Assembly (NCBI GenBank): GCA_937928775.1
Contig: CALFVI010000034.1
Location: forward strand, 19,008 to 83,007
Source: an uncultured Elioraea sp.
GTDB lineage: Bacteria > Pseudomonadota > Alphaproteobacteria > Acetobacterales > Acetobacteraceae
DNA length: 64,000 nt
Direction: 5' to 3'
Shown piece after piece: positions 1 through 64,000 of this stretch; within the stretch, counting starts at the first letter, position 1; each line of letters starts with the position of its first letter. The notes beneath the pieces were generated by a model. That model saw only the letters and a list, made by a program, of their open reading frames with translations, did not search any database and was not told the origin of the DNA. Both the position numbers and the translations under genes were made by a program.

Positions 1-689
<689 letters not shown>

Positions 690-738
690 GCGACCAGCGG
701 GCGGGGTTGCCTTGCCCCCGCCCGATCGAGGCGAGCAA

Positions 739-772
739 GCGGGCGGTGCTGCTTCGGCGCACCGCCCGTTTT
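739..772 (+). terminator. Probable intrinsic terminator after katG
   Basis: Stem GCGGGCGGTGC / GCACCGCCCGT followed by a short T run; a second GC hairpin lies at ~698-724. Confidence 0.6.
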
Positions 773-803
773 CATCAGCGAGGCTTGCCGGGGGTGGCGG
801 CGT

Positions 804-1109
804 TCAAAACGTGAACTGCACGGTGACGCCGGGGGTGGCGTTGAGCAGGAGGTCGCGCAGGGTGCTGTTCGGGTCGCGCGGTGCTGGCCCGTCGGAGACG
901 CCCGGGCGTCGCGGTTCCTCGGGCACGCCGGGGGCAAGGCGAACACCGGGGGCGAGCTCGACCCGGAGCTGATTTGCCTCAAACCCTGGGGCGGGCACAG
1001 GGGAAGGGCTAGCCAGGGGGACGGAGTCGGGCGGCGGCAGCGGCCACGGCGGTGGCAACGGCAAAGGTGCCGCAGCCGAAGCGAGCAGAAGCCACACCGA
1101 AGGGATCAT
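804..1109 (-). CDS. Small Pro-rich putative exported protein (101 aa)
   Basis: ATG overlaps the NUDIX stop (ATGA); hydrophobic N-terminus [14 protein letters not shown], Pro-rich linker, C-terminus PGVTVQFTF. Confidence 0.55.
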
Positions 1110-1657
1110 TCTGGCACGCTGCCGCTGAGCGGGGCAGGGCTTCCTTGCCGCCACGCCTCGAGAGCCCAGGCGACGGAGCGGAAGGCGAGCTCTTGCCAGG
1201 GGATGTCGTCCCACGCGACCAGGGCGACCTCGCTCGACTCCGGTGTGGCGTGGATGGCGTCTGGGTCGAGCAGTCGCGCCCGATAGTAGAGGTGCACCTG
1301 GCCGATGCGGGCGATGGAGTAGACGCCGATCAGGCCTTCGATGGCGAGGCGCGCATTCGCCTCTTCCAGCGCTTCGCGGGCGGCGCCCTCTTCTGCGGTC
1401 TCGCCCATTTCCATGAATCCGGCGGGAAGGGTCCAGTAGCCGCGCCGGGGTTCGATGGCGCGGCGGCACAGCAGGACGCGCCCGTCCGGCACGGTGGCGA
1501 CCGCGCCGACGATCACCTTTGGGTTCTCGTAGGCGATGAAGCCGCACTCGGGGCAGGTGAGGCGTTCGCGATGGTCGCCCGGTGGGATGGTGCGCAGGCG
1601 GGGACCGGTGGGGCTGATCATGGTCTGCACCATTGGCCGGGTCGACCGTTTCGCCAA
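1106..1657 (-). CDS. NUDIX hydrolase with N-terminal Zn-ribbon (start may be a few codons downstream)
   Basis: [42 protein letters not shown] (Nudix box), IPWQELAF. Confidence 0.92.
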
Positions 1658-1992
1658 GGGGCGTTGACGCTTGTCTGCCGGTCAGAGCTGCGCGAGGGGA
1701 AGCAGGGGTTGGGCCGGTGGAGCGGGGCGCGCGGACTGGGCGGGGCGAAGGAATGGGGGGCATCGGGCGCCGGAGCGGAAACCGGCCGGCGGCAGGCCGG
1801 GCATGGCGGTGGCGCCTTACCGAGCGTGGCCCCGGTGCGCTGGGCGGCGGTTGCGCGGCTGCGGCGATGCGCTGTCGGCCGAGCCGGTTCCCCGGTCGCT
1901 GGCGGTGCTCTCTCGGTGCGCGACGCGGGACGTGCGTGCGCCCGTCTCTGCCGGGTGGACCGATGGCAGGGCTTCGACCGCTCGCTTGGCTG

Positions 1993-2172
1993 TGCCGGGT
2001 CTTGCGGGCCCGTGGCAGTGGCGCAGGCGGCGCTGCCGCGATGAGGTGTCGCGATGAGGTTTGCCGGGTCTCGCGGGCCCGTGGCGGTGGCGCAGGCTGG
2101 GCTGCCGCGATGAGGTGGCGCGATGAGGTTTGCCGGGTCTCGCGGGCCCGTGGTGGTGGCGCAGGCTGGGCT
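1993..2172. repeat. 69-bp tandem repeat, ~2.6 copies
   Basis: Units begin TGCCGGGTCT at 1993, 2062 and 2131; each full unit has an internal GCGATGAGGT duplication. Confidence 0.9.
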
Positions 2173-2201
2173 ACCGGCTGGTGCGGGACCGGTGCGGGAC
2201 C

Positions 2202-2420
2202 TCAGACTGTCAGGTTGAGCAGCGACCCGCGCGGCAGCGGCCCGGTGGGGGCGGCGTCCAGAGGCGCGAGCGGTGGCGCAGGCTTGGCGGGGACCTGAGC
2301 CTTGGCCCGCTCCACCCCCGCAGGCATGGCGGCAGCAGCCCCGGTGGCACGACTGCCCTGCACCTGCAGCGCGGCGGAGGCCGACTGCGTGACGGCGGCA
2401 AGGGAGGCGAGAGAAACCAT
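2202..2420 (-). CDS. Small hypothetical protein (72 aa) ending PRGSLLNLTV
   Basis: MVSLASL...; Ala/Pro-rich with a C-terminal RGSLLNL.V motif of a kind seen in small alphaproteobacterial proteins; CtrA box directly upstream. Confidence 0.6.
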   Translation of the reverse strand: MVSLASLAAVTQSASAALQVQGSRATGAAAAMPAGVERAKAQVPAKPAPPLAPLDAAPTGPLPRGSLLNLTV

Positions 2421-2444
2421 GCGCAGCGTTCTAACCCGCATTGG

Positions 2445-2460
2445 TTAACAATGCGTTAAC
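2445..2460. promoter_or_regulatory. CtrA-binding box (TTAA-N7-TTAAC)
   Basis: TTAA CAATGCG TTAAC on +, and TTAA CGCATTG TTAAC on -, in AT-poor DNA, ~25 bp upstream of the 72-aa ORF. Confidence 0.7.
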
Positions 2461-2561
2461 GCGGGTCGTTGCGCAACTCGTACAATCGTAGGTGGTACGG
2501 GCGGCGCGCCACCAAACCGCCGGGCGCCGAACGCCCGCCAGCCCCGCGTGAGGCCGGCCCC

Positions 2562-3755
2562 TCAGGCAGCGAGCGCGGCCACCCCGGGCAGGGTCTTGCC
2601 CTCCATCCACTCAAGGAAAGCGCCACCCGCTGCCGAGACGTAGGAGAGCTCCTCCACCACGCCTGCCTGGCGCAAGGCGGCCACCGTATCTCCCCCTCCG
2701 GCGACGGAAAGGAGCGAGCCTGTCTTGGTCAGCTCCGCCACGCCTTTGGCGACGCGCACCGTCGCCGCCTCGAAAGGAGGGGTCTCGAAGGCGCCGAGCG
2801 GCCCGTTCCAGATCAGAGTCCGGCAGGTGCCGAGACGCGCGAGGATCGCCTCGCAGGTGAGGGGGCCAAGATCGAGGATCATTGCCTCCTCCGGCACGCG
2901 ATCCACCGTCACCGTCTCGGTCGGCGGGTTGGGTTTGAACTCGCGCGCCACCACCGCATCGAGGGGCAGCACGATCGCGCAGCCGGATTGTTCCGCCCTC
3001 GCCACGATCTCGCGCGCCGTGGCGTGCAGGTCGGGCTCTTGCAGGCTTTTGCCGACACCAAGCCCCCGCGCGGCAAGAAAGGTGTTAGCCATCGCCCCGC
3101 CGATGATCAGCACGTCGACCCTACCCACCAGGTTGCCCAGCAGGTCGAGCTTGGTCGAAACCTTCGCCCCGCCGACAATCGCGGCAACAGGCCGCGCGGG
3201 CGTGCCGAGCGCCTTCTCCAGCGCCTCCAGTTCCGCCTGCATCAGCCGCCCAGCATAGGCTGGCAGACGGTGGGCGAGCGCCTCGGTCGAGGCATGCGCG
3301 CGATGTGCAGCCGAGAAGGCGTCGTTGACGTAGACGTCGCCAAGTTTTGCCAGCGCCTCGGCGAAGGCCGGATCGTTCTCCTCCTCGCCGGGGTGAAAGC
3401 GCGTGTTCTCGAGCACAACGATGTCGCCCTCTCGCAAGCCGCCGACCGCGCGTTCCGCCGGCTCCCCGATGCAGTCGTCAGCGAAGGCGACCGCGCGGCC
3501 GAGCACATCGCTCAACGCCTCCGCGACGGGCCGAAGCGACATCGAGGGCACGCGCTTGCCCTTCGGCCGGTCGAAGTGGGAGAGCACGATCACCTTCGCG
3601 CCCTTCTCGGCGAGCTCGCGGATGGTGGGCAAAAGGCGCTCCAGGCGGGTGAGGTCGCTCACCCGCCCGTCCTGCATCGGCACGTTGAGGTCGGCCCGCA
3701 GCAGAACCCGTTTCCCGCGCGGATCGAGTGCATCGAGCGTGCGAAAGGCCGCCAT
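2562..3755 (-). CDS. pgk: Phosphoglycerate kinase
   Basis: [72 protein letters not shown]. Confidence 0.99.
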
Positions 3756-3756
3756 C

Positions 3757-4770
3757 TCACAGCCTCCCCATGAGGGCTGCGGTGTCGCACATACGGTTGG
3801 AGAAGCCCCATTCGTTGTCGTACCAGCTCATCACCCGCACCAGCGTGCCCTCGATCACCGCGGTCTGGGTGGCGTCGAAGGTCGAGGAGGCCGGGCAGTG
3901 GTTGAAGTCGACACTCACCAGCTTCTCCTCGTTGTAGCCGAGGATGCCCTTGAGCGGGCCCTCGGCCGCCGCCTTCATCGCTGCATTCACCTCCTCCTTC
4001 GTCACCGGGCGTTGCACGATCGCATCGAGCGAGACGAGCGAGACGTTCGGGGTGGGGACGCGGATCGCCGTGCCATCAAGCTTGCCCTTCAGTTCGGGAA
4101 TGACGAGGCCGATCGCCTTCGCCGCCCCGGTGGTGGTCGGGATCATCGAGACGGCGGCGGCGCGCGCGCGATGGAGATCACGGTGCAGCGTGTCCACTGT
4201 GCGCTGATCGCCCGTATAGGCGTGAATAGTCACCATGTAGCCGCGCGCCACGCCGAAGGCATCGTGCAGCACCTTCACCACCGGAGCGAGGCAGTTCGTG
4301 GTGCACGAGCCGTTGGAGACGACAGTCATCTCCTTCGTCAGCGTGGTGTGGTTCACGCCATAGACGATGGTGGCATCGGCCTGATCGGCGGGCGCGCTGA
4401 TGAGCACCTTGCGCGCGCCGGCGGCAAGCAGCGGCTGGGCTTTCTCCTTGGAGGTGAACAGGCCCGTGCACTCCATCGCCACATCGACCCCGGAGAGTGG
4501 CAACTGCGCAGGGTCCTTGATCGCGGTGACCTTGATCGGGCCCCAAGAGCGGTTGCCGTGGCGAATGGTGATGGTGTCGGCGCCCGTCTCGACCAGCCCC
4601 GGGAAACGCCCATGCACGCTGTCGTAGCGGAACAGGTGCGCATTGGCCTCCACGCTGCCGAGGTCGTTGATCAGCACGCATTCGAGATCGTCGCGCCCGG
4701 ATTCCACCATGGCGCGCAGAACGAGCCGGCCGATACGCCCGAACCCATTGATCGCGATCTTCACCGCCAT
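3757..4770 (-). CDS. gap: Type I glyceraldehyde-3-phosphate dehydrogenase
   Basis: [53 protein letters not shown]. Confidence 0.99.
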
Positions 4771-4812
4771 GACGTCCGCCCTTCCTTTGCTTGTTTCGAA
4801 GGTAGAGATTTT

Positions 4813-6696
4813 TCAAGATAACCGGCGGAGCACGGCTTGCGCCACCCCTTCCGGCGTTGGCCGCTGCACGGGTGAGCCTGCCGCCTGCGAAGGCGGCGCA
4901 CCCGTTTCGGGCCCGAGGAACAGGCCAGAGAGGCCGAGCCAGCGGCCCCAGCCCTGGGCAATGCCGCATTCGATGCCGACTCGCAACACCCCACCGAGCA
5001 CGAGCGCGCGCCACGCCTCGTCCTGGGCAGAGAACAACTCGAAGCAGGGCAGCGAAACGACGGCGACTGCCACTCCCTGCGCCTGCAGAATTTCGCGCGC
5101 GGCGAGCGCGACAGCCACCTCCGTCCCGCTGGCGATCAAAGTCGCCTGGCGCGGGCCGGCTGCCTCAGCCAGCACGTAGCCGCCGCGCGCCGACAGGTTC
5201 TCAGCCGTATGGTTGCCGCGCACGGCGGGTCCGACCTCTTCGCTCACCACGAGGACGGAGGGGCCGTCGTGCCGAGACGCCGCCAGCGCCCAAGCCTCGG
5301 CCAGCTCCACCGCGTCTGCGGGGCGGAACACGAACAGGTTCGGGATGGCGCGCAACGCGGCGAGGTGGTCGTGCCCGCTCCAGGCTCCGGCGATGGCGCC
5401 ATTGGCTGCCGCGCTGTCCGTCCCGTCCTCGCTCAGCACGGCGATCACACGCCTTTGCAGGCGCGCCGCGAAACGAAGGGCGGGACGAAGGCAATCGGCC
5501 TCAGCAAGCGCGGTGCCGCCGACGGGGATCGCGCCGCCGTGCGCGGCAAGCCCGCCGATGGCCGATGCCAGAGCCTGGCGTCGCCCTCGCGTCGAGATCG
5601 GCACACCCCCCCGGCTTCCGGACGGGGAAGCCGCCCCGTTCGACGGCGCACGCGCCGCACCGGAGCCGTCGGACAGATCGATAAGCTCGGGGATGGCAGC
5701 AGCCAGGATCGCCAGCGCCTGCCGGCTCGCCTCCGCGGTTGCCATAAAGGATCGGCCGGCGGCGAGCTGCGTCTTCCAGGCGTCGAGCCCGAAGCGCCAA
5801 GCCTCCGGCAGACGACCCAGAAGCGCACGGTCGAACTCGTCGCGCAAGGGGCTCCTCTGGTGGCGGCGGCGCCAGGCAAGCCGTTCCCGCGCGCCGCGCC
5901 GCGCCGCCTCGGCCCAGGCCAGGGCGAGGTCGGCGGGAACCCCCTCCCCGCTGGCCGCCTGGCAAAGCGTGTTGCCGGTGCGGCACAGGATCAAGGTCGG
6001 TCGCGCCGCACGGACCGCGGAGGAGAGCGCGGCCGCGACTTGGTCAGGATCGTCGGCCGCGACCCCTCTCGTCGCCCAACCATGGGCGGCGAAACACCGC
6101 AGCACCTCGTCGGAACCGGGCTCCGCCTCGGCCGCCTCGACCAGAACGGTGAGCCGCGACAGTTTGAGCGCGCCGGCGAGGGAGGCCGCCTCGTGCCCCG
6201 GACCGGCCATCACCTCCTCGGCCGAGGCGATCACCCAAGTGCGGTGATCGACCAGGGAACGGCCGAAGCGGGCGGCGAGAATCCGCTCCGCCATCGCCAG
6301 CCCGACCGCGGTGGCAAGCCCTTGCCCGCCTGCGCCGACAAAGACCGCGGCGTCGTCCTGCCCCGCCTCTCCATGCCCAACAGCTTGGCCGGTCAAGGTG
6401 TCGAGGGCAGCGCGGAGAGGCGCGCCGTTCGCGTCGGCGAGCACGACCCGGTCGCGGTCTGGCCAGTGCGGGTCTGCCGCATCGAACTTCAAAAACCGGG
6501 TCCACAGCACCGTTGCGACCTCGGCCATGCCGAGCGCGAAGCGCGCGCGATCGGCGCTGTGTGCGCCGAGGCAGGTGAGAACGCCGATCCGCAGAGCCCC
6601 CGCCAAAGCCCGGTCGAACCCGGCGCCTTCGTCTGCCGCGACGGCACGCGGCGCGTTCGGCGCGGACTTTTTCCCTTCGACTGCGGTGACGACCAC
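4813..6696 (-). CDS. tkt: Transketolase-like protein, highly divergent, apparently lacking catalytic residues
   Basis: Retains GMAEVATVLWTRFLKFDAADPHWPDRDR, GQGLATAVG, HEAASLAG.LKLS, LAALRAIPNLFVFRPADAVE, ARGGYVL, TLIASGTEV and VVSLPCFELF; GTG start at 6696 after AAGGAG; tkt-gap-pgk synteny. Confidence 0.85.
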   Translation of the reverse strand: MVVTAVEGKKSAPNAPRAVAADEGAGFDRALAGALRIGVLTCLGAHSADRARFALGMAEVATVLWTRFLKFDAADPHWPDRDRVVLADANGAPLRAALDTLTGQAVGHGEAGQDDAAVFVGAGGQGLATAVGLAMAERILAARFGRSLVDHRTWVIASAEEVMAGPGHEAASLAGALKLSRLTVLVEAAEAEPGSDEVLRCFAAHGWATRGVAADDPDQVAAALSSAVRAARPTLILCRTGNTLCQAASGEGVPADLALAWAEAARRGARERLAWRRRHQRSPLRDEFDRALLGRLPEAWRFGLDAWKTQLAAGRSFMATAEASRQALAILAAAIPELIDLSDGSGAARAPSNGAASPSGSRGGVPISTRGRRQALASAIGGLAAHGGAIPVGGTALAEADCLRPALRFAARLQRRVIAVLSEDGTDSAAANGAIAGAWSGHDHLAALRAIPNLFVFRPADAVELAEAWALAASRHDGPSVLVVSEEVGPAVRGNHTAENLSARGGYVLAEAAGPRQATLIASGTEVAVALAAREILQAQGVAVAVVSLPCFELFSAQDEAWRALVLGGVLRVGIECGIAQGWGRWLGLSGLFLGPETGAPPSQAAGSPVQRPTPEGVAQAVLRRLS

Positions 6697-6989
6697 CGCG
6701 CTCTCCTTCAACCCCCTGTGAACCCGGTCGCTATATTCAGCGCCGGGCCCGCCGGCAAGGCCGAGCGTCGCGCCCGCCCCGTGCCGTCCGTCGGTGCGGG
6801 GCGCGGCTTGCTCTTGCCTCCGGCGCGCGCCTGCCACATCAGGTTTGCTGGGTTCGGGCCCCTCTGGCGGAGGGACCGGCGCGGCTGAGCCACCCGGGGC
6901 CGCGCTCTAGGCGCCGCGATGTCGGACCCCGCCGCCCCGCTCGCCGGGCGGCTGCCTCTCCCGTCCCTCGGGTGCGCGGTGATGGCCTG

Positions 6990-8015
6990 ATGTCGGCTCC
7001 CTGGTCGTTCTGGGTCCTCTTCAACGCCTTCATCCTGGCCTTGCTTCTGGTCGATCTCGGCGTGTTGACGAAGCGCGACCGCGCCATCCCGGTGCGCGAG
7101 GCGCTTTTGCGTTCGGCCGCCTTCTTCACGCTGGCGATGATCTTCTGCGGCGGCGTCTTCGCCTTCTACGGCGCAACCCCTGAGGAGCGTTGGCGGAAGG
7201 GGATGGAATTCCTCACCGGCTACCTGATCGAATGGTCGCTCTCGGTCGACAACATCTTCGTCTTCGTCCTGATCTTCTCCCACTTCCAGGTGCCGCTCGC
7301 CTACCAGCACCGCGTGCTGTTCTGGGGCATCCTCGGTGCCCTCGTCATGCGTGGGACGCTGATCCTGCTGGGGACTGCGCTCATCGTGCAGTTCCAGTGG
7401 ATCATGGTCGGCTTCGGCCTGTTCCTGATCTGGTCTGGCTGGAAAATGCTGCAGGCGGTGGACGAAGAGCCAGACCTCGAGAACAACCGGATCTTGCTGT
7501 GGGTGAAGTCGCGCTACCGCGTGACCGACGGCTACGTGGGCGACCGTTTCTTCATCCGTCGCGACGGCAAGCTCTTTCTCACTCCGCTCGCCCTCGTTCT
7601 GGTGCTGATTGAAACGACCGACCTCGTGTTCGCCCTCGATTCGATTCCGGCTATCTTCGCTATCACGACCGACCCGTTCATCGTCTACACGGCGAATGTG
7701 TTTGCCATTCTTGGGCTGCGCGCGATGTACTTCGCGCTCGCCGGAATTGTGCACCGGTTCTACTACCTGAAATACGGGCTCTCCATCGTGCTCATGCTGG
7801 TGGGCGCGAAAATGCTTGCCAACTACGCGGCGGGCGGCAAGGCCGTGCCGGTCGAACTCGCCCTTCTCGTCACAGCGTCCATCATCGGCGGGTCGATCGC
7901 GCTCAGCCTGATCAAGACCGCCCAGCGTGCCCCGGCCGAAGGGTTGGCCACTGCTTGGCGCGGCTGGGTGCCGTTCTCGCGCCGCCGCCGCGCGGAGAGG
8001 GAGGCGGCAGACTAG
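6990..8015 (+). CDS. TerC/Alx family membrane protein
   Basis: EFLTGYLIEWSLSVDNIFVF, QHRVLFWGILGALVMR, IETTDLVFALDSIPAIFAITTDPFIVYTANVFAILGLRAMYF. Confidence 0.95.
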   Translation: MSAPWSFWVLFNAFILALLLVDLGVLTKRDRAIPVREALLRSAAFFTLAMIFCGGVFAFYGATPEERWRKGMEFLTGYLIEWSLSVDNIFVFVLIFSHFQVPLAYQHRVLFWGILGALVMRGTLILLGTALIVQFQWIMVGFGLFLIWSGWKMLQAVDEEPDLENNRILLWVKSRYRVTDGYVGDRFFIRRDGKLFLTPLALVLVLIETTDLVFALDSIPAIFAITTDPFIVYTANVFAILGLRAMYFALAGIVHRFYYLKYGLSIVLMLVGAKMLANYAAGGKAVPVELALLVTASIIGGSIALSLIKTAQRAPAEGLATAWRGWVPFSRRRRAEREAAD

Positions 8016-8167
8016 GGCCTTGCGGAAAGGCGCAGTCTCCTGCTTGCTTTCCTGGCTTCGAAGAGAAGGCTTGACCAGACCCCGCGCACGCGCGAGAGAT
8101 CATGGTGTCGATCAGCTTTCGCCGACGCCGCGGCGAGGCTCGAAGGCCAACGAACGAGGTGGGGTGG

Positions 8168-9034
8168 ATGCGCGTGATGAAGCGGCTGGCGGCGGGGTGT
8201 GCGCTCTTGGTCTTTGGCGGGCTCGCCATCGCCAGCGCCGCGGTGGCAAGCGAAATTGGGGCCCCCGTGCCTGGCGGGCTCGGCATGCAGGCCGCTGCCT
8301 CCTCGGTGAAGGAACGGGTGCACGACCTGCACAACCTGCTCCTCGTCATCATCACCGCGATCACGCTGTTCGTCCTCGCCCTGATGGCCTACGTGGTCTG
8401 GCGCTTCCGGGCTGAGCGCAACCCGAACCCGTCCACGACCGCGCACAACACGCTGCTCGAGGTGGCCTGGACGGTCATCCCCGTCCTCATCTTGGTTGTG
8501 ATCGCGGTCCCCTCGTTTCGCCTTCTCTACTACATGGACCGCACGCACGACCCCGATCTCACGGTCAAGGTGACGGGATTCCAATGGGCTTGGGAATACG
8601 AATACCTCGACGCGGACGGGCTGAAGTTCGAATCCTACATGCTTCCGGCCGAACAGGCGGTCGAGGAAGGCAGGAAGCGCTTGCTTGATGTCGACGAGGA
8701 ACTCGTTCTGCCGGTCGGCAAAAATATCAGGATCCTGACCACGAGCCGCGACGTCATCCACTCCTTCTTCATCCCCTCGCTTGGCGTGCAGAAGTACAAT
8801 ATTCCGGGCCGCGTTCTGGAAACTTGGGTGCGCATTGACCGCCCCGGGGTGTACTATGGCCAGTGCAACCAGATTTGCGGCGTCAACCACGCCTTTATGC
8901 CGATTGCCGTGCGCGCCGTGCCCGAGGCTGAGTTCACTGCTTGGCTGGAGCAGGCGAAACGCCGCTTCGCCGCGACTCAGCCCGCCACCCGCTTCGCTGC
9001 CCGCACGGCGGAAGCGAACGCCGCGGCAAACTGA
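8168..9034 (+). CDS. coxB: Cytochrome c oxidase subunit II
   Basis: HNTLLEVAWTVIP, KVTGFQWAWEYEY, DVIHSFFIP, CuA motif GQCNQICGVNHAFMPI. Confidence 0.98.
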   Translation: MRVMKRLAAGCALLVFGGLAIASAAVASEIGAPVPGGLGMQAAASSVKERVHDLHNLLLVIITAITLFVLALMAYVVWRFRAERNPNPSTTAHNTLLEVAWTVIPVLILVVIAVPSFRLLYYMDRTHDPDLTVKVTGFQWAWEYEYLDADGLKFESYMLPAEQAVEEGRKRLLDVDEELVLPVGKNIRILTTSRDVIHSFFIPSLGVQKYNIPGRVLETWVRIDRPGVYYGQCNQICGVNHAFMPIAVRAVPEAEFTAWLEQAKRRFAATQPATRFAARTAEANAAAN

Positions 9035-10681
<1,647 letters not shown>

Positions 10682-10725
10682 GCGGCGCGGCTCCTTTGCT
10701 GGCGGCTTGATCGGGTCGGCGAACG

Positions 10726-11694
10726 ATGCGGACGGAGGCGACGGCGACGATGCACGGCGGGGCGGGGGCGCTCACGCCCGACCTCGCCGGCAGCGAGCCG
10801 CGCGACTGGCTTCTCTTGCTCAAGCCGCGCGTGGTGCTGCTCGTCGTCTATACCAGTGCTGTGGGCCTGGTGATCGCGCCCGAACCGATTCACCCCGTGC
10901 TCGGGGCGATCGCGCTGCTCGCCATCGCTCTCGGCGCAGGCGCTTCGGGGGCGCTGAACATGTGGTACGACCGCGACATCGACGCGGTGATGCGGCGCAC
11001 CGCCGGTCGCCCTGTTCCGGCGGGTCGCATTGCACCGGCTGACGCCGCCGCCTTCGGCCTCGCGCTTGCGGTGTTCTCTGTCGTGCTGATCGGGCTTGCC
11101 GCCAACTGGCTCGCCGCTGCCATCCTCGCCTTCTCAATCTTCTTCTACGTCGTCGTCTACACCATGGGGCTGAAGCGGCGGACGGCGCAGAACATCGTCA
11201 TCGGCGGGGCCGCCGGGGCCTTCCCGCCGGTGATCGGCTGGGCTGCGGCGACCGGGTCGATCGACCTCGCGCCGCTTGTCCTGTTCCTCATCGTCTTCCT
11301 TTGGACGCCGCCGCATTTCTGGTCGCTCGCCCTGTTTGCTCATGCCGACTATGCGCGCGCTGGCGTGCCGATGCTGCCCGTGGTGGCGGGCGCGCGCGCC
11401 ACGCGGCGGCAGATCGCGGTCTACACCGTCCTGCTCCTTGCCTCCTCTCTCGCCCCCGTTGCTCTTGGCTTCGCGGGCCTGCTTTATGGTGCGGCCGCCC
11501 TCGTGCTGGGTGCGCTGTTCCTGCGCCACGCCTGGGCGGTACTGAACGACGCGCAGGACGAAACTGGCCGCAGCCTCTCCGGCGATCGCCCGGCGCGGGC
11601 TGCGTTCCGCTTCTCCATCACCTACCTGTTCGCGCTGTTCGGCGCCTTGGCGCTGGACCACGCGCTTGGAGGGATGGCATGGCTCATGCCGTGA
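10726..11694 (+). CDS. ctaB: Protoheme IX farnesyltransferase (heme O synthase)
   Basis: [65 protein letters not shown]. Confidence 0.97.
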
Positions 11695-11942
11695 GCGAGA
11701 GGCAGCACCAAGCCACACCGCGCGGCGAGGCGCACGACCCGCAGGCGGTCGAGATTGTCGCTCATCTCACGCGCGCACAGTCCGAGGACCTCGCGCGCCG
11801 GCGGCGCGTGCGCAACCGCGCGCTCGGTCTTGTTTTGGTTGGGCTCGTCGCCCTCTTTTTCGCCCTCAGCGTCAGCCGTCTCGCCGACGTCGGAGATCCG
11901 CAGAAATGGTCCCGTCCGGGCGCAATCGCACCGTCGCGCTGA
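11691..11942 (+). CDS. Small single-TM protein of the cox operon (CoxF-like)
   Basis: GTGA overlap with ctaB stop; [26 protein letters not shown] matches the small ORF usually found between ctaB and ctaG. Confidence 0.7.
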
Positions 11943-12538
11943 CCTGCGCCGGCATCGTGGCCACCATGGTTGGCGCAGCCTACGCCGCCGTGCCTCTGTA
12001 CGACTGGTTCTGCCGCGTCACTGGCTTTGGCGGCACGCCGATGATCAACGCTGCCGTGCCGCACGCGCGCGACTCCCGCACCATCCGTGTCGAATTCGTG
12101 GGTTCGGTGAACGGGGACCTGCCCTGGCGGTTCCGCCCCGCCCAGCGTTCCATCACCCTGCACGGTGGGGAGGAGGGGATTGCTTTCTATGTCGCGCGCA
12201 ACGACGCCGACCGCCCCGTCACTGGAATTTCGACCTACAACGTGACGCCTGAGAAGGCCGCGCGCTATTTCAACAAAATCGCCTGCTTCTGTTTCACCGA
12301 ACAGACGCTGGAGCCGGGGCGGGAGGTGGATATGCCGCTCGCCTTTTGGGTTGATCCCGCGATCTTCGAGGATCCGAACACGCGTGATGTGCGCGTGATC
12401 ACGGTGAACTACACCTTCTTCCGCTCACTCAACGATGCCGAACGTGCGGGCGCCTTGGCCTCGGCCGGGCCGCATGTCGGCGGCTTCACCCCCAACACGG
12501 CTCCGCCCGCCCCCGGCGAGAGACGCCTGATCCGATGA
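11906..12538 (+). CDS. ctaG: Cytochrome c oxidase assembly protein Cox11/CtaG
   Basis: YAAVPLYDWFCRVTGFGGTP, YNVTPEKAARYFNKIACFCFTEQTL. Confidence 0.97.
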   Translation: MVPSGRNRTVALTCAGIVATMVGAAYAAVPLYDWFCRVTGFGGTPMINAAVPHARDSRTIRVEFVGSVNGDLPWRFRPAQRSITLHGGEEGIAFYVARNDADRPVTGISTYNVTPEKAARYFNKIACFCFTEQTLEPGREVDMPLAFWVDPAIFEDPNTRDVRVITVNYTFFRSLNDAERAGALASAGPHVGGFTPNTAPPAPGERRLIR

Positions 12539-12578
12539 GCGCGACCGCCCTCTTCCCGCTTTGCAAGGACATTCGCCG

Positions 12579-13421
12579 ATGAGCGACCCGCACGCCCCCG
12601 CCGTCGAGCCCTCCGGTATGAGGCATCCCTACCACCTCGTCGATCCCTCGCCCTGGCCGATCGTCGGCGCCTTCGCCGGCGGCCTGCTCGCTTTCGGCGC
12701 GATCGAGTACATGCACTACAACACCACGCTCTTTCTCTGGCTCGGCCTTGTTGCCGTGCTCGCCACGATGGCGCTGTGGTGGCGCGATGTGGTCAAGGAA
12801 AGCCGCACGCCAGGCCTGCACACGCCTGTGGTGCGCCTCGGCCTGCGCTACGGCATGATCCTGTTCATCGCCTCCGAGGTGATGTTCTTCGTCGCCTTCT
12901 TCTGGGCCTATTTCCACTTCGCCCTGTTCCCCGAACACGTCGCGGGGGCGGAGAAGGCGATCTGGCCGCCGCAGGGAATCAAGACCTTCGACCCCTGGCA
13001 CCTGCCCTTCCTGAATACGGTGATCCTGCTCCTCTCCGGCACCACCGTGACCTGGGCGCATCACGCTCTGCTCAAGGGCGATCGCAACGGGCTGATCGTC
13101 GGTTTGGCCCTGACCATCGCCTTGGGGCTGCTGTTCACCGCCGTGCAGGCCTACGAGTATTGGTCGGCTCCGTTCGGGTTCCGCGAGGGTGTCTACCCGT
13201 CTGTGTTTTTCCTCGCCACTGGCTTCCATGGCTTCCACGTCATCGTCGGCACGCTTTTCCTTACCGTCTGCCTTGCCCGTGCCATCGCCGGCCATTTCAC
13301 GCCGGACCGGCATTTCGGCTTAGAGGCCGCCGCCTGGTACTGGCATTTCGTCGACGTGGTCTGGCTGTTCCTGTTCGTCGCCATCTACTGGTGGGGAGCT
13401 GGTGAGATCGCGCACCATTGA
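12579..13421 (+). CDS. ctaE: Cytochrome c oxidase subunit III
   Basis: HPYHLVDPSPWP, LFIASEVMFF, ATGFHGFHVIVG, AAWYWHFVDVVWLFLF. Confidence 0.98.
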   Translation: MSDPHAPAVEPSGMRHPYHLVDPSPWPIVGAFAGGLLAFGAIEYMHYNTTLFLWLGLVAVLATMALWWRDVVKESRTPGLHTPVVRLGLRYGMILFIASEVMFFVAFFWAYFHFALFPEHVAGAEKAIWPPQGIKTFDPWHLPFLNTVILLLSGTTVTWAHHALLKGDRNGLIVGLALTIALGLLFTAVQAYEYWSAPFGFREGVYPSVFFLATGFHGFHVIVGTLFLTVCLARAIAGHFTPDRHFGLEAAAWYWHFVDVVWLFLFVAIYWWGAGEIAHH

Positions 13422-13812
13422 GCCCGCCCCGCAGCTAGGGGGCGGGCAGGGGGCTCGGCTTCCTGTGCCGCTTTTCCGCTCTGCCCTCCTCGGCCTCTGC
13501 CCTGCCTGCGGCAAGGCTTCGCTGTTCGACGGCCTGCTCTCTGTTCGCCCGACCTGCCCCGCATGCGGGCTTGATCTACGCGCACATGACGCTGGCGACG
13601 GGCCGGCGGTGGCTGGCATCTTCGTGCTCGGTGTGATCATCGTCGTCGCCGCCCTGTGGGTCGAGTTCGCCTTCGAACCTCCCCTGTGGCTGCATGCGGT
13701 GCTGTGGCCTGCGCTTTCCGTGCCGCTCTCCCTCGCCGTCATGCGTCCGGCCAAGGCCGCCTTGATCGCGCTGCAGTACCGCCATCGCCGGCGCGAGATG
13801 CAGGGAGCGTGA
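13402..13812 (+). CDS. DUF983-family membrane protein (start uncertain)
   Basis: CPACGKASLFDGLLSVRPTCPACGLDL...DAGDGPA, FEPPLWLH, LQYRHR. Confidence 0.85.
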   Translation: MRSRTIEPAPQLGGGQGARLPVPLFRSALLGLCPACGKASLFDGLLSVRPTCPACGLDLRAHDAGDGPAVAGIFVLGVIIVVAALWVEFAFEPPLWLHAVLWPALSVPLSLAVMRPAKAALIALQYRHRRREMQGA

Positions 13813-14555
13813 ACACGCCCTATCTGCAGGGCGTGAGCTCTGCTTCCCCGTCCCGTCCCCCCTGGCGCGTGCTCTTGTGGCCGACCGTCGCCGCGGCGGC
13901 GGCGCTTGCCATCCTGCTCGCCTTGGGCACCTGGCAGGTGCAAAGGCTGGCGTGGAAGAACGCCTGGATTGCCGAGTTGCGCGCGGCTGAGCTTTTGCCG
14001 CCGGAGCCGCTTCCCGCCGCGCTTGACGACCCTGCTTCCGTCGTCTTCCGCCGCTTTGCCGTGACGGGCCGCTTCCGCCACGATCTTTCCGTTCTGGTCG
14101 GCGTGCATGAGCGCAACCGGCAGCTCGGCACCTACTTGTTCACGCCGCTGGAGAGGGCTGAGGGCGATCCGGTGTGGATCGTGCGCGGCTGGGTGCCCTA
14201 CGAGGCGCCGTTCGCGGTCGCCAAGCCGGAGGGGGAGGTGACGGTGGTAGGGTTCCTGATGCTGCCGGAGCGTCGCGGCTGGTTCACCCCGGACGACAAG
14301 CCGGCAGACCGCCGCTTCTGGGCGTTCGAGCCGGAACCGATCAACCGCGCGGTGGGGCTTGATCGCTCCACCCCTTTCGCCATTGCTGCCATCGGCACCG
14401 ACCGCGACCCGCCCATCCCGCAGCGCCGCCCCGCAACACCGCGCAACGACCATCTCGCCTACGCCATCACTTGGTACGGGCTCGCCATCGCCCTGATCGC
14501 GTTCTGGGTGGCCTGGGCCCGCAAACTCCTGCGCGAGCAGCGCGCCCGAGCATGA
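13809..14555 (+). CDS. SURF1/Shy1 cytochrome oxidase biogenesis protein
   Basis: LLALGTWQVQRLAWK, RGWVP, NDHLAYAITWYGLA; GTGA overlap with DUF983. Confidence 0.93.
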   Translation: MNTPYLQGVSSASPSRPPWRVLLWPTVAAAAALAILLALGTWQVQRLAWKNAWIAELRAAELLPPEPLPAALDDPASVVFRRFAVTGRFRHDLSVLVGVHERNRQLGTYLFTPLERAEGDPVWIVRGWVPYEAPFAVAKPEGEVTVVGFLMLPERRGWFTPDDKPADRRFWAFEPEPINRAVGLDRSTPFAIAAIGTDRDPPIPQRRPATPRNDHLAYAITWYGLAIALIAFWVAWARKLLREQRARA

Positions 14556-16075
14556 ACGCCACCCCGCCTACCCTCTCTGCCTATGACCGTTTGCGGGCCC
14601 GCTTCCGCCGGCTGGGGTTGATCGAGGAGGCGGCCTCCATCCTGCACTGGGACACTTCGGTGACCATGCCGCGTGGGTCCGCCGAGGCACGAGCCGAGCA
14701 GACCGCCGCGCTGGCCGCCACCGCGCACGCTCTCCTCACTGCCCCCGAGGTGGCGGAGGAGCTCGCCTCCGCAGAGGCCGCCGCGCACGCTCTCTCCGAC
14801 CTCGATCGGTGCAATCTTGCGCTGATGCGGCGGAAATACCGCCGCGCGACCGCGCTTCCGCCGGACCTCGTCGAGGCGGCGGCGCGCGCCAACTCCCGCT
14901 GCGAAGCCGCCTGGCGCGATGCCCGCGCGGCGTCAGACTTCGCTGCGGTCGCACCTTTCCTCGAGGAGGTGGTGAGCCTTGCCCGCGATACGGCCGCCGC
15001 GCTCTCCGCCGCCACAGGCCTTGCCCCCTACGACTCTCTGCTCGATGGATTTCAGCCGGGGTTGACGGACGCGCGCGTCGCCGAGCTTTTCGCCCCTCTG
15101 GAGCGCGACCTCCTCGCCCTTCTGCCAGAAGTGGAGGCGCGCGAGGTTGCCCTGCCGCCCGCCCTCCCGCTGCCCGGTCCCTTTCCGGTGGCGGCGCAAC
15201 GCCGGCTTTGCCGCATGCTCGCGGAACGCGCCGGGCTCGATTTCGCCACCGCACGCCTGGATGAGAGCACGCATCCGTTCTGCGGCGGCACGCCGACCGA
15301 TACCCGCATCACCACCCGCTACGATGAGGCCGACCCCGCCCCCGCCATCCTCGGCGTGCTCCATGAATGCGGACATGCGCTCTACGAGCGCAATCTGCCG
15401 CGCGCCTGGGCGCACCAGGCGCTCGGCGAGGCGGCTGGTATGGCAGTGCACGAGAGCCAGAGCCTGATCATCGAGATGCAGGCCTGCCGGTCAGATGCCT
15501 TCCTCGCCTGGCTCGGGCCTCGCCTTGCCGAGGCGTTTGGCGGGGCGGCCGAGGCCTACGCGCCGGCCAACCTCGCCCGCCTCTGGCGTCGCGTGCGGCG
15601 GGGCTTCATCCGAGGCGATGCAGACGAGGTCACCTACCCGCTGCACATCATCCTGCGCTGGCGTCTTGAGCGGGCGCTGATCGCGGGCGAGCTTACGGTT
15701 CGCAACCTCCCGTCGGCCTGGAACGACAGCTTTGCCCGCCTCTTCGGCCTCGCCGTGCCAGATGACCGTCGCGGTGTGCTGCAGGACATCCACTGGTATG
15801 ACGGGCTGTTCGGCTACTTCCCCTCCTACACGCTGGGAGCGATGGCGGCGGCGCAGATGATGGCGGCGGCCCGGTCTGTCATCCCTGACCTCGACGGCGC
15901 GCTTGCGCAAGGCGACCTCTCCCCCCTCGTTGCCTGGCTTGCCGCCAACGTTCATGTGTACGGGTCCCGCTACGGCTTCGACGAACTCATCGCCGCCGCC
16001 ACCGGCCGTCCGCTTGAGCCTGCCGTGTTCATCGCGCATCTGCGCGCGCGCTACGCACCCCTGCCTTCCGGCTGA
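14552..16075 (+). CDS. Carboxypeptidase M32 (Taq-type)
   Basis: RLDESTHPF, TRITTRY, HECGHALYE (HEXXH), HESQSL, FIRGDADEVTYPLH, QDIHW, GYFPSYTLG. Confidence 0.96.
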   Translation: MNATPPTLSAYDRLRARFRRLGLIEEAASILHWDTSVTMPRGSAEARAEQTAALAATAHALLTAPEVAEELASAEAAAHALSDLDRCNLALMRRKYRRATALPPDLVEAAARANSRCEAAWRDARAASDFAAVAPFLEEVVSLARDTAAALSAATGLAPYDSLLDGFQPGLTDARVAELFAPLERDLLALLPEVEAREVALPPALPLPGPFPVAAQRRLCRMLAERAGLDFATARLDESTHPFCGGTPTDTRITTRYDEADPAPAILGVLHECGHALYERNLPRAWAHQALGEAAGMAVHESQSLIIEMQACRSDAFLAWLGPRLAEAFGGAAEAYAPANLARLWRRVRRGFIRGDADEVTYPLHIILRWRLERALIAGELTVRNLPSAWNDSFARLFGLAVPDDRRGVLQDIHWYDGLFGYFPSYTLGAMAAAQMMAAARSVIPDLDGALAQGDLSPLVAWLAANVHVYGSRYGFDELIAAATGRPLEPAVFIAHLRARYAPLPSG

Positions 16076-16103
16076 ACGCGTTCCGCCCTACCTCTGGCGT
16101 GCC

Positions 16104-17510
16104 ATGCGTTACATCTCGACCCGCGGCGAGGCGCCTGTATTCTCCTTCGACGAGGCTTTGCTCGCCGGGCTCGCCGTCGACGGGGGGCTTTACGTGCCGG
16201 AAGCCTGGCCTGTCCTCTCTCCGGCCGAGTGGCGTCGCCTGCGCGGCCTCGACTATCCTGATCTCGCCGCCGAACTGCTTGCTCCTTTCGCTGCTCCGCC
16301 TTTCGACCGCGACCTGCTGCGGACGCTCTGCCGCGCGGCCTACGCCCGCTTCGCCCACCCCGCAGTTGCGCCCTTGGTTCAGATCGCACCACACCGTTTC
16401 GTGCTCGAACTCTTCCACGGCCCCACCCTCGCCTTCAAGGATTTCGCGCTGCAGCTGTTGGGGCTTCTGTTCGAACGCCTGCTCGCCACACGCCGGCAAA
16501 GGATCACCATAGTCGGCGCCACCTCGGGCGATACAGGGGCAGCCGCGATCGAGGCCTGCCGCGACCGCGCCAATCTCTCTATCGTCATCCTTCACCCGCA
16601 CGGGCGGGTGAGCGACGTGCAGCGGCGGCAGATGACGACCGTCGCCTCAGCCAATGTGGCCAATCTCGCGGTGACGGGCACGTTCGACGACTGCCAGGAT
16701 CTCGTGAAGGCGATGTTTGCCGATCGTGTCTTCCGCGACGAGCTTCGCCTCTCGGCCGTCAACTCGATCAACATCGCCCGTGTCGTGGCCCAGATCCCCT
16801 ACTATGCTTGGGCGGCGCTTGCGCTCGGCGCGCCCGACCGGCCGGTTGCCTTCGCGGTACCGACTGGGAATTTCGGCAACGTGCTCGCTGCCTGGGCGGC
16901 CTCCCGCATGGGACTGCCCGTCGCGCGTCTGATTGTCGGCAGCAATCGCAACGACATTTTGGCGCGCTTCTTTCTGCGCAACGACATGTCCATCGCTCCG
17001 GTCGAGCCCTCGCTCTCGCCCTCGATGGACATCCAAGTGTCGTCGAACTTCGAACGCCTCCTGTTCGAACTCCTCAGCCGCGACGGGGCGCGCACGGCGG
17101 AGGCGATGCGCGCCTTCCGCGCGACGGGGCGGATGCCGATCCCGCCTTCGGTGTGGGAGGAGGCGCGGCGATTGTTCGCGGGCTTCGCGCTTGACGATGA
17201 GGGGACTCTCGCCGAGATCGCGCGCACGCGTCGCGAGAGCGGATACCTCGCCGATCCGCATACCGCGATCGGGATTGCTGCCGCGCGCGCCTGCGCTCCC
17301 GACGACCGTTCGATCCCGGTGGTGATCGCCGCCACCGCGCATCCGGCGAAGTTTCCCGAGGCCGTCGCCCGCGCCTTAGGTGAACGGCCCGCCCTGCCAC
17401 CCCATCTTGTTGATCTGATGACGCGCGAGGAACGCTGCGAGGTCGTGCCGAACGATCTCGCCCTCATCCAGTCGCGCATCCGCGCACATGCACTTAGGAA
17501 TGCCGCATGA
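16104..17510 (+). CDS. thrC: Threonine synthase
   Basis: MRYISTRG, DGGLYVP, LELFHGPTLAFKDFALQ, ATSGDTG, VNSINIAR, VPTGNFGN, SPSMDIQVSSNFER, TAHPAKF. Confidence 0.98.
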   Translation: MRYISTRGEAPVFSFDEALLAGLAVDGGLYVPEAWPVLSPAEWRRLRGLDYPDLAAELLAPFAAPPFDRDLLRTLCRAAYARFAHPAVAPLVQIAPHRFVLELFHGPTLAFKDFALQLLGLLFERLLATRRQRITIVGATSGDTGAAAIEACRDRANLSIVILHPHGRVSDVQRRQMTTVASANVANLAVTGTFDDCQDLVKAMFADRVFRDELRLSAVNSINIARVVAQIPYYAWAALALGAPDRPVAFAVPTGNFGNVLAAWAASRMGLPVARLIVGSNRNDILARFFLRNDMSIAPVEPSLSPSMDIQVSSNFERLLFELLSRDGARTAEAMRAFRATGRMPIPPSVWEEARRLFAGFALDDEGTLAEIARTRRESGYLADPHTAIGIAAARACAPDDRSIPVVIAATAHPAKFPEAVARALGERPALPPHLVDLMTREERCEVVPNDLALIQSRIRAHALRNAA

Positions 17511-18778
17511 CGAACAATCCTGCCATCCGTGTCACGCGCCTTCCATCGGGGTTGACCGTGGTGACGGAGACGATGCCGCGCGTCGCCACCGTCTCGCTCG
17601 GCGCCTACGTCGCCGCCGGCACGCGCCACGAACGGGCAGAGGAGAACGGTGTGTCCCACTTCCTCGAGCACATGGCGTTCAAGGGCACGCGCCGTCGCAC
17701 CGCGGCGCAGATCGCGGAGGAGATCGAGAACGTGGGCGGCCACCTCAACGCCTACACGGCGCGCGAACGCACCGCCTACTACGCCAAGGTGCTGAAGGAG
17801 GATGCCGCGCTCGCCACCGACATCATCGCCGACATCCTGCAGCACTCGGTGTTCGACGCTGAGGAGTTCGAACGTGAGCGGGGCGTGATCCTGCAAGAGA
17901 TCGGCCAGGCCAACGACACGCCCGACGATCTCGTCTTCGACCGCTTTCAGGAGGCAGCCTTCCCCGGCCAACCGATGGGCCTGCCCACCTTGGGGACGGG
18001 GGAGACGATCCGAACGATGCCGCGCGAGGCGCTCCTTGCCTTCCTCCGCCGCCATTACGCGCCCGAGCGGATGGTCGTCGCGGCCGCCGGTGCGATCGAG
18101 CACGAAACATTCCTCGATCTCATCCGTCGCCACTTCACAGAGCTTCCCGCTGGCGAGGCGGAGCCCACGCACCCCGCGCGCTACATCGGCGGCGAGGCGC
18201 GCGAGGAGGATGATCTCGACCAGGTGCACCTCGTTCTCGGCTTTCCCTCCGTCTCCTTTTCCGACCCTGGCTATTATGCCTCGCTCCTGCTCGCCACCCT
18301 CCTGGGCGGGGGCATGTCGAGCCGGCTGTTCCAGGAGGTGCGGGAGAAGCGCGGCCTCGTCTACGCCATCAGCGCCTTCGCCTCGCCCTACGACGATGCC
18401 GGGCTGTTCGGAATTTACGCTGGCACCGGCGAGAGGGAGCTCGCTGAGCTCGTGCCCGTCGTCGTCAACGAACTCGCCGCCGTGCAGCGCGCGATCACGG
18501 AAGAGGAGCTTCAGCGCGCGAAGGCGCAGGTGAAGGCCTCGGTGCTGATGGCGCTGGAGAGCACCTCGGCGCGCTGCGAGCAGCTCGCGCACCAGCTCCT
18601 CACCTGGGGGAGGGTGATCCCAACCGAGGAGACGGTGGCGCGCATCGAAGGGGTGACGAGGGAGGAAGTGTCGGCGCTGGCGCGGCGGCTGTTCCGCGCT
18701 CGCCCAACTCTGGCTGCGATCGGGCCGATCGCGCGCCTGCCTGCACTCGACACGCTTGGCGAACGTCTCGCCGCCTGA
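17507..18778 (+). CDS. M16B family zinc peptidase (MPP-like)
   Basis: HFLEHMAFKGT (HXXEH), GGHLNAYT, LGGGMSSRLFQEVREKRGLVY. Confidence 0.96.
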   Translation: MTNNPAIRVTRLPSGLTVVTETMPRVATVSLGAYVAAGTRHERAEENGVSHFLEHMAFKGTRRRTAAQIAEEIENVGGHLNAYTARERTAYYAKVLKEDAALATDIIADILQHSVFDAEEFERERGVILQEIGQANDTPDDLVFDRFQEAAFPGQPMGLPTLGTGETIRTMPREALLAFLRRHYAPERMVVAAAGAIEHETFLDLIRRHFTELPAGEAEPTHPARYIGGEAREEDDLDQVHLVLGFPSVSFSDPGYYASLLLATLLGGGMSSRLFQEVREKRGLVYAISAFASPYDDAGLFGIYAGTGERELAELVPVVVNELAAVQRAITEEELQRAKAQVKASVLMALESTSARCEQLAHQLLTWGRVIPTEETVARIEGVTREEVSALARRLFRARPTLAAIGPIARLPALDTLGERLAA

Positions 18779-18793
18779 ACGGCCGCACCGGAG

Positions 18794-20632
18794 TTAGCGC
18801 GCCGTCACCGCGCGCCGCCGTGCGCCGAGCTGCAGGGCGATTGCGCCTCCCGCGAGGCCAGCACCGATGAGGTCCGTCAGAAGGCCGGGCTGGATCAGGG
18901 TGAAGGCCGCTGCGATCATCAGTCCGCGTTGCAGCCAGGTCGCGCGCGCGATCAGCCAACCATGCAGCCCGGCGGCGAGCAGCACGCAGCCCAAGGAGGC
19001 GGTGGCGAAGGCATGCGCCACCTCCCACCACGCTCCGATCATCAGCAAAGCCGGGGCATGGACGAACATGAAGGGCACGATGTAGCCGGCCGAGCCGAGC
19101 CGCACGGCAGCAAGCCCCGAGGCCCAGAGCTCCGACCGCGCCAGCCCTGCTGCGGCGAACACGGCGAGAGCGACGGGTGGCGTGATGGCGGAAAGGATGG
19201 CGAAGTAGAAGGCGAACATGTGCGCCGCAGGCGCCGCAACACCGAGGCGGATCAGGGCGGGCACCAGCAACGAGACCATGACGATGTAGGCAGGCGTGGT
19301 TGGCATGCCCATGCCGAGGATGACCCCGGCCACCATGGTGAGTAGGAGGGCGAGCAGAAGACTGTTTTGCGCCGCCGCCAGCACATACTGCGTGAACACG
19401 ATGCCCAGGCCTGAGAGCGTGATCACGCCGATCACAATGCCGGCGCAGGCGCAGGCCATCGCCACCGCGAGCGAGCCGGTGGCGCCCTCGATCAGCGCAT
19501 GCCAGACGTTGCGGATAGTGACCGTTTCGCGCGTAGAGCGACGCAGGCCGGCGACCGGGAAACAGGCTGCCGTTCCGGCGAGCGCGGAGAGGGGGGCAGA
19601 GTAGCCGAGGAAGAGCCCGCCCAGCACGATCGCGATTGGGATCGCGAGATGGCCCCGCTCGGCGAGGACGCGCGCAAGGCGCGGCACCTCCTCAGGCGAA
19701 AGCCCCGAGAGCCCGGTGCGACGGGCTTCGAAATGCACCGCGGCGAAGGCCGCGACGTAGAACAGGAGCGCCGGCAACAGCGCCCAGGCGATCACCTGCA
19801 GGTATTGCACCTGCAGGAACTCGGCCATGACGAACGCCGCCGCCCCCATGATGGGCGGCATGATCTGCCCGCCCGTCGAGGCGACGGCCTCGACGGCGGC
19901 GGCGAAGGCCGGCCTGAAGCCGGTTCGCACCATCAGCGGAATGGTCACCTGGCCGGTGACCATCACGTTCGCCACCGCCGACCCCGAGACGGAGCCAAAC
20001 AGGGACGAGGAGATGACAGCGACTTTGGCGGGACCGCCGACGGAGCGGCCGGTCAGCGCGAGCGAGAAGTCCATGAACAGCCGCCCGACGCCAGAGCGTT
20101 CCATGAACGCGCCGAACAGCACAAACACCACAACAAAGCTTGCGGATACACCGAGCGTGGAGCCGAAGATACCCTCGGTGGTGAGGTAGAGCTGATCGAG
20201 CAGAGTGGGCAGCGGCTGTTGCAGCACGGTCGCGCCGAGCAGGAGGAAGACGAGCGCGGTGAGAGGCAGCGCCCAGCCCACCGCACGCCGTGTCGCTTCG
20301 AGAACGAGCGCCACGCAAAGCCAGCCCCACACCGTATCGGCGGGGGTCGGGTCATCGATATAGATGATCCGGTTCACCACCTGGTCGTAGGTGAGGAACA
20401 GGTGCGCGACCGAGGCGATGGCAGTGAAGCCGAGGAGCCAGTCCTCGATCCCGGGCGAGGTCCGTCGCCGCAGAGGGTTCGTGAGGAAAACGAGGGCGAA
20501 GGCGAAGATCAGGTGGGTGCCGCGGAAGAACACCGCCTCCGGCGGACCGAAGGCGGTGGTCCAGATATGGTAGCCGGACATCGCCGCGGCGATGCCGCCG
20601 GTGAGCCAGCCGATCATCCGCGCGTCGGTCAC
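18794..20632 (-). CDS. TRAP transporter fused 4TM/12TM permease (TAXI type)
   Basis: GGPAKVAVISSSLFGSVSGSAVANV, EAVASTGGQIMPPIMGAAAF, LGMGMPTTPAYI, SAITPPVALA. Confidence 0.95.
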   Translation of the reverse strand: MTDARMIGWLTGGIAAAMSGYHIWTTAFGPPEAVFFRGTHLIFAFALVFLTNPLRRRTSPGIEDWLLGFTAIASVAHLFLTYDQVVNRIIYIDDPTPADTVWGWLCVALVLEATRRAVGWALPLTALVFLLLGATVLQQPLPTLLDQLYLTTEGIFGSTLGVSASFVVVFVLFGAFMERSGVGRLFMDFSLALTGRSVGGPAKVAVISSSLFGSVSGSAVANVMVTGQVTIPLMVRTGFRPAFAAAVEAVASTGGQIMPPIMGAAAFVMAEFLQVQYLQVIAWALLPALLFYVAAFAAVHFEARRTGLSGLSPEEVPRLARVLAERGHLAIPIAIVLGGLFLGYSAPLSALAGTAACFPVAGLRRSTRETVTIRNVWHALIEGATGSLAVAMACACAGIVIGVITLSGLGIVFTQYVLAAAQNSLLLALLLTMVAGVILGMGMPTTPAYIVMVSLLVPALIRLGVAAPAAHMFAFYFAILSAITPPVALAVFAAAGLARSELWASGLAAVRLGSAGYIVPFMFVHAPALLMIGAWWEVAHAFATASLGCVLLAAGLHGWLIARATWLQRGLMIAAAFTLIQPGLLTDLIGAGLAGGAIALQLGARRRAVTAR

Positions 20633-20666
20633 GCGCTGGCCCTTCTCGTGTCCGATGGGTGGCGGT

Positions 20667-21605
20667 TCAGCCGCCGAGCGCCCCCACCTCGCGATAGAAC
20701 CGTTGCGCACCCGGATGGAGCGGCACCCCGATGTCCATCGCCATCTCCTTCGGGGTGAGGCCGCGCATCCCGGCATAGACGGCGGCCATCGCCTCCACGT
20801 TCTGCGCCGCCGCCCGCACCATGGCGTGCACCAGGGCGTCCGGCAGGTCGCAGGAGGCGATCAGGTGCGTGAAATAGCCCGGCACCGTCACCGCCTCGCG
20901 CTGGCCTGGGTAGGTGTTGGCCGGAATCGGCACGCCGACATACCCGGGGTTGAGCTTGCGCAAGCCTTCGATGTAGGGCGCGAGATCGAGCACCCGGATG
21001 GCGCGCGCCGAGGCGAGATCCATCACCGAACTCGCCGGGATGGCGGTGCCGAGGGTGAAGCCATGTGCATGGCCGTCGCGGAGAAGCCCCACTGCGTCCG
21101 TGTAGGAGGCCTGGAAGGAGGCGCGGATGTCGCTGTAGCTCAGCCCCGCCACCTGCAGGATCTGCTGCGTGATCACCTCAGCCGTGTTGCCGCGCGGCTG
21201 GATGACGATGGTGCGGCCGCGGAAATCCTCGATCCGGGTGATGCCCGAATCTGCCAGCACCACGGCCTGGAAGTATTGCGGGTAGAGGGTGGCGAGGTTG
21301 CACACCTTGCGCGTAGGCGCCTGGAACGGTGGGCGGCCGGCGAGCCCGTCCACCGTACTGATGGAGTTGCCGAAGCCCACGTGGGCGCGGCCCTCATCAA
21401 CGCCGCGCACATTCGCCACCCCCGCCCCCGGTACGACCTGAATGGACACGCCGGGGATCGCCTGTTCCCAGATATTCTTCAGCGCCCCACCCAGTGGAAC
21501 CCAGACTCCGCCCTGCGGCCCGGTCATGAAGCGGAGCTGCTGAGCGGAGGCAGCGACCGGCACGACGGCGAGCGTGGCGGCGAGCAGCGTGGTGGCGAAA
21601 CGCAT
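20667..21605 (-). CDS. TAXI-family TRAP solute-binding protein
   Basis: Signal peptide; FMTGPQGGVWVPLGG, GAGVANV, IPANTYPGQ, VPLHPGAQRFYRE. Confidence 0.95.
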   Translation of the reverse strand: MRFATTLLAATLAVVPVAASAQQLRFMTGPQGGVWVPLGGALKNIWEQAIPGVSIQVVPGAGVANVRGVDEGRAHVGFGNSISTVDGLAGRPPFQAPTRKVCNLATLYPQYFQAVVLADSGITRIEDFRGRTIVIQPRGNTAEVITQQILQVAGLSYSDIRASFQASYTDAVGLLRDGHAHGFTLGTAIPASSVMDLASARAIRVLDLAPYIEGLRKLNPGYVGVPIPANTYPGQREAVTVPGYFTHLIASCDLPDALVHAMVRAAAQNVEAMAAVYAGMRGLTPKEMAMDIGVPLHPGAQRFYREVGALGG

Positions 21606-21713
21606 GACGGTCCTCCCGGAAGTTTGGTTTCGTGCGGCGGACGGCGTGCCGCTCTGGCCGGCATTGAAGGTGTGCGGGCCGTCCGGGTCAATCGGGGAGA
21701 GGCGCGGGCGACG

Positions 21714-22757
21714 TCAGCCCAGGCCTCGCACCAGAGGGGGGCCGAGCAGGTTGGCGATCGGCACGGGAAGACGCTTCCAGGCGGCGATGAACAGCCGGTA
21801 CTTCGGATTGTTCGGATTGTTCTCCGGAATCGCGGCCCCGGGGGCGAGCCGGTAGCAGTAGTGGAGCTGTTCGGGGGTGAAGCCCCAGTTCTTCTTGTAG
21901 TTGAAGGCACCCGTTCCGATCTTGGAACGGCCGAAGTCGAAGCGGGTTGCACCGCGCTCGCGCCCCGCCCGGCGCATCACCTCCCAGTACATCACCTCGG
22001 AGGCGGAGAGAGAACGTGCGGCCCAGGTGCCGCCGCCGTAGTAAGGCAGGACCTCGTTGCGGAAATGGAAGGAGAGCACCGAGGCGACAGGCCTCTCTTC
22101 AGCGAGGACGGTGGTGACATCTGCCTCACCTGGGAAGGCCGCGAGCAGGGCACGGAAATAGCGGCGGGGAAACACAGGCGAGCCGAGATTGCGCACGGAT
22201 TCCGCGTAGACGCGGTGCAGCACGTCCGCGTCTTGATTCGTCACCGTTACGAGCCCGCGCTTAAGCCCCTTGCGCACCTCGGCGCGCTGTTTGCGCGGGA
22301 TGTTGGCCGCCATGTCCTTCTCATCGTCGCCGGTGATGGTGAAGGGCTTGCGGAACGTGAAGTAGAGCGGAGGGCGGCCGACCCAGCCCGGGTCTTCGGC
22401 GGCGATGCGGCGGAACTCCAGAACCGGGGCTCGCAGGCGTCGCTGCATGTCGAGGGCATAAGCCTCAAGTGCGGCGGCGGCTTCCGCCGTCGCGGCGACG
22501 CTGCCGCCATAGACGCAGAAGGGCGTGGAGGAGAGGAGGTCGCCGAACAACAAAGTCTTCATCCGTGCCAGCGGCAGCACGCCGACGATCGCCCCGTCCT
22601 GTTCGGCGAAGGCGAAGAAGGTCGGGTGGCCGAAAACCTCGCGAATGACGCGTGCCCAGGCGGAGAGGTGGAAGAAGCTTGCCAGCGGGAAGGCGCGGAC
22701 GAACCGATCCCAGGCCGGGGCCGAAGCCTCGTCGAGTGGACGGATCCGCACGCTCAT
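21714..22757 (-). CDS. FemAB-related (GNAT-fold) protein of XrtA/PEP-CTERM EPS system
   Basis: LSSTPFCVYGG, IPRKQRAEVRK, SVRNLGSPVF, FDFGRSKIGTG, KKNWGF, NPNNPKY. Confidence 0.9.
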   Translation of the reverse strand: MSVRIRPLDEASAPAWDRFVRAFPLASFFHLSAWARVIREVFGHPTFFAFAEQDGAIVGVLPLARMKTLLFGDLLSSTPFCVYGGSVAATAEAAAALEAYALDMQRRLRAPVLEFRRIAAEDPGWVGRPPLYFTFRKPFTITGDDEKDMAANIPRKQRAEVRKGLKRGLVTVTNQDADVLHRVYAESVRNLGSPVFPRRYFRALLAAFPGEADVTTVLAEERPVASVLSFHFRNEVLPYYGGGTWAARSLSASEVMYWEVMRRAGRERGATRFDFGRSKIGTGAFNYKKNWGFTPEQLHYCYRLAPGAAIPENNPNNPKYRLFIAAWKRLPVPIANLLGPPLVRGLG

Positions 22758-24286
22758 GCGCGGGCTGAGGGCGACCAGGGCGCCGGTTCCCCGATCAGGC
22801 GCACGACCACGCGGCGAAGGCGGAACGGCAACTGGTCGAGCAGCACCGTCTCGCCGCCCAATGGGCGGCCGGCAGCCCGCCACGCGAGGACGAGACAAAA
22901 TCCGTAGCTTGCAGCACCGAGGAGGATCTTGACGAGGGCGAGACTGACCACAGTGAGATGAGGCGGCCAAGGGAGAAGCACGAGCACGGTGAACATCCCC
23001 GCTCCTGCCAGGAGCGGACGAGTAAGCACGCGGAGGATCAGTCTGGCCTTGCCGCCGATTGCGCGGAACACCACCGCGTAATCGACCAGAAGAAACAGCG
23101 CGCAGGTCGTGCTGAACGCCCACGCCACCGCCATCGCCCCGCCACGGCTGAACGCCATGGCGCACGCCGCCATCTGGCTGAGCGCGCGTGCAAGCCATAG
23201 CAGGGCCGAGACCTCGACCCGCCCATAGGCGACCATGATGCTGCGATGGAGTTCGCAAACGACGAGCGCGGCATTGCCGAGTGCGATGACGGTGAGGATC
23301 GGTGTCGCATCGCTCCAACGCCAGCCTAAGGTCAGCCCGATTGCCTCGCTAGAGGTCGCGGCAAGGCCGAAGCCGACGGCGCTCGCGATCAGCAGAGCAG
23401 CACCGATTGCCTTCGCGGTCGCGTTGACAAACCAGTCGCCGCCGACATGGCGAACCCGCGCCAGCCCAGCGAGGAGAGGGCCCGCAACCGGGTACACCGC
23501 TTCTGTAACAAAAACCCGGGCCAGGTCGCGGCTGACGTGGTAAAGGCCGAAAGTTTCGCGATCGGAACCACGCCGCACGACGAGCTCGTCGGATGAGAGG
23601 GCGAAGTAGTTGGTCACTCCATGCAAAAGCGACCAGCCGGAGAAGGCGAGCAGCGAGGCCGAATGGTCGAGCCGCAGCCGCGGCCGGTAGGGACGGATCG
23701 CGTGGCTCAGTGCGATGTTGACAAGCAGGGCCGCCATCCCGCCCCAGATGATACCCCAGAAGGAACGCAACGCCACGGCGCCAAGCGTGGTCAACAGAGC
23801 GTCGATCACGCGGGTGGCCATGGCGAACTGCACAGCGCGGTCGAAGCGGAGCTCGCGCGACCACCACACGCCGACCGGCGAGCTCAAGGCGCTCAGCACG
23901 GAGCGAATGGCGGTGACGCGCAGGGCATCGACCAGGAGCGGCTCGTTCAGCAGCACCGCCGCCGGCCGGGCCACAGCAAAAGTGATCAGGGTGACGGCGG
24001 CGGAGAAGATCAGGTTCAGAGTCCAGCCGCGATCGAGATCCTCGCGGCTGAGCTTCTCCATGCGCACGAGCTGGTCGAACACGCCATGCGCGCCGACGAT
24101 GCCGACCAAGCCGCTGACGAGGGCGATGCTGCCGATCAGCCCGAAATCGTCCGGTGTGAGAGCGCGCGCTTTTACCGCCAGCGCCAGGAACCCCACCATC
24201 CGGCTGAACAGGCGGAAAGAGAGGAACCAGAGGGTTCCGCGGAAGACCCGGGCCGGGATCTCGCGCGGCGCGACCGTTTCGCTCAT
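22754..24286 (-). CDS. wzx: Wzx-type polysaccharide flippase
   Basis: ARALTPDDFGLIG motif, ~12 hydrophobic segments, EPS context. Confidence 0.85.
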   Translation of the reverse strand: MSETVAPREIPARVFRGTLWFLSFRLFSRMVGFLALAVKARALTPDDFGLIGSIALVSGLVGIVGAHGVFDQLVRMEKLSREDLDRGWTLNLIFSAAVTLITFAVARPAAVLLNEPLLVDALRVTAIRSVLSALSSPVGVWWSRELRFDRAVQFAMATRVIDALLTTLGAVALRSFWGIIWGGMAALLVNIALSHAIRPYRPRLRLDHSASLLAFSGWSLLHGVTNYFALSSDELVVRRGSDRETFGLYHVSRDLARVFVTEAVYPVAGPLLAGLARVRHVGGDWFVNATAKAIGAALLIASAVGFGLAATSSEAIGLTLGWRWSDATPILTVIALGNAALVVCELHRSIMVAYGRVEVSALLWLARALSQMAACAMAFSRGGAMAVAWAFSTTCALFLLVDYAVVFRAIGGKARLILRVLTRPLLAGAGMFTVLVLLPWPPHLTVVSLALVKILLGAASYGFCLVLAWRAAGRPLGGETVLLDQLPFRLRRVVVRLIGEPAPWSPSARA

Positions 24287-24376
24287 GGTCTATCCTGGCG
24301 GTACGTGCGGCCATCGCCCTCGCGCGCCGGCTTGGTCGCCCATCCGAAGCCAGTACGTCTCACCACGCCCGCGGTC

Positions 24377-25219
24377 TCAGCGCGCCTCGGCGATCGCGCC
24401 GGCGAAGACGCGATCGAGCCTGTCCCAGCGGAAATCGCGCAACAGGCAAGCAAGCCGGCACACTGTCCGCCGCAGCCCGACATAGTGGCGGATCCTTGAG
24501 CGCAGCGGTGCGGCGGTGACTCGCGGCTGGGCGGGATCGATCTCCCAGGGATGGGTGTAAAACACCACCGGCCCCGACTGGGCAGCCCGGCTGAGAAGCC
24601 TGCGATACAGCGGATAGGGGAAGAGACGGAACCAGCCACCGCCGGAACAGGGCCAAGCCTTGCCTGCGACGCGCGCCACCGACATTGGCACCTCGACCAC
24701 GCCAGAGGGGTCAGGGCGGAACGGGGCCTGGGGGGAGGCAGGATCGCCGTACAGGTCGTGCCGGATTGGATAGACGGAGGAGGAATAGGCGTGCCCCTCC
24801 TCCGCCAAGATGGCATGCGCCCAGGGCGTGCGCTGCGTCCCGATCGAGAAAGTGGGGGCGCGATACCCGATCACAGCCGCGCCGGTGCAGTCCTCGAGCA
24901 GGGCCTTGGCGCGACGGATGTCGGCCCGGAACCGAGCCGGGCCGATGGCGTGCACGAGTTCGTGCCCGTAGCCATGGCTCGCGATCTCGTGGCCGGCGGC
25001 GGCAATGCGGCGCACCAGGTCGGGATGACGCTCCGCCACCCAGCCGAGGATGAAGAATGTCGCGTGCACGCCAGCGGCGGCGAACAGGTCGAGGATCCGG
25101 TCGGTGTTGGCGACCACCCGCCGCGGCAGCGTGTCCCACGCGAGGCGCGGAATCACCTCGGCGAAGGCCTGGACCTGGAACCAGTCCTCGACGTCGACGG
25201 TCAGCGCATGGCGGTCCAT
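24377..25219 (-). CDS. XrtA-system polysaccharide deacetylase (CE4-like)
   Basis: ALTVDVEDWFQV, ATFFILGWVAER, GHEIASHGYGH, GYRAPTFSI, GGGWFRL, FYTHPWEIDP. Confidence 0.93.
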   Translation of the reverse strand: MDRHALTVDVEDWFQVQAFAEVIPRLAWDTLPRRVVANTDRILDLFAAAGVHATFFILGWVAERHPDLVRRIAAAGHEIASHGYGHELVHAIGPARFRADIRRAKALLEDCTGAAVIGYRAPTFSIGTQRTPWAHAILAEEGHAYSSSVYPIRHDLYGDPASPQAPFRPDPSGVVEVPMSVARVAGKAWPCSGGGWFRLFPYPLYRRLLSRAAQSGPVVFYTHPWEIDPAQPRVTAAPLRSRIRHYVGLRRTVCRLACLLRDFRWDRLDRVFAGAIAEAR

Positions 25220-25223
25220 AGCG

Positions 25224-26255
25224 TCATCGCCTCAGGTCGAGGGCAGCGAAGAGGTCCATTAAGCGGTTGAACACCCGTTCGCGTCGGGCGGACTGGATCT
25301 CGAGCAGTTCGACCCGTCGCGCGAGGTCAGCGACCACAGCCCGGTATTCGGGCGGGGGCTCGCTTGCGGCATAGAGCGAGCCTGTCGAATAGGGGTTCAC
25401 CAGTTCGGCGCGAAGCGGAGCGGCGCCCGCGTTTTGCGCTCCCGCCGAGAGGTCTTCCTCCAGCTCTTGCGCGGTGAGGCGAACGAGCTCCGCGGTCAGC
25501 GTGTCGGCCTGTTCGAGTGCACCGCCGAGCAGGACACGGCCGCACAGCCGGTTGATCCGGCGCGGAATGCCGCCGGTGTGGCGGTGAACCTCCTCGAGCG
25601 CGCCCTCGCCCCAGGCCGGGTGCCCGGCCCAGCCAACCGCGCGCATGCGGTGCTCGACATAGGCCGCTGTTTCTTCTCGCGACAGGCCGCCGAGATGGTA
25701 GGAGGCGAGAACGCGCTGGCGCAGCTGGTCGAGATCGGGGCTGGCGATAATCCGCCGCAGCTGCGGCTGGCCGAGCAGGATTGTCTGCAGCAGCGCCCGC
25801 CCGTTTTCGGTGACGTTGGAGAGCATGCGCAACTCTTCGAGCGCGGAGGGGGCGAGGGCCTGCGCCTCGTCGACGATCAGGAGGTGGCGGCGGCCGGTCC
25901 GTTCGCCTGTGCGCAGCGTTTCGCTAATGCCCCGCAGCAAGGCTGCCTTCGGCCCTTCGGAGGGAACTTCGAAGGCGTCGGCGACGAGGCGAAGCAGATC
26001 CTCGCCAGAAACTTGGCTGGTCGAGATCCGGGCAATCCGGTACGAGGTGGGATCAAGCTCGGCGCAGAGCTTTTCAACGAGGGTCGTCTTCCCCGCCCCC
26101 ACCTCGCCGGTGATCACGACGAAGCCTTCCCGCTGAGCTATCCCGTAGACGAGATGGGCATGGGCACGGTTGTGCACCGTGGAGGGGAAATAAAATCGCG
26201 CGTCCGGCGTCATAAGGAATGGGTGGCCGGTGAACCCGTAGTAGTCGATGTACAT
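25224..26255 (-). CDS. XrtA/PEP-CTERM-associated ExeA-like AAA ATPase
   Basis: PFLMTPDARF, Walker A GEVGAGKTT, Walker B LLIVDEAQ, LEELRMLSN, LLGQPQL, GIPRRINRLC. Confidence 0.92.
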   Translation of the reverse strand: MYIDYYGFTGHPFLMTPDARFYFPSTVHNRAHAHLVYGIAQREGFVVITGEVGAGKTTLVEKLCAELDPTSYRIARISTSQVSGEDLLRLVADAFEVPSEGPKAALLRGISETLRTGERTGRRHLLIVDEAQALAPSALEELRMLSNVTENGRALLQTILLGQPQLRRIIASPDLDQLRQRVLASYHLGGLSREETAAYVEHRMRAVGWAGHPAWGEGALEEVHRHTGGIPRRINRLCGRVLLGGALEQADTLTAELVRLTAQELEEDLSAGAQNAGAAPLRAELVNPYSTGSLYAASEPPPEYRAVVADLARRVELLEIQSARRERVFNRLMDLFAALDLRR

Positions 26256-26283
26256 TGGCCGAGCCCTTCGTGCCGGGTCGCCT

Positions 26284-28002
26284 CTAAAACGTCTTCCGTA
26301 CCGTTGCCACCACAAGATTGCGATAGATGGTGTCGTTGCCGATGTCGTCGTCGCGCACGTCCAGGCGGTAGCTGAGGGCGCCCGACAGAGTGTCGCTCAA
26401 AGCGTGGGTGAGTGTGGCGCCGAGAGAGTAGAAGGTGCTGTCGCTGCCACGGCCGCCCCCGATCGAGCGCACACCGTAGCGCACGAAACTCGTCAGGTTG
26501 GTCAGTTCGTCGAGCGGGCGCGACCAGCTGAGGCCGACCGAGGTGCCTTCCGTCGCGACCTGCTGTCGCGAGCGGGGATCGGCGGCGAACGGACGACGGT
26601 TCTCGTGGTTGACGGAGAGGACGAACGTATCGCGTGGCAGCGTGTGCGAAATGGCGGCGGACACGGTGCGGGTTCGGTAGAGCCCGTCCTGGAAACCGAG
26701 CAGGCCCGTATTGCCACTGATCGGGGCTGGCGCGCCGCTCGCGGTGAAGATCGGATTACCGAACGGGTCGAGCGTGGTGGTCTGTAGCAACTCCGCTGCG
26801 CGGAGCGCTGTGCTGGTCAGCCGGTCGCTGTAGCTGGCGAAGAGCCGCGTGCGCGGCCCGAACAGGTTCGTCGCCCCATCCACCTGCCAGGCGTTGTAAC
26901 CGTCGCGGCGCCCGTAGCGCACCGTCAGCTCCGAGGTGTCTGACGGCACGAGCCGCGCGCCCACACTCCAGATCGGGCCAGAGATGTCGGTTTTCGGAAC
27001 CGTATTGTACTTCAGGCTCTCATAGCCGATCTCGCCCAGGGCGAAGAGCCACCGCGTCACCCCGTAGCCGGCACCAAAGACGGCCTCCCAGCGTCCTGCA
27101 CCGTCGTAGATGCCATCTCCGTCGTAGGTGGTGCCCTGAAGGTTGCCAGTCAGCAGCAGACGGCCGAAGTCCTCGCCGCTGGTGACGGTTAGATAGCCAG
27201 TGTGCGAGATGAAGCTCGTGGGGGTGAAGCTTCGCGCGCGGATGGGACCGAACACGGGATCGTCGATGAAGACCGGGCGCGAACTGTCCTGTCGGGACTG
27301 GTCGGTCACGCTGAAGATGTAGCCGGTGCGGGCCACGGCGAGACCGCCGAAGCGCTGGACGGCATAAGGCGAGATGGAGGCTGAGACGGTTTGGATTTGG
27401 TTGCGCCGCGCGCCGCCGACCGTGTCCTCGCCAAAGGTGCCGAACAGGTCGCTCGATGACGCGGCGGCGCGGGCATCGAGGAACAGCCGGTCCTGCACCA
27501 GCGTGGCCAGGGCGCGCGCGGTTCCCGTGTGCAAAATCCGGTTCTCCGCGCTTTCAGAGAGATAGAAGGTGGCGGCCGGAGCGTAAGTGGCGGTGGCGGA
27601 GATGCGAGGTGTGTCCGCTCGCACCAGGATCGCGGGCGAGACGGCGACGAACACGTCCGAGCGGCGGTCTTTGGCCGTGAAGCGGACGTTGTCATCGAAG
27701 CCGACGGAGAGGCTCAGACTCGGTTGCACAAACCAGCCGACCTCACCGACCGGCAGGCTGCCCACGGTGCTGAAAGGGAAGCCAACACTGTTCGGGCGGA
27801 AGCGAAGAGACGGATCGGCGGCCGTTGGCGGAGAGGGCCGGGGCGCCGGTGCTGCTGGGGCGGCTGGAGGGGTGGAAGGCGGAGCCGTTTCCGTTTGCGC
27901 CCAGGTCAGGTTTGGTGCGCCGACCAGAACGGCGACCGCGCCGGCAGCGACAGAGCGTGCCGTTCGTCGGCGGGACAGGGCGGGCCGGCGCGATCGCGGC
28001 AT
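26284..28002 (-). CDS. PEP-CTERM-system outer-membrane beta-barrel protein (TIGR03016-like)
   Basis: Signal peptide, Pro linker, amphipathic beta-strands, C-terminal Phe (TVRKTF); position between kinase and ATPase. Confidence 0.8.
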   Translation of the reverse strand: MPRSRRPALSRRRTARSVAAGAVAVLVGAPNLTWAQTETAPPSTPPAAPAAPAPRPSPPTAADPSLRFRPNSVGFPFSTVGSLPVGEVGWFVQPSLSLSVGFDDNVRFTAKDRRSDVFVAVSPAILVRADTPRISATATYAPAATFYLSESAENRILHTGTARALATLVQDRLFLDARAAASSSDLFGTFGEDTVGGARRNQIQTVSASISPYAVQRFGGLAVARTGYIFSVTDQSRQDSSRPVFIDDPVFGPIRARSFTPTSFISHTGYLTVTSGEDFGRLLLTGNLQGTTYDGDGIYDGAGRWEAVFGAGYGVTRWLFALGEIGYESLKYNTVPKTDISGPIWSVGARLVPSDTSELTVRYGRRDGYNAWQVDGATNLFGPRTRLFASYSDRLTSTALRAAELLQTTTLDPFGNPIFTASGAPAPISGNTGLLGFQDGLYRTRTVSAAISHTLPRDTFVLSVNHENRRPFAADPRSRQQVATEGTSVGLSWSRPLDELTNLTSFVRYGVRSIGGGRGSDSTFYSLGATLTHALSDTLSGALSYRLDVRDDDIGNDTIYRNLVVATVRKTF

Positions 28003-28030
28003 GGCGCAGAAGGCTGGACGCGAGGGCGGG

Positions 28031-28966
28031 TTAGGAGCGGTCGTGGATCGGCGCGTGATAGTCATCGTAGCCATATGCGCCGAATGTGTCGTGACCGCGC
28101 AAGAGCGCACGATTGAGCAGGAGTTGGATGTTCGGGCAGGTGTCGACCAGGTCGAGAGCCGCCTCGACCTCCGCCCGTTGCGTCGCCTGCGCCTGAATGA
28201 CCATCACCACCTGTCCAGCGATCGGGGCGAGGAGAGAGGCCTCGGATGTCGCGAGGCAGGGCGGGGTATCGAGCACGAATAGGTGGTCGGGGTGGGCATT
28301 GGCCAGCCGCAGGAGGACCGCGCCGAGGGTGGCAGGCGGCGGGCTGCCAACCAGGCCAGAGCGCCCGTAGCCCAGAACAACCAGGCGGGGGATCGTTGTT
28401 GGCACGAACGGAACCGAGCCGCCGCCCGGGGCGCCGGCAGCGAGGCAGGAGAGGCCGAACCGATCGCGTAGGCCGAGCGCGTCGGTCAGCGACCCGGCCT
28501 TGCCGTCGCAGTCCACCAGGACGACCGTCCGCTGCGAGCCGAGGGCGAGGGCGGCCGCCAGGTTGACGGAGGTGAAGGTTTTGCCTTCGCCGGGCCGGGC
28601 CGAGGTGACCATGATGATCCGTCCGCAGCGACCGTCCACCGAGGGGGTGGCGCGAACCGTGCGCAGCACCCCGTGCTGGATGACACTGTATTCTTCGGCC
28701 AGACGGTTGCGCGCCGTCTTGCCCGACCCGACCACCAACCCAAGCGCCGTCAGAGCCTCGCGCGGGATGGGCTCCGGGGCGGGTCTCTCCGCGGGGCGTT
28801 CGGCCGCTGGTCCGGAAGTCTGGGGCGGAGCGGACGGCGGGGTCAGGGGAAGAGCCGCAGGCGCAGCTTCGGCGGCTGTCAGGCGGGAGACGCCAAACGC
28901 CTCGACCGCGCGTTCGACGAGGTGCTGCCGGTCGCGGCCGGGGGAACGAAGCGGAGGAGCGTTCAT
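28031..28966 (-). CDS. Polysaccharide-associated tyrosine autokinase (Wzc C-domain/CpsD-like)
   Basis: IMVTSARPGEGKTFTSVNLA, VLVDCD, VLDTPP, C-terminal Tyr cluster FGAYGYDDY. Confidence 0.9.
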   Translation of the reverse strand: MNAPPLRSPGRDRQHLVERAVEAFGVSRLTAAEAAPAALPLTPPSAPPQTSGPAAERPAERPAPEPIPREALTALGLVVGSGKTARNRLAEEYSVIQHGVLRTVRATPSVDGRCGRIIMVTSARPGEGKTFTSVNLAAALALGSQRTVVLVDCDGKAGSLTDALGLRDRFGLSCLAAGAPGGGSVPFVPTTIPRLVVLGYGRSGLVGSPPPATLGAVLLRLANAHPDHLFVLDTPPCLATSEASLLAPIAGQVVMVIQAQATQRAEVEAALDLVDTCPNIQLLLNRALLRGHDTFGAYGYDDYHAPIHDRS

Positions 28967-30513
28967 GTCAGCAGCCTGTTCACCATGGCCGGCACGCGCT
29001 CGGCCAGGCGGTTCGCGTCGAAGCCGAGCGCGACCGCGCCGAAGGCGGCAAAAAGAAGCAGCAGAGGCAAGCTGAATGCGGCAACAGCAAGGAGGTTGCG
29101 CGGCGGATCGGCTGAAGTGACGGCGCCGAGCACCGGTAGGCCGAACTGGCGCAGGTCGCGCACCGTATAGAAACTGGTATCGAACTGGCCGAGCAGCAGC
29201 GCGAGCGCGGCCCCAGAGCCGAGCCCAACCACCAGCACGCCGGCGAGCAGCAGCAACCGGTTCGGCGCCTCGGGCTTGAGAGGCACCGTTGGCGGCTCGA
29301 TCACCTCGAGTCGGACGCGATCGGCGTCGCGTCGCGCCGCCGTCGCGATCTGCAGCGCTTCGCGCCGAGCAATGAGATCCTGGTAGTTGCGCTGCAGCAC
29401 ATCATAGTCGCGGTTGATGTTGGCGAACTCGTTCTGCACCTGCGGCACGGTGCGCAGCAGGCCCTCGAGCCGCTCCACCCGTGTCCTTGTTTCTTCGATC
29501 TGGCGCTCGAGGGAGGCGATCTGCCCGTCGAGATCGACAATGCGCAGGCGAACCTGCTCGATGGTGTTGACCGGCGTACCCTGCTGCCCCTGCAGGCCGG
29601 CCCCGGCCTCGCTTCGGCCACCGCCGCGCGCGCCCGTGCTGCGCAGCTGGGCGATGATGCTTCGCGTGGCCACCACATCCGGGTGTTCGTCCGTGTAGCG
29701 CAGCAGAAGTTCCTGCAGCGTGCGCTCGGCCGCGGCTAGGCGGGGGTCTGGGCCTCCCGCGACACGAGGTCGCGGCGGGGCGCGCTGCATCTCTTCGTAT
29801 TGCGCCTGGAGCAGGGCCCGGCGCTGCCGCGCGTCGTCGAGTTCACCTTGCAGGCTATTTAGACGCTCGCGCGCCTGATCGAGACGGCTCACCCCGCCCT
29901 GTTCCAGCGGCAGGAGGTCGAAATAGCGGTTGCGGAACTCGATGCGACGCTGTTCTGTTGCCCGCAGCTGCGTTTCATAGTTGCGAATTTGCGCCTCGAC
30001 GAAGCTCCGCGCCTGGTCGAGTTGCTGCCTGTCGGCCGCCATCGCCGCCTCGAGCAGCAGGTTGAGCACGGTCTGCACGACGTCGCGGGCAAGACGCGGG
30101 TCGTGGTCGACGTACTCAATGCTGAACAGCGAATTCCGGCCGCGGAAGGTGGAAATCTTGATGCTCTCGCCGAGGTGGCGGATCAGCGCCTCGCGATCCT
30201 CTGGTGTCTGCACGCGCAGGTCGAGATCGGTCCGCGCGATGATCCGCTCCAGGTTCGGTCGCGTCAGGAGAATTCTAATCAGGAGGTCGACCTGGCTCTG
30301 CGGCGAGTCGTCGACCGCGAGGTTGCGCAGCACAGCACCGAGTACCGCATCGACGTCGACATGCACGCGCGCCGTCGCACGATACTGGTCTGGAATACGC
30401 TGCACGACCGCCCAGCCGACAAGGCAGACGAGCCATGCAACAAGCAGCGCTTTCCACCGGTGCTGCCAACTCGCGGCAACCATGCGCCGCAGGATCGGTC
30501 CGATCTGATCCAA
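28963..30513 (-). CDS. Polysaccharide chain-length determinant (XrtA-system Wzc N-part)
   Basis: N- and C-terminal TM helices, coiled-coil, LLRYTDEHPDVV, NRDYDVL, VIEPPTVP. Confidence 0.9.
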   Translation of the reverse strand: MDQIGPILRRMVAASWQHRWKALLVAWLVCLVGWAVVQRIPDQYRATARVHVDVDAVLGAVLRNLAVDDSPQSQVDLLIRILLTRPNLERIIARTDLDLRVQTPEDREALIRHLGESIKISTFRGRNSLFSIEYVDHDPRLARDVVQTVLNLLLEAAMAADRQQLDQARSFVEAQIRNYETQLRATEQRRIEFRNRYFDLLPLEQGGVSRLDQARERLNSLQGELDDARQRRALLQAQYEEMQRAPPRPRVAGGPDPRLAAAERTLQELLLRYTDEHPDVVATRSIIAQLRSTGARGGGRSEAGAGLQGQQGTPVNTIEQVRLRIVDLDGQIASLERQIEETRTRVERLEGLLRTVPQVQNEFANINRDYDVLQRNYQDLIARREALQIATAARRDADRVRLEVIEPPTVPLKPEAPNRLLLLAGVLVVGLGSGAALALLLGQFDTSFYTVRDLRQFGLPVLGAVTSADPPRNLLAVAAFSLPLLLLFAAFGAVALGFDANRLAERVPAMVNRLLT

Positions 30514-30577
30514 CGCCTCGACCCTCCTTCATGCGCCGCGCCAGAGTGGCCGGCGCCGCGCCACGGTCAGAGCCGGC

Positions 30578-31279
30578 TTAGAACCAGCTCTGCGGGATGA
30601 CCAGCGTGTCGCCAGGACGCATCGGCAAGTCCTGCGACATGTCACCGTCTCGCAACAGATCGGCCAGTCTGACCGGGATAATCTGCGGCGGCGCGCCCGG
30701 AGTCTCCCGCCGAACAATTTCCGCCCGGTTACCGGCGGCGAAGCGGGTGAGGCCCCCGGCCTGGATCATCACGTCGAGCACGCTCATGCCCTCGCGGAAC
30801 GGGATGGCAAGCGGCTGCACTGCCTCGCCTACCACGCGCACCTGCCGCGCCGGTGGGCCGACAAAGGACGTCACCAACACCGTGACGGTGGGTTCGCGCA
30901 CGAAGCGACGCAATTCCCGTTCGATCTCGCGCGCGAGCTCGCTCGGCGTGCGGCCAGCAGCGACGATGTTCTGCACCAGGGGGGTCGAGATTCGGCCATC
31001 CGGCCGGACGGGGACGGTGGCAGAGAGGTCGGGCAGCCGGTAGACTTGAATAGAGAGCGTGTCGCCGGCGCCGATCACATATTCGGGAGCATCAAAGGCC
31101 GGCAGCTGTGGCCGCGTATCCTCGGTTGGCAGGGGCACGCCACGCGTGCCACTGCATGCCACGGCGAAGCCGCAGGCGATGAAGAGGATGCCAAGCTGTC
31201 CTGCGCGCCGCGCCAGTCCGCCCAGCGCGAATGGCCTGCTGGCGTCACCGTGGGGGGTAAACTCTCGCCCTGTACGCAT
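30578..31279 (-). CDS. wza: Polysaccharide export lipoprotein (Wza-like, PEP-CTERM-associated)
   Basis: Lipobox AVAC; YVIGAGDTLSI, VPVRPDGRISTPLV, DVMIQAGGLTRFAAGNRA, PGDTLVIPQSWF. Confidence 0.93.
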   Translation of the reverse strand: MRTGREFTPHGDASRPFALGGLARRAGQLGILFIACGFAVACSGTRGVPLPTEDTRPQLPAFDAPEYVIGAGDTLSIQVYRLPDLSATVPVRPDGRISTPLVQNIVAAGRTPSELAREIERELRRFVREPTVTVLVTSFVGPPARQVRVVGEAVQPLAIPFREGMSVLDVMIQAGGLTRFAAGNRAEIVRRETPGAPPQIIPVRLADLLRDGDMSQDLPMRPGDTLVIPQSWF

Positions 31280-31334
31280 CGACGTCTCGTCCTGTCTCCT
31301 CAACGTGCGGCGGCTCGACCGTCGGATCACACCG

Positions 31335-31372
31335 ACCGAACGCCTCTATTCAAACCGAACGCCTCTATTCAA
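31335..31372. repeat. 19-bp perfect direct repeat x2
   Basis: ACCGAACGCCTCTATTCAA at 31335 and 31354. Confidence 0.9.
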
Positions 31373-31438
31373 CCAGTTCGCGGCGTTGGTGAAGCAAGGC
31401 GACCCGCCCGCCTGACCATGTGCCCAAATCTCACCCCT

Positions 31439-31489
31439 GCTCGTCCTGGCCCCTTGCTCGTCCTGGCCCCTTGTTCGTCCTGGCCCCCT
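31439..31489. repeat. 17-bp tandem repeat x3
   Basis: GCTCGTCCTGGCCCCTT x2 plus GTTCGTCCTGGCCCCCT. Confidence 0.9.
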
Positions 31490-31695
31490 GCCCTGTGCGG
31501 CCTCACTCCCCGGGGCCAGACCGCTGACCCCTCGGGGCTTACCCCCATGATCGGCTCTGGGCGACCAGCCCTTGGTAACCGGCCAAGCACGACTGGCCTG
31601 GGGTGACCCGTGCTTGGTGACCGGACCAGAGTAGAGGGCGTGGCCCGGACAAGAAGCACGGCTTCGGTCGGAGAGGCGCTGCCGCAGAGAACGCT

Positions 31696-31738
31696 GCACC
31701 CAACCGCCCGCATCGCACCCAACCGCCCGCATCGCACC
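31696..31738. repeat. 19-bp tandem repeat x2.3
   Basis: GCACCCAACCGCCCGCATC at 31696 and 31715; its end also forms an inverted repeat CATCGCACCAG/CTGGTGCGATG (31730-31763). Confidence 0.85.
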
Positions 31739-32090
31739 AGGCGCTGCCCTCGCTGGTGCGATGTCTAGCACATCGCGAGGGTGCGCGCCAGAACCATCCT
31801 CTTCGTCAAAAAATAAGACACGGCTCGCGCGGGTCGCTCCGCCATGCGAGATCTGTCGCGCGCTACGAGGTGACGTCGCGAAAAGGGAACCTTACAACAG
31901 GATTTCAGCGTTGCGCCGCTGACGCGGACGGAGTAGCTTGCCGTGATAGGCGGGCGAAGCTGCGTCGGCAGGTCGGGTGTTGCCCCCCGGCGGTGCAGCC
32001 CGCGTTGAGAGTGGACCGCGGATCGGATCGGCTGAGGGGTGGCCCGTCCGGCAGTCGCATCGCAACACCTCGTATGGTGAGCCGCTACCG

Positions 32091-34157
32091 ATGGTTTCGG
32101 CCGGAGTGCACGCTGCCGTCGCTGCCGCCTGCCTCGTCTGGGGCGTGCTCACCTTGGCCGCCGGACGGGGGCGGGTTCCGCTGGCCCTCGCGGGTGCCAG
32201 CCTTCTCACCGGTCTGTGGGCGAGTGCGGTCTCCCTTGCCCCCGACGATCCTTTAAACGGACTGCCGGGTCTGCTCGAGGGGCTGCGCAGCCTTGCTTGG
32301 CTGGCCGCCCTGCTCGTCCTCTATCATCGCTTCGCCGGCGCGGTCGCGCTCCGCCCGGTGCTCCGCTTTGCCTCCGTTGGCGTCGCCATCGCCATCGCCG
32401 TCTTCGCCGGCGCGGCCGTACTGACCCCACCTGTGAGCCAGCCGTCGCTCGCCTCGCCTGGTCTTGCCGGCCGTCTTGCCCTTGCCCTGCTCATCCTGCT
32501 CGTCGCCGAGAATGTCTATCGCAATGTCGGCGACGCCGCGCGCTGGCACGTGAAGCTGCCCTGCATTGCGTTTGGCGGGCTCGCCGCGATCGATCTTGTG
32601 GTGATGGTGGATGCCGTGCTGCGCCGCGCCTTCCTCTCCTCGCTTATTGAGGCGCGCGCGGTGGTCGCCGCTGGCGCTCTGCCGCTGCTCGTGGTTGCCG
32701 CGGTGCGCGACCGCCGCGTGCGACGCAGGCTGCCGGTGTCGCGCACAGTCGTCTTCCACGCCGCCACTCTCGTCGTAGGCGGCGTCTTCCTTCTCGCCGT
32801 CGGCCTGGTTGGTGAGGTCGCCCGGCACCTCGGTGCCTCCTGGGGCGAGGTGGCGCGTGCGAGCCTGCTCGGCTGTGCCGCCATCGGCCTTGCCGTCGCC
32901 CTCGCCTCCGAGACAGTGCGCTCGCACATCCGCCGGCGGATCGTCGACCATTTTTTTACCGCCCGCTACGACTATCGGCGCGAGTGGCAGCGCGTGCTGG
33001 CCACCCTATCGGCGGCAGACAATACGGAGCAGCCTCTGCTGCGGGCCGTGCGCGCGGTGGCCGATGCGGTGGACAGCCCGGCGGGGGTGCTTCTCCTGGC
33101 AGACGATGGCTCAGACCCGTTCCTGCGTTGGCAAATCTCCTGGAACCTGCCGGATTGCCCCTCGCTCAAGCTTGCACGCGAAGGGTCCTTCGCGCGCGGT
33201 CTGCGTGGCGGGGAATGGGTTGTCGACTGCACGGAGGGTGGTTGCACCGACCTGCCGAGTGAGGCGCCGCGCCCAATCTGGCTCGCGGTGCCGCTGCGGC
33301 ATCCGCGCGATGGCATGATTGGCCTCGTCCTCCTCGCCCCGCCGCGCGCCCCGTTTCCGCTCGATGGCGAAACCTTCGACCTGCTGCGCGCCATCGGCTC
33401 CGAGGTTGCGGTGTTCCTTTCCGAACGCCGTGCCGCAGAGAGGCTGGCCGAGAACCGCCGCCTTGCCGACTATGCCAAGCGCTTCGCCTTCGTCGCGCAC
33501 GATGTGAAAACGGTGGCAAGCCAGCTTCGCCTGCTGCTCGCCAATGCCGAGGCCAATCTCGACGACCCCGAGTTCCGGCGCGACATGCTGACCACGGTCC
33601 GGCTCGCCGCCGACCGCATCGACAGCCTGATCGCCCGTCTGCGCGGCTCGGCCGAGCCGGGGCACCCCGCGCCAGCGCCCCCTGCCGCGGAGGGTCTCGA
33701 CCCGGCGGAGTGCCTAAGCCGACTCGCCCGCCGGCATGCCCCACGGGTGCGGCTCACCGCCGAGGCTGGGCTCGCGGTTGCCATGACCGCTGAGGCCTTG
33801 GACGCCGCCGTGACGCACCTGCTCGACAATGCGCTGGAAGCCTCGCCAAGGGATGCGCCGGTCGAGGTCGTGCTGCGTCGCGACGGCGAGCGCGCTGTGA
33901 TCGAGATCACCGACCACGGTCCCGGGATGAGCACAGAATTTATCCGCGACGTGCTGTTTCGCCCGCTCGGCACGGCGGGCAAGACCAAAGGCAGCGGCAT
34001 CGGGGCATGGCAGGCGCGGGAACTGGCACGTGAGGCGGGCGGCGATCTCGAGGCGTGCAGCGTGCCGGGCCGCGGCACGACCATGCGCCTCAGCCTTCCC
34101 CTGGCGCGCCGCGCGCTCGCGACCTCGCCCACACCGGTGCAGGGGAGGGCGGCGTGA
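32091..34157 (+). CDS. prsK: PEP-CTERM system histidine kinase
   Basis: Multi-TM N-terminus, HFFTARYDYRREW, GAF-like region, FAFVAHDVKT (H-box), HLLDNALEAS, DHGPGMS, GSGIGAWQARE. Confidence 0.93.
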   Translation: MVSAGVHAAVAAACLVWGVLTLAAGRGRVPLALAGASLLTGLWASAVSLAPDDPLNGLPGLLEGLRSLAWLAALLVLYHRFAGAVALRPVLRFASVGVAIAIAVFAGAAVLTPPVSQPSLASPGLAGRLALALLILLVAENVYRNVGDAARWHVKLPCIAFGGLAAIDLVVMVDAVLRRAFLSSLIEARAVVAAGALPLLVVAAVRDRRVRRRLPVSRTVVFHAATLVVGGVFLLAVGLVGEVARHLGASWGEVARASLLGCAAIGLAVALASETVRSHIRRRIVDHFFTARYDYRREWQRVLATLSAADNTEQPLLRAVRAVADAVDSPAGVLLLADDGSDPFLRWQISWNLPDCPSLKLAREGSFARGLRGGEWVVDCTEGGCTDLPSEAPRPIWLAVPLRHPRDGMIGLVLLAPPRAPFPLDGETFDLLRAIGSEVAVFLSERRAAERLAENRRLADYAKRFAFVAHDVKTVASQLRLLLANAEANLDDPEFRRDMLTTVRLAADRIDSLIARLRGSAEPGHPAPAPPAAEGLDPAECLSRLARRHAPRVRLTAEAGLAVAMTAEALDAAVTHLLDNALEASPRDAPVEVVLRRDGERAVIEITDHGPGMSTEFIRDVLFRPLGTAGKTKGSGIGAWQARELAREAGGDLEACSVPGRGTTMRLSLPLARRALATSPTPVQGRAA

Positions 34158-35557
34158 GCAAGCCCAAGCTCCTCGTGGTTGAGGACGATGAGGGCCTCGC
34201 CATGCAATACAAGTGGGGCTTTCCCGACTGGCGCGTGGTGCTCGCCACGGATCGGGCCGAGGCAGAGGCGGCAGCGCGACGGGAAAAGCCCGCCGTGGTG
34301 CTGCTCGACCTCGGCCTGCCGCCGGACCCGGAGGGTGTGAGCGAAGGCTTTGCCACTCTAGAAGCGCTGCGCCAGCTTAACCCCCTCCTGCCCGTCGTCG
34401 TCTCCTCAGGCCAGGACCAGCGCGCCAACATGCTGCGTGCCGTTGCGCTCGGCGCTTACGACTTTTGCCCCAAGCCCGCCGATCTTGGCATGCTGCGCAT
34501 CGTGCTCGACCGCGCGCTTCGTCTGCGCGAGCTTGAGGAGGAGAACCAGCGCCTCGCCGCCGTGCCGCGCGCCTCGCCCATCCAGGGCATCCTTACCGCA
34601 GACGAGCGCATGCTCGCCCTCTGCCGCCAGATCGAGCGTTTGGCGTCGGTTGCGGTTCCGGTTCTGCTTCTTGGCGAGTCCGGCACCGGCAAGGAGGCGC
34701 TCGCCCGTGCGCTGCACGAGTTGGGTCCGCGGGCGGAGAAGCCCTTCGTCGCCATCAACGCTGCGGCGATCCCAGAGACCCTGCTCGAGTCCGAACTCTT
34801 CGGGCACGAGAAGGGGGCCTTTACCGGCGCCATTCGCCAGGTCATCGGCAAGTTCGAGCAAGCCAATGGCGGCACGCTCTTTCTCGACGAGATCGGCGAC
34901 CTGCCGCTTGCGCTGCAGGCCAAGCTCCTGCGTTTCCTCGAGGAGCGAACGATTGAGAGGTTGGGGGGGCGGACGCCGATCAGCGTCGATGTCCGCCTTG
35001 TCTCCGCCACCAATCAGCCGCTGGAGCAGTTGGCGGCCGAGGGCCGTTTCCGCTCCGACCTGCTTTACCGGCTGAACGCGGTGACGGTGCGCATTCCCCC
35101 CTTGCGCGATCGCGGGCAGGACGTGCTTGTGCTCGCGCGCGCCTTCCTCGCCCGCGATGCGCGCGAGTTCGGCCGCCGCCTGCGCGGGTTCGATCCCTCC
35201 GCCGAAGCCGCTCTGCTCGCCCACCCCTGGCCTGGCAATGTGCGCGAGCTGCAAAACCGGGTGCGCCGTGCCGTGCTGATGAGCGAGGGGCCGCTGGTTT
35301 CCGCCGCCGACCTGGAGCTCGAGGCGCCTGCCGAGGCGCCGACGGAAGAGTTTGGCGAAGCGGCGTTCGACCTCCGCCTGGCCCGGCTGCGCGCCGAGCG
35401 CGAGACGATTCAGAAGGCTCTTGCCCATGCGCATGGCAGCCTTACTCAGGCCGCCCGGCTGCTCCGCATCAGCCGCCCCACACTGTACAGCCTGCTCGAG
35501 ACGCACGGCATCGCCGTCCCGCGCGGCGAGGCCCAGGATCCTGTCGACGCCGCCTGA
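34154..35557 (+). CDS. prsR: PEP-CTERM-box sigma-54 response regulator
   Basis: Receiver LLVVEDD...LLDLGLPPDP, GESGTGKE, ESELFGHEKGAFTGA, WPGNVRELQN, C-terminal HTH ISRPTLY. Confidence 0.95.
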   Translation: MSKPKLLVVEDDEGLAMQYKWGFPDWRVVLATDRAEAEAAARREKPAVVLLDLGLPPDPEGVSEGFATLEALRQLNPLLPVVVSSGQDQRANMLRAVALGAYDFCPKPADLGMLRIVLDRALRLRELEEENQRLAAVPRASPIQGILTADERMLALCRQIERLASVAVPVLLLGESGTGKEALARALHELGPRAEKPFVAINAAAIPETLLESELFGHEKGAFTGAIRQVIGKFEQANGGTLFLDEIGDLPLALQAKLLRFLEERTIERLGGRTPISVDVRLVSATNQPLEQLAAEGRFRSDLLYRLNAVTVRIPPLRDRGQDVLVLARAFLARDAREFGRRLRGFDPSAEAALLAHPWPGNVRELQNRVRRAVLMSEGPLVSAADLELEAPAEAPTEEFGEAAFDLRLARLRAERETIQKALAHAHGSLTQAARLLRISRPTLYSLLETHGIAVPRGEAQDPVDAA

Positions 35558-35570
35558 CGGAGACCCGACA

Positions 35571-38399
35571 ATGAGCGCGCGCCTTCGCCCCCCCCTTCAC
35601 CTCGCGACCTTTGCCCTGGCCGCTGCTCTTATCGCCGTCCCGGCCGACGCTAACCCCGACCGGGCGCGTGCCGCCGAGGCCCGGGGCGACCTGCGGGCGG
35701 CGCAGATCGAATGGCGCAACGCGGTGCGTGCGAACCCGAACGATCCCGCCCTGCGCGCGGCACTCGCCCGCATCTCGCTCGCCCTCGGCGATGGCGACAC
35801 CGCCGAGAAGGAGGCCCGCGCCGCGCTCGAGCGCGGCTTCGACCGGCGCGAGGGCACCGCCATCTTGCTGCGTGCCTATCTTCTCCTGCGCCGTCACACC
35901 GAGCTCTTGCGCGACTTCCCGAGCAACGAGGGCGCGGTTCCCGCCGACGTGTCCGGCACCATCGCCGCCTTCCGTGCCTTTGCCCTTCTCGCCCTCGACC
36001 GTCGCGAGGAGGCGCGCCGCGAGGCGGCGACGGCGGTGCGCCTCGCCCCGCGGCTAGTCGAGCCGTACCTGGCGCAAGCTGCGGTCGCCGCTGCCGAAGG
36101 CGATCGTGCCGGGCACGAGGCCGCGGTGGATGCCGCGCTCGCCGTCGATCCCGACAACGTGGAGGCGCTGAACCGCAAAGCCGCGCTGCAGTTCGAGCGC
36201 GGCGACCTCGCCGCCGCGGTGGAGACGTTCGGGCGCATCATCGCCCGTGCCCCAGGCGATGCACTGGCCTTGTTCCGCCGCGGCGAGGTGCTGATGCGGT
36301 CTGGCGACTTCGAGGGGGCGCGACGCGACATCGCCGCCGGGCTCAAACTCGCCCCCAACATGCCAGTGGGCCTTCTGCTCGATGCCATGCTGAAGGTCCA
36401 GGCGCGCGACTTCCAGGGGGCCGACCAGGCGCTCAGCCGCATCCCAGGGCAAACCTTGGCCAACCTGCCGGACGGGCTGCTGGTGCTGGCGACGGTGAAG
36501 CGGGCGCTTGGCCAGACGGCGCAGGCCGAAGATGCTGCCCAGCGTCATGTCGCGCGCCGGCCTGACGATCCGCGTGGGGCGAAGCTGCTCGCCACGCTGG
36601 AAATGGAGCGCGGTGCACCAGACGCGGCGGCAGGCACGCTCGCTCGCCTTGCACAGCGCGGCCGGGCGGATGCCGAGGCCTACGACATGCTCGGCAGGGC
36701 GCATGCCGCCATGCGTCGGCGGACGGAAGCGCGCGAGGCATTCGAGCGCGCGGCGGAACTCGCCCCGCAGGATCCAGGCATCCTGACCCGCCTCGCCGTT
36801 GCCCGCCTTGCCGTGGGCGAGACCATCGCCGCTGCCGAGGCAGCCCGGGCCGCCCTCGCTCTCGCCCCCGACCAGCGCGGCGCGCGCGAGGTGCTGGCCT
36901 CCGCTGCCCTCGCGCTCGGCGATCTCGACACCGCGATGGCCGAGCTTGACCGTCTCGGGCCCGAGGCGCGCCAGGGCGAGCTTGCCGGCATCGTCGAGGC
37001 GACGATCCGCCTGATCCGGCTTGATCTCGCCGGAGCGAAGGAGCGCTTTGAGGCGGTGCTGCGCACCCAGCCCGACAGTGTGCGCGCCAGGCTCGGGCTC
37101 GCCCGCATCGCCGCGATCGAGAACGATGCGGCGCGGACGGAGCGTCTGTTGACCGAGGTGCTTGAACGCGACCCCGAGAATGCGGAGGCCCTGCGCAGGA
37201 TTGCCAACGCGGCGGGGTCGGGCGGGCCGCACGGCGCCTCGGCGGTCGCCATCCTCGAGCGGACCTATGCCGCGAACCCGACCTCGAGCGCGGTCGCCCT
37301 GGCTCTCGCCTCGGCGCATCTCCGCCTGCGCCAGCCGGAGAGGGCGGTCGCCGTCCTCGACACGCCCGCCTGGCGCGATCGGGCGAGGACGACCCAGCAT
37401 CTGATCCTGCTCGCCGAGGCCCACGCCCAGGCCGGGCAGGCGGCCGAGGCCGAGGCGGCAGCGCGCGCCGCTCTGGCGCAGGATCCCCGCTCCGCGATCG
37501 CCCGCCGCCAGCTCGCCACGCTGCTCGCGCGGCGCAACGATGTCGGCGCGGCTGAGGCGGTGCTGCAGCAGGGGATCAGGGTGCAGCCGAACGACGGGCT
37601 GCTCCTGCAGGGGCTGGTCGAGCTGGTGCGGGAAGCGCGCGGGCTAGATGCCGCGCTTGATCTCGCCGACACGCTGGCGCGGCAAAGGGACTCGTGGCCG
37701 GCTTCGCTTGCCTTACGCGGCAATTTGCTGATGGCCGCGAACCGGATCGAGGAGGCGGCGGCGGCGTATGAGGCGGGGTATCGCACCGCGCCGTCGGCGG
37801 CGCTGGCGCAAGCCCAGGCGGGAGCGTGGCAGGCGGCTGGTCGGCTGGACCGCGCGGCGGCGGCACTGAAGGCTTGGCTGGAGCGCGAGCCCGACGACGT
37901 CGGCAGTCACGCCCTGCTGTCGCAGATCGAGATCTTGCAGGGTGAAAAGAGTTCGGCGGAGACCAGGCTGCGCAAGGTGGTTGCCGCCCGCCCCGATGAT
38001 GGAGTCTCCGCCAACAACCTTGCCTGGCTGATGCAGGCGCGGGCGGACAGCGAGACCGAAGCCGGGAAGGCCACGCTTGCGGAGGCGCTGCAGCTCGCGC
38101 AGCGCGCCTATTTCCTCACCCCGACCCCGGAGACGGCCGACACTTTGGGCTGGATCCTGTTCCGTATCGGGCGCGCGGATGCTGCGCTGCCGTTCCTGCG
38201 CCAAGCGGCCGCTGGGGCAGCGCAGAGGCCCGCGCCCGATCCGGGGATCTTCGTCCGCTTCGCGCACGGGCTTGCCGCGACCGGCGCGCGAGAGGAGGCG
38301 ATGCGTGTGCTCGAGCCGATCATGGCCGCCAATCTCCGCTTCGCTGAACGGGCCGAGGCGGAGGCGCTGCTGACGCGTCTGCGCGCGGCGCAGCGATAG
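35571..38399 (+). CDS. prsT: PEP-CTERM system TPR-repeat protein
   Basis: Signal peptide, AAQIEWRNAV, many TPR-like repeats, ANNLAWL...ADTLGWIL; follows prsK-prsR. Confidence 0.9.
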   Translation: MSARLRPPLHLATFALAAALIAVPADANPDRARAAEARGDLRAAQIEWRNAVRANPNDPALRAALARISLALGDGDTAEKEARAALERGFDRREGTAILLRAYLLLRRHTELLRDFPSNEGAVPADVSGTIAAFRAFALLALDRREEARREAATAVRLAPRLVEPYLAQAAVAAAEGDRAGHEAAVDAALAVDPDNVEALNRKAALQFERGDLAAAVETFGRIIARAPGDALALFRRGEVLMRSGDFEGARRDIAAGLKLAPNMPVGLLLDAMLKVQARDFQGADQALSRIPGQTLANLPDGLLVLATVKRALGQTAQAEDAAQRHVARRPDDPRGAKLLATLEMERGAPDAAAGTLARLAQRGRADAEAYDMLGRAHAAMRRRTEAREAFERAAELAPQDPGILTRLAVARLAVGETIAAAEAARAALALAPDQRGAREVLASAALALGDLDTAMAELDRLGPEARQGELAGIVEATIRLIRLDLAGAKERFEAVLRTQPDSVRARLGLARIAAIENDAARTERLLTEVLERDPENAEALRRIANAAGSGGPHGASAVAILERTYAANPTSSAVALALASAHLRLRQPERAVAVLDTPAWRDRARTTQHLILLAEAHAQAGQAAEAEAAARAALAQDPRSAIARRQLATLLARRNDVGAAEAVLQQGIRVQPNDGLLLQGLVELVREARGLDAALDLADTLARQRDSWPASLALRGNLLMAANRIEEAAAAYEAGYRTAPSAALAQAQAGAWQAAGRLDRAAAALKAWLEREPDDVGSHALLSQIEILQGEKSSAETRLRKVVAARPDDGVSANNLAWLMQARADSETEAGKATLAEALQLAQRAYFLTPTPETADTLGWILFRIGRADAALPFLRQAAAGAAQRPAPDPGIFVRFAHGLAATGAREEAMRVLEPIMAANLRFAERAEAEALLTRLRAAQR

Positions 38400-38429
38400 G
38401 TCATCGCGTCGCGCCAAAGACCGTTTGGC

Positions 38430-39803
38430 ATGCTGCGCTCGATCGCCTTCACCGCGATCATGGTGCCGTTTCTCGTTCTAACGGCGGCCGGCAAGCCGTT
38501 CCTCGGCGTGCTGCTCTGGTCGTGGATTTCGTTCATGAATCCGCACCGGATGATCTACGGCTTCGCTTCGCCGATCCCGTGGGCGATGCTCAGCTTCATC
38601 GCCACGGTCATCGGCTGCGTGATCGCCCGCGAACCAAAGCGCCTGCCGCGCGATGCGCTTACGGTTTTGCTCATCCTGTTCGCTATCGGCATCACGATCA
38701 CTTCGCTGACTGCCATCTCGTCGCCGGAACGGGTTTGGGCGCGCTACGATAAAGTGATCAAGATCCTGCTCGGCCTTCTGCTGACGCGAGCCTTGCTGAC
38801 CGACGCCGATCGCATCCACGCTCTGTTGTGGATGATGGCGATCTCCTTCGGCTTCTATGGCATTCGTGGCGGGATCTTTACTCTTGTGACGGGCGGCGTG
38901 CACAAGGTGCTTGGCCCGGCCGATACCATGATTGCGGATCGCAACCACATCGCGGTCGCGCTGCTGTTCGCCATTCCGCTAATGAACCATCTTCGCGTGC
39001 AGTCGAAGCACGCGATGGTCAGGGCCGGCATCATGGCTGCCATGGTGCTGACGGCCTTTGCCGCCATCGGCACCCAGTCGCGTGGCGCTCTGGTTGCTTT
39101 CGCCGCCACCGGTTTCGTCTTTTGGCTGCGCAGCAGAGGGAAGGTAGTCTCTGCTATTGCCCTCATCTTCGCCGCAGCGGCGGTGATCGCCTTCATGCCA
39201 GAGAGCTGGGAACAGCGCATGCGCTCGATCATCGACTATGAGGGTGATGGGTCTGCGATGGGCCGGCTCTGGATCTGGGAGACCTCGCTGAGAATCGCGC
39301 TCGCCCGCCCGCTGACGGGGGGCGGGTTCCAGGCGATGTACGAGCAACCGATCGTCGATCGCTTTACACCTGGCGTTCCGGCCCGAGCGGCGCACAGCAT
39401 TTGGTTCGAGACTTTGGGCGAGCACGGCTTTGTTGTGTTCGGGATCTGGCTTGGCATTCTGATTGTTGGGTGGCTCTATGCCTCAGCCTTGGTTCGCCTT
39501 GGCCGCGCAGAGAAAGAGTTCGCGTGGGCGAATAGCCTGGGCCGCATGAGCCAGGTCTCCCTGCTCGCCTACATGACGGGGGGAAGCTTCCTGTCCCTGC
39601 AGTACTGGGACGGGTATCTCACACTGGTCGGCATCCTGGCTGCCACCCGCGAACTCCTCGTTGCGGCACGTGAGGCGCGCCGTTTGGCAACTTCGTCCTG
39701 GCGTTCGGCGGCAGCGGGGCGAGCAGGGGCTATACCGGTGCTGCAGCCGGCCGCGGCGCGGGGCGAGAGTCGCCCCTCCTGGCGCACCCGATCGGTGCGA
39801 TGA
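38430..39803 (+). CDS. Putative O-glycosylation ligase/Wzy-like polymerase, exosortase-A-associated
   Basis: WISFMNPHR, TQSRGAL, SAMGRLWIW, RAAHSIWFETLGEHG, GGSFLSL. Confidence 0.88.
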   Translation: MLRSIAFTAIMVPFLVLTAAGKPFLGVLLWSWISFMNPHRMIYGFASPIPWAMLSFIATVIGCVIAREPKRLPRDALTVLLILFAIGITITSLTAISSPERVWARYDKVIKILLGLLLTRALLTDADRIHALLWMMAISFGFYGIRGGIFTLVTGGVHKVLGPADTMIADRNHIAVALLFAIPLMNHLRVQSKHAMVRAGIMAAMVLTAFAAIGTQSRGALVAFAATGFVFWLRSRGKVVSAIALIFAAAAVIAFMPESWEQRMRSIIDYEGDGSAMGRLWIWETSLRIALARPLTGGGFQAMYEQPIVDRFTPGVPARAAHSIWFETLGEHGFVVFGIWLGILIVGWLYASALVRLGRAEKEFAWANSLGRMSQVSLLAYMTGGSFLSLQYWDGYLTLVGILAATRELLVAAREARRLATSSWRSAAAGRAGAIPVLQPAAARGESRPSWRTRSVR

Positions 39804-39846
39804 CGATCTTCGCCTGCCATGAACGGATGAGGGAAGAGGGTGAGAG

Positions 39847-40113
39847 GTGCAGAGCGTTTTCTTCGCTGTCATGCTCATTGGCGTCTGCTGGCTTCTCGTC
39901 TGGAGCATGCAGTCCCCGGAGCAGAGGCGACGCAGCTGGTCACCCTTCGACCGTCTCGAACAGGGTGAGTGTAACGACGACCCCGTTCGCCCGTCCGCAC
40001 GACAGCGCACCGCTGCGCCTGCTCACGGTGTCAAGCCTCTACCCGAACCCCGCCCAGCCCAATCATGGCGTGTTCGTCGAGAACAGGCTCAGGCATCTCA
40101 TCGCCAGCGGTGA
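39847..40113 (+). CDS. Possible small membrane protein (88 aa), overlapping the downstream GT4 start
   Basis: Purine-rich RBS region before GTG; N-terminal TM VFFAVMLIGVCWLLVWS then WSPFD. Confidence 0.45.
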   Translation: MQSVFFAVMLIGVCWLLVWSMQSPEQRRRSWSPFDRLEQGECNDDPVRPSARQRTAAPAHGVKPLPEPRPAQSWRVRREQAQASHRQR

Positions 40114-41194
40114 AGCAAGCAGCGTCGTGATCGCGCCGCTGCCCTATTTCCCGGGTCGTGGCGCTTCCAGCCCGATCTGTCCCGCCGAGGAGACGCGCCA
40201 TGGCATTAGGGTCCTGCATCCGCGCTTTCTCGCCGTGCCCGGAGTGGGCATGGCCACCAACCCCGCTTGTTACGCTTTTGCCCTCGCTGCAACGCTACGT
40301 CGGCTGCTGGAGGAAGGGGTGCGCATAGACCTGATCGACGCGCACTACCTCTTTCCCGACGGGGTCGCGGCGGTGCAGGTCGCGAAGCGCTTCGGTCTGC
40401 CGGTGGTGCTGACCGCGCGCGGCTCTGACACCAGCCTCTTCCCCCGCTACTGGCTGCCTCGGCGAATGATCCAGCACGCCCTGGCGCGAGCCGATGGGCT
40501 CATTGCGGTCAGCGCTGCGCTGAAGGAGGGGCTTGTTTCACTCGGCGTATCGCCGGAGCGCGTCGTGGTGCTGCGCAACGGGGTTGATCTCGACCTGTTC
40601 CGTCCGCCCTCCGATCGCGCCGCGCTGCGCGAGGCGCTTCGGCTCGAGGGGCCGACCATTCTCTCCGTCGGGCTGCTCGTGCCGCGCAAACGCCACCATT
40701 TGACGATCGGCGCGCTGTCGTTGCTTCCCGGGATGCAGCTGCTGATCGCCGGCGAGGGGCCAGAGCGCGCGCGGCTCGCGGCGCTTGCGGCGCGGCTTGG
40801 GGTGGCGGATCGCGTGCGGTTCCTCGGTGCGGTGCCGCACCGGGAGCTGCCCTCGCTCTATGCCGCTGCCGACGTGATGGTTCTGGCCTCCGAACGGGAG
40901 GGCTGGGCCAACGTTTTGCTGGAGGCGATGGCCTGCGGCACACCGGTGGTGGCGACCGAGGCTTGGGGCACGCGCGAGGCGATCGGCGAGGAGGGGGCGG
41001 GTGTGGTGGTGAAGGATCCGACCGAGTCCGCACTCGCTGCGGCGATCTCCCGCATGGTGATGGATCCACCACCGCGTGCGCTGGTCCGTGCTTACGCCGA
41101 ACGCTTCGGCTGGGACGAGGTCTCGGCCGGGCAGCTCGCCCTGTTCCGCCGCATCCTAGCGGGCCGCGCCTGCAGCGAGGCAGCGGCGCGATGA
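39965..41194 (+). CDS. GT4 glycosyltransferase (TuaC-like; start uncertain)
   Basis: SLYPNPAQPNHGVFVENRL, DAHYLFPDG, TARGSD, NGVDLDLF, EGWANVLLEAMACGTPVV. Confidence 0.93.
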   Translation: MSVTTTPFARPHDSAPLRLLTVSSLYPNPAQPNHGVFVENRLRHLIASGEASSVVIAPLPYFPGRGASSPICPAEETRHGIRVLHPRFLAVPGVGMATNPACYAFALAATLRRLLEEGVRIDLIDAHYLFPDGVAAVQVAKRFGLPVVLTARGSDTSLFPRYWLPRRMIQHALARADGLIAVSAALKEGLVSLGVSPERVVVLRNGVDLDLFRPPSDRAALREALRLEGPTILSVGLLVPRKRHHLTIGALSLLPGMQLLIAGEGPERARLAALAARLGVADRVRFLGAVPHRELPSLYAAADVMVLASEREGWANVLLEAMACGTPVVATEAWGTREAIGEEGAGVVVKDPTESALAAAISRMVMDPPPRALVRAYAERFGWDEVSAGQLALFRRILAGRACSEAAAR

Positions 41195-41634
41195 TCGAGA
41201 TGAAACTCGGGCGTCGCGCGTTCACCCTCGCGGTGGTGACCGCACCAGCGGGCTGCGCGTCTGAACCGTCGCTTGCGCAGACGCCGCCCCGGCCGCAGCG
41301 CCCTGCGCAGCCAGCACCGCGCGCAGCTGAGCCGGTCCCGCTGCAGCGTGGACCTCACGATTTCGCCGCGATTTCGCTCCGTGCAGCGGCAGCGGCGGCG
41401 GCCGGTCAAACCACCATCGCGCACGCCTTCCCGCCCGGTGTCTTGCCGCGCGACGGAGGGCTCGAGCTCCGCTTCGAGGGTGAGCGCGCGGGTCGGCCTG
41501 TGCAGCTCAGGGTGCTCGCGCGGCACCCGGACGGGTCGGCGCGCACAGCGCTGATCGCTCTCGGCTCCCCAAGCCTGCCGGCGGATCGCTTCCGCGCCGC
41601 GTTGCTTTCGCTCTCCCAGGTGCGACCGCGATGA
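41191..41634 (+). CDS. Small twin-Arg exported (possibly lipo-)protein made of one YetA/PcRGLX N-terminal-like domain
   Basis: GRRAF...APAGC leader; HAFPPGVLP...PVQLRVLARHPDGSARTA; ATGA coupling to GT4. Confidence 0.75.
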   Translation: MIEMKLGRRAFTLAVVTAPAGCASEPSLAQTPPRPQRPAQPAPRAAEPVPLQRGPHDFAAISLRAAAAAAAGQTTIAHAFPPGVLPRDGGLELRFEGERAGRPVQLRVLARHPDGSARTALIALGSPSLPADRFRAALLSLSQVRPR

Positions 41635-41686
41635 CCTGCGCCACGTGCCGCGGCGTCTACGTCTGAAAGGTTTGAGGAGACCTCCC

Positions 41687-42616
41687 ATGTTCTATCGGGT
41701 GCGGCGCCGCTTCGACTACTGGCGCTACAATCGCGCGGTTGCCGCGATCGAGGAGACGCCGCCGCTCGCGATCGTCGACTCGCCCCTGCGAATTGTGAGC
41801 CAAGTGGCGGTGCCGCGGGACGTGCGCATGTATCTCGTCGCAGCGAAGACCTTCTATCGTCGCGTCGGCCACGGCCGGTTCGTCGTCATTCCCGATCGCG
41901 CCCTGCCGCGCGAGACGGCCGATCTGCTTCGCCGGCATCTCGATGGCGCGGTCGAGTTCCTGCCTCTTGCCGACATTTCCGTCGGCCGCTGCCAGCGCGG
42001 GGGCACCTGGGAGCGGCTTCTTGCGTGCCTTGATCTTGCGCAGCGGCACTACGTCGTGCAGCTCGATTGCGACACGCTGGCGATGGGTGATCTCGGGGAG
42101 GTGAGGGAGGCGATCGCAAACAACCGCTCTTTCGCCTTGGCCGAGGGTGCCCCGCTGCGATCCTTCGCCGAGACGGGCAGGCTTGCACGGCGCCGGCAGG
42201 GTGCGGCGCGTCACATCGTCGATCTCGCTGAGGCGGCGCTTGCCGACCATCCGGAGGCCGAGCGTTGGCGCTACGTGCGCGCTTCCTCGGGCTTTGCGGG
42301 CTTCGCGCTGGGCTCTATCGGACGACACGAGATCGAATCATTCCACGACATCATGGGCTCCCTCGTCGGGCGCGACCGCTGGCGGCAATGGGGAAGCGAG
42401 CAGGTTGCCTCCAACGTCGCCGTCGCCAACGGCCCGGATCCGGTGCTGCTGCCGTTCCCCGACTACGCCAACATCACACCCTCGATCGAGCTTGCACGCG
42501 TGCGCTTCGGCCATTTCCTCGGTACCTATCGGTTCGAGAACCAGAGGCTCGCCCGCGCCTCTCTGCCGCTGATCGAGGGCATGAGGCGGGGCGATGCCCT
42601 GCCGGGCGCGGCGTGA
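41687..42616 (+). CDS. Hypothetical protein, probable GT-A-fold glycosyltransferase
   Basis: RBS GAGGAG; GGTWERLL, VVQLDCDTL (DXD), SSGFAGF, WGSEQVASN, HFLGTYRF. Confidence 0.65.
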   Translation: MFYRVRRRFDYWRYNRAVAAIEETPPLAIVDSPLRIVSQVAVPRDVRMYLVAAKTFYRRVGHGRFVVIPDRALPRETADLLRRHLDGAVEFLPLADISVGRCQRGGTWERLLACLDLAQRHYVVQLDCDTLAMGDLGEVREAIANNRSFALAEGAPLRSFAETGRLARRRQGAARHIVDLAEAALADHPEAERWRYVRASSGFAGFALGSIGRHEIESFHDIMGSLVGRDRWRQWGSEQVASNVAVANGPDPVLLPFPDYANITPSIELARVRFGHFLGTYRFENQRLARASLPLIEGMRRGDALPGAA

Positions 42617-42623
42617 GGGTGCG

Positions 42624-43598
42624 ATGGGGCTGATCCTGGTCACCGGCGGGGCGGGGTTCATCGGCTCGCACCTGTGCGAAGCCCTGCTCGCCCGGGGCGA
42701 GAGGGTGCGGGTGCTCGACGATCTCTCGACGGGGCGGCGCGAGAATCTGCCGCGCGATGTCGAGCTCATCGTCGGCGATGTCGCCGATCCTGAGACGGTG
42801 CGCGAGGTGGCACGCGGGGTGGACGCGATCATCCACCTCGCCGCCATCGCCTCGGTCGAGCGGTGCACGAAAGAGTGGCTCAGCGCGCATCGCGTCAATC
42901 TCGGCGGCTCGATTGCGGTCTTCGACGCTGCGCGCACCGCCAGCAAGGGCCGACCCGTGCCTGTCGTCTACGCCTCCTCTGCTGCCGTGTACGGCGAACA
43001 GCAGCGGTTGCCGATCAGCGAGGACGCGCCATGCCGGCCGTTGTCCGCTTATGGGGCCGACAAGCTTGGCTCCGAACTGCATGCGCGGGTGGCCGGTGCG
43101 GTGCATGGCGTGCCCACGATCGGGCTCCGCTTTTTCAACGTCTACGGGCCGCATCAGGACCCGCGCTCGCCCTACTCGGGTGTGATCTCGCTGTTCTGCG
43201 GGCGGATTGCGCGCGGCGAGCCGCTGCTCATCCATGGCGACGGCGAACAGACCCGTGACTTCATCTTCGTTGGCGACGTGGTTGCCGGCATTCTCGCCGC
43301 CTTGAAACGCGCTTGTGTTTCTGCACCGGTGCTCAACCTCTGTTCCGGATCGGCCACCTCTATCAACGACCTTGCTGCCACGCTTCTTGCCCTGTCCGGT
43401 GCCTCGGTGTCGCTGCATCACGGGCCGCCGCGGCCTGGCGAGATCCGGCATTCGCTCGGCGACCGCAGCCGCGCTGCAGCGATGCTCGCCTTGGCACCGC
43501 CGCGGCCGCTCTCGGAAGGTCTTGCCTGCGTACTCACGTGGCTTGGGCTCGGCCGAGAGCGAACGACACAGCCGCCGTCTGCTGTGCCCTCAGGCTGA
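42624..43598 (+). CDS. NAD-dependent nucleotide-sugar epimerase/dehydratase
   Basis: LVTGGAGFIGSH, YASSAAVYG, YGADK (YxxxK), LRFFNVYGP, GDGEQTRDFI. Confidence 0.95.
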   Translation: MGLILVTGGAGFIGSHLCEALLARGERVRVLDDLSTGRRENLPRDVELIVGDVADPETVREVARGVDAIIHLAAIASVERCTKEWLSAHRVNLGGSIAVFDAARTASKGRPVPVVYASSAAVYGEQQRLPISEDAPCRPLSAYGADKLGSELHARVAGAVHGVPTIGLRFFNVYGPHQDPRSPYSGVISLFCGRIARGEPLLIHGDGEQTRDFIFVGDVVAGILAALKRACVSAPVLNLCSGSATSINDLAATLLALSGASVSLHHGPPRPGEIRHSLGDRSRAAAMLALAPPRPLSEGLACVLTWLGLGRERTTQPPSAVPSG

Positions 43599-43658
43599 TA
43601 CTGACCGCACACGCAGTGCCCGCTCTCTGCGCAGGCCGCCCCCAGGCGGACGGGCCGG

Positions 43659-46600
43659 TCAGGCGATGCCGTAGAACGCGTTCATGTTGGCGATCACCGT
43701 CTGCCAGGTCGTTGGCACCACCGCGCCGCCGAGGAAGAAGAATTCGGCGAGATCACCGTCCCACGACGGAGCGTCGCTGCTCGCCCTGCCGCCGAGCGCC
43801 AGCCACGCGGTCGTCGCCACCGGGTTGAAGGTCGCGGTCCCGGAGTTGCCCGAAATCAACCCGGCGCCGACACGACGCGCCTCGTTCGCCACGCCGGAGA
43901 GCGAGCTGGCCCAGATCACCCGAGGCGTATCAGCCGGCACGTGGTTCGGCGGCCCCCAGAGTTCGTTGCTCCGCGTCCCGAGGATCAACCGGCTTGGGTC
44001 GCCGGACACGGTGGTAAGCTCGAACGAGGTGTCGCCCCAGGCGGGATTGCTGTCGATGGCGGACGAGAAGGCAACCACCCGACCCACGTTCCCGCCGCGT
44101 CGCACGGCCAGACAGAAGAAGGCCAAATCACGTCCGCGATGGGTGCGGAAGTTGCCGTAACGCCTGCCGCGTCGCGCCCCTTGGAAGTTCATCACCGCCC
44201 GACCATTCACCGTGCGTAGGGTCCCGGCCGCGTCCGTCAACAGCGGATAGCCTTGGGGAACGGGTTGGGCGAGACCACGCTCCAGCGTGCTCTGGTCGAA
44301 CAGGCCGACGAAACACTGCTGCCCCTGGGCAAAGGCGGCGAGGCCAGAGAAGTCCGCCACCCCTGAGGCGTCAGCGAAGATGTCGAGATACTCGCCGGTG
44401 CCGTCAGGGGAGCGGAAGACACGCGCCAAAGGTCCCTGATAGCTCGGCCGCAGGCGGCGCGCGACCGAACCGGCGAACAGCACATCGACGTTGCCGAAAT
44501 TCCCGTAGACGTAGGTCGCTGGAGTCACGGTGATGTTGGCTGTGCCGGTACCGCTCCCTGCCACGTTGGACGCTCTCAGCCCGAGCGTGTAGGTGGCGCC
44601 GTCGAGCCGGCTCAGACGCTGCGTGTTGCGCAGGATGTTCGGCAAGGACGCTTGCCAGCGCCCAGCAGGGTCGCCCGAGGTGATGGTGAGCGCGCTCGGT
44701 GGAGATCCGCTCAGCGTAAGGGTCAAAGCCGTGTTGGGCGGATCGTCCTCGCTGATGGTGAGGCTTTGGTTTTCGGGCGAGAAGACGGGCGGGGTGACGA
44801 TCCCCTGTATGTCCAGCGGCACCTGGCGATCGAAACTCCCGGCCACATTGGTGGCGCGGACGGTAAGCGTGCGCAGCCCAGGCGCCTCGTTTGAGAGGTC
44901 AGCTGCGATGGTGACGCGGCCAGTGTTGTCGACTGCAAAGCGCCCGTTTGGGTCGCCGGCGATGATGCTGAGCGTGATCGGCTGAGTGCCAGAGACGGTG
45001 AGCTGCCCGATCTCGGCGCCGACGGGGCTGTTGTTGCCAACAGCAAAGGGTTGCGTCACCTCCGCGATGAAGGGCAGTTCCGCCGTGATTTGAACCGTGA
45101 TTGTTGCAGTGTTGCTGCGGTATTCGGTCGCCGGATCGGTCACCCGCCACTGGTCGAAGGTACGACAATAGACCTGGAGCGAGACCGGACCGAGCGGCAG
45201 GGCGCGCAGGGCGGCGGTGTTTGCGACGCGGATTGCCCCGCCTTGCGTGATGCGGAACGGATTGCCTGCGGGCTGAGAGACGATGATGAACGCATCCTCC
45301 GCCATCCTGCCACTGACACCTGAGTTGCGCGGGATTGGTCCGCTGGTGTGCACGAGGCCGACGAGCGCGCCCTCTGCGGCATCGAGCGGGACCGACATCG
45401 TCTGCCCGGCAGGGATGACGGGTGCCCGATCGGTGCGCCAGATGAAGCGCGGCGCGATCACCGAGTTGAGTTGGAAGAAGCCGCCGAAGAAATCTTCCGG
45501 CCGGTAGCGCGGATGGTTGCCGATGCCCTGTGCGCGCTGCGAGCGGAGGAAGACGAGCGCATCCGCCGCCTGCGCGCGCGTCTCGGCGTCGGTGCCGTAT
45601 TCCGCGAGCAAAGTGAGGCCGACGAGAACGTTGCGCTGCCAATCGCCCTCGCCCGTCCAAGCGGAGTAGTCGTCCGCCGTGATGTCCGAATTGAGAGCGC
45701 GCAGCCGATCGCGCGTCACCGTCAGCACCTGGCTCCAGTTCCGTGCCCAGGAGCCGTTCGCGGCGCGGAAATAGATGTCGCGCCCCATCGCGGCGTGTTG
45801 GAAGGAGAAGCCCGGGTCGAGAATGCTGCCTGAGCGGAGCTTGCCGAACTCGCGAACCAGCCAGGGCAGGTGCGGGCCGCCAAGGCCAAGCCGCGCAGCC
45901 TTCAGCAGGCCGAAAAAGATGAACGAGTACATGAATGGCGGCATGTGGTCGCCGGTTGCGTGCAGCATCGGCATGCCCAGTTCAGTGCCGAGCTTGGCGT
46001 AGGCCTCGTCGCTGATGTCGCGGATCGAGGAGACCCACGCCTCGACGCTGCGCGTGAACATCAGCCTGTTCGGATAGGTGTCAGGCAGGATTGCTGCCGC
46101 GTCGACGATGTCGCGGAAGCACCACGCCCAGCCTCTTGTCTGATCGAACCATGGCTTCTGGGCCCAGGCGCGACCGGTCGTGTGGTCAGGGGTGAGGTTA
46201 CGCCAACTCCGTGTCCAGTTGCCGTTGTACTGCCCGGGCAAAAGACCGTCGTGGCGATCGTCGATGTGAAGCTGAGCCCAACAGGCACGGGCTGCCAAAC
46301 CGTCGTAGCAGAGGCGTCGGCCGGACAGCAGGGCGGGCGTGAAGTTGAACGAACCGTGGTGGGCGTGATCGACCGTGATGTGATCCGTTCTGTTGTGGGT
46401 CGCCCGCTGGTTCGATGGCAGCCCCGTCGCCGTCGTGCGCGACGTTCCAGGCGCTGAGGCGGGCGCATTGCCGGTGGTGCTGAAGCGCGGCCAATCCACT
46501 GGGTTCACCCAGCGGCCAAGCGCCCAATCGTAGTAGTACATGCCGCGCGTCGATGCGGCTTCGAACTCGCGGTGCGCGAGCTGCTGCGCTTCCGGCCTGC

Positions 46601-47960
46601 CTTCGCGCAGCCACAGCATGCAGGCGACGGTGCGATAGCCGATTTCCGGCCGCCCGCCTGCGTCGCCTGCGTTGCGCGCCAGCGAGTAGTTCCAGTAGGG
46701 GTCGTTGATTCGATTGTTGTTCTTGGCCGTGTTCAACACCGAGGACGCCCACCCCCCAAATGCGGTGAGCGGCATCGAGCGGTCCATGTTGTGTTGCACG
46801 CCGGAGGCGACGAGCACGTCGAAGTCAGGGCGGAAGAAGGGACGGTCGTTGTTGTCCCATCCGGTCAGCACGGTGCCGTTAGGGTGGCGAGCGCGCCGGC
46901 GTATCCACTGCGAGTATTGCAGCAGGTCGCGGGCGGGGCCCGAGGCGGGCCTCTGGTCATAGACGATCTGCCCGTCGATCTCGATCGTGTAGCCGAAGCG
47001 GGCGATGCCGCCCTGCGCGTGCAGCACACGATCGTTCGAGAAGCAGACGTCGAGTTCGAGGAACCCGTCTTTGGTGGCGAGCACGTCGACGATCAAACGG
47101 ACGGAGGCGATCTGGCCCGCCTGATCGACCGTGTTCAGCACGGCGGCGGGTGGAACCGGGGTCTCCACGCGCGTCTCGACGGCAAGAGGCCCCTCCTGCC
47201 ACCGATCGGTCGAAGCGAGGGCCTGCGAGACGACGTCGAACGTCCAGAGCGGCGTGGTCGTATCCCCCGGGGCCCAGGTGCGCACGAAGGCGCTGCGGCC
47301 GGCGAGGAGCGTCGAAAGGGAGAGGTCGGGGCCTGGGTTTGGATGCGCGGAGCCGGCAACCAGTTCGGCGGCGAACCTTTGACCAGCGGTCAGAGCCGGC
47401 AGTTCGGCGGCGAAGACGGCCGTCATCACGGACTGGTCGGGCCAGCGCCGCAGCACCGTCATTTGCGTCCGCAGCGGCTCGCCGTCGGCCGCGCCGCGCA
47501 GGACGACCGGCGTGTTGTTCGGAATGGCCCCTTGCGGGAAGGCGTGGCCGAACACGTCGATGACGCCCGCTGGCAGGCCAGTCCCGGTGAACTCCACCGC
47601 GGCGACGGCGGCCTGCGTCCCGGCGTCCACCGCAACCGGCCCGCTGTCGACGGAAATCTCGCCGTCCAGGGTGGCACGCAGGCGATAAATGCCCTCGGTT
47701 TCTGGTGCGACGAGGAGCGCCTGCCAGGTGCCGTCCGCCAGGGTGGCGGTGACGGGAGCGCCGACAGTGGCGTCCGCCCGACGCCACACCACGCTGATGC
47801 TGCTGGCGGGTCCCGTATAGGTTCCACTCACGGCAACCGAAGACCCCGGTGCGATCGGGTCAGTCGGTGTCTCGATCGTCAGCGTGCGTTGATTGCCGCG
47901 CTGGCTCCGCCGGCGCCGGGAGGCGACGGCGAGGGGCAGGGTCGGGACAAGGATATTCAT
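43659..47960 (-). CDS. Giant multidomain protein (~1430 aa): Ig-like, YetA/PL26-like core, cadherin-like repeats, C-terminal AbfB/ConA-like domain
   Basis: FGHAFPQG...QMTVLRRWPDQSV; WQEGPLAVE; GGRPEIG; QTRGWAW; cadherin-like SIIAGDPNGRFAVDNTGRVT and LTVRATNVAG; ARRLRPSYQGPLARV...LFDQS. Confidence 0.8.
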   Translation of the reverse strand: MNILVPTLPLAVASRRRRSQRGNQRTLTIETPTDPIAPGSSVAVSGTYTGPASSISVVWRRADATVGAPVTATLADGTWQALLVAPETEGIYRLRATLDGEISVDSGPVAVDAGTQAAVAAVEFTGTGLPAGVIDVFGHAFPQGAIPNNTPVVLRGAADGEPLRTQMTVLRRWPDQSVMTAVFAAELPALTAGQRFAAELVAGSAHPNPGPDLSLSTLLAGRSAFVRTWAPGDTTTPLWTFDVVSQALASTDRWQEGPLAVETRVETPVPPAAVLNTVDQAGQIASVRLIVDVLATKDGFLELDVCFSNDRVLHAQGGIARFGYTIEIDGQIVYDQRPASGPARDLLQYSQWIRRRARHPNGTVLTGWDNNDRPFFRPDFDVLVASGVQHNMDRSMPLTAFGGWASSVLNTAKNNNRINDPYWNYSLARNAGDAGGRPEIGYRTVACMLWLREGRPEAQQLAHREFEAASTRGMYYYDWALGRWVNPVDWPRFSTTGNAPASAPGTSRTTATGLPSNQRATHNRTDHITVDHAHHGSFNFTPALLSGRRLCYDGLAARACWAQLHIDDRHDGLLPGQYNGNWTRSWRNLTPDHTTGRAWAQKPWFDQTRGWAWCFRDIVDAAAILPDTYPNRLMFTRSVEAWVSSIRDISDEAYAKLGTELGMPMLHATGDHMPPFMYSFIFFGLLKAARLGLGGPHLPWLVREFGKLRSGSILDPGFSFQHAAMGRDIYFRAANGSWARNWSQVLTVTRDRLRALNSDITADDYSAWTGEGDWQRNVLVGLTLLAEYGTDAETRAQAADALVFLRSQRAQGIGNHPRYRPEDFFGGFFQLNSVIAPRFIWRTDRAPVIPAGQTMSVPLDAAEGALVGLVHTSGPIPRNSGVSGRMAEDAFIIVSQPAGNPFRITQGGAIRVANTAALRALPLGPVSLQVYCRTFDQWRVTDPATEYRSNTATITVQITAELPFIAEVTQPFAVGNNSPVGAEIGQLTVSGTQPITLSIIAGDPNGRFAVDNTGRVTIAADLSNEAPGLRTLTVRATNVAGSFDRQVPLDIQGIVTPPVFSPENQSLTISEDDPPNTALTLTLSGSPPSALTITSGDPAGRWQASLPNILRNTQRLSRLDGATYTLGLRASNVAGSGTGTANITVTPATYVYGNFGNVDVLFAGSVARRLRPSYQGPLARVFRSPDGTGEYLDIFADASGVADFSGLAAFAQGQQCFVGLFDQSTLERGLAQPVPQGYPLLTDAAGTLRTVNGRAVMNFQGARRGRRYGNFRTHRGRDLAFFCLAVRRGGNVGRVVAFSSAIDSNPAWGDTSFELTTVSGDPSRLILGTRSNELWGPPNHVPADTPRVIWASSLSGVANEARRVGAGLISGNSGTATFNPVATTAWLALGGRASSDAPSWDGDLAEFFFLGGAVVPTTWQTVIANMNAFYGIA

Positions 47961-48522
47961 CCTGGGCTCCACAGACGGGGGGCAGGGGCACGACCATGGC
48001 GGGCGATGACCGAGCAGTCATCGCGCTTCCGCAAAGGCAGACTTGGTGGGAGCGACGGTGGTGGGGCTGGGCGTGCCGCCGCGAAGGCGGCGCACGCACT
48101 TCGCCCCTTGGCTAGGAAAAAATACCGATCACAGCAGGCGTGGTCAACAGGAATGCAACTCCTGTGGCGGCAGCAGCCTTGCACCGCGCCCGCTGCCACG
48201 GCCGCAGTCCTATCATCGGGCGCGATCAGAGCGCTCGCTTCGTCCCTGTCCGCCCTCGCCTGCCCGACTGCGCGTCGGGCATGCCAGTGAATGAGTGCAG
48301 GATGCGTGCTGACCAGCAAGCGAAAACCCACCGCACCAGCCGTTTTCCGCCGCAAAGGGACGCCCCAGTCGGCAGGATGATCGGGTGGGAGTGGACCCGC
48401 AAGCGCGAGCGAGTAGCCGCACAGAGGCAAGACATCCGTGACGTCGTGTCGGTCGCGGCGCCGGCCCGGCCGGCGCCGACTTCGGCGTAGGGCTCTGACA
48501 GTCGCAGCAGGTCTTCGACCGC

Positions 48523-48696
48523 TTAGCCGAACAGGAGTTCGGCGGCGGTCCAGATCACTGCCCAGCTCATCAGAGACCCAAGCCCGATCAGGGCTGTCGC
48601 GACAGGCACGCTCAGCCTGCTGTCGGTGCCGCCGATCGCCAGCATGTCGTCGCCCTCGTCGGCCGAGTGGGGGCGCGGTGCGGGGGGGCCCGTCAC
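48523..48696 (-). CDS. Small single-TM protein (57 aa), below the ORF-track cutoff
   Basis: AAGGAG RBS then GTG; MTGPPAPRPHSADEGDDMLAIGGTDSRLSVPVATALIGLGSLMSWAVIWTAAELLFG then TAA. Confidence 0.6.
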   Translation of the reverse strand: MTGPPAPRPHSADEGDDMLAIGGTDSRLSVPVATALIGLGSLMSWAVIWTAAELLFG

Positions 48697-48819
48697 TTCC
48701 CGGACTCCTTGGTGTTCCTCCTCTGCCAGTATGTGCTGAAACCCAGATGAAACAAAAGCGCTGTCACGGCGATGTCATGGCGCCGCCCCGGGAGCTGGCG
48801 GGATTTGCTGCGCGTGCGA

Positions 48820-48853
48820 AGGAAGAGGCGTGGTGGCCGGGATCACCACGCCT
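48820..48853 (-). terminator. Hairpin terminator after the PEP-CTERM gene
   Basis: 10-bp stem AGGCGTGGTG/CACCACGCCT ~10 nt after the stop, with a pyrimidine-rich tail on the minus strand. Confidence 0.55.
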
Positions 48854-48862
48854 TGTCCGTCC

Positions 48863-49666
48863 TCACCCGAGGCGGCGCCTGGCGGCGAAGCCCAAGCCCA
48901 GCAGGCCCGCGCCGAGCAAAGCGAGCGAAGCGGGCTCGGGCACGCCGAGTTCGGGCGGGATCGTGCGGTTGAAGGCGAGGTTGTCGAACTCGAAGGCGAA
49001 TTGGGTCGAGCGCGCGACAACGCGGTCGAACCCCTGGGTAGAGGAGATGTTGACGTACAGTGTTCCATTTACGCCCTGATCGCCGTTCGGGCTCGCTGTG
49101 ACGTCGACACCGGTGATGGTGCCGATCAGGGTCGTGCCGGCATAGAAGAGCAGGCTGTTGTAATCATCGACCGAGCCCCAGAGCAGGCCGAGGTAGAAAT
49201 AAGGACCACCGGCGGGGAGGAGAATCTCGATCTCCGTGCCGAGCGAGGCATTTGCGCCAGTCGACCCGGTCGTGAGGTAGACTGTCTCGTCAGGGCCGAA
49301 GGCGGGGGTCTGGTTGCCGGCTGGGGGGTTGGTCACCCCGTTGTCGTTGCCGAAACCGACCCCGTTGCTGCCGGACAGGAAGGGAGCGGCGTATTTGCCG
49401 AGGACGGCACCGGTCACCGCCCCGGCTCTGTCGATTGCGTTGGCTGAGCTTCCGCCGACGAGGCGCACGGTGATCCCGGACTGCGGTGAGACCAGGGTGG
49501 TCGTGCCGAACTGCGGCGCGAACTGCGGGGTGATCCAGTCGAAATTGTCGCGCACCACGCCTGTGGGTGCGCCGCCGACGAAGGCGCTGACGGTGAGCGG
49601 CGAGGCGAGGCTGGGCAGGGCGGTGAGCATGGTGGCGGTGAAGAGCGTGAGACGAAGGCAGTGCAT
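48863..49666 (-). CDS. PEP-CTERM sorting-domain surface protein (Npun_F0296-like cargo domain)
   Basis: GGAGGA RBS, signal peptide, YLGLLWGSVDDYNSL and AFEFDN motifs, C-terminal VPEPASLALLGAGLLGLGFAARRR. Confidence 0.93.
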   Translation of the reverse strand: MHCLRLTLFTATMLTALPSLASPLTVSAFVGGAPTGVVRDNFDWITPQFAPQFGTTTLVSPQSGITVRLVGGSSANAIDRAGAVTGAVLGKYAAPFLSGSNGVGFGNDNGVTNPPAGNQTPAFGPDETVYLTTGSTGANASLGTEIEILLPAGGPYFYLGLLWGSVDDYNSLLFYAGTTLIGTITGVDVTASPNGDQGVNGTLYVNISSTQGFDRVVARSTQFAFEFDNLAFNRTIPPELGVPEPASLALLGAGLLGLGFAARRRLG

Positions 49667-49738
49667 GGCGTCCTCCGGCAAGCTGGAGTGGGTGAACGGG
49701 CCAGGGTCGTTATCGGACCTGGCGGCACGAGGGCACGA

Positions 49739-49755
49739 AGCAAAAACGGGACCAA
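49739..49755 (-). promoter_or_regulatory. Sigma-54 (-24/-12) promoter of the PEP-CTERM gene
   Basis: Minus strand TTGGTCCCGTTTTTGCT = GG-N10-GC with TTGC; ~70 bp upstream of ATG. Confidence 0.7.
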
Positions 49756-49807
49756 TCTTGAATTTCGGCCAAAAACTGCGATCCTTCGTCGCTCACAACG
49801 TCTCGAT

Positions 49808-49824
49808 TGTAAAGAAATCCGACA
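49808..49824. promoter_or_regulatory. Putative PrsR enhancer (PEP-CTERM box)
   Basis: TGT-AAAGAAATCCG-ACA (TGT-N11-ACA) ~55 bp upstream of the sigma-54 site. Confidence 0.65.
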
Positions 49825-49900
49825 CAACCCTGGCGCGGGGATCGTCCGACAGCCATACTCCGCCCTCCGGGTTTCCGCCTTTGCCCCCGGCGCGGCGCCC

Positions 49901-50947
49901 ATGCCCCGACACCCCGCGCTCCGCCCGCCTCCCCCTCTGCCCGATCGAGTGCGCCAGGTGGCAGCCCCCCCCGGCCATGACCTCTGGGCCTCCGCCCTCT
50001 GGTTCGAAACCACCCTCGCCCACGCCCTTCCGCCGGGCGCCGAGCCACTCTGGCAGCCTGCCGGACGGACGATCCTGCCTTTGCTTCGCCAACGGAGCCG
50101 CGTTTCGGCCCTCACCACCCCCTACACGCAGTCCTGGAGCCCTCTCGCGCCGGAGGGGACGGCGGAGCAGGACTGGCGCGAGGCGGGGCTGGGGCTTGCT
50201 CGCTTCCTTCGCTTCCGCCCTCCTCTCCGCCTCGACGCCATCGAGGAGGATGCGCCGTGGCTCCGCCCATTCCTCGAGGGGATACGCGCTGGCGGCAGCG
50301 TCGCCGCCCCCTTCGCCCACACGGGACGGTGGCTGGCGCGCCTCGAGCCCGGTGTAGGGTGGGAGGGCTACCTCGATACCCGCCCCTCCCGCTTGCGCAA
50401 CACGGTCGCACGACGGCTAAAAGCCGCCGCCCGGACCGCGCGCTTCGAGCTCGCGTCCGTGCCGGGGGAGGGGCTTGAGCGCGCGATCGCGGCGTTCCGC
50501 GCCGTGCGCGCCCGCTCCTGGAAGCCCGACGAGCCGTTCCCGGAGTTCGACCCCGCGCTGATGCGGGCGGCTGCCGAAGAGGGGCTCCTTCGCCTCGGCG
50601 TGTTGCGCGACGCTGACGATGGCACCCCCATCGCCGCCCAGTATTGGCTCGTCGAGCCCCAATCCGGGCGCGCTACGGTGCCGAAACTCTTCCACGACGA
50701 GGCGCGGCGTGCTTCCTCCCCCGGAACGGTGCTGACCGCGCTGATGGTGCGGCATCTGATCGAGGAGGATGGCGTGCGGGTGCTCGACTTCGGTCGCGGT
50801 GATGATCCCTACAAGGCGCTCTGGGCGCCGGAGCGGCTGCCTTTGATTGGCGTCCTGCTCGTCGACCCACGCCATCCCTTGGGGGCGGTTGCGCTGGCGC
50901 GGCACGCGGCAGGGGTGGCGCTGCGACGTCTCCGTCCCCGCCGATGA
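49901..50947 (+). CDS. GNAT-family (CelD/BcsL-like) acetyltransferase
   Basis: SWKPDEPFP, LRLGVL, AAQYWLV, SPGTVLTALM, LDFGRGDDPYKALW. Confidence 0.85.
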   Translation: MPRHPALRPPPPLPDRVRQVAAPPGHDLWASALWFETTLAHALPPGAEPLWQPAGRTILPLLRQRSRVSALTTPYTQSWSPLAPEGTAEQDWREAGLGLARFLRFRPPLRLDAIEEDAPWLRPFLEGIRAGGSVAAPFAHTGRWLARLEPGVGWEGYLDTRPSRLRNTVARRLKAAARTARFELASVPGEGLERAIAAFRAVRARSWKPDEPFPEFDPALMRAAAEEGLLRLGVLRDADDGTPIAAQYWLVEPQSGRATVPKLFHDEARRASSPGTVLTALMVRHLIEEDGVRVLDFGRGDDPYKALWAPERLPLIGVLLVDPRHPLGAVALARHAAGVALRRLRPRR

Positions 50948-52128
50948 GGATTCTCTATTCCCACCGCATCGCCTCGCGCGACGGCCAGGCGGTGCACCTC
51001 GAAAGCCTGATTGCTGCCCTCCGCCGAGAGGGGCACGAGGTGGTGGTCGTTGGCCCCTCGGCCTATCGGGAGGCCCGCTTCGGAGACGACGGCGGGTGGG
51101 TGGCGCGCCTGCGCCGCGCCCTGCCGCGCGCGATCGCCGAACTCGCCGAACTCGCCTACGCCATTCCCGCCGCGCTCCGGCTCGATCGCGCCGCCCGTGC
51201 CGGGCGGTTCGACGCCCTCTATGAGCGCTACAACCTCTATCACTTCGCCGGTGCCCTCGTTGCGCGCCGGCGCCGGCTTCCCTTGCTGCTCGAGGTGAAT
51301 GCGCCGATCGCCGAGGAGCGGGCGCGCTTCGGCGGCCTTGCCTGGCCCGCTCTCGCCCGCTGGGCTGAGCGTTTCGTCTGGCGCCGCGCCGACCTCGTTC
51401 TCCCCGTCACCGAAGTTCTGGCCGGCCATGTGCGAGAAGCCGGGGTGCCGGCCGAGCGCATCGTCGTCGTGCCGAACGGGATCGACCTCGAGGACTTCCC
51501 TGACGACCTTGCCGCCCGGCAGTCGGGCGAGGAGGCGGAGGAGATCGTGCTCGGTTTCGTCGGCTTCGTGCGCGAGTGGCATGGGCTGGAGGCAGTGCTG
51601 CGCGGCATCGCCGCCTGGCAGGGGCGGCAGAGGCTCGCTCTCGTCGTGGTCGGCGAAGGCCCGGCCCGGCCGGGGCTGGAGCGGCTGGCGGCAGAGCTCG
51701 GCATTGCCCAGCGCGTGCGCTTCACGGGGCTTGCGCCGCGCGAGCAGGTGCCCCGCCTGATCGCCTCCTTCGACATCGCCCTTCAGCCTGCAGCCGTTCC
51801 CTACGCCTGCCCCCTGAAGCTCGTCGAATATATGGCGGCGGGGCGGGCGATCGTGGCCCCCAATCAGCCCAACATCCGCGAACTCGTTGCGCACGAACGG
51901 ACCGCTCTCCTCTTTCCGCCCGGTGACGTCGCCGGGATGTGGGCGGCGATCGCCCGCCTCGCTGGCGATGCGCCCTTGCGCGCGAGGCTTGGGGCGGCAG
52001 CACGGGTGGAGGCGATCGCGCGCGACCTCACCTGGGCCGGCAATGCGCGGCGGGTCGTCGCCCTCGCGGTCGGACTGCGATCGAAAGCCGCCCCCGTCAG
52101 CGTCCCGGCAGGCGCTGGAACGGCGTAA
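50944..52128 (+). CDS. GT4 glycosyltransferase
   Basis: MRILYSHRIASRDGQAVH, YERYNL, LEVNAP, PNGID, GFVGFVREWHGL, PLKLVEYMAAG. Confidence 0.93.
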   Translation: MRILYSHRIASRDGQAVHLESLIAALRREGHEVVVVGPSAYREARFGDDGGWVARLRRALPRAIAELAELAYAIPAALRLDRAARAGRFDALYERYNLYHFAGALVARRRRLPLLLEVNAPIAEERARFGGLAWPALARWAERFVWRRADLVLPVTEVLAGHVREAGVPAERIVVVPNGIDLEDFPDDLAARQSGEEAEEIVLGFVGFVREWHGLEAVLRGIAAWQGRQRLALVVVGEGPARPGLERLAAELGIAQRVRFTGLAPREQVPRLIASFDIALQPAAVPYACPLKLVEYMAAGRAIVAPNQPNIRELVAHERTALLFPPGDVAGMWAAIARLAGDAPLRARLGAAARVEAIARDLTWAGNARRVVALAVGLRSKAAPVSVPAGAGTA

Positions 52129-53014
52129 CCGGGCCCGAGAATCGATTGTTCTTCATCACCGGCTCGCCCTCACCATAGAGGCGAAAAAACACGGTCGGAC
52201 GAGGCTGCAGGTTTTCGAACCGGTTGCCGATCAGCACCATCTCGCGGGTGACGTGCCGCCGTCCCTCTGCGCCATGCACCACCGCCGCCTCCGGGTTGCC
52301 GTGATCGGGGCCCTTGCGCAGTGTCGCGTTGCGCAGCACGAGATCGCCCCCGTTCGGAATGTCGATCAGGTAGGAGGCGCGGTTGCCAGGCGTGTCGAGG
52401 AAGGCGCTGTCCTCGATCACCGTCCGTTCCGCGCGCGACTTGAGATGGTGGCAGATCCGTGTCGCTTCGAAGCGCGTGCGGCGCACCACCACCTCGCGCC
52501 AGTGCCCGGCATAGAGCCCGTGCGCGCACTCGTGGATCAAGGCGCCGTTGCCGATGAAGCGGCTGTCCTCGATGATCAGCCGATGGCCGCGCATGTCAGC
52601 CTTGGTTAGGATTCCGTTCTGGTTGCCGAGGAAGGCGGAACGGCGGATGGTGAGATCGCCTCCTTCTGCCCTGATGCCGGCCGCATTGCCGCCAGCGAAG
52701 GCAGCACCCTGGAACGTGATCCCCTCCACAGTCACGCCATCGCCGGCAATGACGAACAGCGCCTTGTTGCCGCAGATCGGCCCCGTGATCAGCACCTCCC
52801 CACCCGGGGCGGCGACGATGGTAAGCCTGTCCACGCGCCAGACTGCGCAATCGACGTAGCGCCCGGGCGCGATCACCACCCGATCGCCGGGGCGCGCGAT
52901 GGCGGCGGCCTCTGATGGGCGGGAGAAGCGCTTCCCTGGCCCAACCTCGAGCGTCGCCGCGGTCGTCGGCGCGGCGGCGAACAGGATGCCGACGAGAAGC
53001 ACAAGCGCGCGCAT
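52097..53014 (-). CDS. Secreted right-handed beta-helix (pectin lyase-like) protein
   Basis: Signal peptide; TLEVGPGKRF, PGDRVVIAPGRY, NAAGIRAEGG, FLGNQNGIL, HHLKSRA, IDIPNGG. Confidence 0.8.
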   Translation of the reverse strand: MRALVLLVGILFAAAPTTAATLEVGPGKRFSRPSEAAAIARPGDRVVIAPGRYVDCAVWRVDRLTIVAAPGGEVLITGPICGNKALFVIAGDGVTVEGITFQGAAFAGGNAAGIRAEGGDLTIRRSAFLGNQNGILTKADMRGHRLIIEDSRFIGNGALIHECAHGLYAGHWREVVVRRTRFEATRICHHLKSRAERTVIEDSAFLDTPGNRASYLIDIPNGGDLVLRNATLRKGPDHGNPEAAVVHGAEGRRHVTREMVLIGNRFENLQPRPTVFFRLYGEGEPVMKNNRFSGPVTPFQRLPGR

Positions 53015-53146
53015 CCCCTCCTCCGTCGTGACCATGTTGCTCCTCACCATGCCGAAGGGTTGACGACGCATCCAGGATCAACTCGGCGGAGCGTGCTCGC
53101 TTGCCGGCCCTAGACGCGAGAGGTGGCCCTGTGCAACGCACCCCCC

Positions 53147-53992
53147 ATGTCGGTGCCCTTCCAGGTCGGCGTGCTTCTGCTTCCGCCCGTCGGGCTTGCG
53201 CTCGCCGCGCTTCTTCTCTGCCTCCTCGCCGCCCGCGGCCGGCGCTCTGCCGCCTGGGGTGCATTCGTTCTTATCTCCCTGCAACTCCTGCTTGCGACAC
53301 CCTATGCCAGCGGCTGGCTCGAGGTCTCGCTGCAGGCGATTGCGGCACGGTTCTCCCCGCCGCGCGAGGGGCCGGCGGCGATCGTCGTGCTCGCCGCCGA
53401 ACAGGTGAAGCACGCCGAGGGCTGGACGGTGGGGCCGCTCACTCTCGAGCGCATGGCCGCGGCGGCGGCTCTGGCGCGCCGGACTGGACTGCCCATTCTG
53501 GTCACGGGCGGCGTGCTGTCCGACACCCCTCCCTCGCCCCCGATCGCCGGGCAGATGGCGGAACGGTTTGAGGCGGAGTTCGGTCTGATCGTGCGCTGGC
53601 TGGAGATCGAGGCGCGAAACACCTGGGAAAACGCGGCCAACAGCGCTGCCCTGTTGCGCGGTGAGGGGATCGGCAGCGTCCACCTCGTGACGCACGGCTG
53701 GCACATGCCGCGTGCTCTGCTCTCGTTCCGGGCCGCGGGCCTGTCGGCCGCGGCAGCGCCGGTGCGACGGGTCGCACCACCCGAGGCCAGCTTCGACACG
53801 CTCCTGCCGGTGGCTGACCGCTGGGGAGCGAGCTGGCTGATGCTGCGCGAGTGGGCTGGCCTCGGCGTCTATGCGCTGCGGCTGAAACTCGCGCGCGGTC
53901 GGCTCTTCGGTCGGGCCGAAGGCGATTGGCGGACCCGGCGCGATTCGAACGCACGACCTTTGCCTTCGGAGGGCAACGCTCTATCCAGCTGA
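53147..53992 (+). CDS. YdcF/ElyC (DUF218) family protein
   Basis: N-terminal TMs, AIVVL, PILVTGG, ARNTWENA, HLVTHGWHMPRA, LREWAG; 3' end runs antisense into the tRNA. Confidence 0.88.
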   Translation: MSVPFQVGVLLLPPVGLALAALLLCLLAARGRRSAAWGAFVLISLQLLLATPYASGWLEVSLQAIAARFSPPREGPAAIVVLAAEQVKHAEGWTVGPLTLERMAAAAALARRTGLPILVTGGVLSDTPPSPPIAGQMAERFEAEFGLIVRWLEIEARNTWENAANSAALLRGEGIGSVHLVTHGWHMPRALLSFRAAGLSAAAAPVRRVAPPEASFDTLLPVADRWGASWLMLREWAGLGVYALRLKLARGRLFGRAEGDWRTRRDSNARPLPSEGNALSS

Positions 53993-54003
53993 GCTACGGG
54001 TCC
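53927..54003 (-). tRNA. tRNA-Arg(CCG)
   Basis: GGACCCGTAGCTCAGCTGGATAGAGCGTTGCCCTCCGAAGGCAAAGGTCGTGCGTTCGAATCGCGCCGGGTCCGCCA: 77 nt, cloverleaf, anticodon CCG, encoded CCA. Confidence 0.97.
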
Positions 54004-55001
54004 CCCTTGGCGCTATAGCCGAGTGCGGGCGCGACTGCCAAGCCGGCTGAACCGCCCTCGAGCCAGGCGAGGCTGTCGGCAACGACCCGGGCGCGGATCG
54101 AATCGCGCAACAAGAGATGGTACCCCTCAGGGTAGAACAGCAGGCGCTGCCGCCCCGAGGCTAGGCCAGGCAGGCGGGCCTCGAGCGCGGCGATCGCGCG
54201 CGGCGGGACGAGATCGTCGCGTCCGCCGTAGAGGATGAGGGCAGGGTGAGGGAAGGAGCGCGCCGCCGCGAGGGCCGCGTCCATCGCCAGCACGAGGCCC
54301 CACAGCGCATCGACCCGGGTGTGACGCAAGACCAGCGGATCCCGTGCCATGGCGGCGAGAGCAGCATCGTTGTCTGAGGCGCGGTGGAAGGGCGAGGTGT
54401 TGGCGAAGCCCAACTGCGGCACGATGTGGGCGAGGGTGCGCAGAGCGGCGCGGCCGATGCCGCCCATGGCCTCCCCGCCCCACACGGCGGGGGCGGAAAG
54501 CACGTAGGCGTCGGCAGGCGGCGGCGTCTGACTGGCACCAGCGATCAGGAGCACCGCAGCCCCCATGCTCTCGCCAAGGAGGACAAGAGGGAGGTCAGGG
54601 AAGCGGGCGCGGGTCAGCCGCGCCGCTTCGGTCGCGTCCGCGGCGAGCGCCTCATGGCCAGGCCAGAAGCCGGGGTGTGGCGCCGCCCCAAAGCCCCTCT
54701 GGTCGTAGGCAAGCAGGGTCCAGCCGGCGGCGGTGAAGAGCGGGGCAGGGATTTCGAAGGCGCGGCGATAGTCACCAAACCCGTGCAGCGCGAGGATCAC
54801 GCCGCGTGGCTCCGCTTCCGCCGGCCAGAGGGAGAGCGGAAGGCGTGCCCCGTCGGCCATCACGAACGCATCGCCCTCGTCGCGCGGCGCCCCGATCGCG
54901 GGACCGGGCAGGGCGAAGCGGGGCGCGCAGCCCGCCGCCAAGGCGAGAAAGGCGGCGAGCAGGCCGCGTCTGGCGGGGGCTGCGAACGTTGATCCGCGCA
55001 T
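53994..55001 (-). CDS. Alpha/beta hydrolase lipoprotein (lysophospholipase/PldB-like)
   Basis: Lipobox AAGC; LALHGFGDY, AYDQRGFG, LGESMGAA (GxSxG), GRDDLVP, GYHLLLRD. Confidence 0.9.
   Translation of the reverse strand: MRGSTFAAPARRGLLAAFLALAAGCAPRFALPGPAIGAPRDEGDAFVMADGARLPLSLWPAEAEPRGVILALHGFGDYRRAFEIPAPLFTAAGWTLLAYDQRGFGAAPHPGFWPGHEALAADATEAARLTRARFPDLPLVLLGESMGAAVLLIAGASQTPPPADAYVLSAPAVWGGEAMGGIGRAALRTLAHIVPQLGFANTSPFHRASDNDAALAAMARDPLVLRHTRVDALWGLVLAMDAALAAARSFPHPALILYGGRDDLVPPRAIAALEARLPGLASGRQRLLFYPEGYHLLLRDSIRARVVADSLAWLEGGSAGLAVAPALGYSAKGDP
54012..54041 (-). promoter_or_regulatory. Putative sigma-70 promoter of tRNA-Arg, inside the hydrolase CDS
   Basis: TTGGCA ... GCTATAGC with 17-18 bp spacing, ending ~8 nt before tRNA +1. 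Confidence 0.5.
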
Positions 55002-55050
55002 CAGCCCGGGTATGATCCGCCGCTCTTTTGGCGACAAGGACGGAGCCCCG

Positions 55051-55284
55051 ATGCCGTTCGACCCTCGCGTGCCGGCACCCTTCGAGGTGATCGCGGTGCA
55101 GGATGCGACCGTCGCCTGCGACGGCGGCGGCGGCGCGCTCGGCCACCCGCGCGTTTTCCTCACCCTCGTCGATGGCATGGTGGTCTGCCCCTAGTGTTCG
55201 CGCACCTACGTGCTGAAGGGGTCGGAGGCGGAGCGGCGCCTCGCCGGGGCGGCCGCCGCCGGCGCGCGCGACCGCGCGGCGTGA
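55051..55284 (+). pseudogene. zf-CHCC (NDUFS6-like) zinc-finger protein interrupted by in-frame TAG at 55192-55194
   Basis: VACDGGGGALGHPRVFL...VVCP*CSRTYVL; the family motif is CPYC. Confidence 0.8.
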
Positions 55285-55306
55285 GCACGCGGAACGCACC
55301 CGCGCG

Positions 55307-58102
55307 ATGCACGGAGGGGGGGCGACAGAACCGTCCGCCGCCAAGCAGGCTGAACACTTCAGCCTGATCCTGATCGACGGCTCGGGCTACATCTTCCGCG
55401 CCTTCCACGCCCTGCCGCCGATGACCCGGCCCGACGGCACTCCGGTGAATGCCGTGTTCGGCTTCGTCAACATGCTGGCGAAGTTCCTCACTGAGCATGC
55501 GGCGGAGAGAATCGCGGTGGTGTTCGATGCGTCGCGGAAAACGTTCCGCAACGACATCTATCCTGCCTACAAGGCGCAGCGCCCCGACCCGCCCGAGGAT
55601 CTTGTCCCCCAGTTCGGGCTGATCCGCGAGGCGGTCGCGGCGTTCAACCTGCCCGCGATCGAGGCGGAAGGCTACGAGGCCGACGACCTGATCGCGGCCT
55701 ACGCCAGGGCAGAACGCGACCGCGGTGGGAGGGTGCGCATCGTCTCTTCAGACAAGGACCTGATGCAGCTCGTCCGCCCTGGCGTGGAGATGTGGGACCC
55801 GATCAAGCAGAAGCCCATCGGCGAGGCGGAGGTGATCGCGCGCTTCGGTGTGCCGCCCGCGAAAGTGCCTGATGTGCAGGCTCTGGCTGGGGATGCGACC
55901 GACAACGTGCCTGGCGTGCCCGGCATTGGTGTGAAGACTGCCGCGCAGTTGATTGAGGAGTTCGGCGATCTTGAAACCCTGCTTGCCAAGGCAGACACGA
56001 TCAAGCAGCCGAAGCGGCGCGAGGCGCTGCTTGCGCACGCTGAGGCGGCGCGGATCTCGAAACGCCTGGTGACGCTGGCCGACGACGCGCCCCTTCCTCT
56101 GCCGCTTGAGGCGCTGACCCTGAAGGAGCCTGATCGTGCCAAGCTGGCGGCGTGGTTGCGTGAGCAGAACTTCCGCTCCGTGCTGCAAAGGCTGAAGCTC
56201 GAGGGCGGGGTGCTGCCGACAGTGGTTACCCCTGCGCGCATCGAGGCGCGCCTCGCCGATGCCCCGTTCGGACCGTACGAGACGGTGACGGAGCTTGCCC
56301 GGCTCGAGGCTTGGGTGGCGGAGGCGACCGAACAGCGCCATTGCGCCTTCGATACGGAAACCGACAGTCTTGATGCGCAGGCCGCCCGCCTCGTCGGCGT
56401 GTCGCTCGCACTCGCGCCGGGGCGCGCCTGTTACGTGCCACTGCGCCACCAGGCAGGCGATACCGTCGGTTGCGTTTCGAAACAGATCGACTTCGCGGCG
56501 GCGCTTGCTGTGCTGCGCCCTCTGCTCGAGGAGGCCTCCGTGCTGAAGATCCTGCACAACGCGAAGTACGATCTCTCGGTGCTGGCGCGGGCGGAGAATG
56601 GCGGCGTGCGGCTCGGCCCGATCGAGGATACGATGCTGATCAGCTACTGCCTTGATGCGGGGCGCTGGGAGCACGGAATGGACGAGCTCTCGCGCCGCCA
56701 TCTCGGACACGAAACGATCACTTACGAGCAGGTGGCGGGCAAGGGCAAGGGGGCGATTCCCTTTTCCGCCGTGCCGATCGACCGCGCCACCGCCTACGCG
56801 GCGGAGGATGCCGACGTCACGCTTCGGCTTTGGCTTCTGCTCAAGCCACGCCTGCGCTGCGAGCGCGTGCTTGCGCTCTACGAGCATGTCGAGCGGCGTC
56901 TCATTCCGGTGATCGCGGCGATGGAGGACGAGGGGATTGCGGTCGATGCGCGCGAGTTGCGGCAGATCTCCGCCGAGTTCGCCGACCGGCTCGCCGCTCT
57001 CGAGGCAGAGATCCATCGCCTGGCGGGTCGCGCCTTCAATGTCGGCTCAACACAGCAGCTCGCCGCCGTGCTGTACGAGGACCTCAAGCTCACCCCACCC
57101 GGCGGGCGGCGGGCGAAGACGGCGACCGGGCAGTTCGCCACCGACGCGGCGGTGTTAGAGGAACTCGCTCTGCAGCACCGGCTGCCCGCGAAGGTGCTGG
57201 AGTGGCGGCAACTCGCAAAGCTGAAATCCACCTATGCCGATGCGCTGGTGAACCAGATCGATCCCGCAACGGGCAGGGTGCACACCAGCTTCTCGATGAC
57301 GGGGGCGGCGACGGGGCGTCTGTCGTCTACCGACCCCAACCTGCAGAACATCCCTGTGCGCACCGAGGAAGGCAGGCGAATCCGCCGCGCTTTCGTCGCC
57401 GCTCCCGGCCAGCTTCTTCTCTCGGCCGACTACAGCCAGATCGAGCTTCGGCTGCTTGCGCACGTTGCGGACGTGCCCGCCCTCGCCCAGGCCTTCGCCC
57501 GCGGCGAGGACATCCATGCCCGCACCGCCTCCGAAGTGTTCGGCGTGCCGATGGAGAAGCTCGACCCTCTGCTCAGGCGTCGCGCCAAGGCGATCAATTT
57601 CGGCATCATCTACGGCATCTCGGCCTTCGGCCTCGCCGCCCAGCTTGGCATCACCCCGGGCGAGGCGAAGGCCTATATCGATGCGTACTTCAAACGATAT
57701 CCGGGGATTCGCGACTATATGGAGCGGATGAAGGAGGAAGCGCGGATCAAGGGGTACGTCACCACGCCCTTCGGACGCCGCTGTTGGATTCCAGGAATTG
57801 CGGAAAAGAACGCGGCGCGGCGTGCCTTCGCCGAACGCCAGGCGATCAACGCACCCCTGCAGGGTGGGGCGGCCGACGTGATCAAGCGCGCGATGGTGCG
57901 GCTGCCGCGGGCGCTGGCTGAGGCCGGCCTGTCTGCACGGCTCCTCCTTCAGGTGCACGACGAGCTCTTGTTCGAGGTGCCTGAGGCGGAGGCTGACGAG
58001 ACCGCCGCCCTCGTGAAGCGGGTGATGGAGGGGGCGGCGCGTTTGCGCGTGCCTTTGGTGGTGGAGACGGGGGTGGGGCCAAACTGGGAGGCGGCGCACT
58101 GA
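55307..58102 (+). CDS. polA: DNA polymerase I
   Basis: LIDGSGYIFRAFHA, GYEADD, DNVPGVPGIG.KTA, AFDTET, TGRLSSTDPNLQNIP, ADYSQIELR, AKAINFGIIYG, LQVHDEL. Confidence 0.99.
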   Translation: MHGGGATEPSAAKQAEHFSLILIDGSGYIFRAFHALPPMTRPDGTPVNAVFGFVNMLAKFLTEHAAERIAVVFDASRKTFRNDIYPAYKAQRPDPPEDLVPQFGLIREAVAAFNLPAIEAEGYEADDLIAAYARAERDRGGRVRIVSSDKDLMQLVRPGVEMWDPIKQKPIGEAEVIARFGVPPAKVPDVQALAGDATDNVPGVPGIGVKTAAQLIEEFGDLETLLAKADTIKQPKRREALLAHAEAARISKRLVTLADDAPLPLPLEALTLKEPDRAKLAAWLREQNFRSVLQRLKLEGGVLPTVVTPARIEARLADAPFGPYETVTELARLEAWVAEATEQRHCAFDTETDSLDAQAARLVGVSLALAPGRACYVPLRHQAGDTVGCVSKQIDFAAALAVLRPLLEEASVLKILHNAKYDLSVLARAENGGVRLGPIEDTMLISYCLDAGRWEHGMDELSRRHLGHETITYEQVAGKGKGAIPFSAVPIDRATAYAAEDADVTLRLWLLLKPRLRCERVLALYEHVERRLIPVIAAMEDEGIAVDARELRQISAEFADRLAALEAEIHRLAGRAFNVGSTQQLAAVLYEDLKLTPPGGRRAKTATGQFATDAAVLEELALQHRLPAKVLEWRQLAKLKSTYADALVNQIDPATGRVHTSFSMTGAATGRLSSTDPNLQNIPVRTEEGRRIRRAFVAAPGQLLLSADYSQIELRLLAHVADVPALAQAFARGEDIHARTASEVFGVPMEKLDPLLRRRAKAINFGIIYGISAFGLAAQLGITPGEAKAYIDAYFKRYPGIRDYMERMKEEARIKGYVTTPFGRRCWIPGIAEKNAARRAFAERQAINAPLQGGAADVIKRAMVRLPRALAEAGLSARLLLQVHDELLFEVPEAEADETAALVKRVMEGAARLRVPLVVETGVGPNWEAAH

Positions 58103-58185
58103 GGCGTGCGCCCGCGCCTCGCGGGGGAGGGGGGACGTGGGCCTTGCGGCGAGCGCGAGTTGTGGCGAGGATCGAAGTAGCGGAA

Positions 58186-58218
58186 GAAAAGCGCCCGGTT
58201 AGGGGGGTAACCGGGCGC
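58186..58218. terminator. Probable bidirectional terminator between polA and the convergent his/HIT unit
   Basis: 11-bp stem GCGCCCGGTTA/TAACCGGGCGC, GAAAA on the left (U-tract on minus strand). Confidence 0.6.
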
Positions 58219-58499
58219 CATTCTCTTCCGTACGGAATGACCGCGGGCAACGGCAGGGGAGACCGCCCCGCGGAAGCTCGGCGCTCAATTGCCGCCGACC
58301 AAGTTTTTATAACGCAAGCGGATGGCCATGCAAACCCCAAACTCGCGTGAGCGCGAACGTATTCGCGTAAAAGTTGCAGGCGGACCCCGTGCCGCACGGA
58401 AGGTCGCCTCAACGCCTGACCAGAATCGCCTCGCCCTCGCGGCTGGCGCCAAGCGTCACCTCCTCCGCCTCTGCCGCTGGCGGCGGGGCAGGGTCGGCT

Positions 58500-59015
58500 C
58501 GCTTGTCCGCCATGTCGCGCGGCGCGCGCCTGCAGCGCCGCCAGCGCTTCCTCTGCCAGCTCCTTGCGCACACGACGTTCGATTGGCCGCAAGACGCAGG
58601 AGATGAGACTTCAGAGAACGAGGCCCTGGGCCTGCCCAGCGCCAACGAGATCGAGCAGGTTTGGCGCAGCTTCGGTTGCGGAAAGGCGGATCTCCTGCAT
58701 TGCCCGCCACGTCTGCAGCCTCTCCCCCTCGTGCCAGGTCTGATGGAGGCGTCTGATGGCCGCCCGTTGCGACCGTGATGCCGGCAACGCCGCGCGCGCT
58801 CGAAAGCCGCCTTGGCCGCGCGACTGACCGCCTGCTGCACGGCGACAACCTCTCCCTGCGCTTGCGCGCCCAGTCTCGTGTGCAGCTCGTTTGCCCGGAT
58901 GCGGCGTTCGGCCGTCTCGGCGAGTTTCAGCCCGGTCTCGCGCGGCAGCTCCGGGGCCAAGGCGAGGGGGGGCGGAGAGCGCCACAGCCGAAGCAAGCAG
59001 GCCGACGCGGCTCAC
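58500..59015 (-). pseudogene. Frameshifted SIMPL/DUF541-like exported protein
   Basis: Fragments in three frames: MSRVGLLASAVAL / LKLAETAERRIRANELHTRL..AVQQAVSRAAKAAFERAR / GITVATGGHQT / WRAMQEIRLSATEAAPNLLDLVG..QGLVL* / RRVRKELAEEALAALQARA. Confidence 0.6.
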
Positions 59016-59395
59016 TGCTCCCTGCCGAGCATGCGCCCGAGCGGCCGCCCACCGAAGATGTGGACGTGGAAATGCGGCACCTCCTGATGCGCATCACGCC
59101 CCATGTTGCTGAGCACCCGGTAGCCCGAGGGTTCAAGCCCCAACTCCTTCGCCACCCGCCCAACCGCGCGCCAAAAGCCGGCCACCTCTGCATCGGAGGC
59201 GTTGGCCGAGAAGTCGGCGATCGAGACGTAGCGGCCTTTTGGGATAACCAGCACGTGCACCGGGGCTTGCGGGTTGATGTCGTGGAAGGCGAGGGCGTAC
59301 TCGTTCTCATACACCCTCTTGCAGGGGATCTCGCCGCGCAGGATGCGGGCGAAGACGTTGGTCTCGTCGTAGGGCGGAAGGCCGGTCACTGCCAT
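59012..59395 (-). CDS. HIT-family (HinT-like) nucleotide-binding protein
   Basis: YDETNVFARILRGEIP, AFHDINPQAPVHVLVIPK, QEVPHFHVHIFGG. Confidence 0.95.
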   Translation of the reverse strand: MAVTGLPPYDETNVFARILRGEIPCKRVYENEYALAFHDINPQAPVHVLVIPKGRYVSIADFSANASDAEVAGFWRAVGRVAKELGLEPSGYRVLSNMGRDAHQEVPHFHVHIFGGRPLGRMLGREQ

Positions 59396-59423
59396 CGTGG
59401 TCCTCGCTGCACTCCCGCGAGGG

Positions 59424-59900
59424 CTAGCACAGCTTGCGGCTCTTCGGCAGGCGGGGCGCAAGCTTCGGCTGGGCTAGAGCCCGCGCACGGGCGGCCTTCT
59501 CGGCGATGCCACTGATGCCCTGGCGGCGTTCGAGCTCCGCCCAGATCTCCTCCGGCCGCACCCCCGCATCCACCCAGACGACGATGAGATGATACAGAAG
59601 ATCGGCACTCTCCGCGATCAGCCCCGCGCGGTTGCCGCGGGTCGCTTCGATCACCGTCTCCACCGCCTCCTCCCCGAGCTTCTGTGCCACCTTGGCGGTG
59701 CCGCGGGAGAGCAGCCGGGCGGAGTGCGAGGACTCGGGGTCGCCCCCCTTGCGCGAGAGCACTGTGGCATACAGGCGGTCGAGCAGAGTGGCGTCTGGCA
59801 GGCGAGGAGGCGCGACCAGGGGCTTGAGGGAGGCGAGCAGCGCGCGGTTCCTCTTGCCGGCCTTGTCGTCCTTGTCGCGGTCCTTGTCGCGCTTGGCCAT
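59424..59900 (-). CDS. hisE: Phosphoribosyl-ATP pyrophosphatase
   Basis: [36 protein letters not shown]. Confidence 0.95.
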
Positions 59901-59904
59901 GGTG

Positions 59905-60678
59905 TCAGGCGGGTTCAGGGCTAGGCAGGCGGACGGGCAGGCCCGCGTCGGCCAGCGCCTGCTTCAGCTCGGGGATGGCGAGGGTGCCGAAGTGGAACAC
60001 ACTCGCTGCAAGCAGGCCCGTCGCTCCGGTCCGCGCGGCATCCACGAAGTGCTCACGACGGCCCGCCCCGCCCGAGGCGATGACGGGTAGCCCCGTCGCC
60101 TCCACGACGCGGCGCGTGAGGTCGAGGTCGAAGCCCTCGCCCGTACCGTCGCGGTCCATCGAGGTGAGCAGGATTTCGCCCGCGCCCCGGCGCGCCGCCT
60201 CCTCAGCCCAGGCGATCGCGCAGCGCCCCGTGGGCCTACGCCCGCCGTGCACGAACACCTCCCAGCGGCCCGGGGCGGTGCGCTTGGCGTCGATCGCGAC
60301 CACAATGCACTGGCTGCCGAACATGCCGGCCGCTTCCTCGATGAGCTCTGGCCGGGCGACGGCGGCGGAGTTGATCGACACCTTGTCCGCCCCGGCGAGC
60401 AGCAACGCCCGCATGTCGGCCACCGTGCGCACCCCGCCGCCGACGGTGAGCGGCAGGAACACGCACTCTGCGGTGCGAGCGACCACGTCGAGGAGCGTGC
60501 CACGGTTCTCCACCGAGGCGGCGATGTCGAGGAAGACGAGTTCGTCCGCGCCCGCTTCGTCGTAGGCGCGGGCCTGCTCGACCGGGTCGCCCGCGTCGCG
60601 CAACGCGACGAAGTTCACGCCCTTGACGACACGGCCGTCCTTCACGTCGAGGCAGGGGATGATGCGAATGCTGAGCAT
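59905..60678 (-). CDS. hisF: Imidazole glycerol phosphate synthase cyclase subunit
   Basis: [60 protein letters not shown]. Confidence 0.99.
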
Positions 60679-60800
60679 GACCCTGTGTGGTCCTTTCTCG
60701 GCCGCTCCCTCAACCCTCGTCGTGTGCCTCTAGCTGCCGTGGTCGCGCAAACAAAATCTCTGCGGTGCTGGTCAGGTCTTTTCGCCGGGGGCAGAACAGG

Positions 60801-61355
60801 ATGCGCAAGAGTGGATTGCAAGGTCGGCGGGGCGCCTGGCGTCGGTCCGTTCTGTTCGCTCTGGTCGCGGCGACGCTGGCCGCGGCGTGCACCGGGGCGC
60901 CGGACGGCGTCACCCCCGTCCGCTTCGACCCCGACCGCTACCTCGGCACCTGGTACGAGATCGCGCGGCTCGATCACCGTTTCCAGCGTGGCGATGTGGC
61001 GGCGACGGCGACTTATGCGCTGAACGCCGACGGGTCCATCGCGGTGACGAATCGCGGCTGGCGGCCTGACGGAACGGAGCGATCGGTGACGGGGCGGGCG
61101 CGCTTTCTCGGGCCGCGCGACGTGGCTTCGCTTGCGGTGACCTTCCGCTGGCCGTTCGAGGGCGGCTATCACGTGATCCGGCTCGATCCGGACTATCAGA
61201 TCGCGCTCGTCTCAGGCCCGACGCGCGACTACCTCTGGCTGCTTGCGCGCACGCCCACCCTGCCCGAGTCGGTGGTGCAGGATTGGCTCGCCTTCGCCGC
61301 CGGCCTCGGCTATCCGGTCGAGCGCATCATCCGCTCGCAGCCGCCGCCTATTTGA
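60801..61355 (+). CDS. blc: Outer-membrane lipocalin
   Basis: Lipobox AAAC; RYLGTWYEIARLDHRF, ATYALNADGSIAVTN, YLWLLARTP. Confidence 0.92.
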   Translation: MRKSGLQGRRGAWRRSVLFALVAATLAAACTGAPDGVTPVRFDPDRYLGTWYEIARLDHRFQRGDVAATATYALNADGSIAVTNRGWRPDGTERSVTGRARFLGPRDVASLAVTFRWPFEGGYHVIRLDPDYQIALVSGPTRDYLWLLARTPTLPESVVQDWLAFAAGLGYPVERIIRSQPPPI

Positions 61356-61403
61356 GGCCTTAGGCTTGCCGCGGCGCGGGCGAGGCGGCATAGGGCGCCG
61401 GCT

Positions 61404-61742
61404 ATGGCGCGACGCCGCGAATACCTTGTCATCCCCCGCATGCTGCCACCCAAGCCGCCCTCGCGCTGGGCGCGGCGGGGCAAGATTTTTGCCGGCTGGG
61501 GCTTCCTCGCCCTCGGGGTGGCGGGACTGTTCTTGCCCTTCGTGCAGGGCTTCCTCTTTCTCGCCTTCGGCCTCTACATCCTGCGCGACGAATATGTCTG
61601 GGCGGGTCGCACCATCGATTGGTTGCGGCGGCGGTTTCCCCGCTACACGCGCCAGATGGACGAAGGCAAGGAGAGGGCTCAAGCCTGGCTCACGCGCTGG
61701 CGTCGTAAGATGCGGCGGACGCTGTACGAAGTGCGGCGCTGA
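61404..61742 (+). CDS. Small membrane protein (PGPGW/DUF454-like)
   Basis: AGWGFLALGVAGLFLPFVQGFLFLAFGLYILRDEYVWA. Confidence 0.75.
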   Translation: MARRREYLVIPRMLPPKPPSRWARRGKIFAGWGFLALGVAGLFLPFVQGFLFLAFGLYILRDEYVWAGRTIDWLRRRFPRYTRQMDEGKERAQAWLTRWRRKMRRTLYEVRR

Positions 61743-61840
61743 ACCCCTCGCGGCGGGTTGCTTGCAGCTTGGCTGCGAGCGAGGCTCAAATCATGGGCCG
61801 AGGACGGTTGGACCGACGGTCCATGATGCGTGCGGGAACC

Positions 61841-62788
61841 ATGCCGCGGAGCGACCTCTACCCCGACATTTCGCCATACGAGAGCGGCTACCTACCTCTC
61901 GACCACGGGCACATGATGTATTGGGAGCAGGTGGGCACGCCCAAAGGGATGCCCGTGCTGTTCCTGCACGGCGGGCCCGGAGCGGGGGCAGGGGCGGTGC
62001 ATCGTCGCTTCTTCGACCCCGCCCGGTTCAGGGTGATAATCTTCGACCAAAGGGGCGCGGGCCGGTCCCGCCCTTTGGGGTCGCTGGTCGCCAACGACAC
62101 GCCGCACTTGATCGCCGACATCGAGCGGCTGCGCGTGCTTCTCGGGGTTGAGCGTTGGCTCGTCTTCGGCGGCTCTTGGGGCTCCACGCTCGGGCTCGCT
62201 TACGGTCAGGCGCACCCTGAGCGTGTGCGGGGCTTTGTGCTGCGGGGCATCTTCCTCGGCCGCGACGAGGAGGTGGCGTGGTTCCTCTACGGGCTGAGGC
62301 GCTTTTTCCCAGAGGCCTGGGCCAGGTTCGCAGGCCAAGTGCCGGAGGCAGAGCGCGCAGACCTGCTCGAGGCCTACTGGAAGCGTCTCACCCACCCCGA
62401 TCCGAAGGTGCACCTGCCGGCGGCGCGGGCATGGAGTATCTACGAGGGGTCGTGCTCCACGCTGCTTCCGTCGCCCGAGACGGTGGCCTCCTTCGCTGAC
62501 GACCGAACCGCCCTCGGCCTGGCGCGGATTGAGGCGCACTACTTTCGCCATCGCCTGTTCCTGCCCGAGGGGGGGTTGCTGGCGGGCATGGGGCGGATCG
62601 CGTCCATCCCGGCCGAGATTGTGCAAGGGCGCTATGACATGATTTGCCCGCCGGAGAGTGCGGCGGAGCTCGCCGCGGCCTGGCCGGCCGCACGGCTGAC
62701 CATGGTGCCGGATGCTGGGCACTCGGCCCTCGAACCCGGGATCAGGGCGGCGCTGCTGGCGGCGATGGAGCGGTTCTGGCGCGGCTAG
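61841..62788 (+). CDS. pip: Proline iminopeptidase
   Basis: LFLHGGPG, FDQRGAGRS, VFGGSWGSTL, VLRGIFL, ARIEAHYF, VQGRYDMICP, DAGHS. Confidence 0.96.
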   Translation: MPRSDLYPDISPYESGYLPLDHGHMMYWEQVGTPKGMPVLFLHGGPGAGAGAVHRRFFDPARFRVIIFDQRGAGRSRPLGSLVANDTPHLIADIERLRVLLGVERWLVFGGSWGSTLGLAYGQAHPERVRGFVLRGIFLGRDEEVAWFLYGLRRFFPEAWARFAGQVPEAERADLLEAYWKRLTHPDPKVHLPAARAWSIYEGSCSTLLPSPETVASFADDRTALGLARIEAHYFRHRLFLPEGGLLAGMGRIASIPAEIVQGRYDMICPPESAAELAAAWPAARLTMVPDAGHSALEPGIRAALLAAMERFWRG

Positions 62789-63102
62789 GCTGTCGAACTC
62801 GCCCCCTCCTTCGCGCGCATGCGGACGTGCGGCGACCGCCTGAGTGATCCTGGCTCGCAGAGTCGCGTCCTCGGCGTGCATGCAAACGCAACGAGAGCGC
62901 GTTCAAGAACGGCCCCATTCGCGGCGCCAGCTCGGCGCCTTGCTGACGCGACCAAGCGATCCCACGCTTCGACGCGCGGATGGCTTGGCCGATGGCGGAA
63001 CGCGCCTGCCTCGGCCGCCACAAGGCCGTCCCCACCGCAGGGGGCGAGGCCCTTGACCGCCTGGGAACGAAACCGCGGGGAGGGGGGTGACAGGCCCGCG
63101 CG

Positions 63103-63444
63103 TCAGGCCGTCACCGGCCGATGCTCCACACCCTTTTCGGTGAAGAGCTGGCCGAGCTCACCCGACTGGAACATTTCGGTGACGATGTCGCAGCCGCCGA
63201 CGAACTCGCCCTTCACATAGAGCTGCGGGATGGTCGGCCAATTGGTGAATTGCTTGATGCCTTCGCGCAATGAGGGGTCCTCGAGCACGTTCACCGCTTT
63301 GAACTTCACCCCCATGTGCATCAGGATTTGCACAACTCTGGCGGAGAAGCCGCACTGCGGGAACATCGCGGTGCCCTTCATGAAAAGGACAACCGGGTTT
63401 TCGCTGATTTCCGCCTGGATGCGCTCGAAGACCGGATTGGACAT
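63103..63444 (-). CDS. grxD: Monothiol glutaredoxin Grx4
   Basis: LFMKGT..FPQCGFS, WPTIPQLYVKGEFVGGCDI. Confidence 0.97.
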   Translation of the reverse strand: MSNPVFERIQAEISENPVVLFMKGTAMFPQCGFSARVVQILMHMGVKFKAVNVLEDPSLREGIKQFTNWPTIPQLYVKGEFVGGCDIVTEMFQSGELGQLFTEKGVEHRPVTA

Positions 63445-63536
63445 CGCGCTTTCGCCTTTTCCGCCTCTCTGGGTTGATCCGCATGCCTTGGGGGGCGCGC
63501 GCGGGCTGCCGGGTGTCCGGGGTCCGTGCGCGCTGC

Positions 63537-63773
63537 TCAGTCCTGCGGGGCCGCCGTTTGGAGAGCGAGTGCGTGCAGCGCACCGCCCATTCGCCCCTGC
63601 AGGGCCGCGTAGACCATCTGGTGCTGCTGCACCCGGGTTTTGCCCTTGAAGGAGGGTGAGATGACGGTTGCCGCGTAGTGGTCTCCGTCGCCACGCAGAT
63701 CCTCGACCGTCACCTGGGCGTCTGGCAAGGCCGCCTTGATCAGCGCCTCGATTTCCGCTGCCGACATCGGCAT
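63537..63773 (-). CDS. bolA: BolA-family protein
   Basis: DLRGDGDHY, FKGKTRVQQHQMVY, LHALAL; adjacent to grxD. Confidence 0.93.
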   Translation of the reverse strand: MPMSAAEIEALIKAALPDAQVTVEDLRGDGDHYAATVISPSFKGKTRVQQHQMVYAALQGRMGGALHALALQTAAPQD

Positions 63774-64000
63774 CGTGTCATCCCCGTTCGTTCCGTGCGC
63801 GCGCGAAAACGTGCCGCTTCGTCCCTGCCCCGCTGCCGCCGCCCTGCCGCTCCCGCCTCGCCTTCTCGCTGGCGCGACGCCTCGCCCTTTCGCGGCCTCG
63901 CCGGCCCGACCCCAGGGCTCACGCCGATTCGGCCATCCAGCGCGGAAACCAGGACTGATGCGCTTCGCGCAGCTGCGCAAGCGATATGGAGAGAGCACCG

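Follow-up and report, generated by a model that had tools for sequence, protein, structure and literature searches.

A pseudoenzyme-like transketolase encoded ahead of gap and pgk in Elioraea, and its recurrence in the Acetobacteraceae

To our knowledge, the role of the C-terminal domain of transketolase (Tkt) is an open question. According to PMC6555833, recombinant human TKTL1 is virtually without activity, and TKTL1–TKT heterodimers shift the reaction balance. In PMC5908849, four tkt loci of a Gluconacetobacter xylinus strain are given as transketolases with no comment. One supplement of PMC6191907 contains no match for transketolase or for GOX0507–0509. The NCBI automatic label "transketolase-like TK C-terminal-containing protein" is carried by proteins of Acetobacter, Komagataeibacter, Gluconacetobacter and Lichenicoccus. 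No description of a dead gap-linked Tkt was found in the literature searched, which comprised open-access papers at the level of titles and abstracts.

Gene organization and active-site residues of P0001

The window, i.e., the whole stretch of 64,000 nt from an uncultured Elioraea sp. that was analysed, contains an operon with the gene order tkt–gap–pgk, in which the tkt-like ORF (product P0001) comes first, behind a conserved promoter-like site and a ribosome-binding site (RBS) (Table 1). The original prediction had described an uninterrupted ORF of about 627 codons with a good RBS, and both statements were confirmed: the frame has a GTG start, 627 codons and no internal stops, and the RBS, as well as the TTGCCG..TATAGC pair, recurs in front of the dead alleles of G002, G006 and G007. 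A similar promoter-like site (TTGCCC..TATAGC) precedes the canonical alleles L013–L015. The TTGCCG-17-TATAGC site of P0001 was absent from the list produced by a strict consensus promoter scanner.

Table 1. Features of the tkt–gap–pgk region (positions in the window).
Feature	Position	Strand	Basis or remark
Pseudo-transketolase ORF (P0001, 627 aa; PP, Pyr and C-terminal domains)	4813..6696	-	ORF, Pfam, site mapping and AF2
RBS AAGGAG	6703..6708	-	6 nt 5' of GTG start; also in G002, G006, G007
Predicted sigma-70-type promoter, TTGCCG-17 nt-TATAGC	6730..6758	-	read from sequence
gap (GAPDH)	3757..4770	-	catalytic SCTTNC motif present; 42 bp downstream of P0001
pgk (phosphoglycerate kinase), third gene of the operon	2562..3755	-	directly after gap
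Retained PP-domain motif RFGRSLVDHRTW, residues 143-154	6235..6270	-	S147, R152, W154 family-specific
Retained Arg/Trp-rich linker helices W261-R290	5827..5916	-	column retention and AF2
C-terminal (TKC) domain, residues 505-595	4912..5184	-	most constrained part, dN/dS 0.04-0.12

Neutral simulations of P0001 were run at 0.27 substitutions per site, which is the dS between P0001 and its nearest relative, and yielded a mean of 4.8 stops, with none of the 200 runs remaining stop-free; at 0.13 substitutions per site, four of 200 runs were free of stops. Since the simulations almost always gave stops, the open frame is not due to chance. Between the dead tkt genes of the host genome (G000), G006 and G007, the indels add up to lengths divisible by three. 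Sequencing error or pseudogene status was ruled out, because the same open frame is common to four independent genomes. The marks of a pseudogene (stops or frameshifts, dN/dS near 1) are not seen in P0001, and its intact, conserved frame with predicted expression signals fits a pseudoenzyme.

Bioinformatics analysis revealed that the Pfam transketolase N, pyr and C domains of P0001 each score above the cut-off. Against the equivalog model TIGR00232, P0001 reaches 276 bits, below the cut-off of 682. The protein was compared with a list of 21 positions that we take to be the active-site residues of E. coli TktA, and only two of them are retained, H100 (H108 in P0001) and G114; H108 itself is gone in the sister alleles of G002 and P0009. 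PMC7661550 and PMC3657141 bear out part of the list. In the residue map, which is approximate where positions fall inside rewritten loops, the ThDP/Mg motif GDG...N is lost (D155→A159, N185→A189), as are G156 (→E160) and E160 (→A164). The cofactor-activating E411 is replaced by R373, and the pyrimidine-stacking F437 and Y440 by E399 and C402. Among the substrate residues H26, H66, H100, H261, D469 and H473, only H100 is kept (H26→R50, H66→N90, D469→I435, H473→W439, H261 deleted), and none of the phosphate-binding residues is present (R358→A321, H461→E423, R520→E486, S385 in a gap). The statement that every functional motif has been replaced therefore holds for 19 of the 21 sites, H108 and G114 being the exceptions; likewise, the reported change of SGHPG to DRARF is right as to the loss of the motif, while the aligned segment is ADRAR, one residue off.

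An AF2 model of P0001 built from a 60-row alignment had a pLDDT of 83 and a pTM of 0.84. The pLDDT fell below 50 only at the N-terminus, in one C-terminal loop and in the loops that formerly bound cofactor and substrate (residues 106–116, 345–366 and 426–438). By Foldseek, a first model (16-row alignment) matched solved transketolases with a TM of 0.78. As judged from Pfam, AF2 and Foldseek, P0001 combines the PP, Pyr and C-terminal domains in a single chain of transketolase fold. The three-domain fold is predicted to be intact, with low-confidence and probably disordered loops at the old active site. ESM Atlas returned nothing for the P0001 sequence. Judged by its sequence, P0001 is pseudoenzyme-like and lies outside the active transketolase family.

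Second transketolase, recurrence and origins

The closest named homologues of P0001 are from Elioraea, and it shares 48–56% identity with the closest canonical Elioraea-type orthologues. A true Tkt had been expected elsewhere in the genome, and the host assembly (81.5% complete) indeed contains one other full-length tkt, the cbbT gene on contig C24, which is intact (21/21 active-site residues). It lies within a Calvin-cycle operon with the order cbbR, cbbF, cbbP, cbbT, cbbA, cbbL, (cbbS), cbbX, cbbE, the gene names being assigned from ORF translations. Neither gap nor pgk is present in the 18 kb read around the cbb operon, so the Gap/Pgk pair of the tkt–gap–pgk operon probably serves the Calvin cycle too.

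Nine other genomes of the genus (G001–G009) were compared with the host genome. A degenerate gap-linked tkt together with cbbT was found in G002, G004, G006 and G007. Canonical gap-linked tkt is present in G001, G003, G005, G008 and G009, and no second full-length tkt was found among the matches listed for these five. The tkt of G004 is fragmented; as frameshifts also hit its gap, pgk, terC and prk genes, these breaks are probably assembly errors.

Degenerate copies are not confined to Elioraea. A motif scan of GTDB gave at least 119 loci, and degenerate copies among the matches listed include those of Acetobacter nitrogenifigens, A. sacchari, Acidisoma and Lichenicoccus. Of the genomes closest to A. 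nitrogenifigens, 27 were examined, and 25 of them have a copy with 1–4 of 16 sites; the product is 620–760 aa long in 25 of the 27, 23 of the 25 copies lie 12–90 bp upstream of gap, one is located elsewhere, and the frame is broken in two (L180 and L198). The gene was not found in the remaining two, small genomes (G100 and G107). Gap-linked dead Tkt is present in Acetobacter, Komagataeibacter and Gluconacetobacter, and all of the 11 named proteins checked, from K. xylinus, K. rhaeticus, Ga. diazotrophicus PA1 5 and several Acetobacter, have 0–2 of 16 sites.

For a family-wide sample, gap was searched in 120 genomes, about one per genus, and 107 new gap-upstream stretches were read. A canonical tkt was found in 56 of them, a degenerate one (10 or fewer of 16 sites) in 22 and a partial, unclassified one in five; 24 have no tkt there. 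Three of the 22 degenerate copies are cut by contig ends, and four still have 9–10 sites. Among the 24 genomes lacking tkt before gap, three have a canonical family-type copy elsewhere and two a displaced divergent copy. In 19 of the 107 genomes, two of which are fragmented assemblies, only other tkt types and no family-type copy were found. The gene is dispensable, as no family-type copy was found in these 19 genomes or in G100 and G107. In several genomes, it has been cleanly deleted, and gap then adjoins the upstream divergent gene. Separation from gap also occurs: in G157, the dead tkt (1/16 sites, a 642-codon frame) is followed by acnB, with gap–pgk on another contig, and in G161 a divergent tkt copy, whose sites were not counted, is 4.7 kb away from gap.

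The presence of a second tkt is associated with degeneration. In the family sample, a second tkt was found in 22/22 genomes with degenerate copies vs. 21/56 with canonical ones (Fisher p = 8e-8, a value that is overstated, since related genomes are not independent). The respective numbers for a sample of 50 motif-scan loci were 22/23 and 6/27; the exception, G044, has a degenerate copy with 7/16 sites, and no second full-length tkt was found in it. In the first sample, all 11 degenerate genomes had a second tkt, with 20–21 of 21 active-site residues in ten copies and 21 in that of G000.

Phylogenetic analysis gave differing pictures. In a 69-row tree, the Elioraea dead alleles fall within the canonical Elioraea Tkts, whereas in a 43-row tree of all columns every dead row is placed in one clade (branch value 96). 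When the active-site columns were left out, the Elioraea dead alleles nested inside the canonical Elioraea Tkts (99 and 97), and the dead state required at least two, and up to six, changes. The AU test rejected a joint Elioraea and Acetobacter dead clade (p = 0.018). As these results and the 69-row tree disagree with the all-column tree, the latter was set aside, and its single dead clade is ascribed to what would be long-branch attraction. Elioraea-diagnostic residues are present at 15 of 41 positions in the Elioraea dead sequences, at 3 in those of the Acetobacter group and at 0 in the others. At least two origins of dead Tkt are thus well supported by the sequence comparisons, and more than two are probable.

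Selection and retained residues

The dN/dS ratios were calculated by NG86 for the dead Elioraea-type alleles of G000, G002, G006 and G007. For the whole gene, values of 0.27–0.35 were obtained (five pairs; bootstrap upper limits ≤0.44), which are several-fold higher than those of the neighbouring genes in the clade and speak against a functional reading. The values for the neighbours are 0.03–0.08 for gap, 0.06–0.12 for pgk and 0.09–0.10 for terC; that for cbbT is 0.04–0.06. The ratio is unevenly distributed along the gene. In windows of ±4 residues around the TktA sites, fixed beforehand, it is 0.43–0.80 (six pairs, four dead alleles), and outside of them 0.19–0.27 (six pairs). The old active site is close to free of constraint, and the C-terminal domain (dN/dS 0.04–0.12 in the six pairs), in which dS is normal (0.48–1.17), is as constrained as the neighbouring enzymes. 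In eleven pairs of the Acetobacter relatives, the whole dead gene has a dN/dS of 0.03–0.17. Purifying selection after the loss of catalytic residues is therefore seen both off the old site and in the C-terminal domain. This result, together with a fold predicted to be intact, agrees with the proposal of a pseudoenzyme under selection; moreover, simple decay had been expected to show as a canonical gene in close relatives and a dN/dS near 1 on the dead branch, yet with the canonical gene present in five members of the genus the dead branch is under purifying selection.

A DNA-level explanation, such as an internal promoter or an RNA element, was considered and rejected, as dS is normal across the gene and the Rfam search gave no match inside it. 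The normal dS in the conserved parts means that the constraint acts on the protein, not on the DNA.

Retention was counted in three dead groups (n = 9, 24 and 21) over the 400 columns that are conserved among 69 canonical Tkts of the family. All three groups retain 118 of these columns. The Elioraea and Acetobacter groups have both lost 104, of which 67 are universal transketolase residues that include the cofactor and substrate motifs of the active site. The kept motifs are FD...P.WPDRDR, G.A.AE..LA.RFG.SLV.HR.W, D..R.A.R.AA and LA.LRA.P...FRP...E, and the Arg/Trp linker helices and most of the C-terminal domain are kept as well. Family-specific residues account for fifteen of those kept, and four of these (S147, R152, W154 and R229) do not vary among the 54 dead sequences. 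However, no enrichment of family-specific residues was found among the retained columns (15/59, vs. 71/225 for universal ones), so a large share of the conservation may reflect nothing more than the need to fold. Also retained are E169 (equivalent to TktA E165), D401/R404/R408, LAALRAIPN, SLPCF and GW.RWLG, which we take to be subunit or domain contacts in transketolase structures; the retained segments presumably make up the dimer core and the face opposite to the active site.

Alternative explanations and comparison with known systems

It is somewhat probable, in our judgement, that dead Tkt is the ancestral gap-linked enzyme, which lost catalysis beside a second Tkt and has been selected for a non-catalytic job. 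The family's ancestral gap-linked Tkt would be the source of P0001, which descends from a canonical Elioraea Tkt. The second Tkt (cbbT) would have arrived first and released the catalytic constraint, after which the ThDP- and substrate-binding residues were lost. The protein is under purifying selection, most likely because, once folded, it still performs a non-catalytic task that the active enzyme already had. P0001 would be expressed from its own promoter and RBS, and probably remains a homodimer, since the kept residues include the segments assumed to be subunit and domain contacts. Surfaces off the active site (RFGRSLVDHRTW, R229, the Arg/Trp linker helices and the C-terminal domain) may bind a macromolecular partner, through which dead Tkt could act as a scaffold or a regulator.

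Four other explanations were weighed. A regulatory heterodimer, in which dead Tkt would associate with the second, active enzyme (cbbT in this case) and titrate it or change its activity, in the manner of human TKTL1 and TKT, appears unlikely. An active Tkt is available in all well-assembled dead cases but one, the presumed subunit-contact segments are retained, and human TKTL1 with TKT provides a precedent (PMC6555833). Neither half of the shared active site survives, though (D155/N185/H26/H66/H261 on the PP side, E411/F437/H473 on the Pyr side), so such a heterodimer is predicted to be wholly inactive rather than retuned. In addition, the replacement Tkts are unrelated, being cbbT in Elioraea and elsewhere a type only 43–48% identical to cbbT, so the pairing would have to function with different Tkts from lineage to lineage, and the invariant family-specific residues are missing from them. 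A scaffold or regulator for GAPDH/PGK had been suggested by the original prediction; one specific to these two enzymes (CP12-like or channelling) and co-expressed from the same operon now looks quite unlikely. It would be consistent with the position of the dead gene, 12–90 bp 5' of gap in 23/25 Acetobacter relatives and directly upstream in other groups, and with the probable role of the Gap/Pgk pair in the Calvin cycle; this position, however, is simply ancestral. Against the suggestion, the gene remains full-length even where it is apart from gap–pgk (G157 and G161), and Gap persists, at 67–68% identity, in genomes without the dead gene. Co-distribution with the gluconeogenic PPDK (TIGR01828), found in 25/30 keepers vs. 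9/22 losers of the gene, is loose and clade-confounded, and was dropped as a lead. A complex prediction for residues 24–627 of dead Tkt with Gap scored 0.00 (mark 0.32) and is uninformative for or against binding.

Slow decay is likewise unlikely. Under this explanation, a redundant, highly expressed gene is selected only for translation (no polarity on gap–pgk) and for folding, i.e., the avoidance of toxic aggregates, until it is deleted. Redundancy does precede the loss, graded states exist (15/16, 9–10/16 and 0–2/16 sites, then absence), the gene is missing in about a fifth of the sampled genera, where gap is then beside the upstream divergent gene, and the family-specific residues show no excess retention. 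On the other hand, the dN/dS of 0.03–0.17 in the Acetobacter relatives and of 0.04–0.12 in the Elioraea C-terminal domain are those of a working protein, and the normal dS of this domain places the constraint on the protein. The gene also persists away from gap, and, although clean deletion is possible, 25 of the 27 A. nitrogenifigens relatives keep a product of 620–760 aa. Operon polarity alone is insufficient, given the copies apart from gap in G157 and G161 and the existence of clean deletions. Very unlikely is a new catalytic or small-ligand-binding activity in place of transketolase chemistry: the Acetobacter relatives share some new residues in the region of the old site (e.g., QVEQL and ..W.P) and have a low whole-gene dN/dS, but the replaced residues vary between lineages, even between Elioraea alleles, and the old-site loops have a dN/dS of 0.43–0.80 in Elioraea and a pLDDT below 50.

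Unrelated Tkts have taken over in different lineages with the same outcome, which is most simply explained if the non-catalytic job predates the loss and was done by the ancestral active enzyme. Our assessment is evenly balanced on a broader reading, in which the housekeeping Tkt of this family carries out a second function, hidden and non-enzymatic. Whenever another Tkt takes over catalysis, the resident gene would lose its active site but retain the back-face Arg/Trp motifs and the C-terminal domain, independently in Elioraea, the acetic acid bacteria and several further lineages. If true, the convergent pseudo-transketolases would be natural separation-of-function mutants and would expose a role for the transketolase C-terminal domain, which is the most constrained part of the protein without catalytic residues, as well as a new partner, either protein or RNA, in central metabolism. 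Repeatedly dead enzymes of core metabolism can be seen as natural experiments, in which the surviving residues point to an ancestral second function. The recurrence is surprising, and the question is directly testable in tractable acetic acid bacteria, as the gene is present in industrial Komagataeibacter xylinus, K. rhaeticus, Acetobacter and Gluconacetobacter diazotrophicus PA1 5. Annotations and metabolic models that count dead Tkt as a transketolase are probably wrong.

Compared with known systems, P0001 shares its domains and predicted fold with bacterial transketolase (TktA type; TIGR00232; EC 2.2.1.1), to which the gap-linked Acetobacteraceae Tkt belongs, and with the gap-linked Elioraea/Acetobacteraceae Tkt it further shares operon position, the promoter-like site and 48–56% identity. 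It differs from bacterial transketolase in having 2/21 sites, deleted or rewritten cofactor loops and a score of 276 vs. 682 bits. Like P0001, human TKTL1 is a transketolase paralogue, reported in PMC6555833 to be inactive alone and to act through a partner, but it is eukaryotic and of unrelated origin. Moreover, TKTL1–TKT heterodimers stay active, whereas P0001 has lost both sides of the active site. The NCBI-labelled proteins belong with P0001 as dead gap-linked Tkts, with 0–2/16 sites in the 11 checked; their label names no function, and other records still say transketolase. New here are the Elioraea origin of the dead Tkt beside cbbT and its association with a second Tkt.

Neighbourhood of the gap-linked tkt

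The Rfam match to the terC RNA motif scores 33.5 bits (E = 0.012), below the gathering score of 39.9; it adjoins the terC gene on its 5' side, and is divergent from the degenerate gap-linked transketolase gene (dead tkt) of the window. In many Acetobacteraceae, the divergent upstream side of tkt-gap-pgk is occupied by a gene for a proline-rich predicted lipoprotein, often together with a hemA-like gene. This predicted lipoprotein has the motif PP.QR.F.P.AG.PP and no Pfam match, and no clear copy was found in G000, the genome of the window. Where the dead tkt is deleted, gap lies next to the lipoprotein gene. In the rearranged genome G157 (L326, L327), acnB comes after the dead tkt, and gap-pgk is found on a different contig, behind an acetyl-CoA hydrolase/transferase gene.

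Features located near tkt-gap-pgk
Feature	Location	Orientation	Remark
terC RNA motif match (RF03067)	window 6846-6934	+	below-threshold Rfam match
Small proline-rich predicted lipoprotein	L303:164-688	divergent to tkt-gap-pgk	also at at least 60 other loci

Calvin-cycle genes and second transketolases

In the cbb operon of G000 (contig C24, L001), cbbA and cbbE flank cbbL and cbbX. In two genus relatives, G002 and G004 (L036, L037), cbbE directly follows cbbA, and neither cbbL nor cbbX was matched within the 16 kb read; therefore, RuBisCO is encoded elsewhere or missing there.

The three gap-linked Tkts with one active-site change (L241 in G197, L272 in G148, L275 in G141; 15/16 sites retained) all come from genomes that harbor a second tkt, which fits the expectation for early decay. 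The gap-linked tkt of G044 (L074) is partly degenerate, with 7/16 sites retained; no second full-length tkt was found in this genome, a result that a Tkt of the split type or a gap in the assembly could explain.

Additional transketolases and possibly mislabelled records

An additional Tkt encoded in G143 and G220 (L318, L319) carries D155E (E. coli TktA numbering); its AAQFNRPG segment looks enterobacterial, and the gene may have been gained by horizontal transfer. Canonical gap-linked Tkts at L061 and L162, both in records titled Asaia bogorensis, share 71-76% identity with the Elioraea-type P0010. In this they differ from the acetic acid bacteria, and these labels may be wrong.
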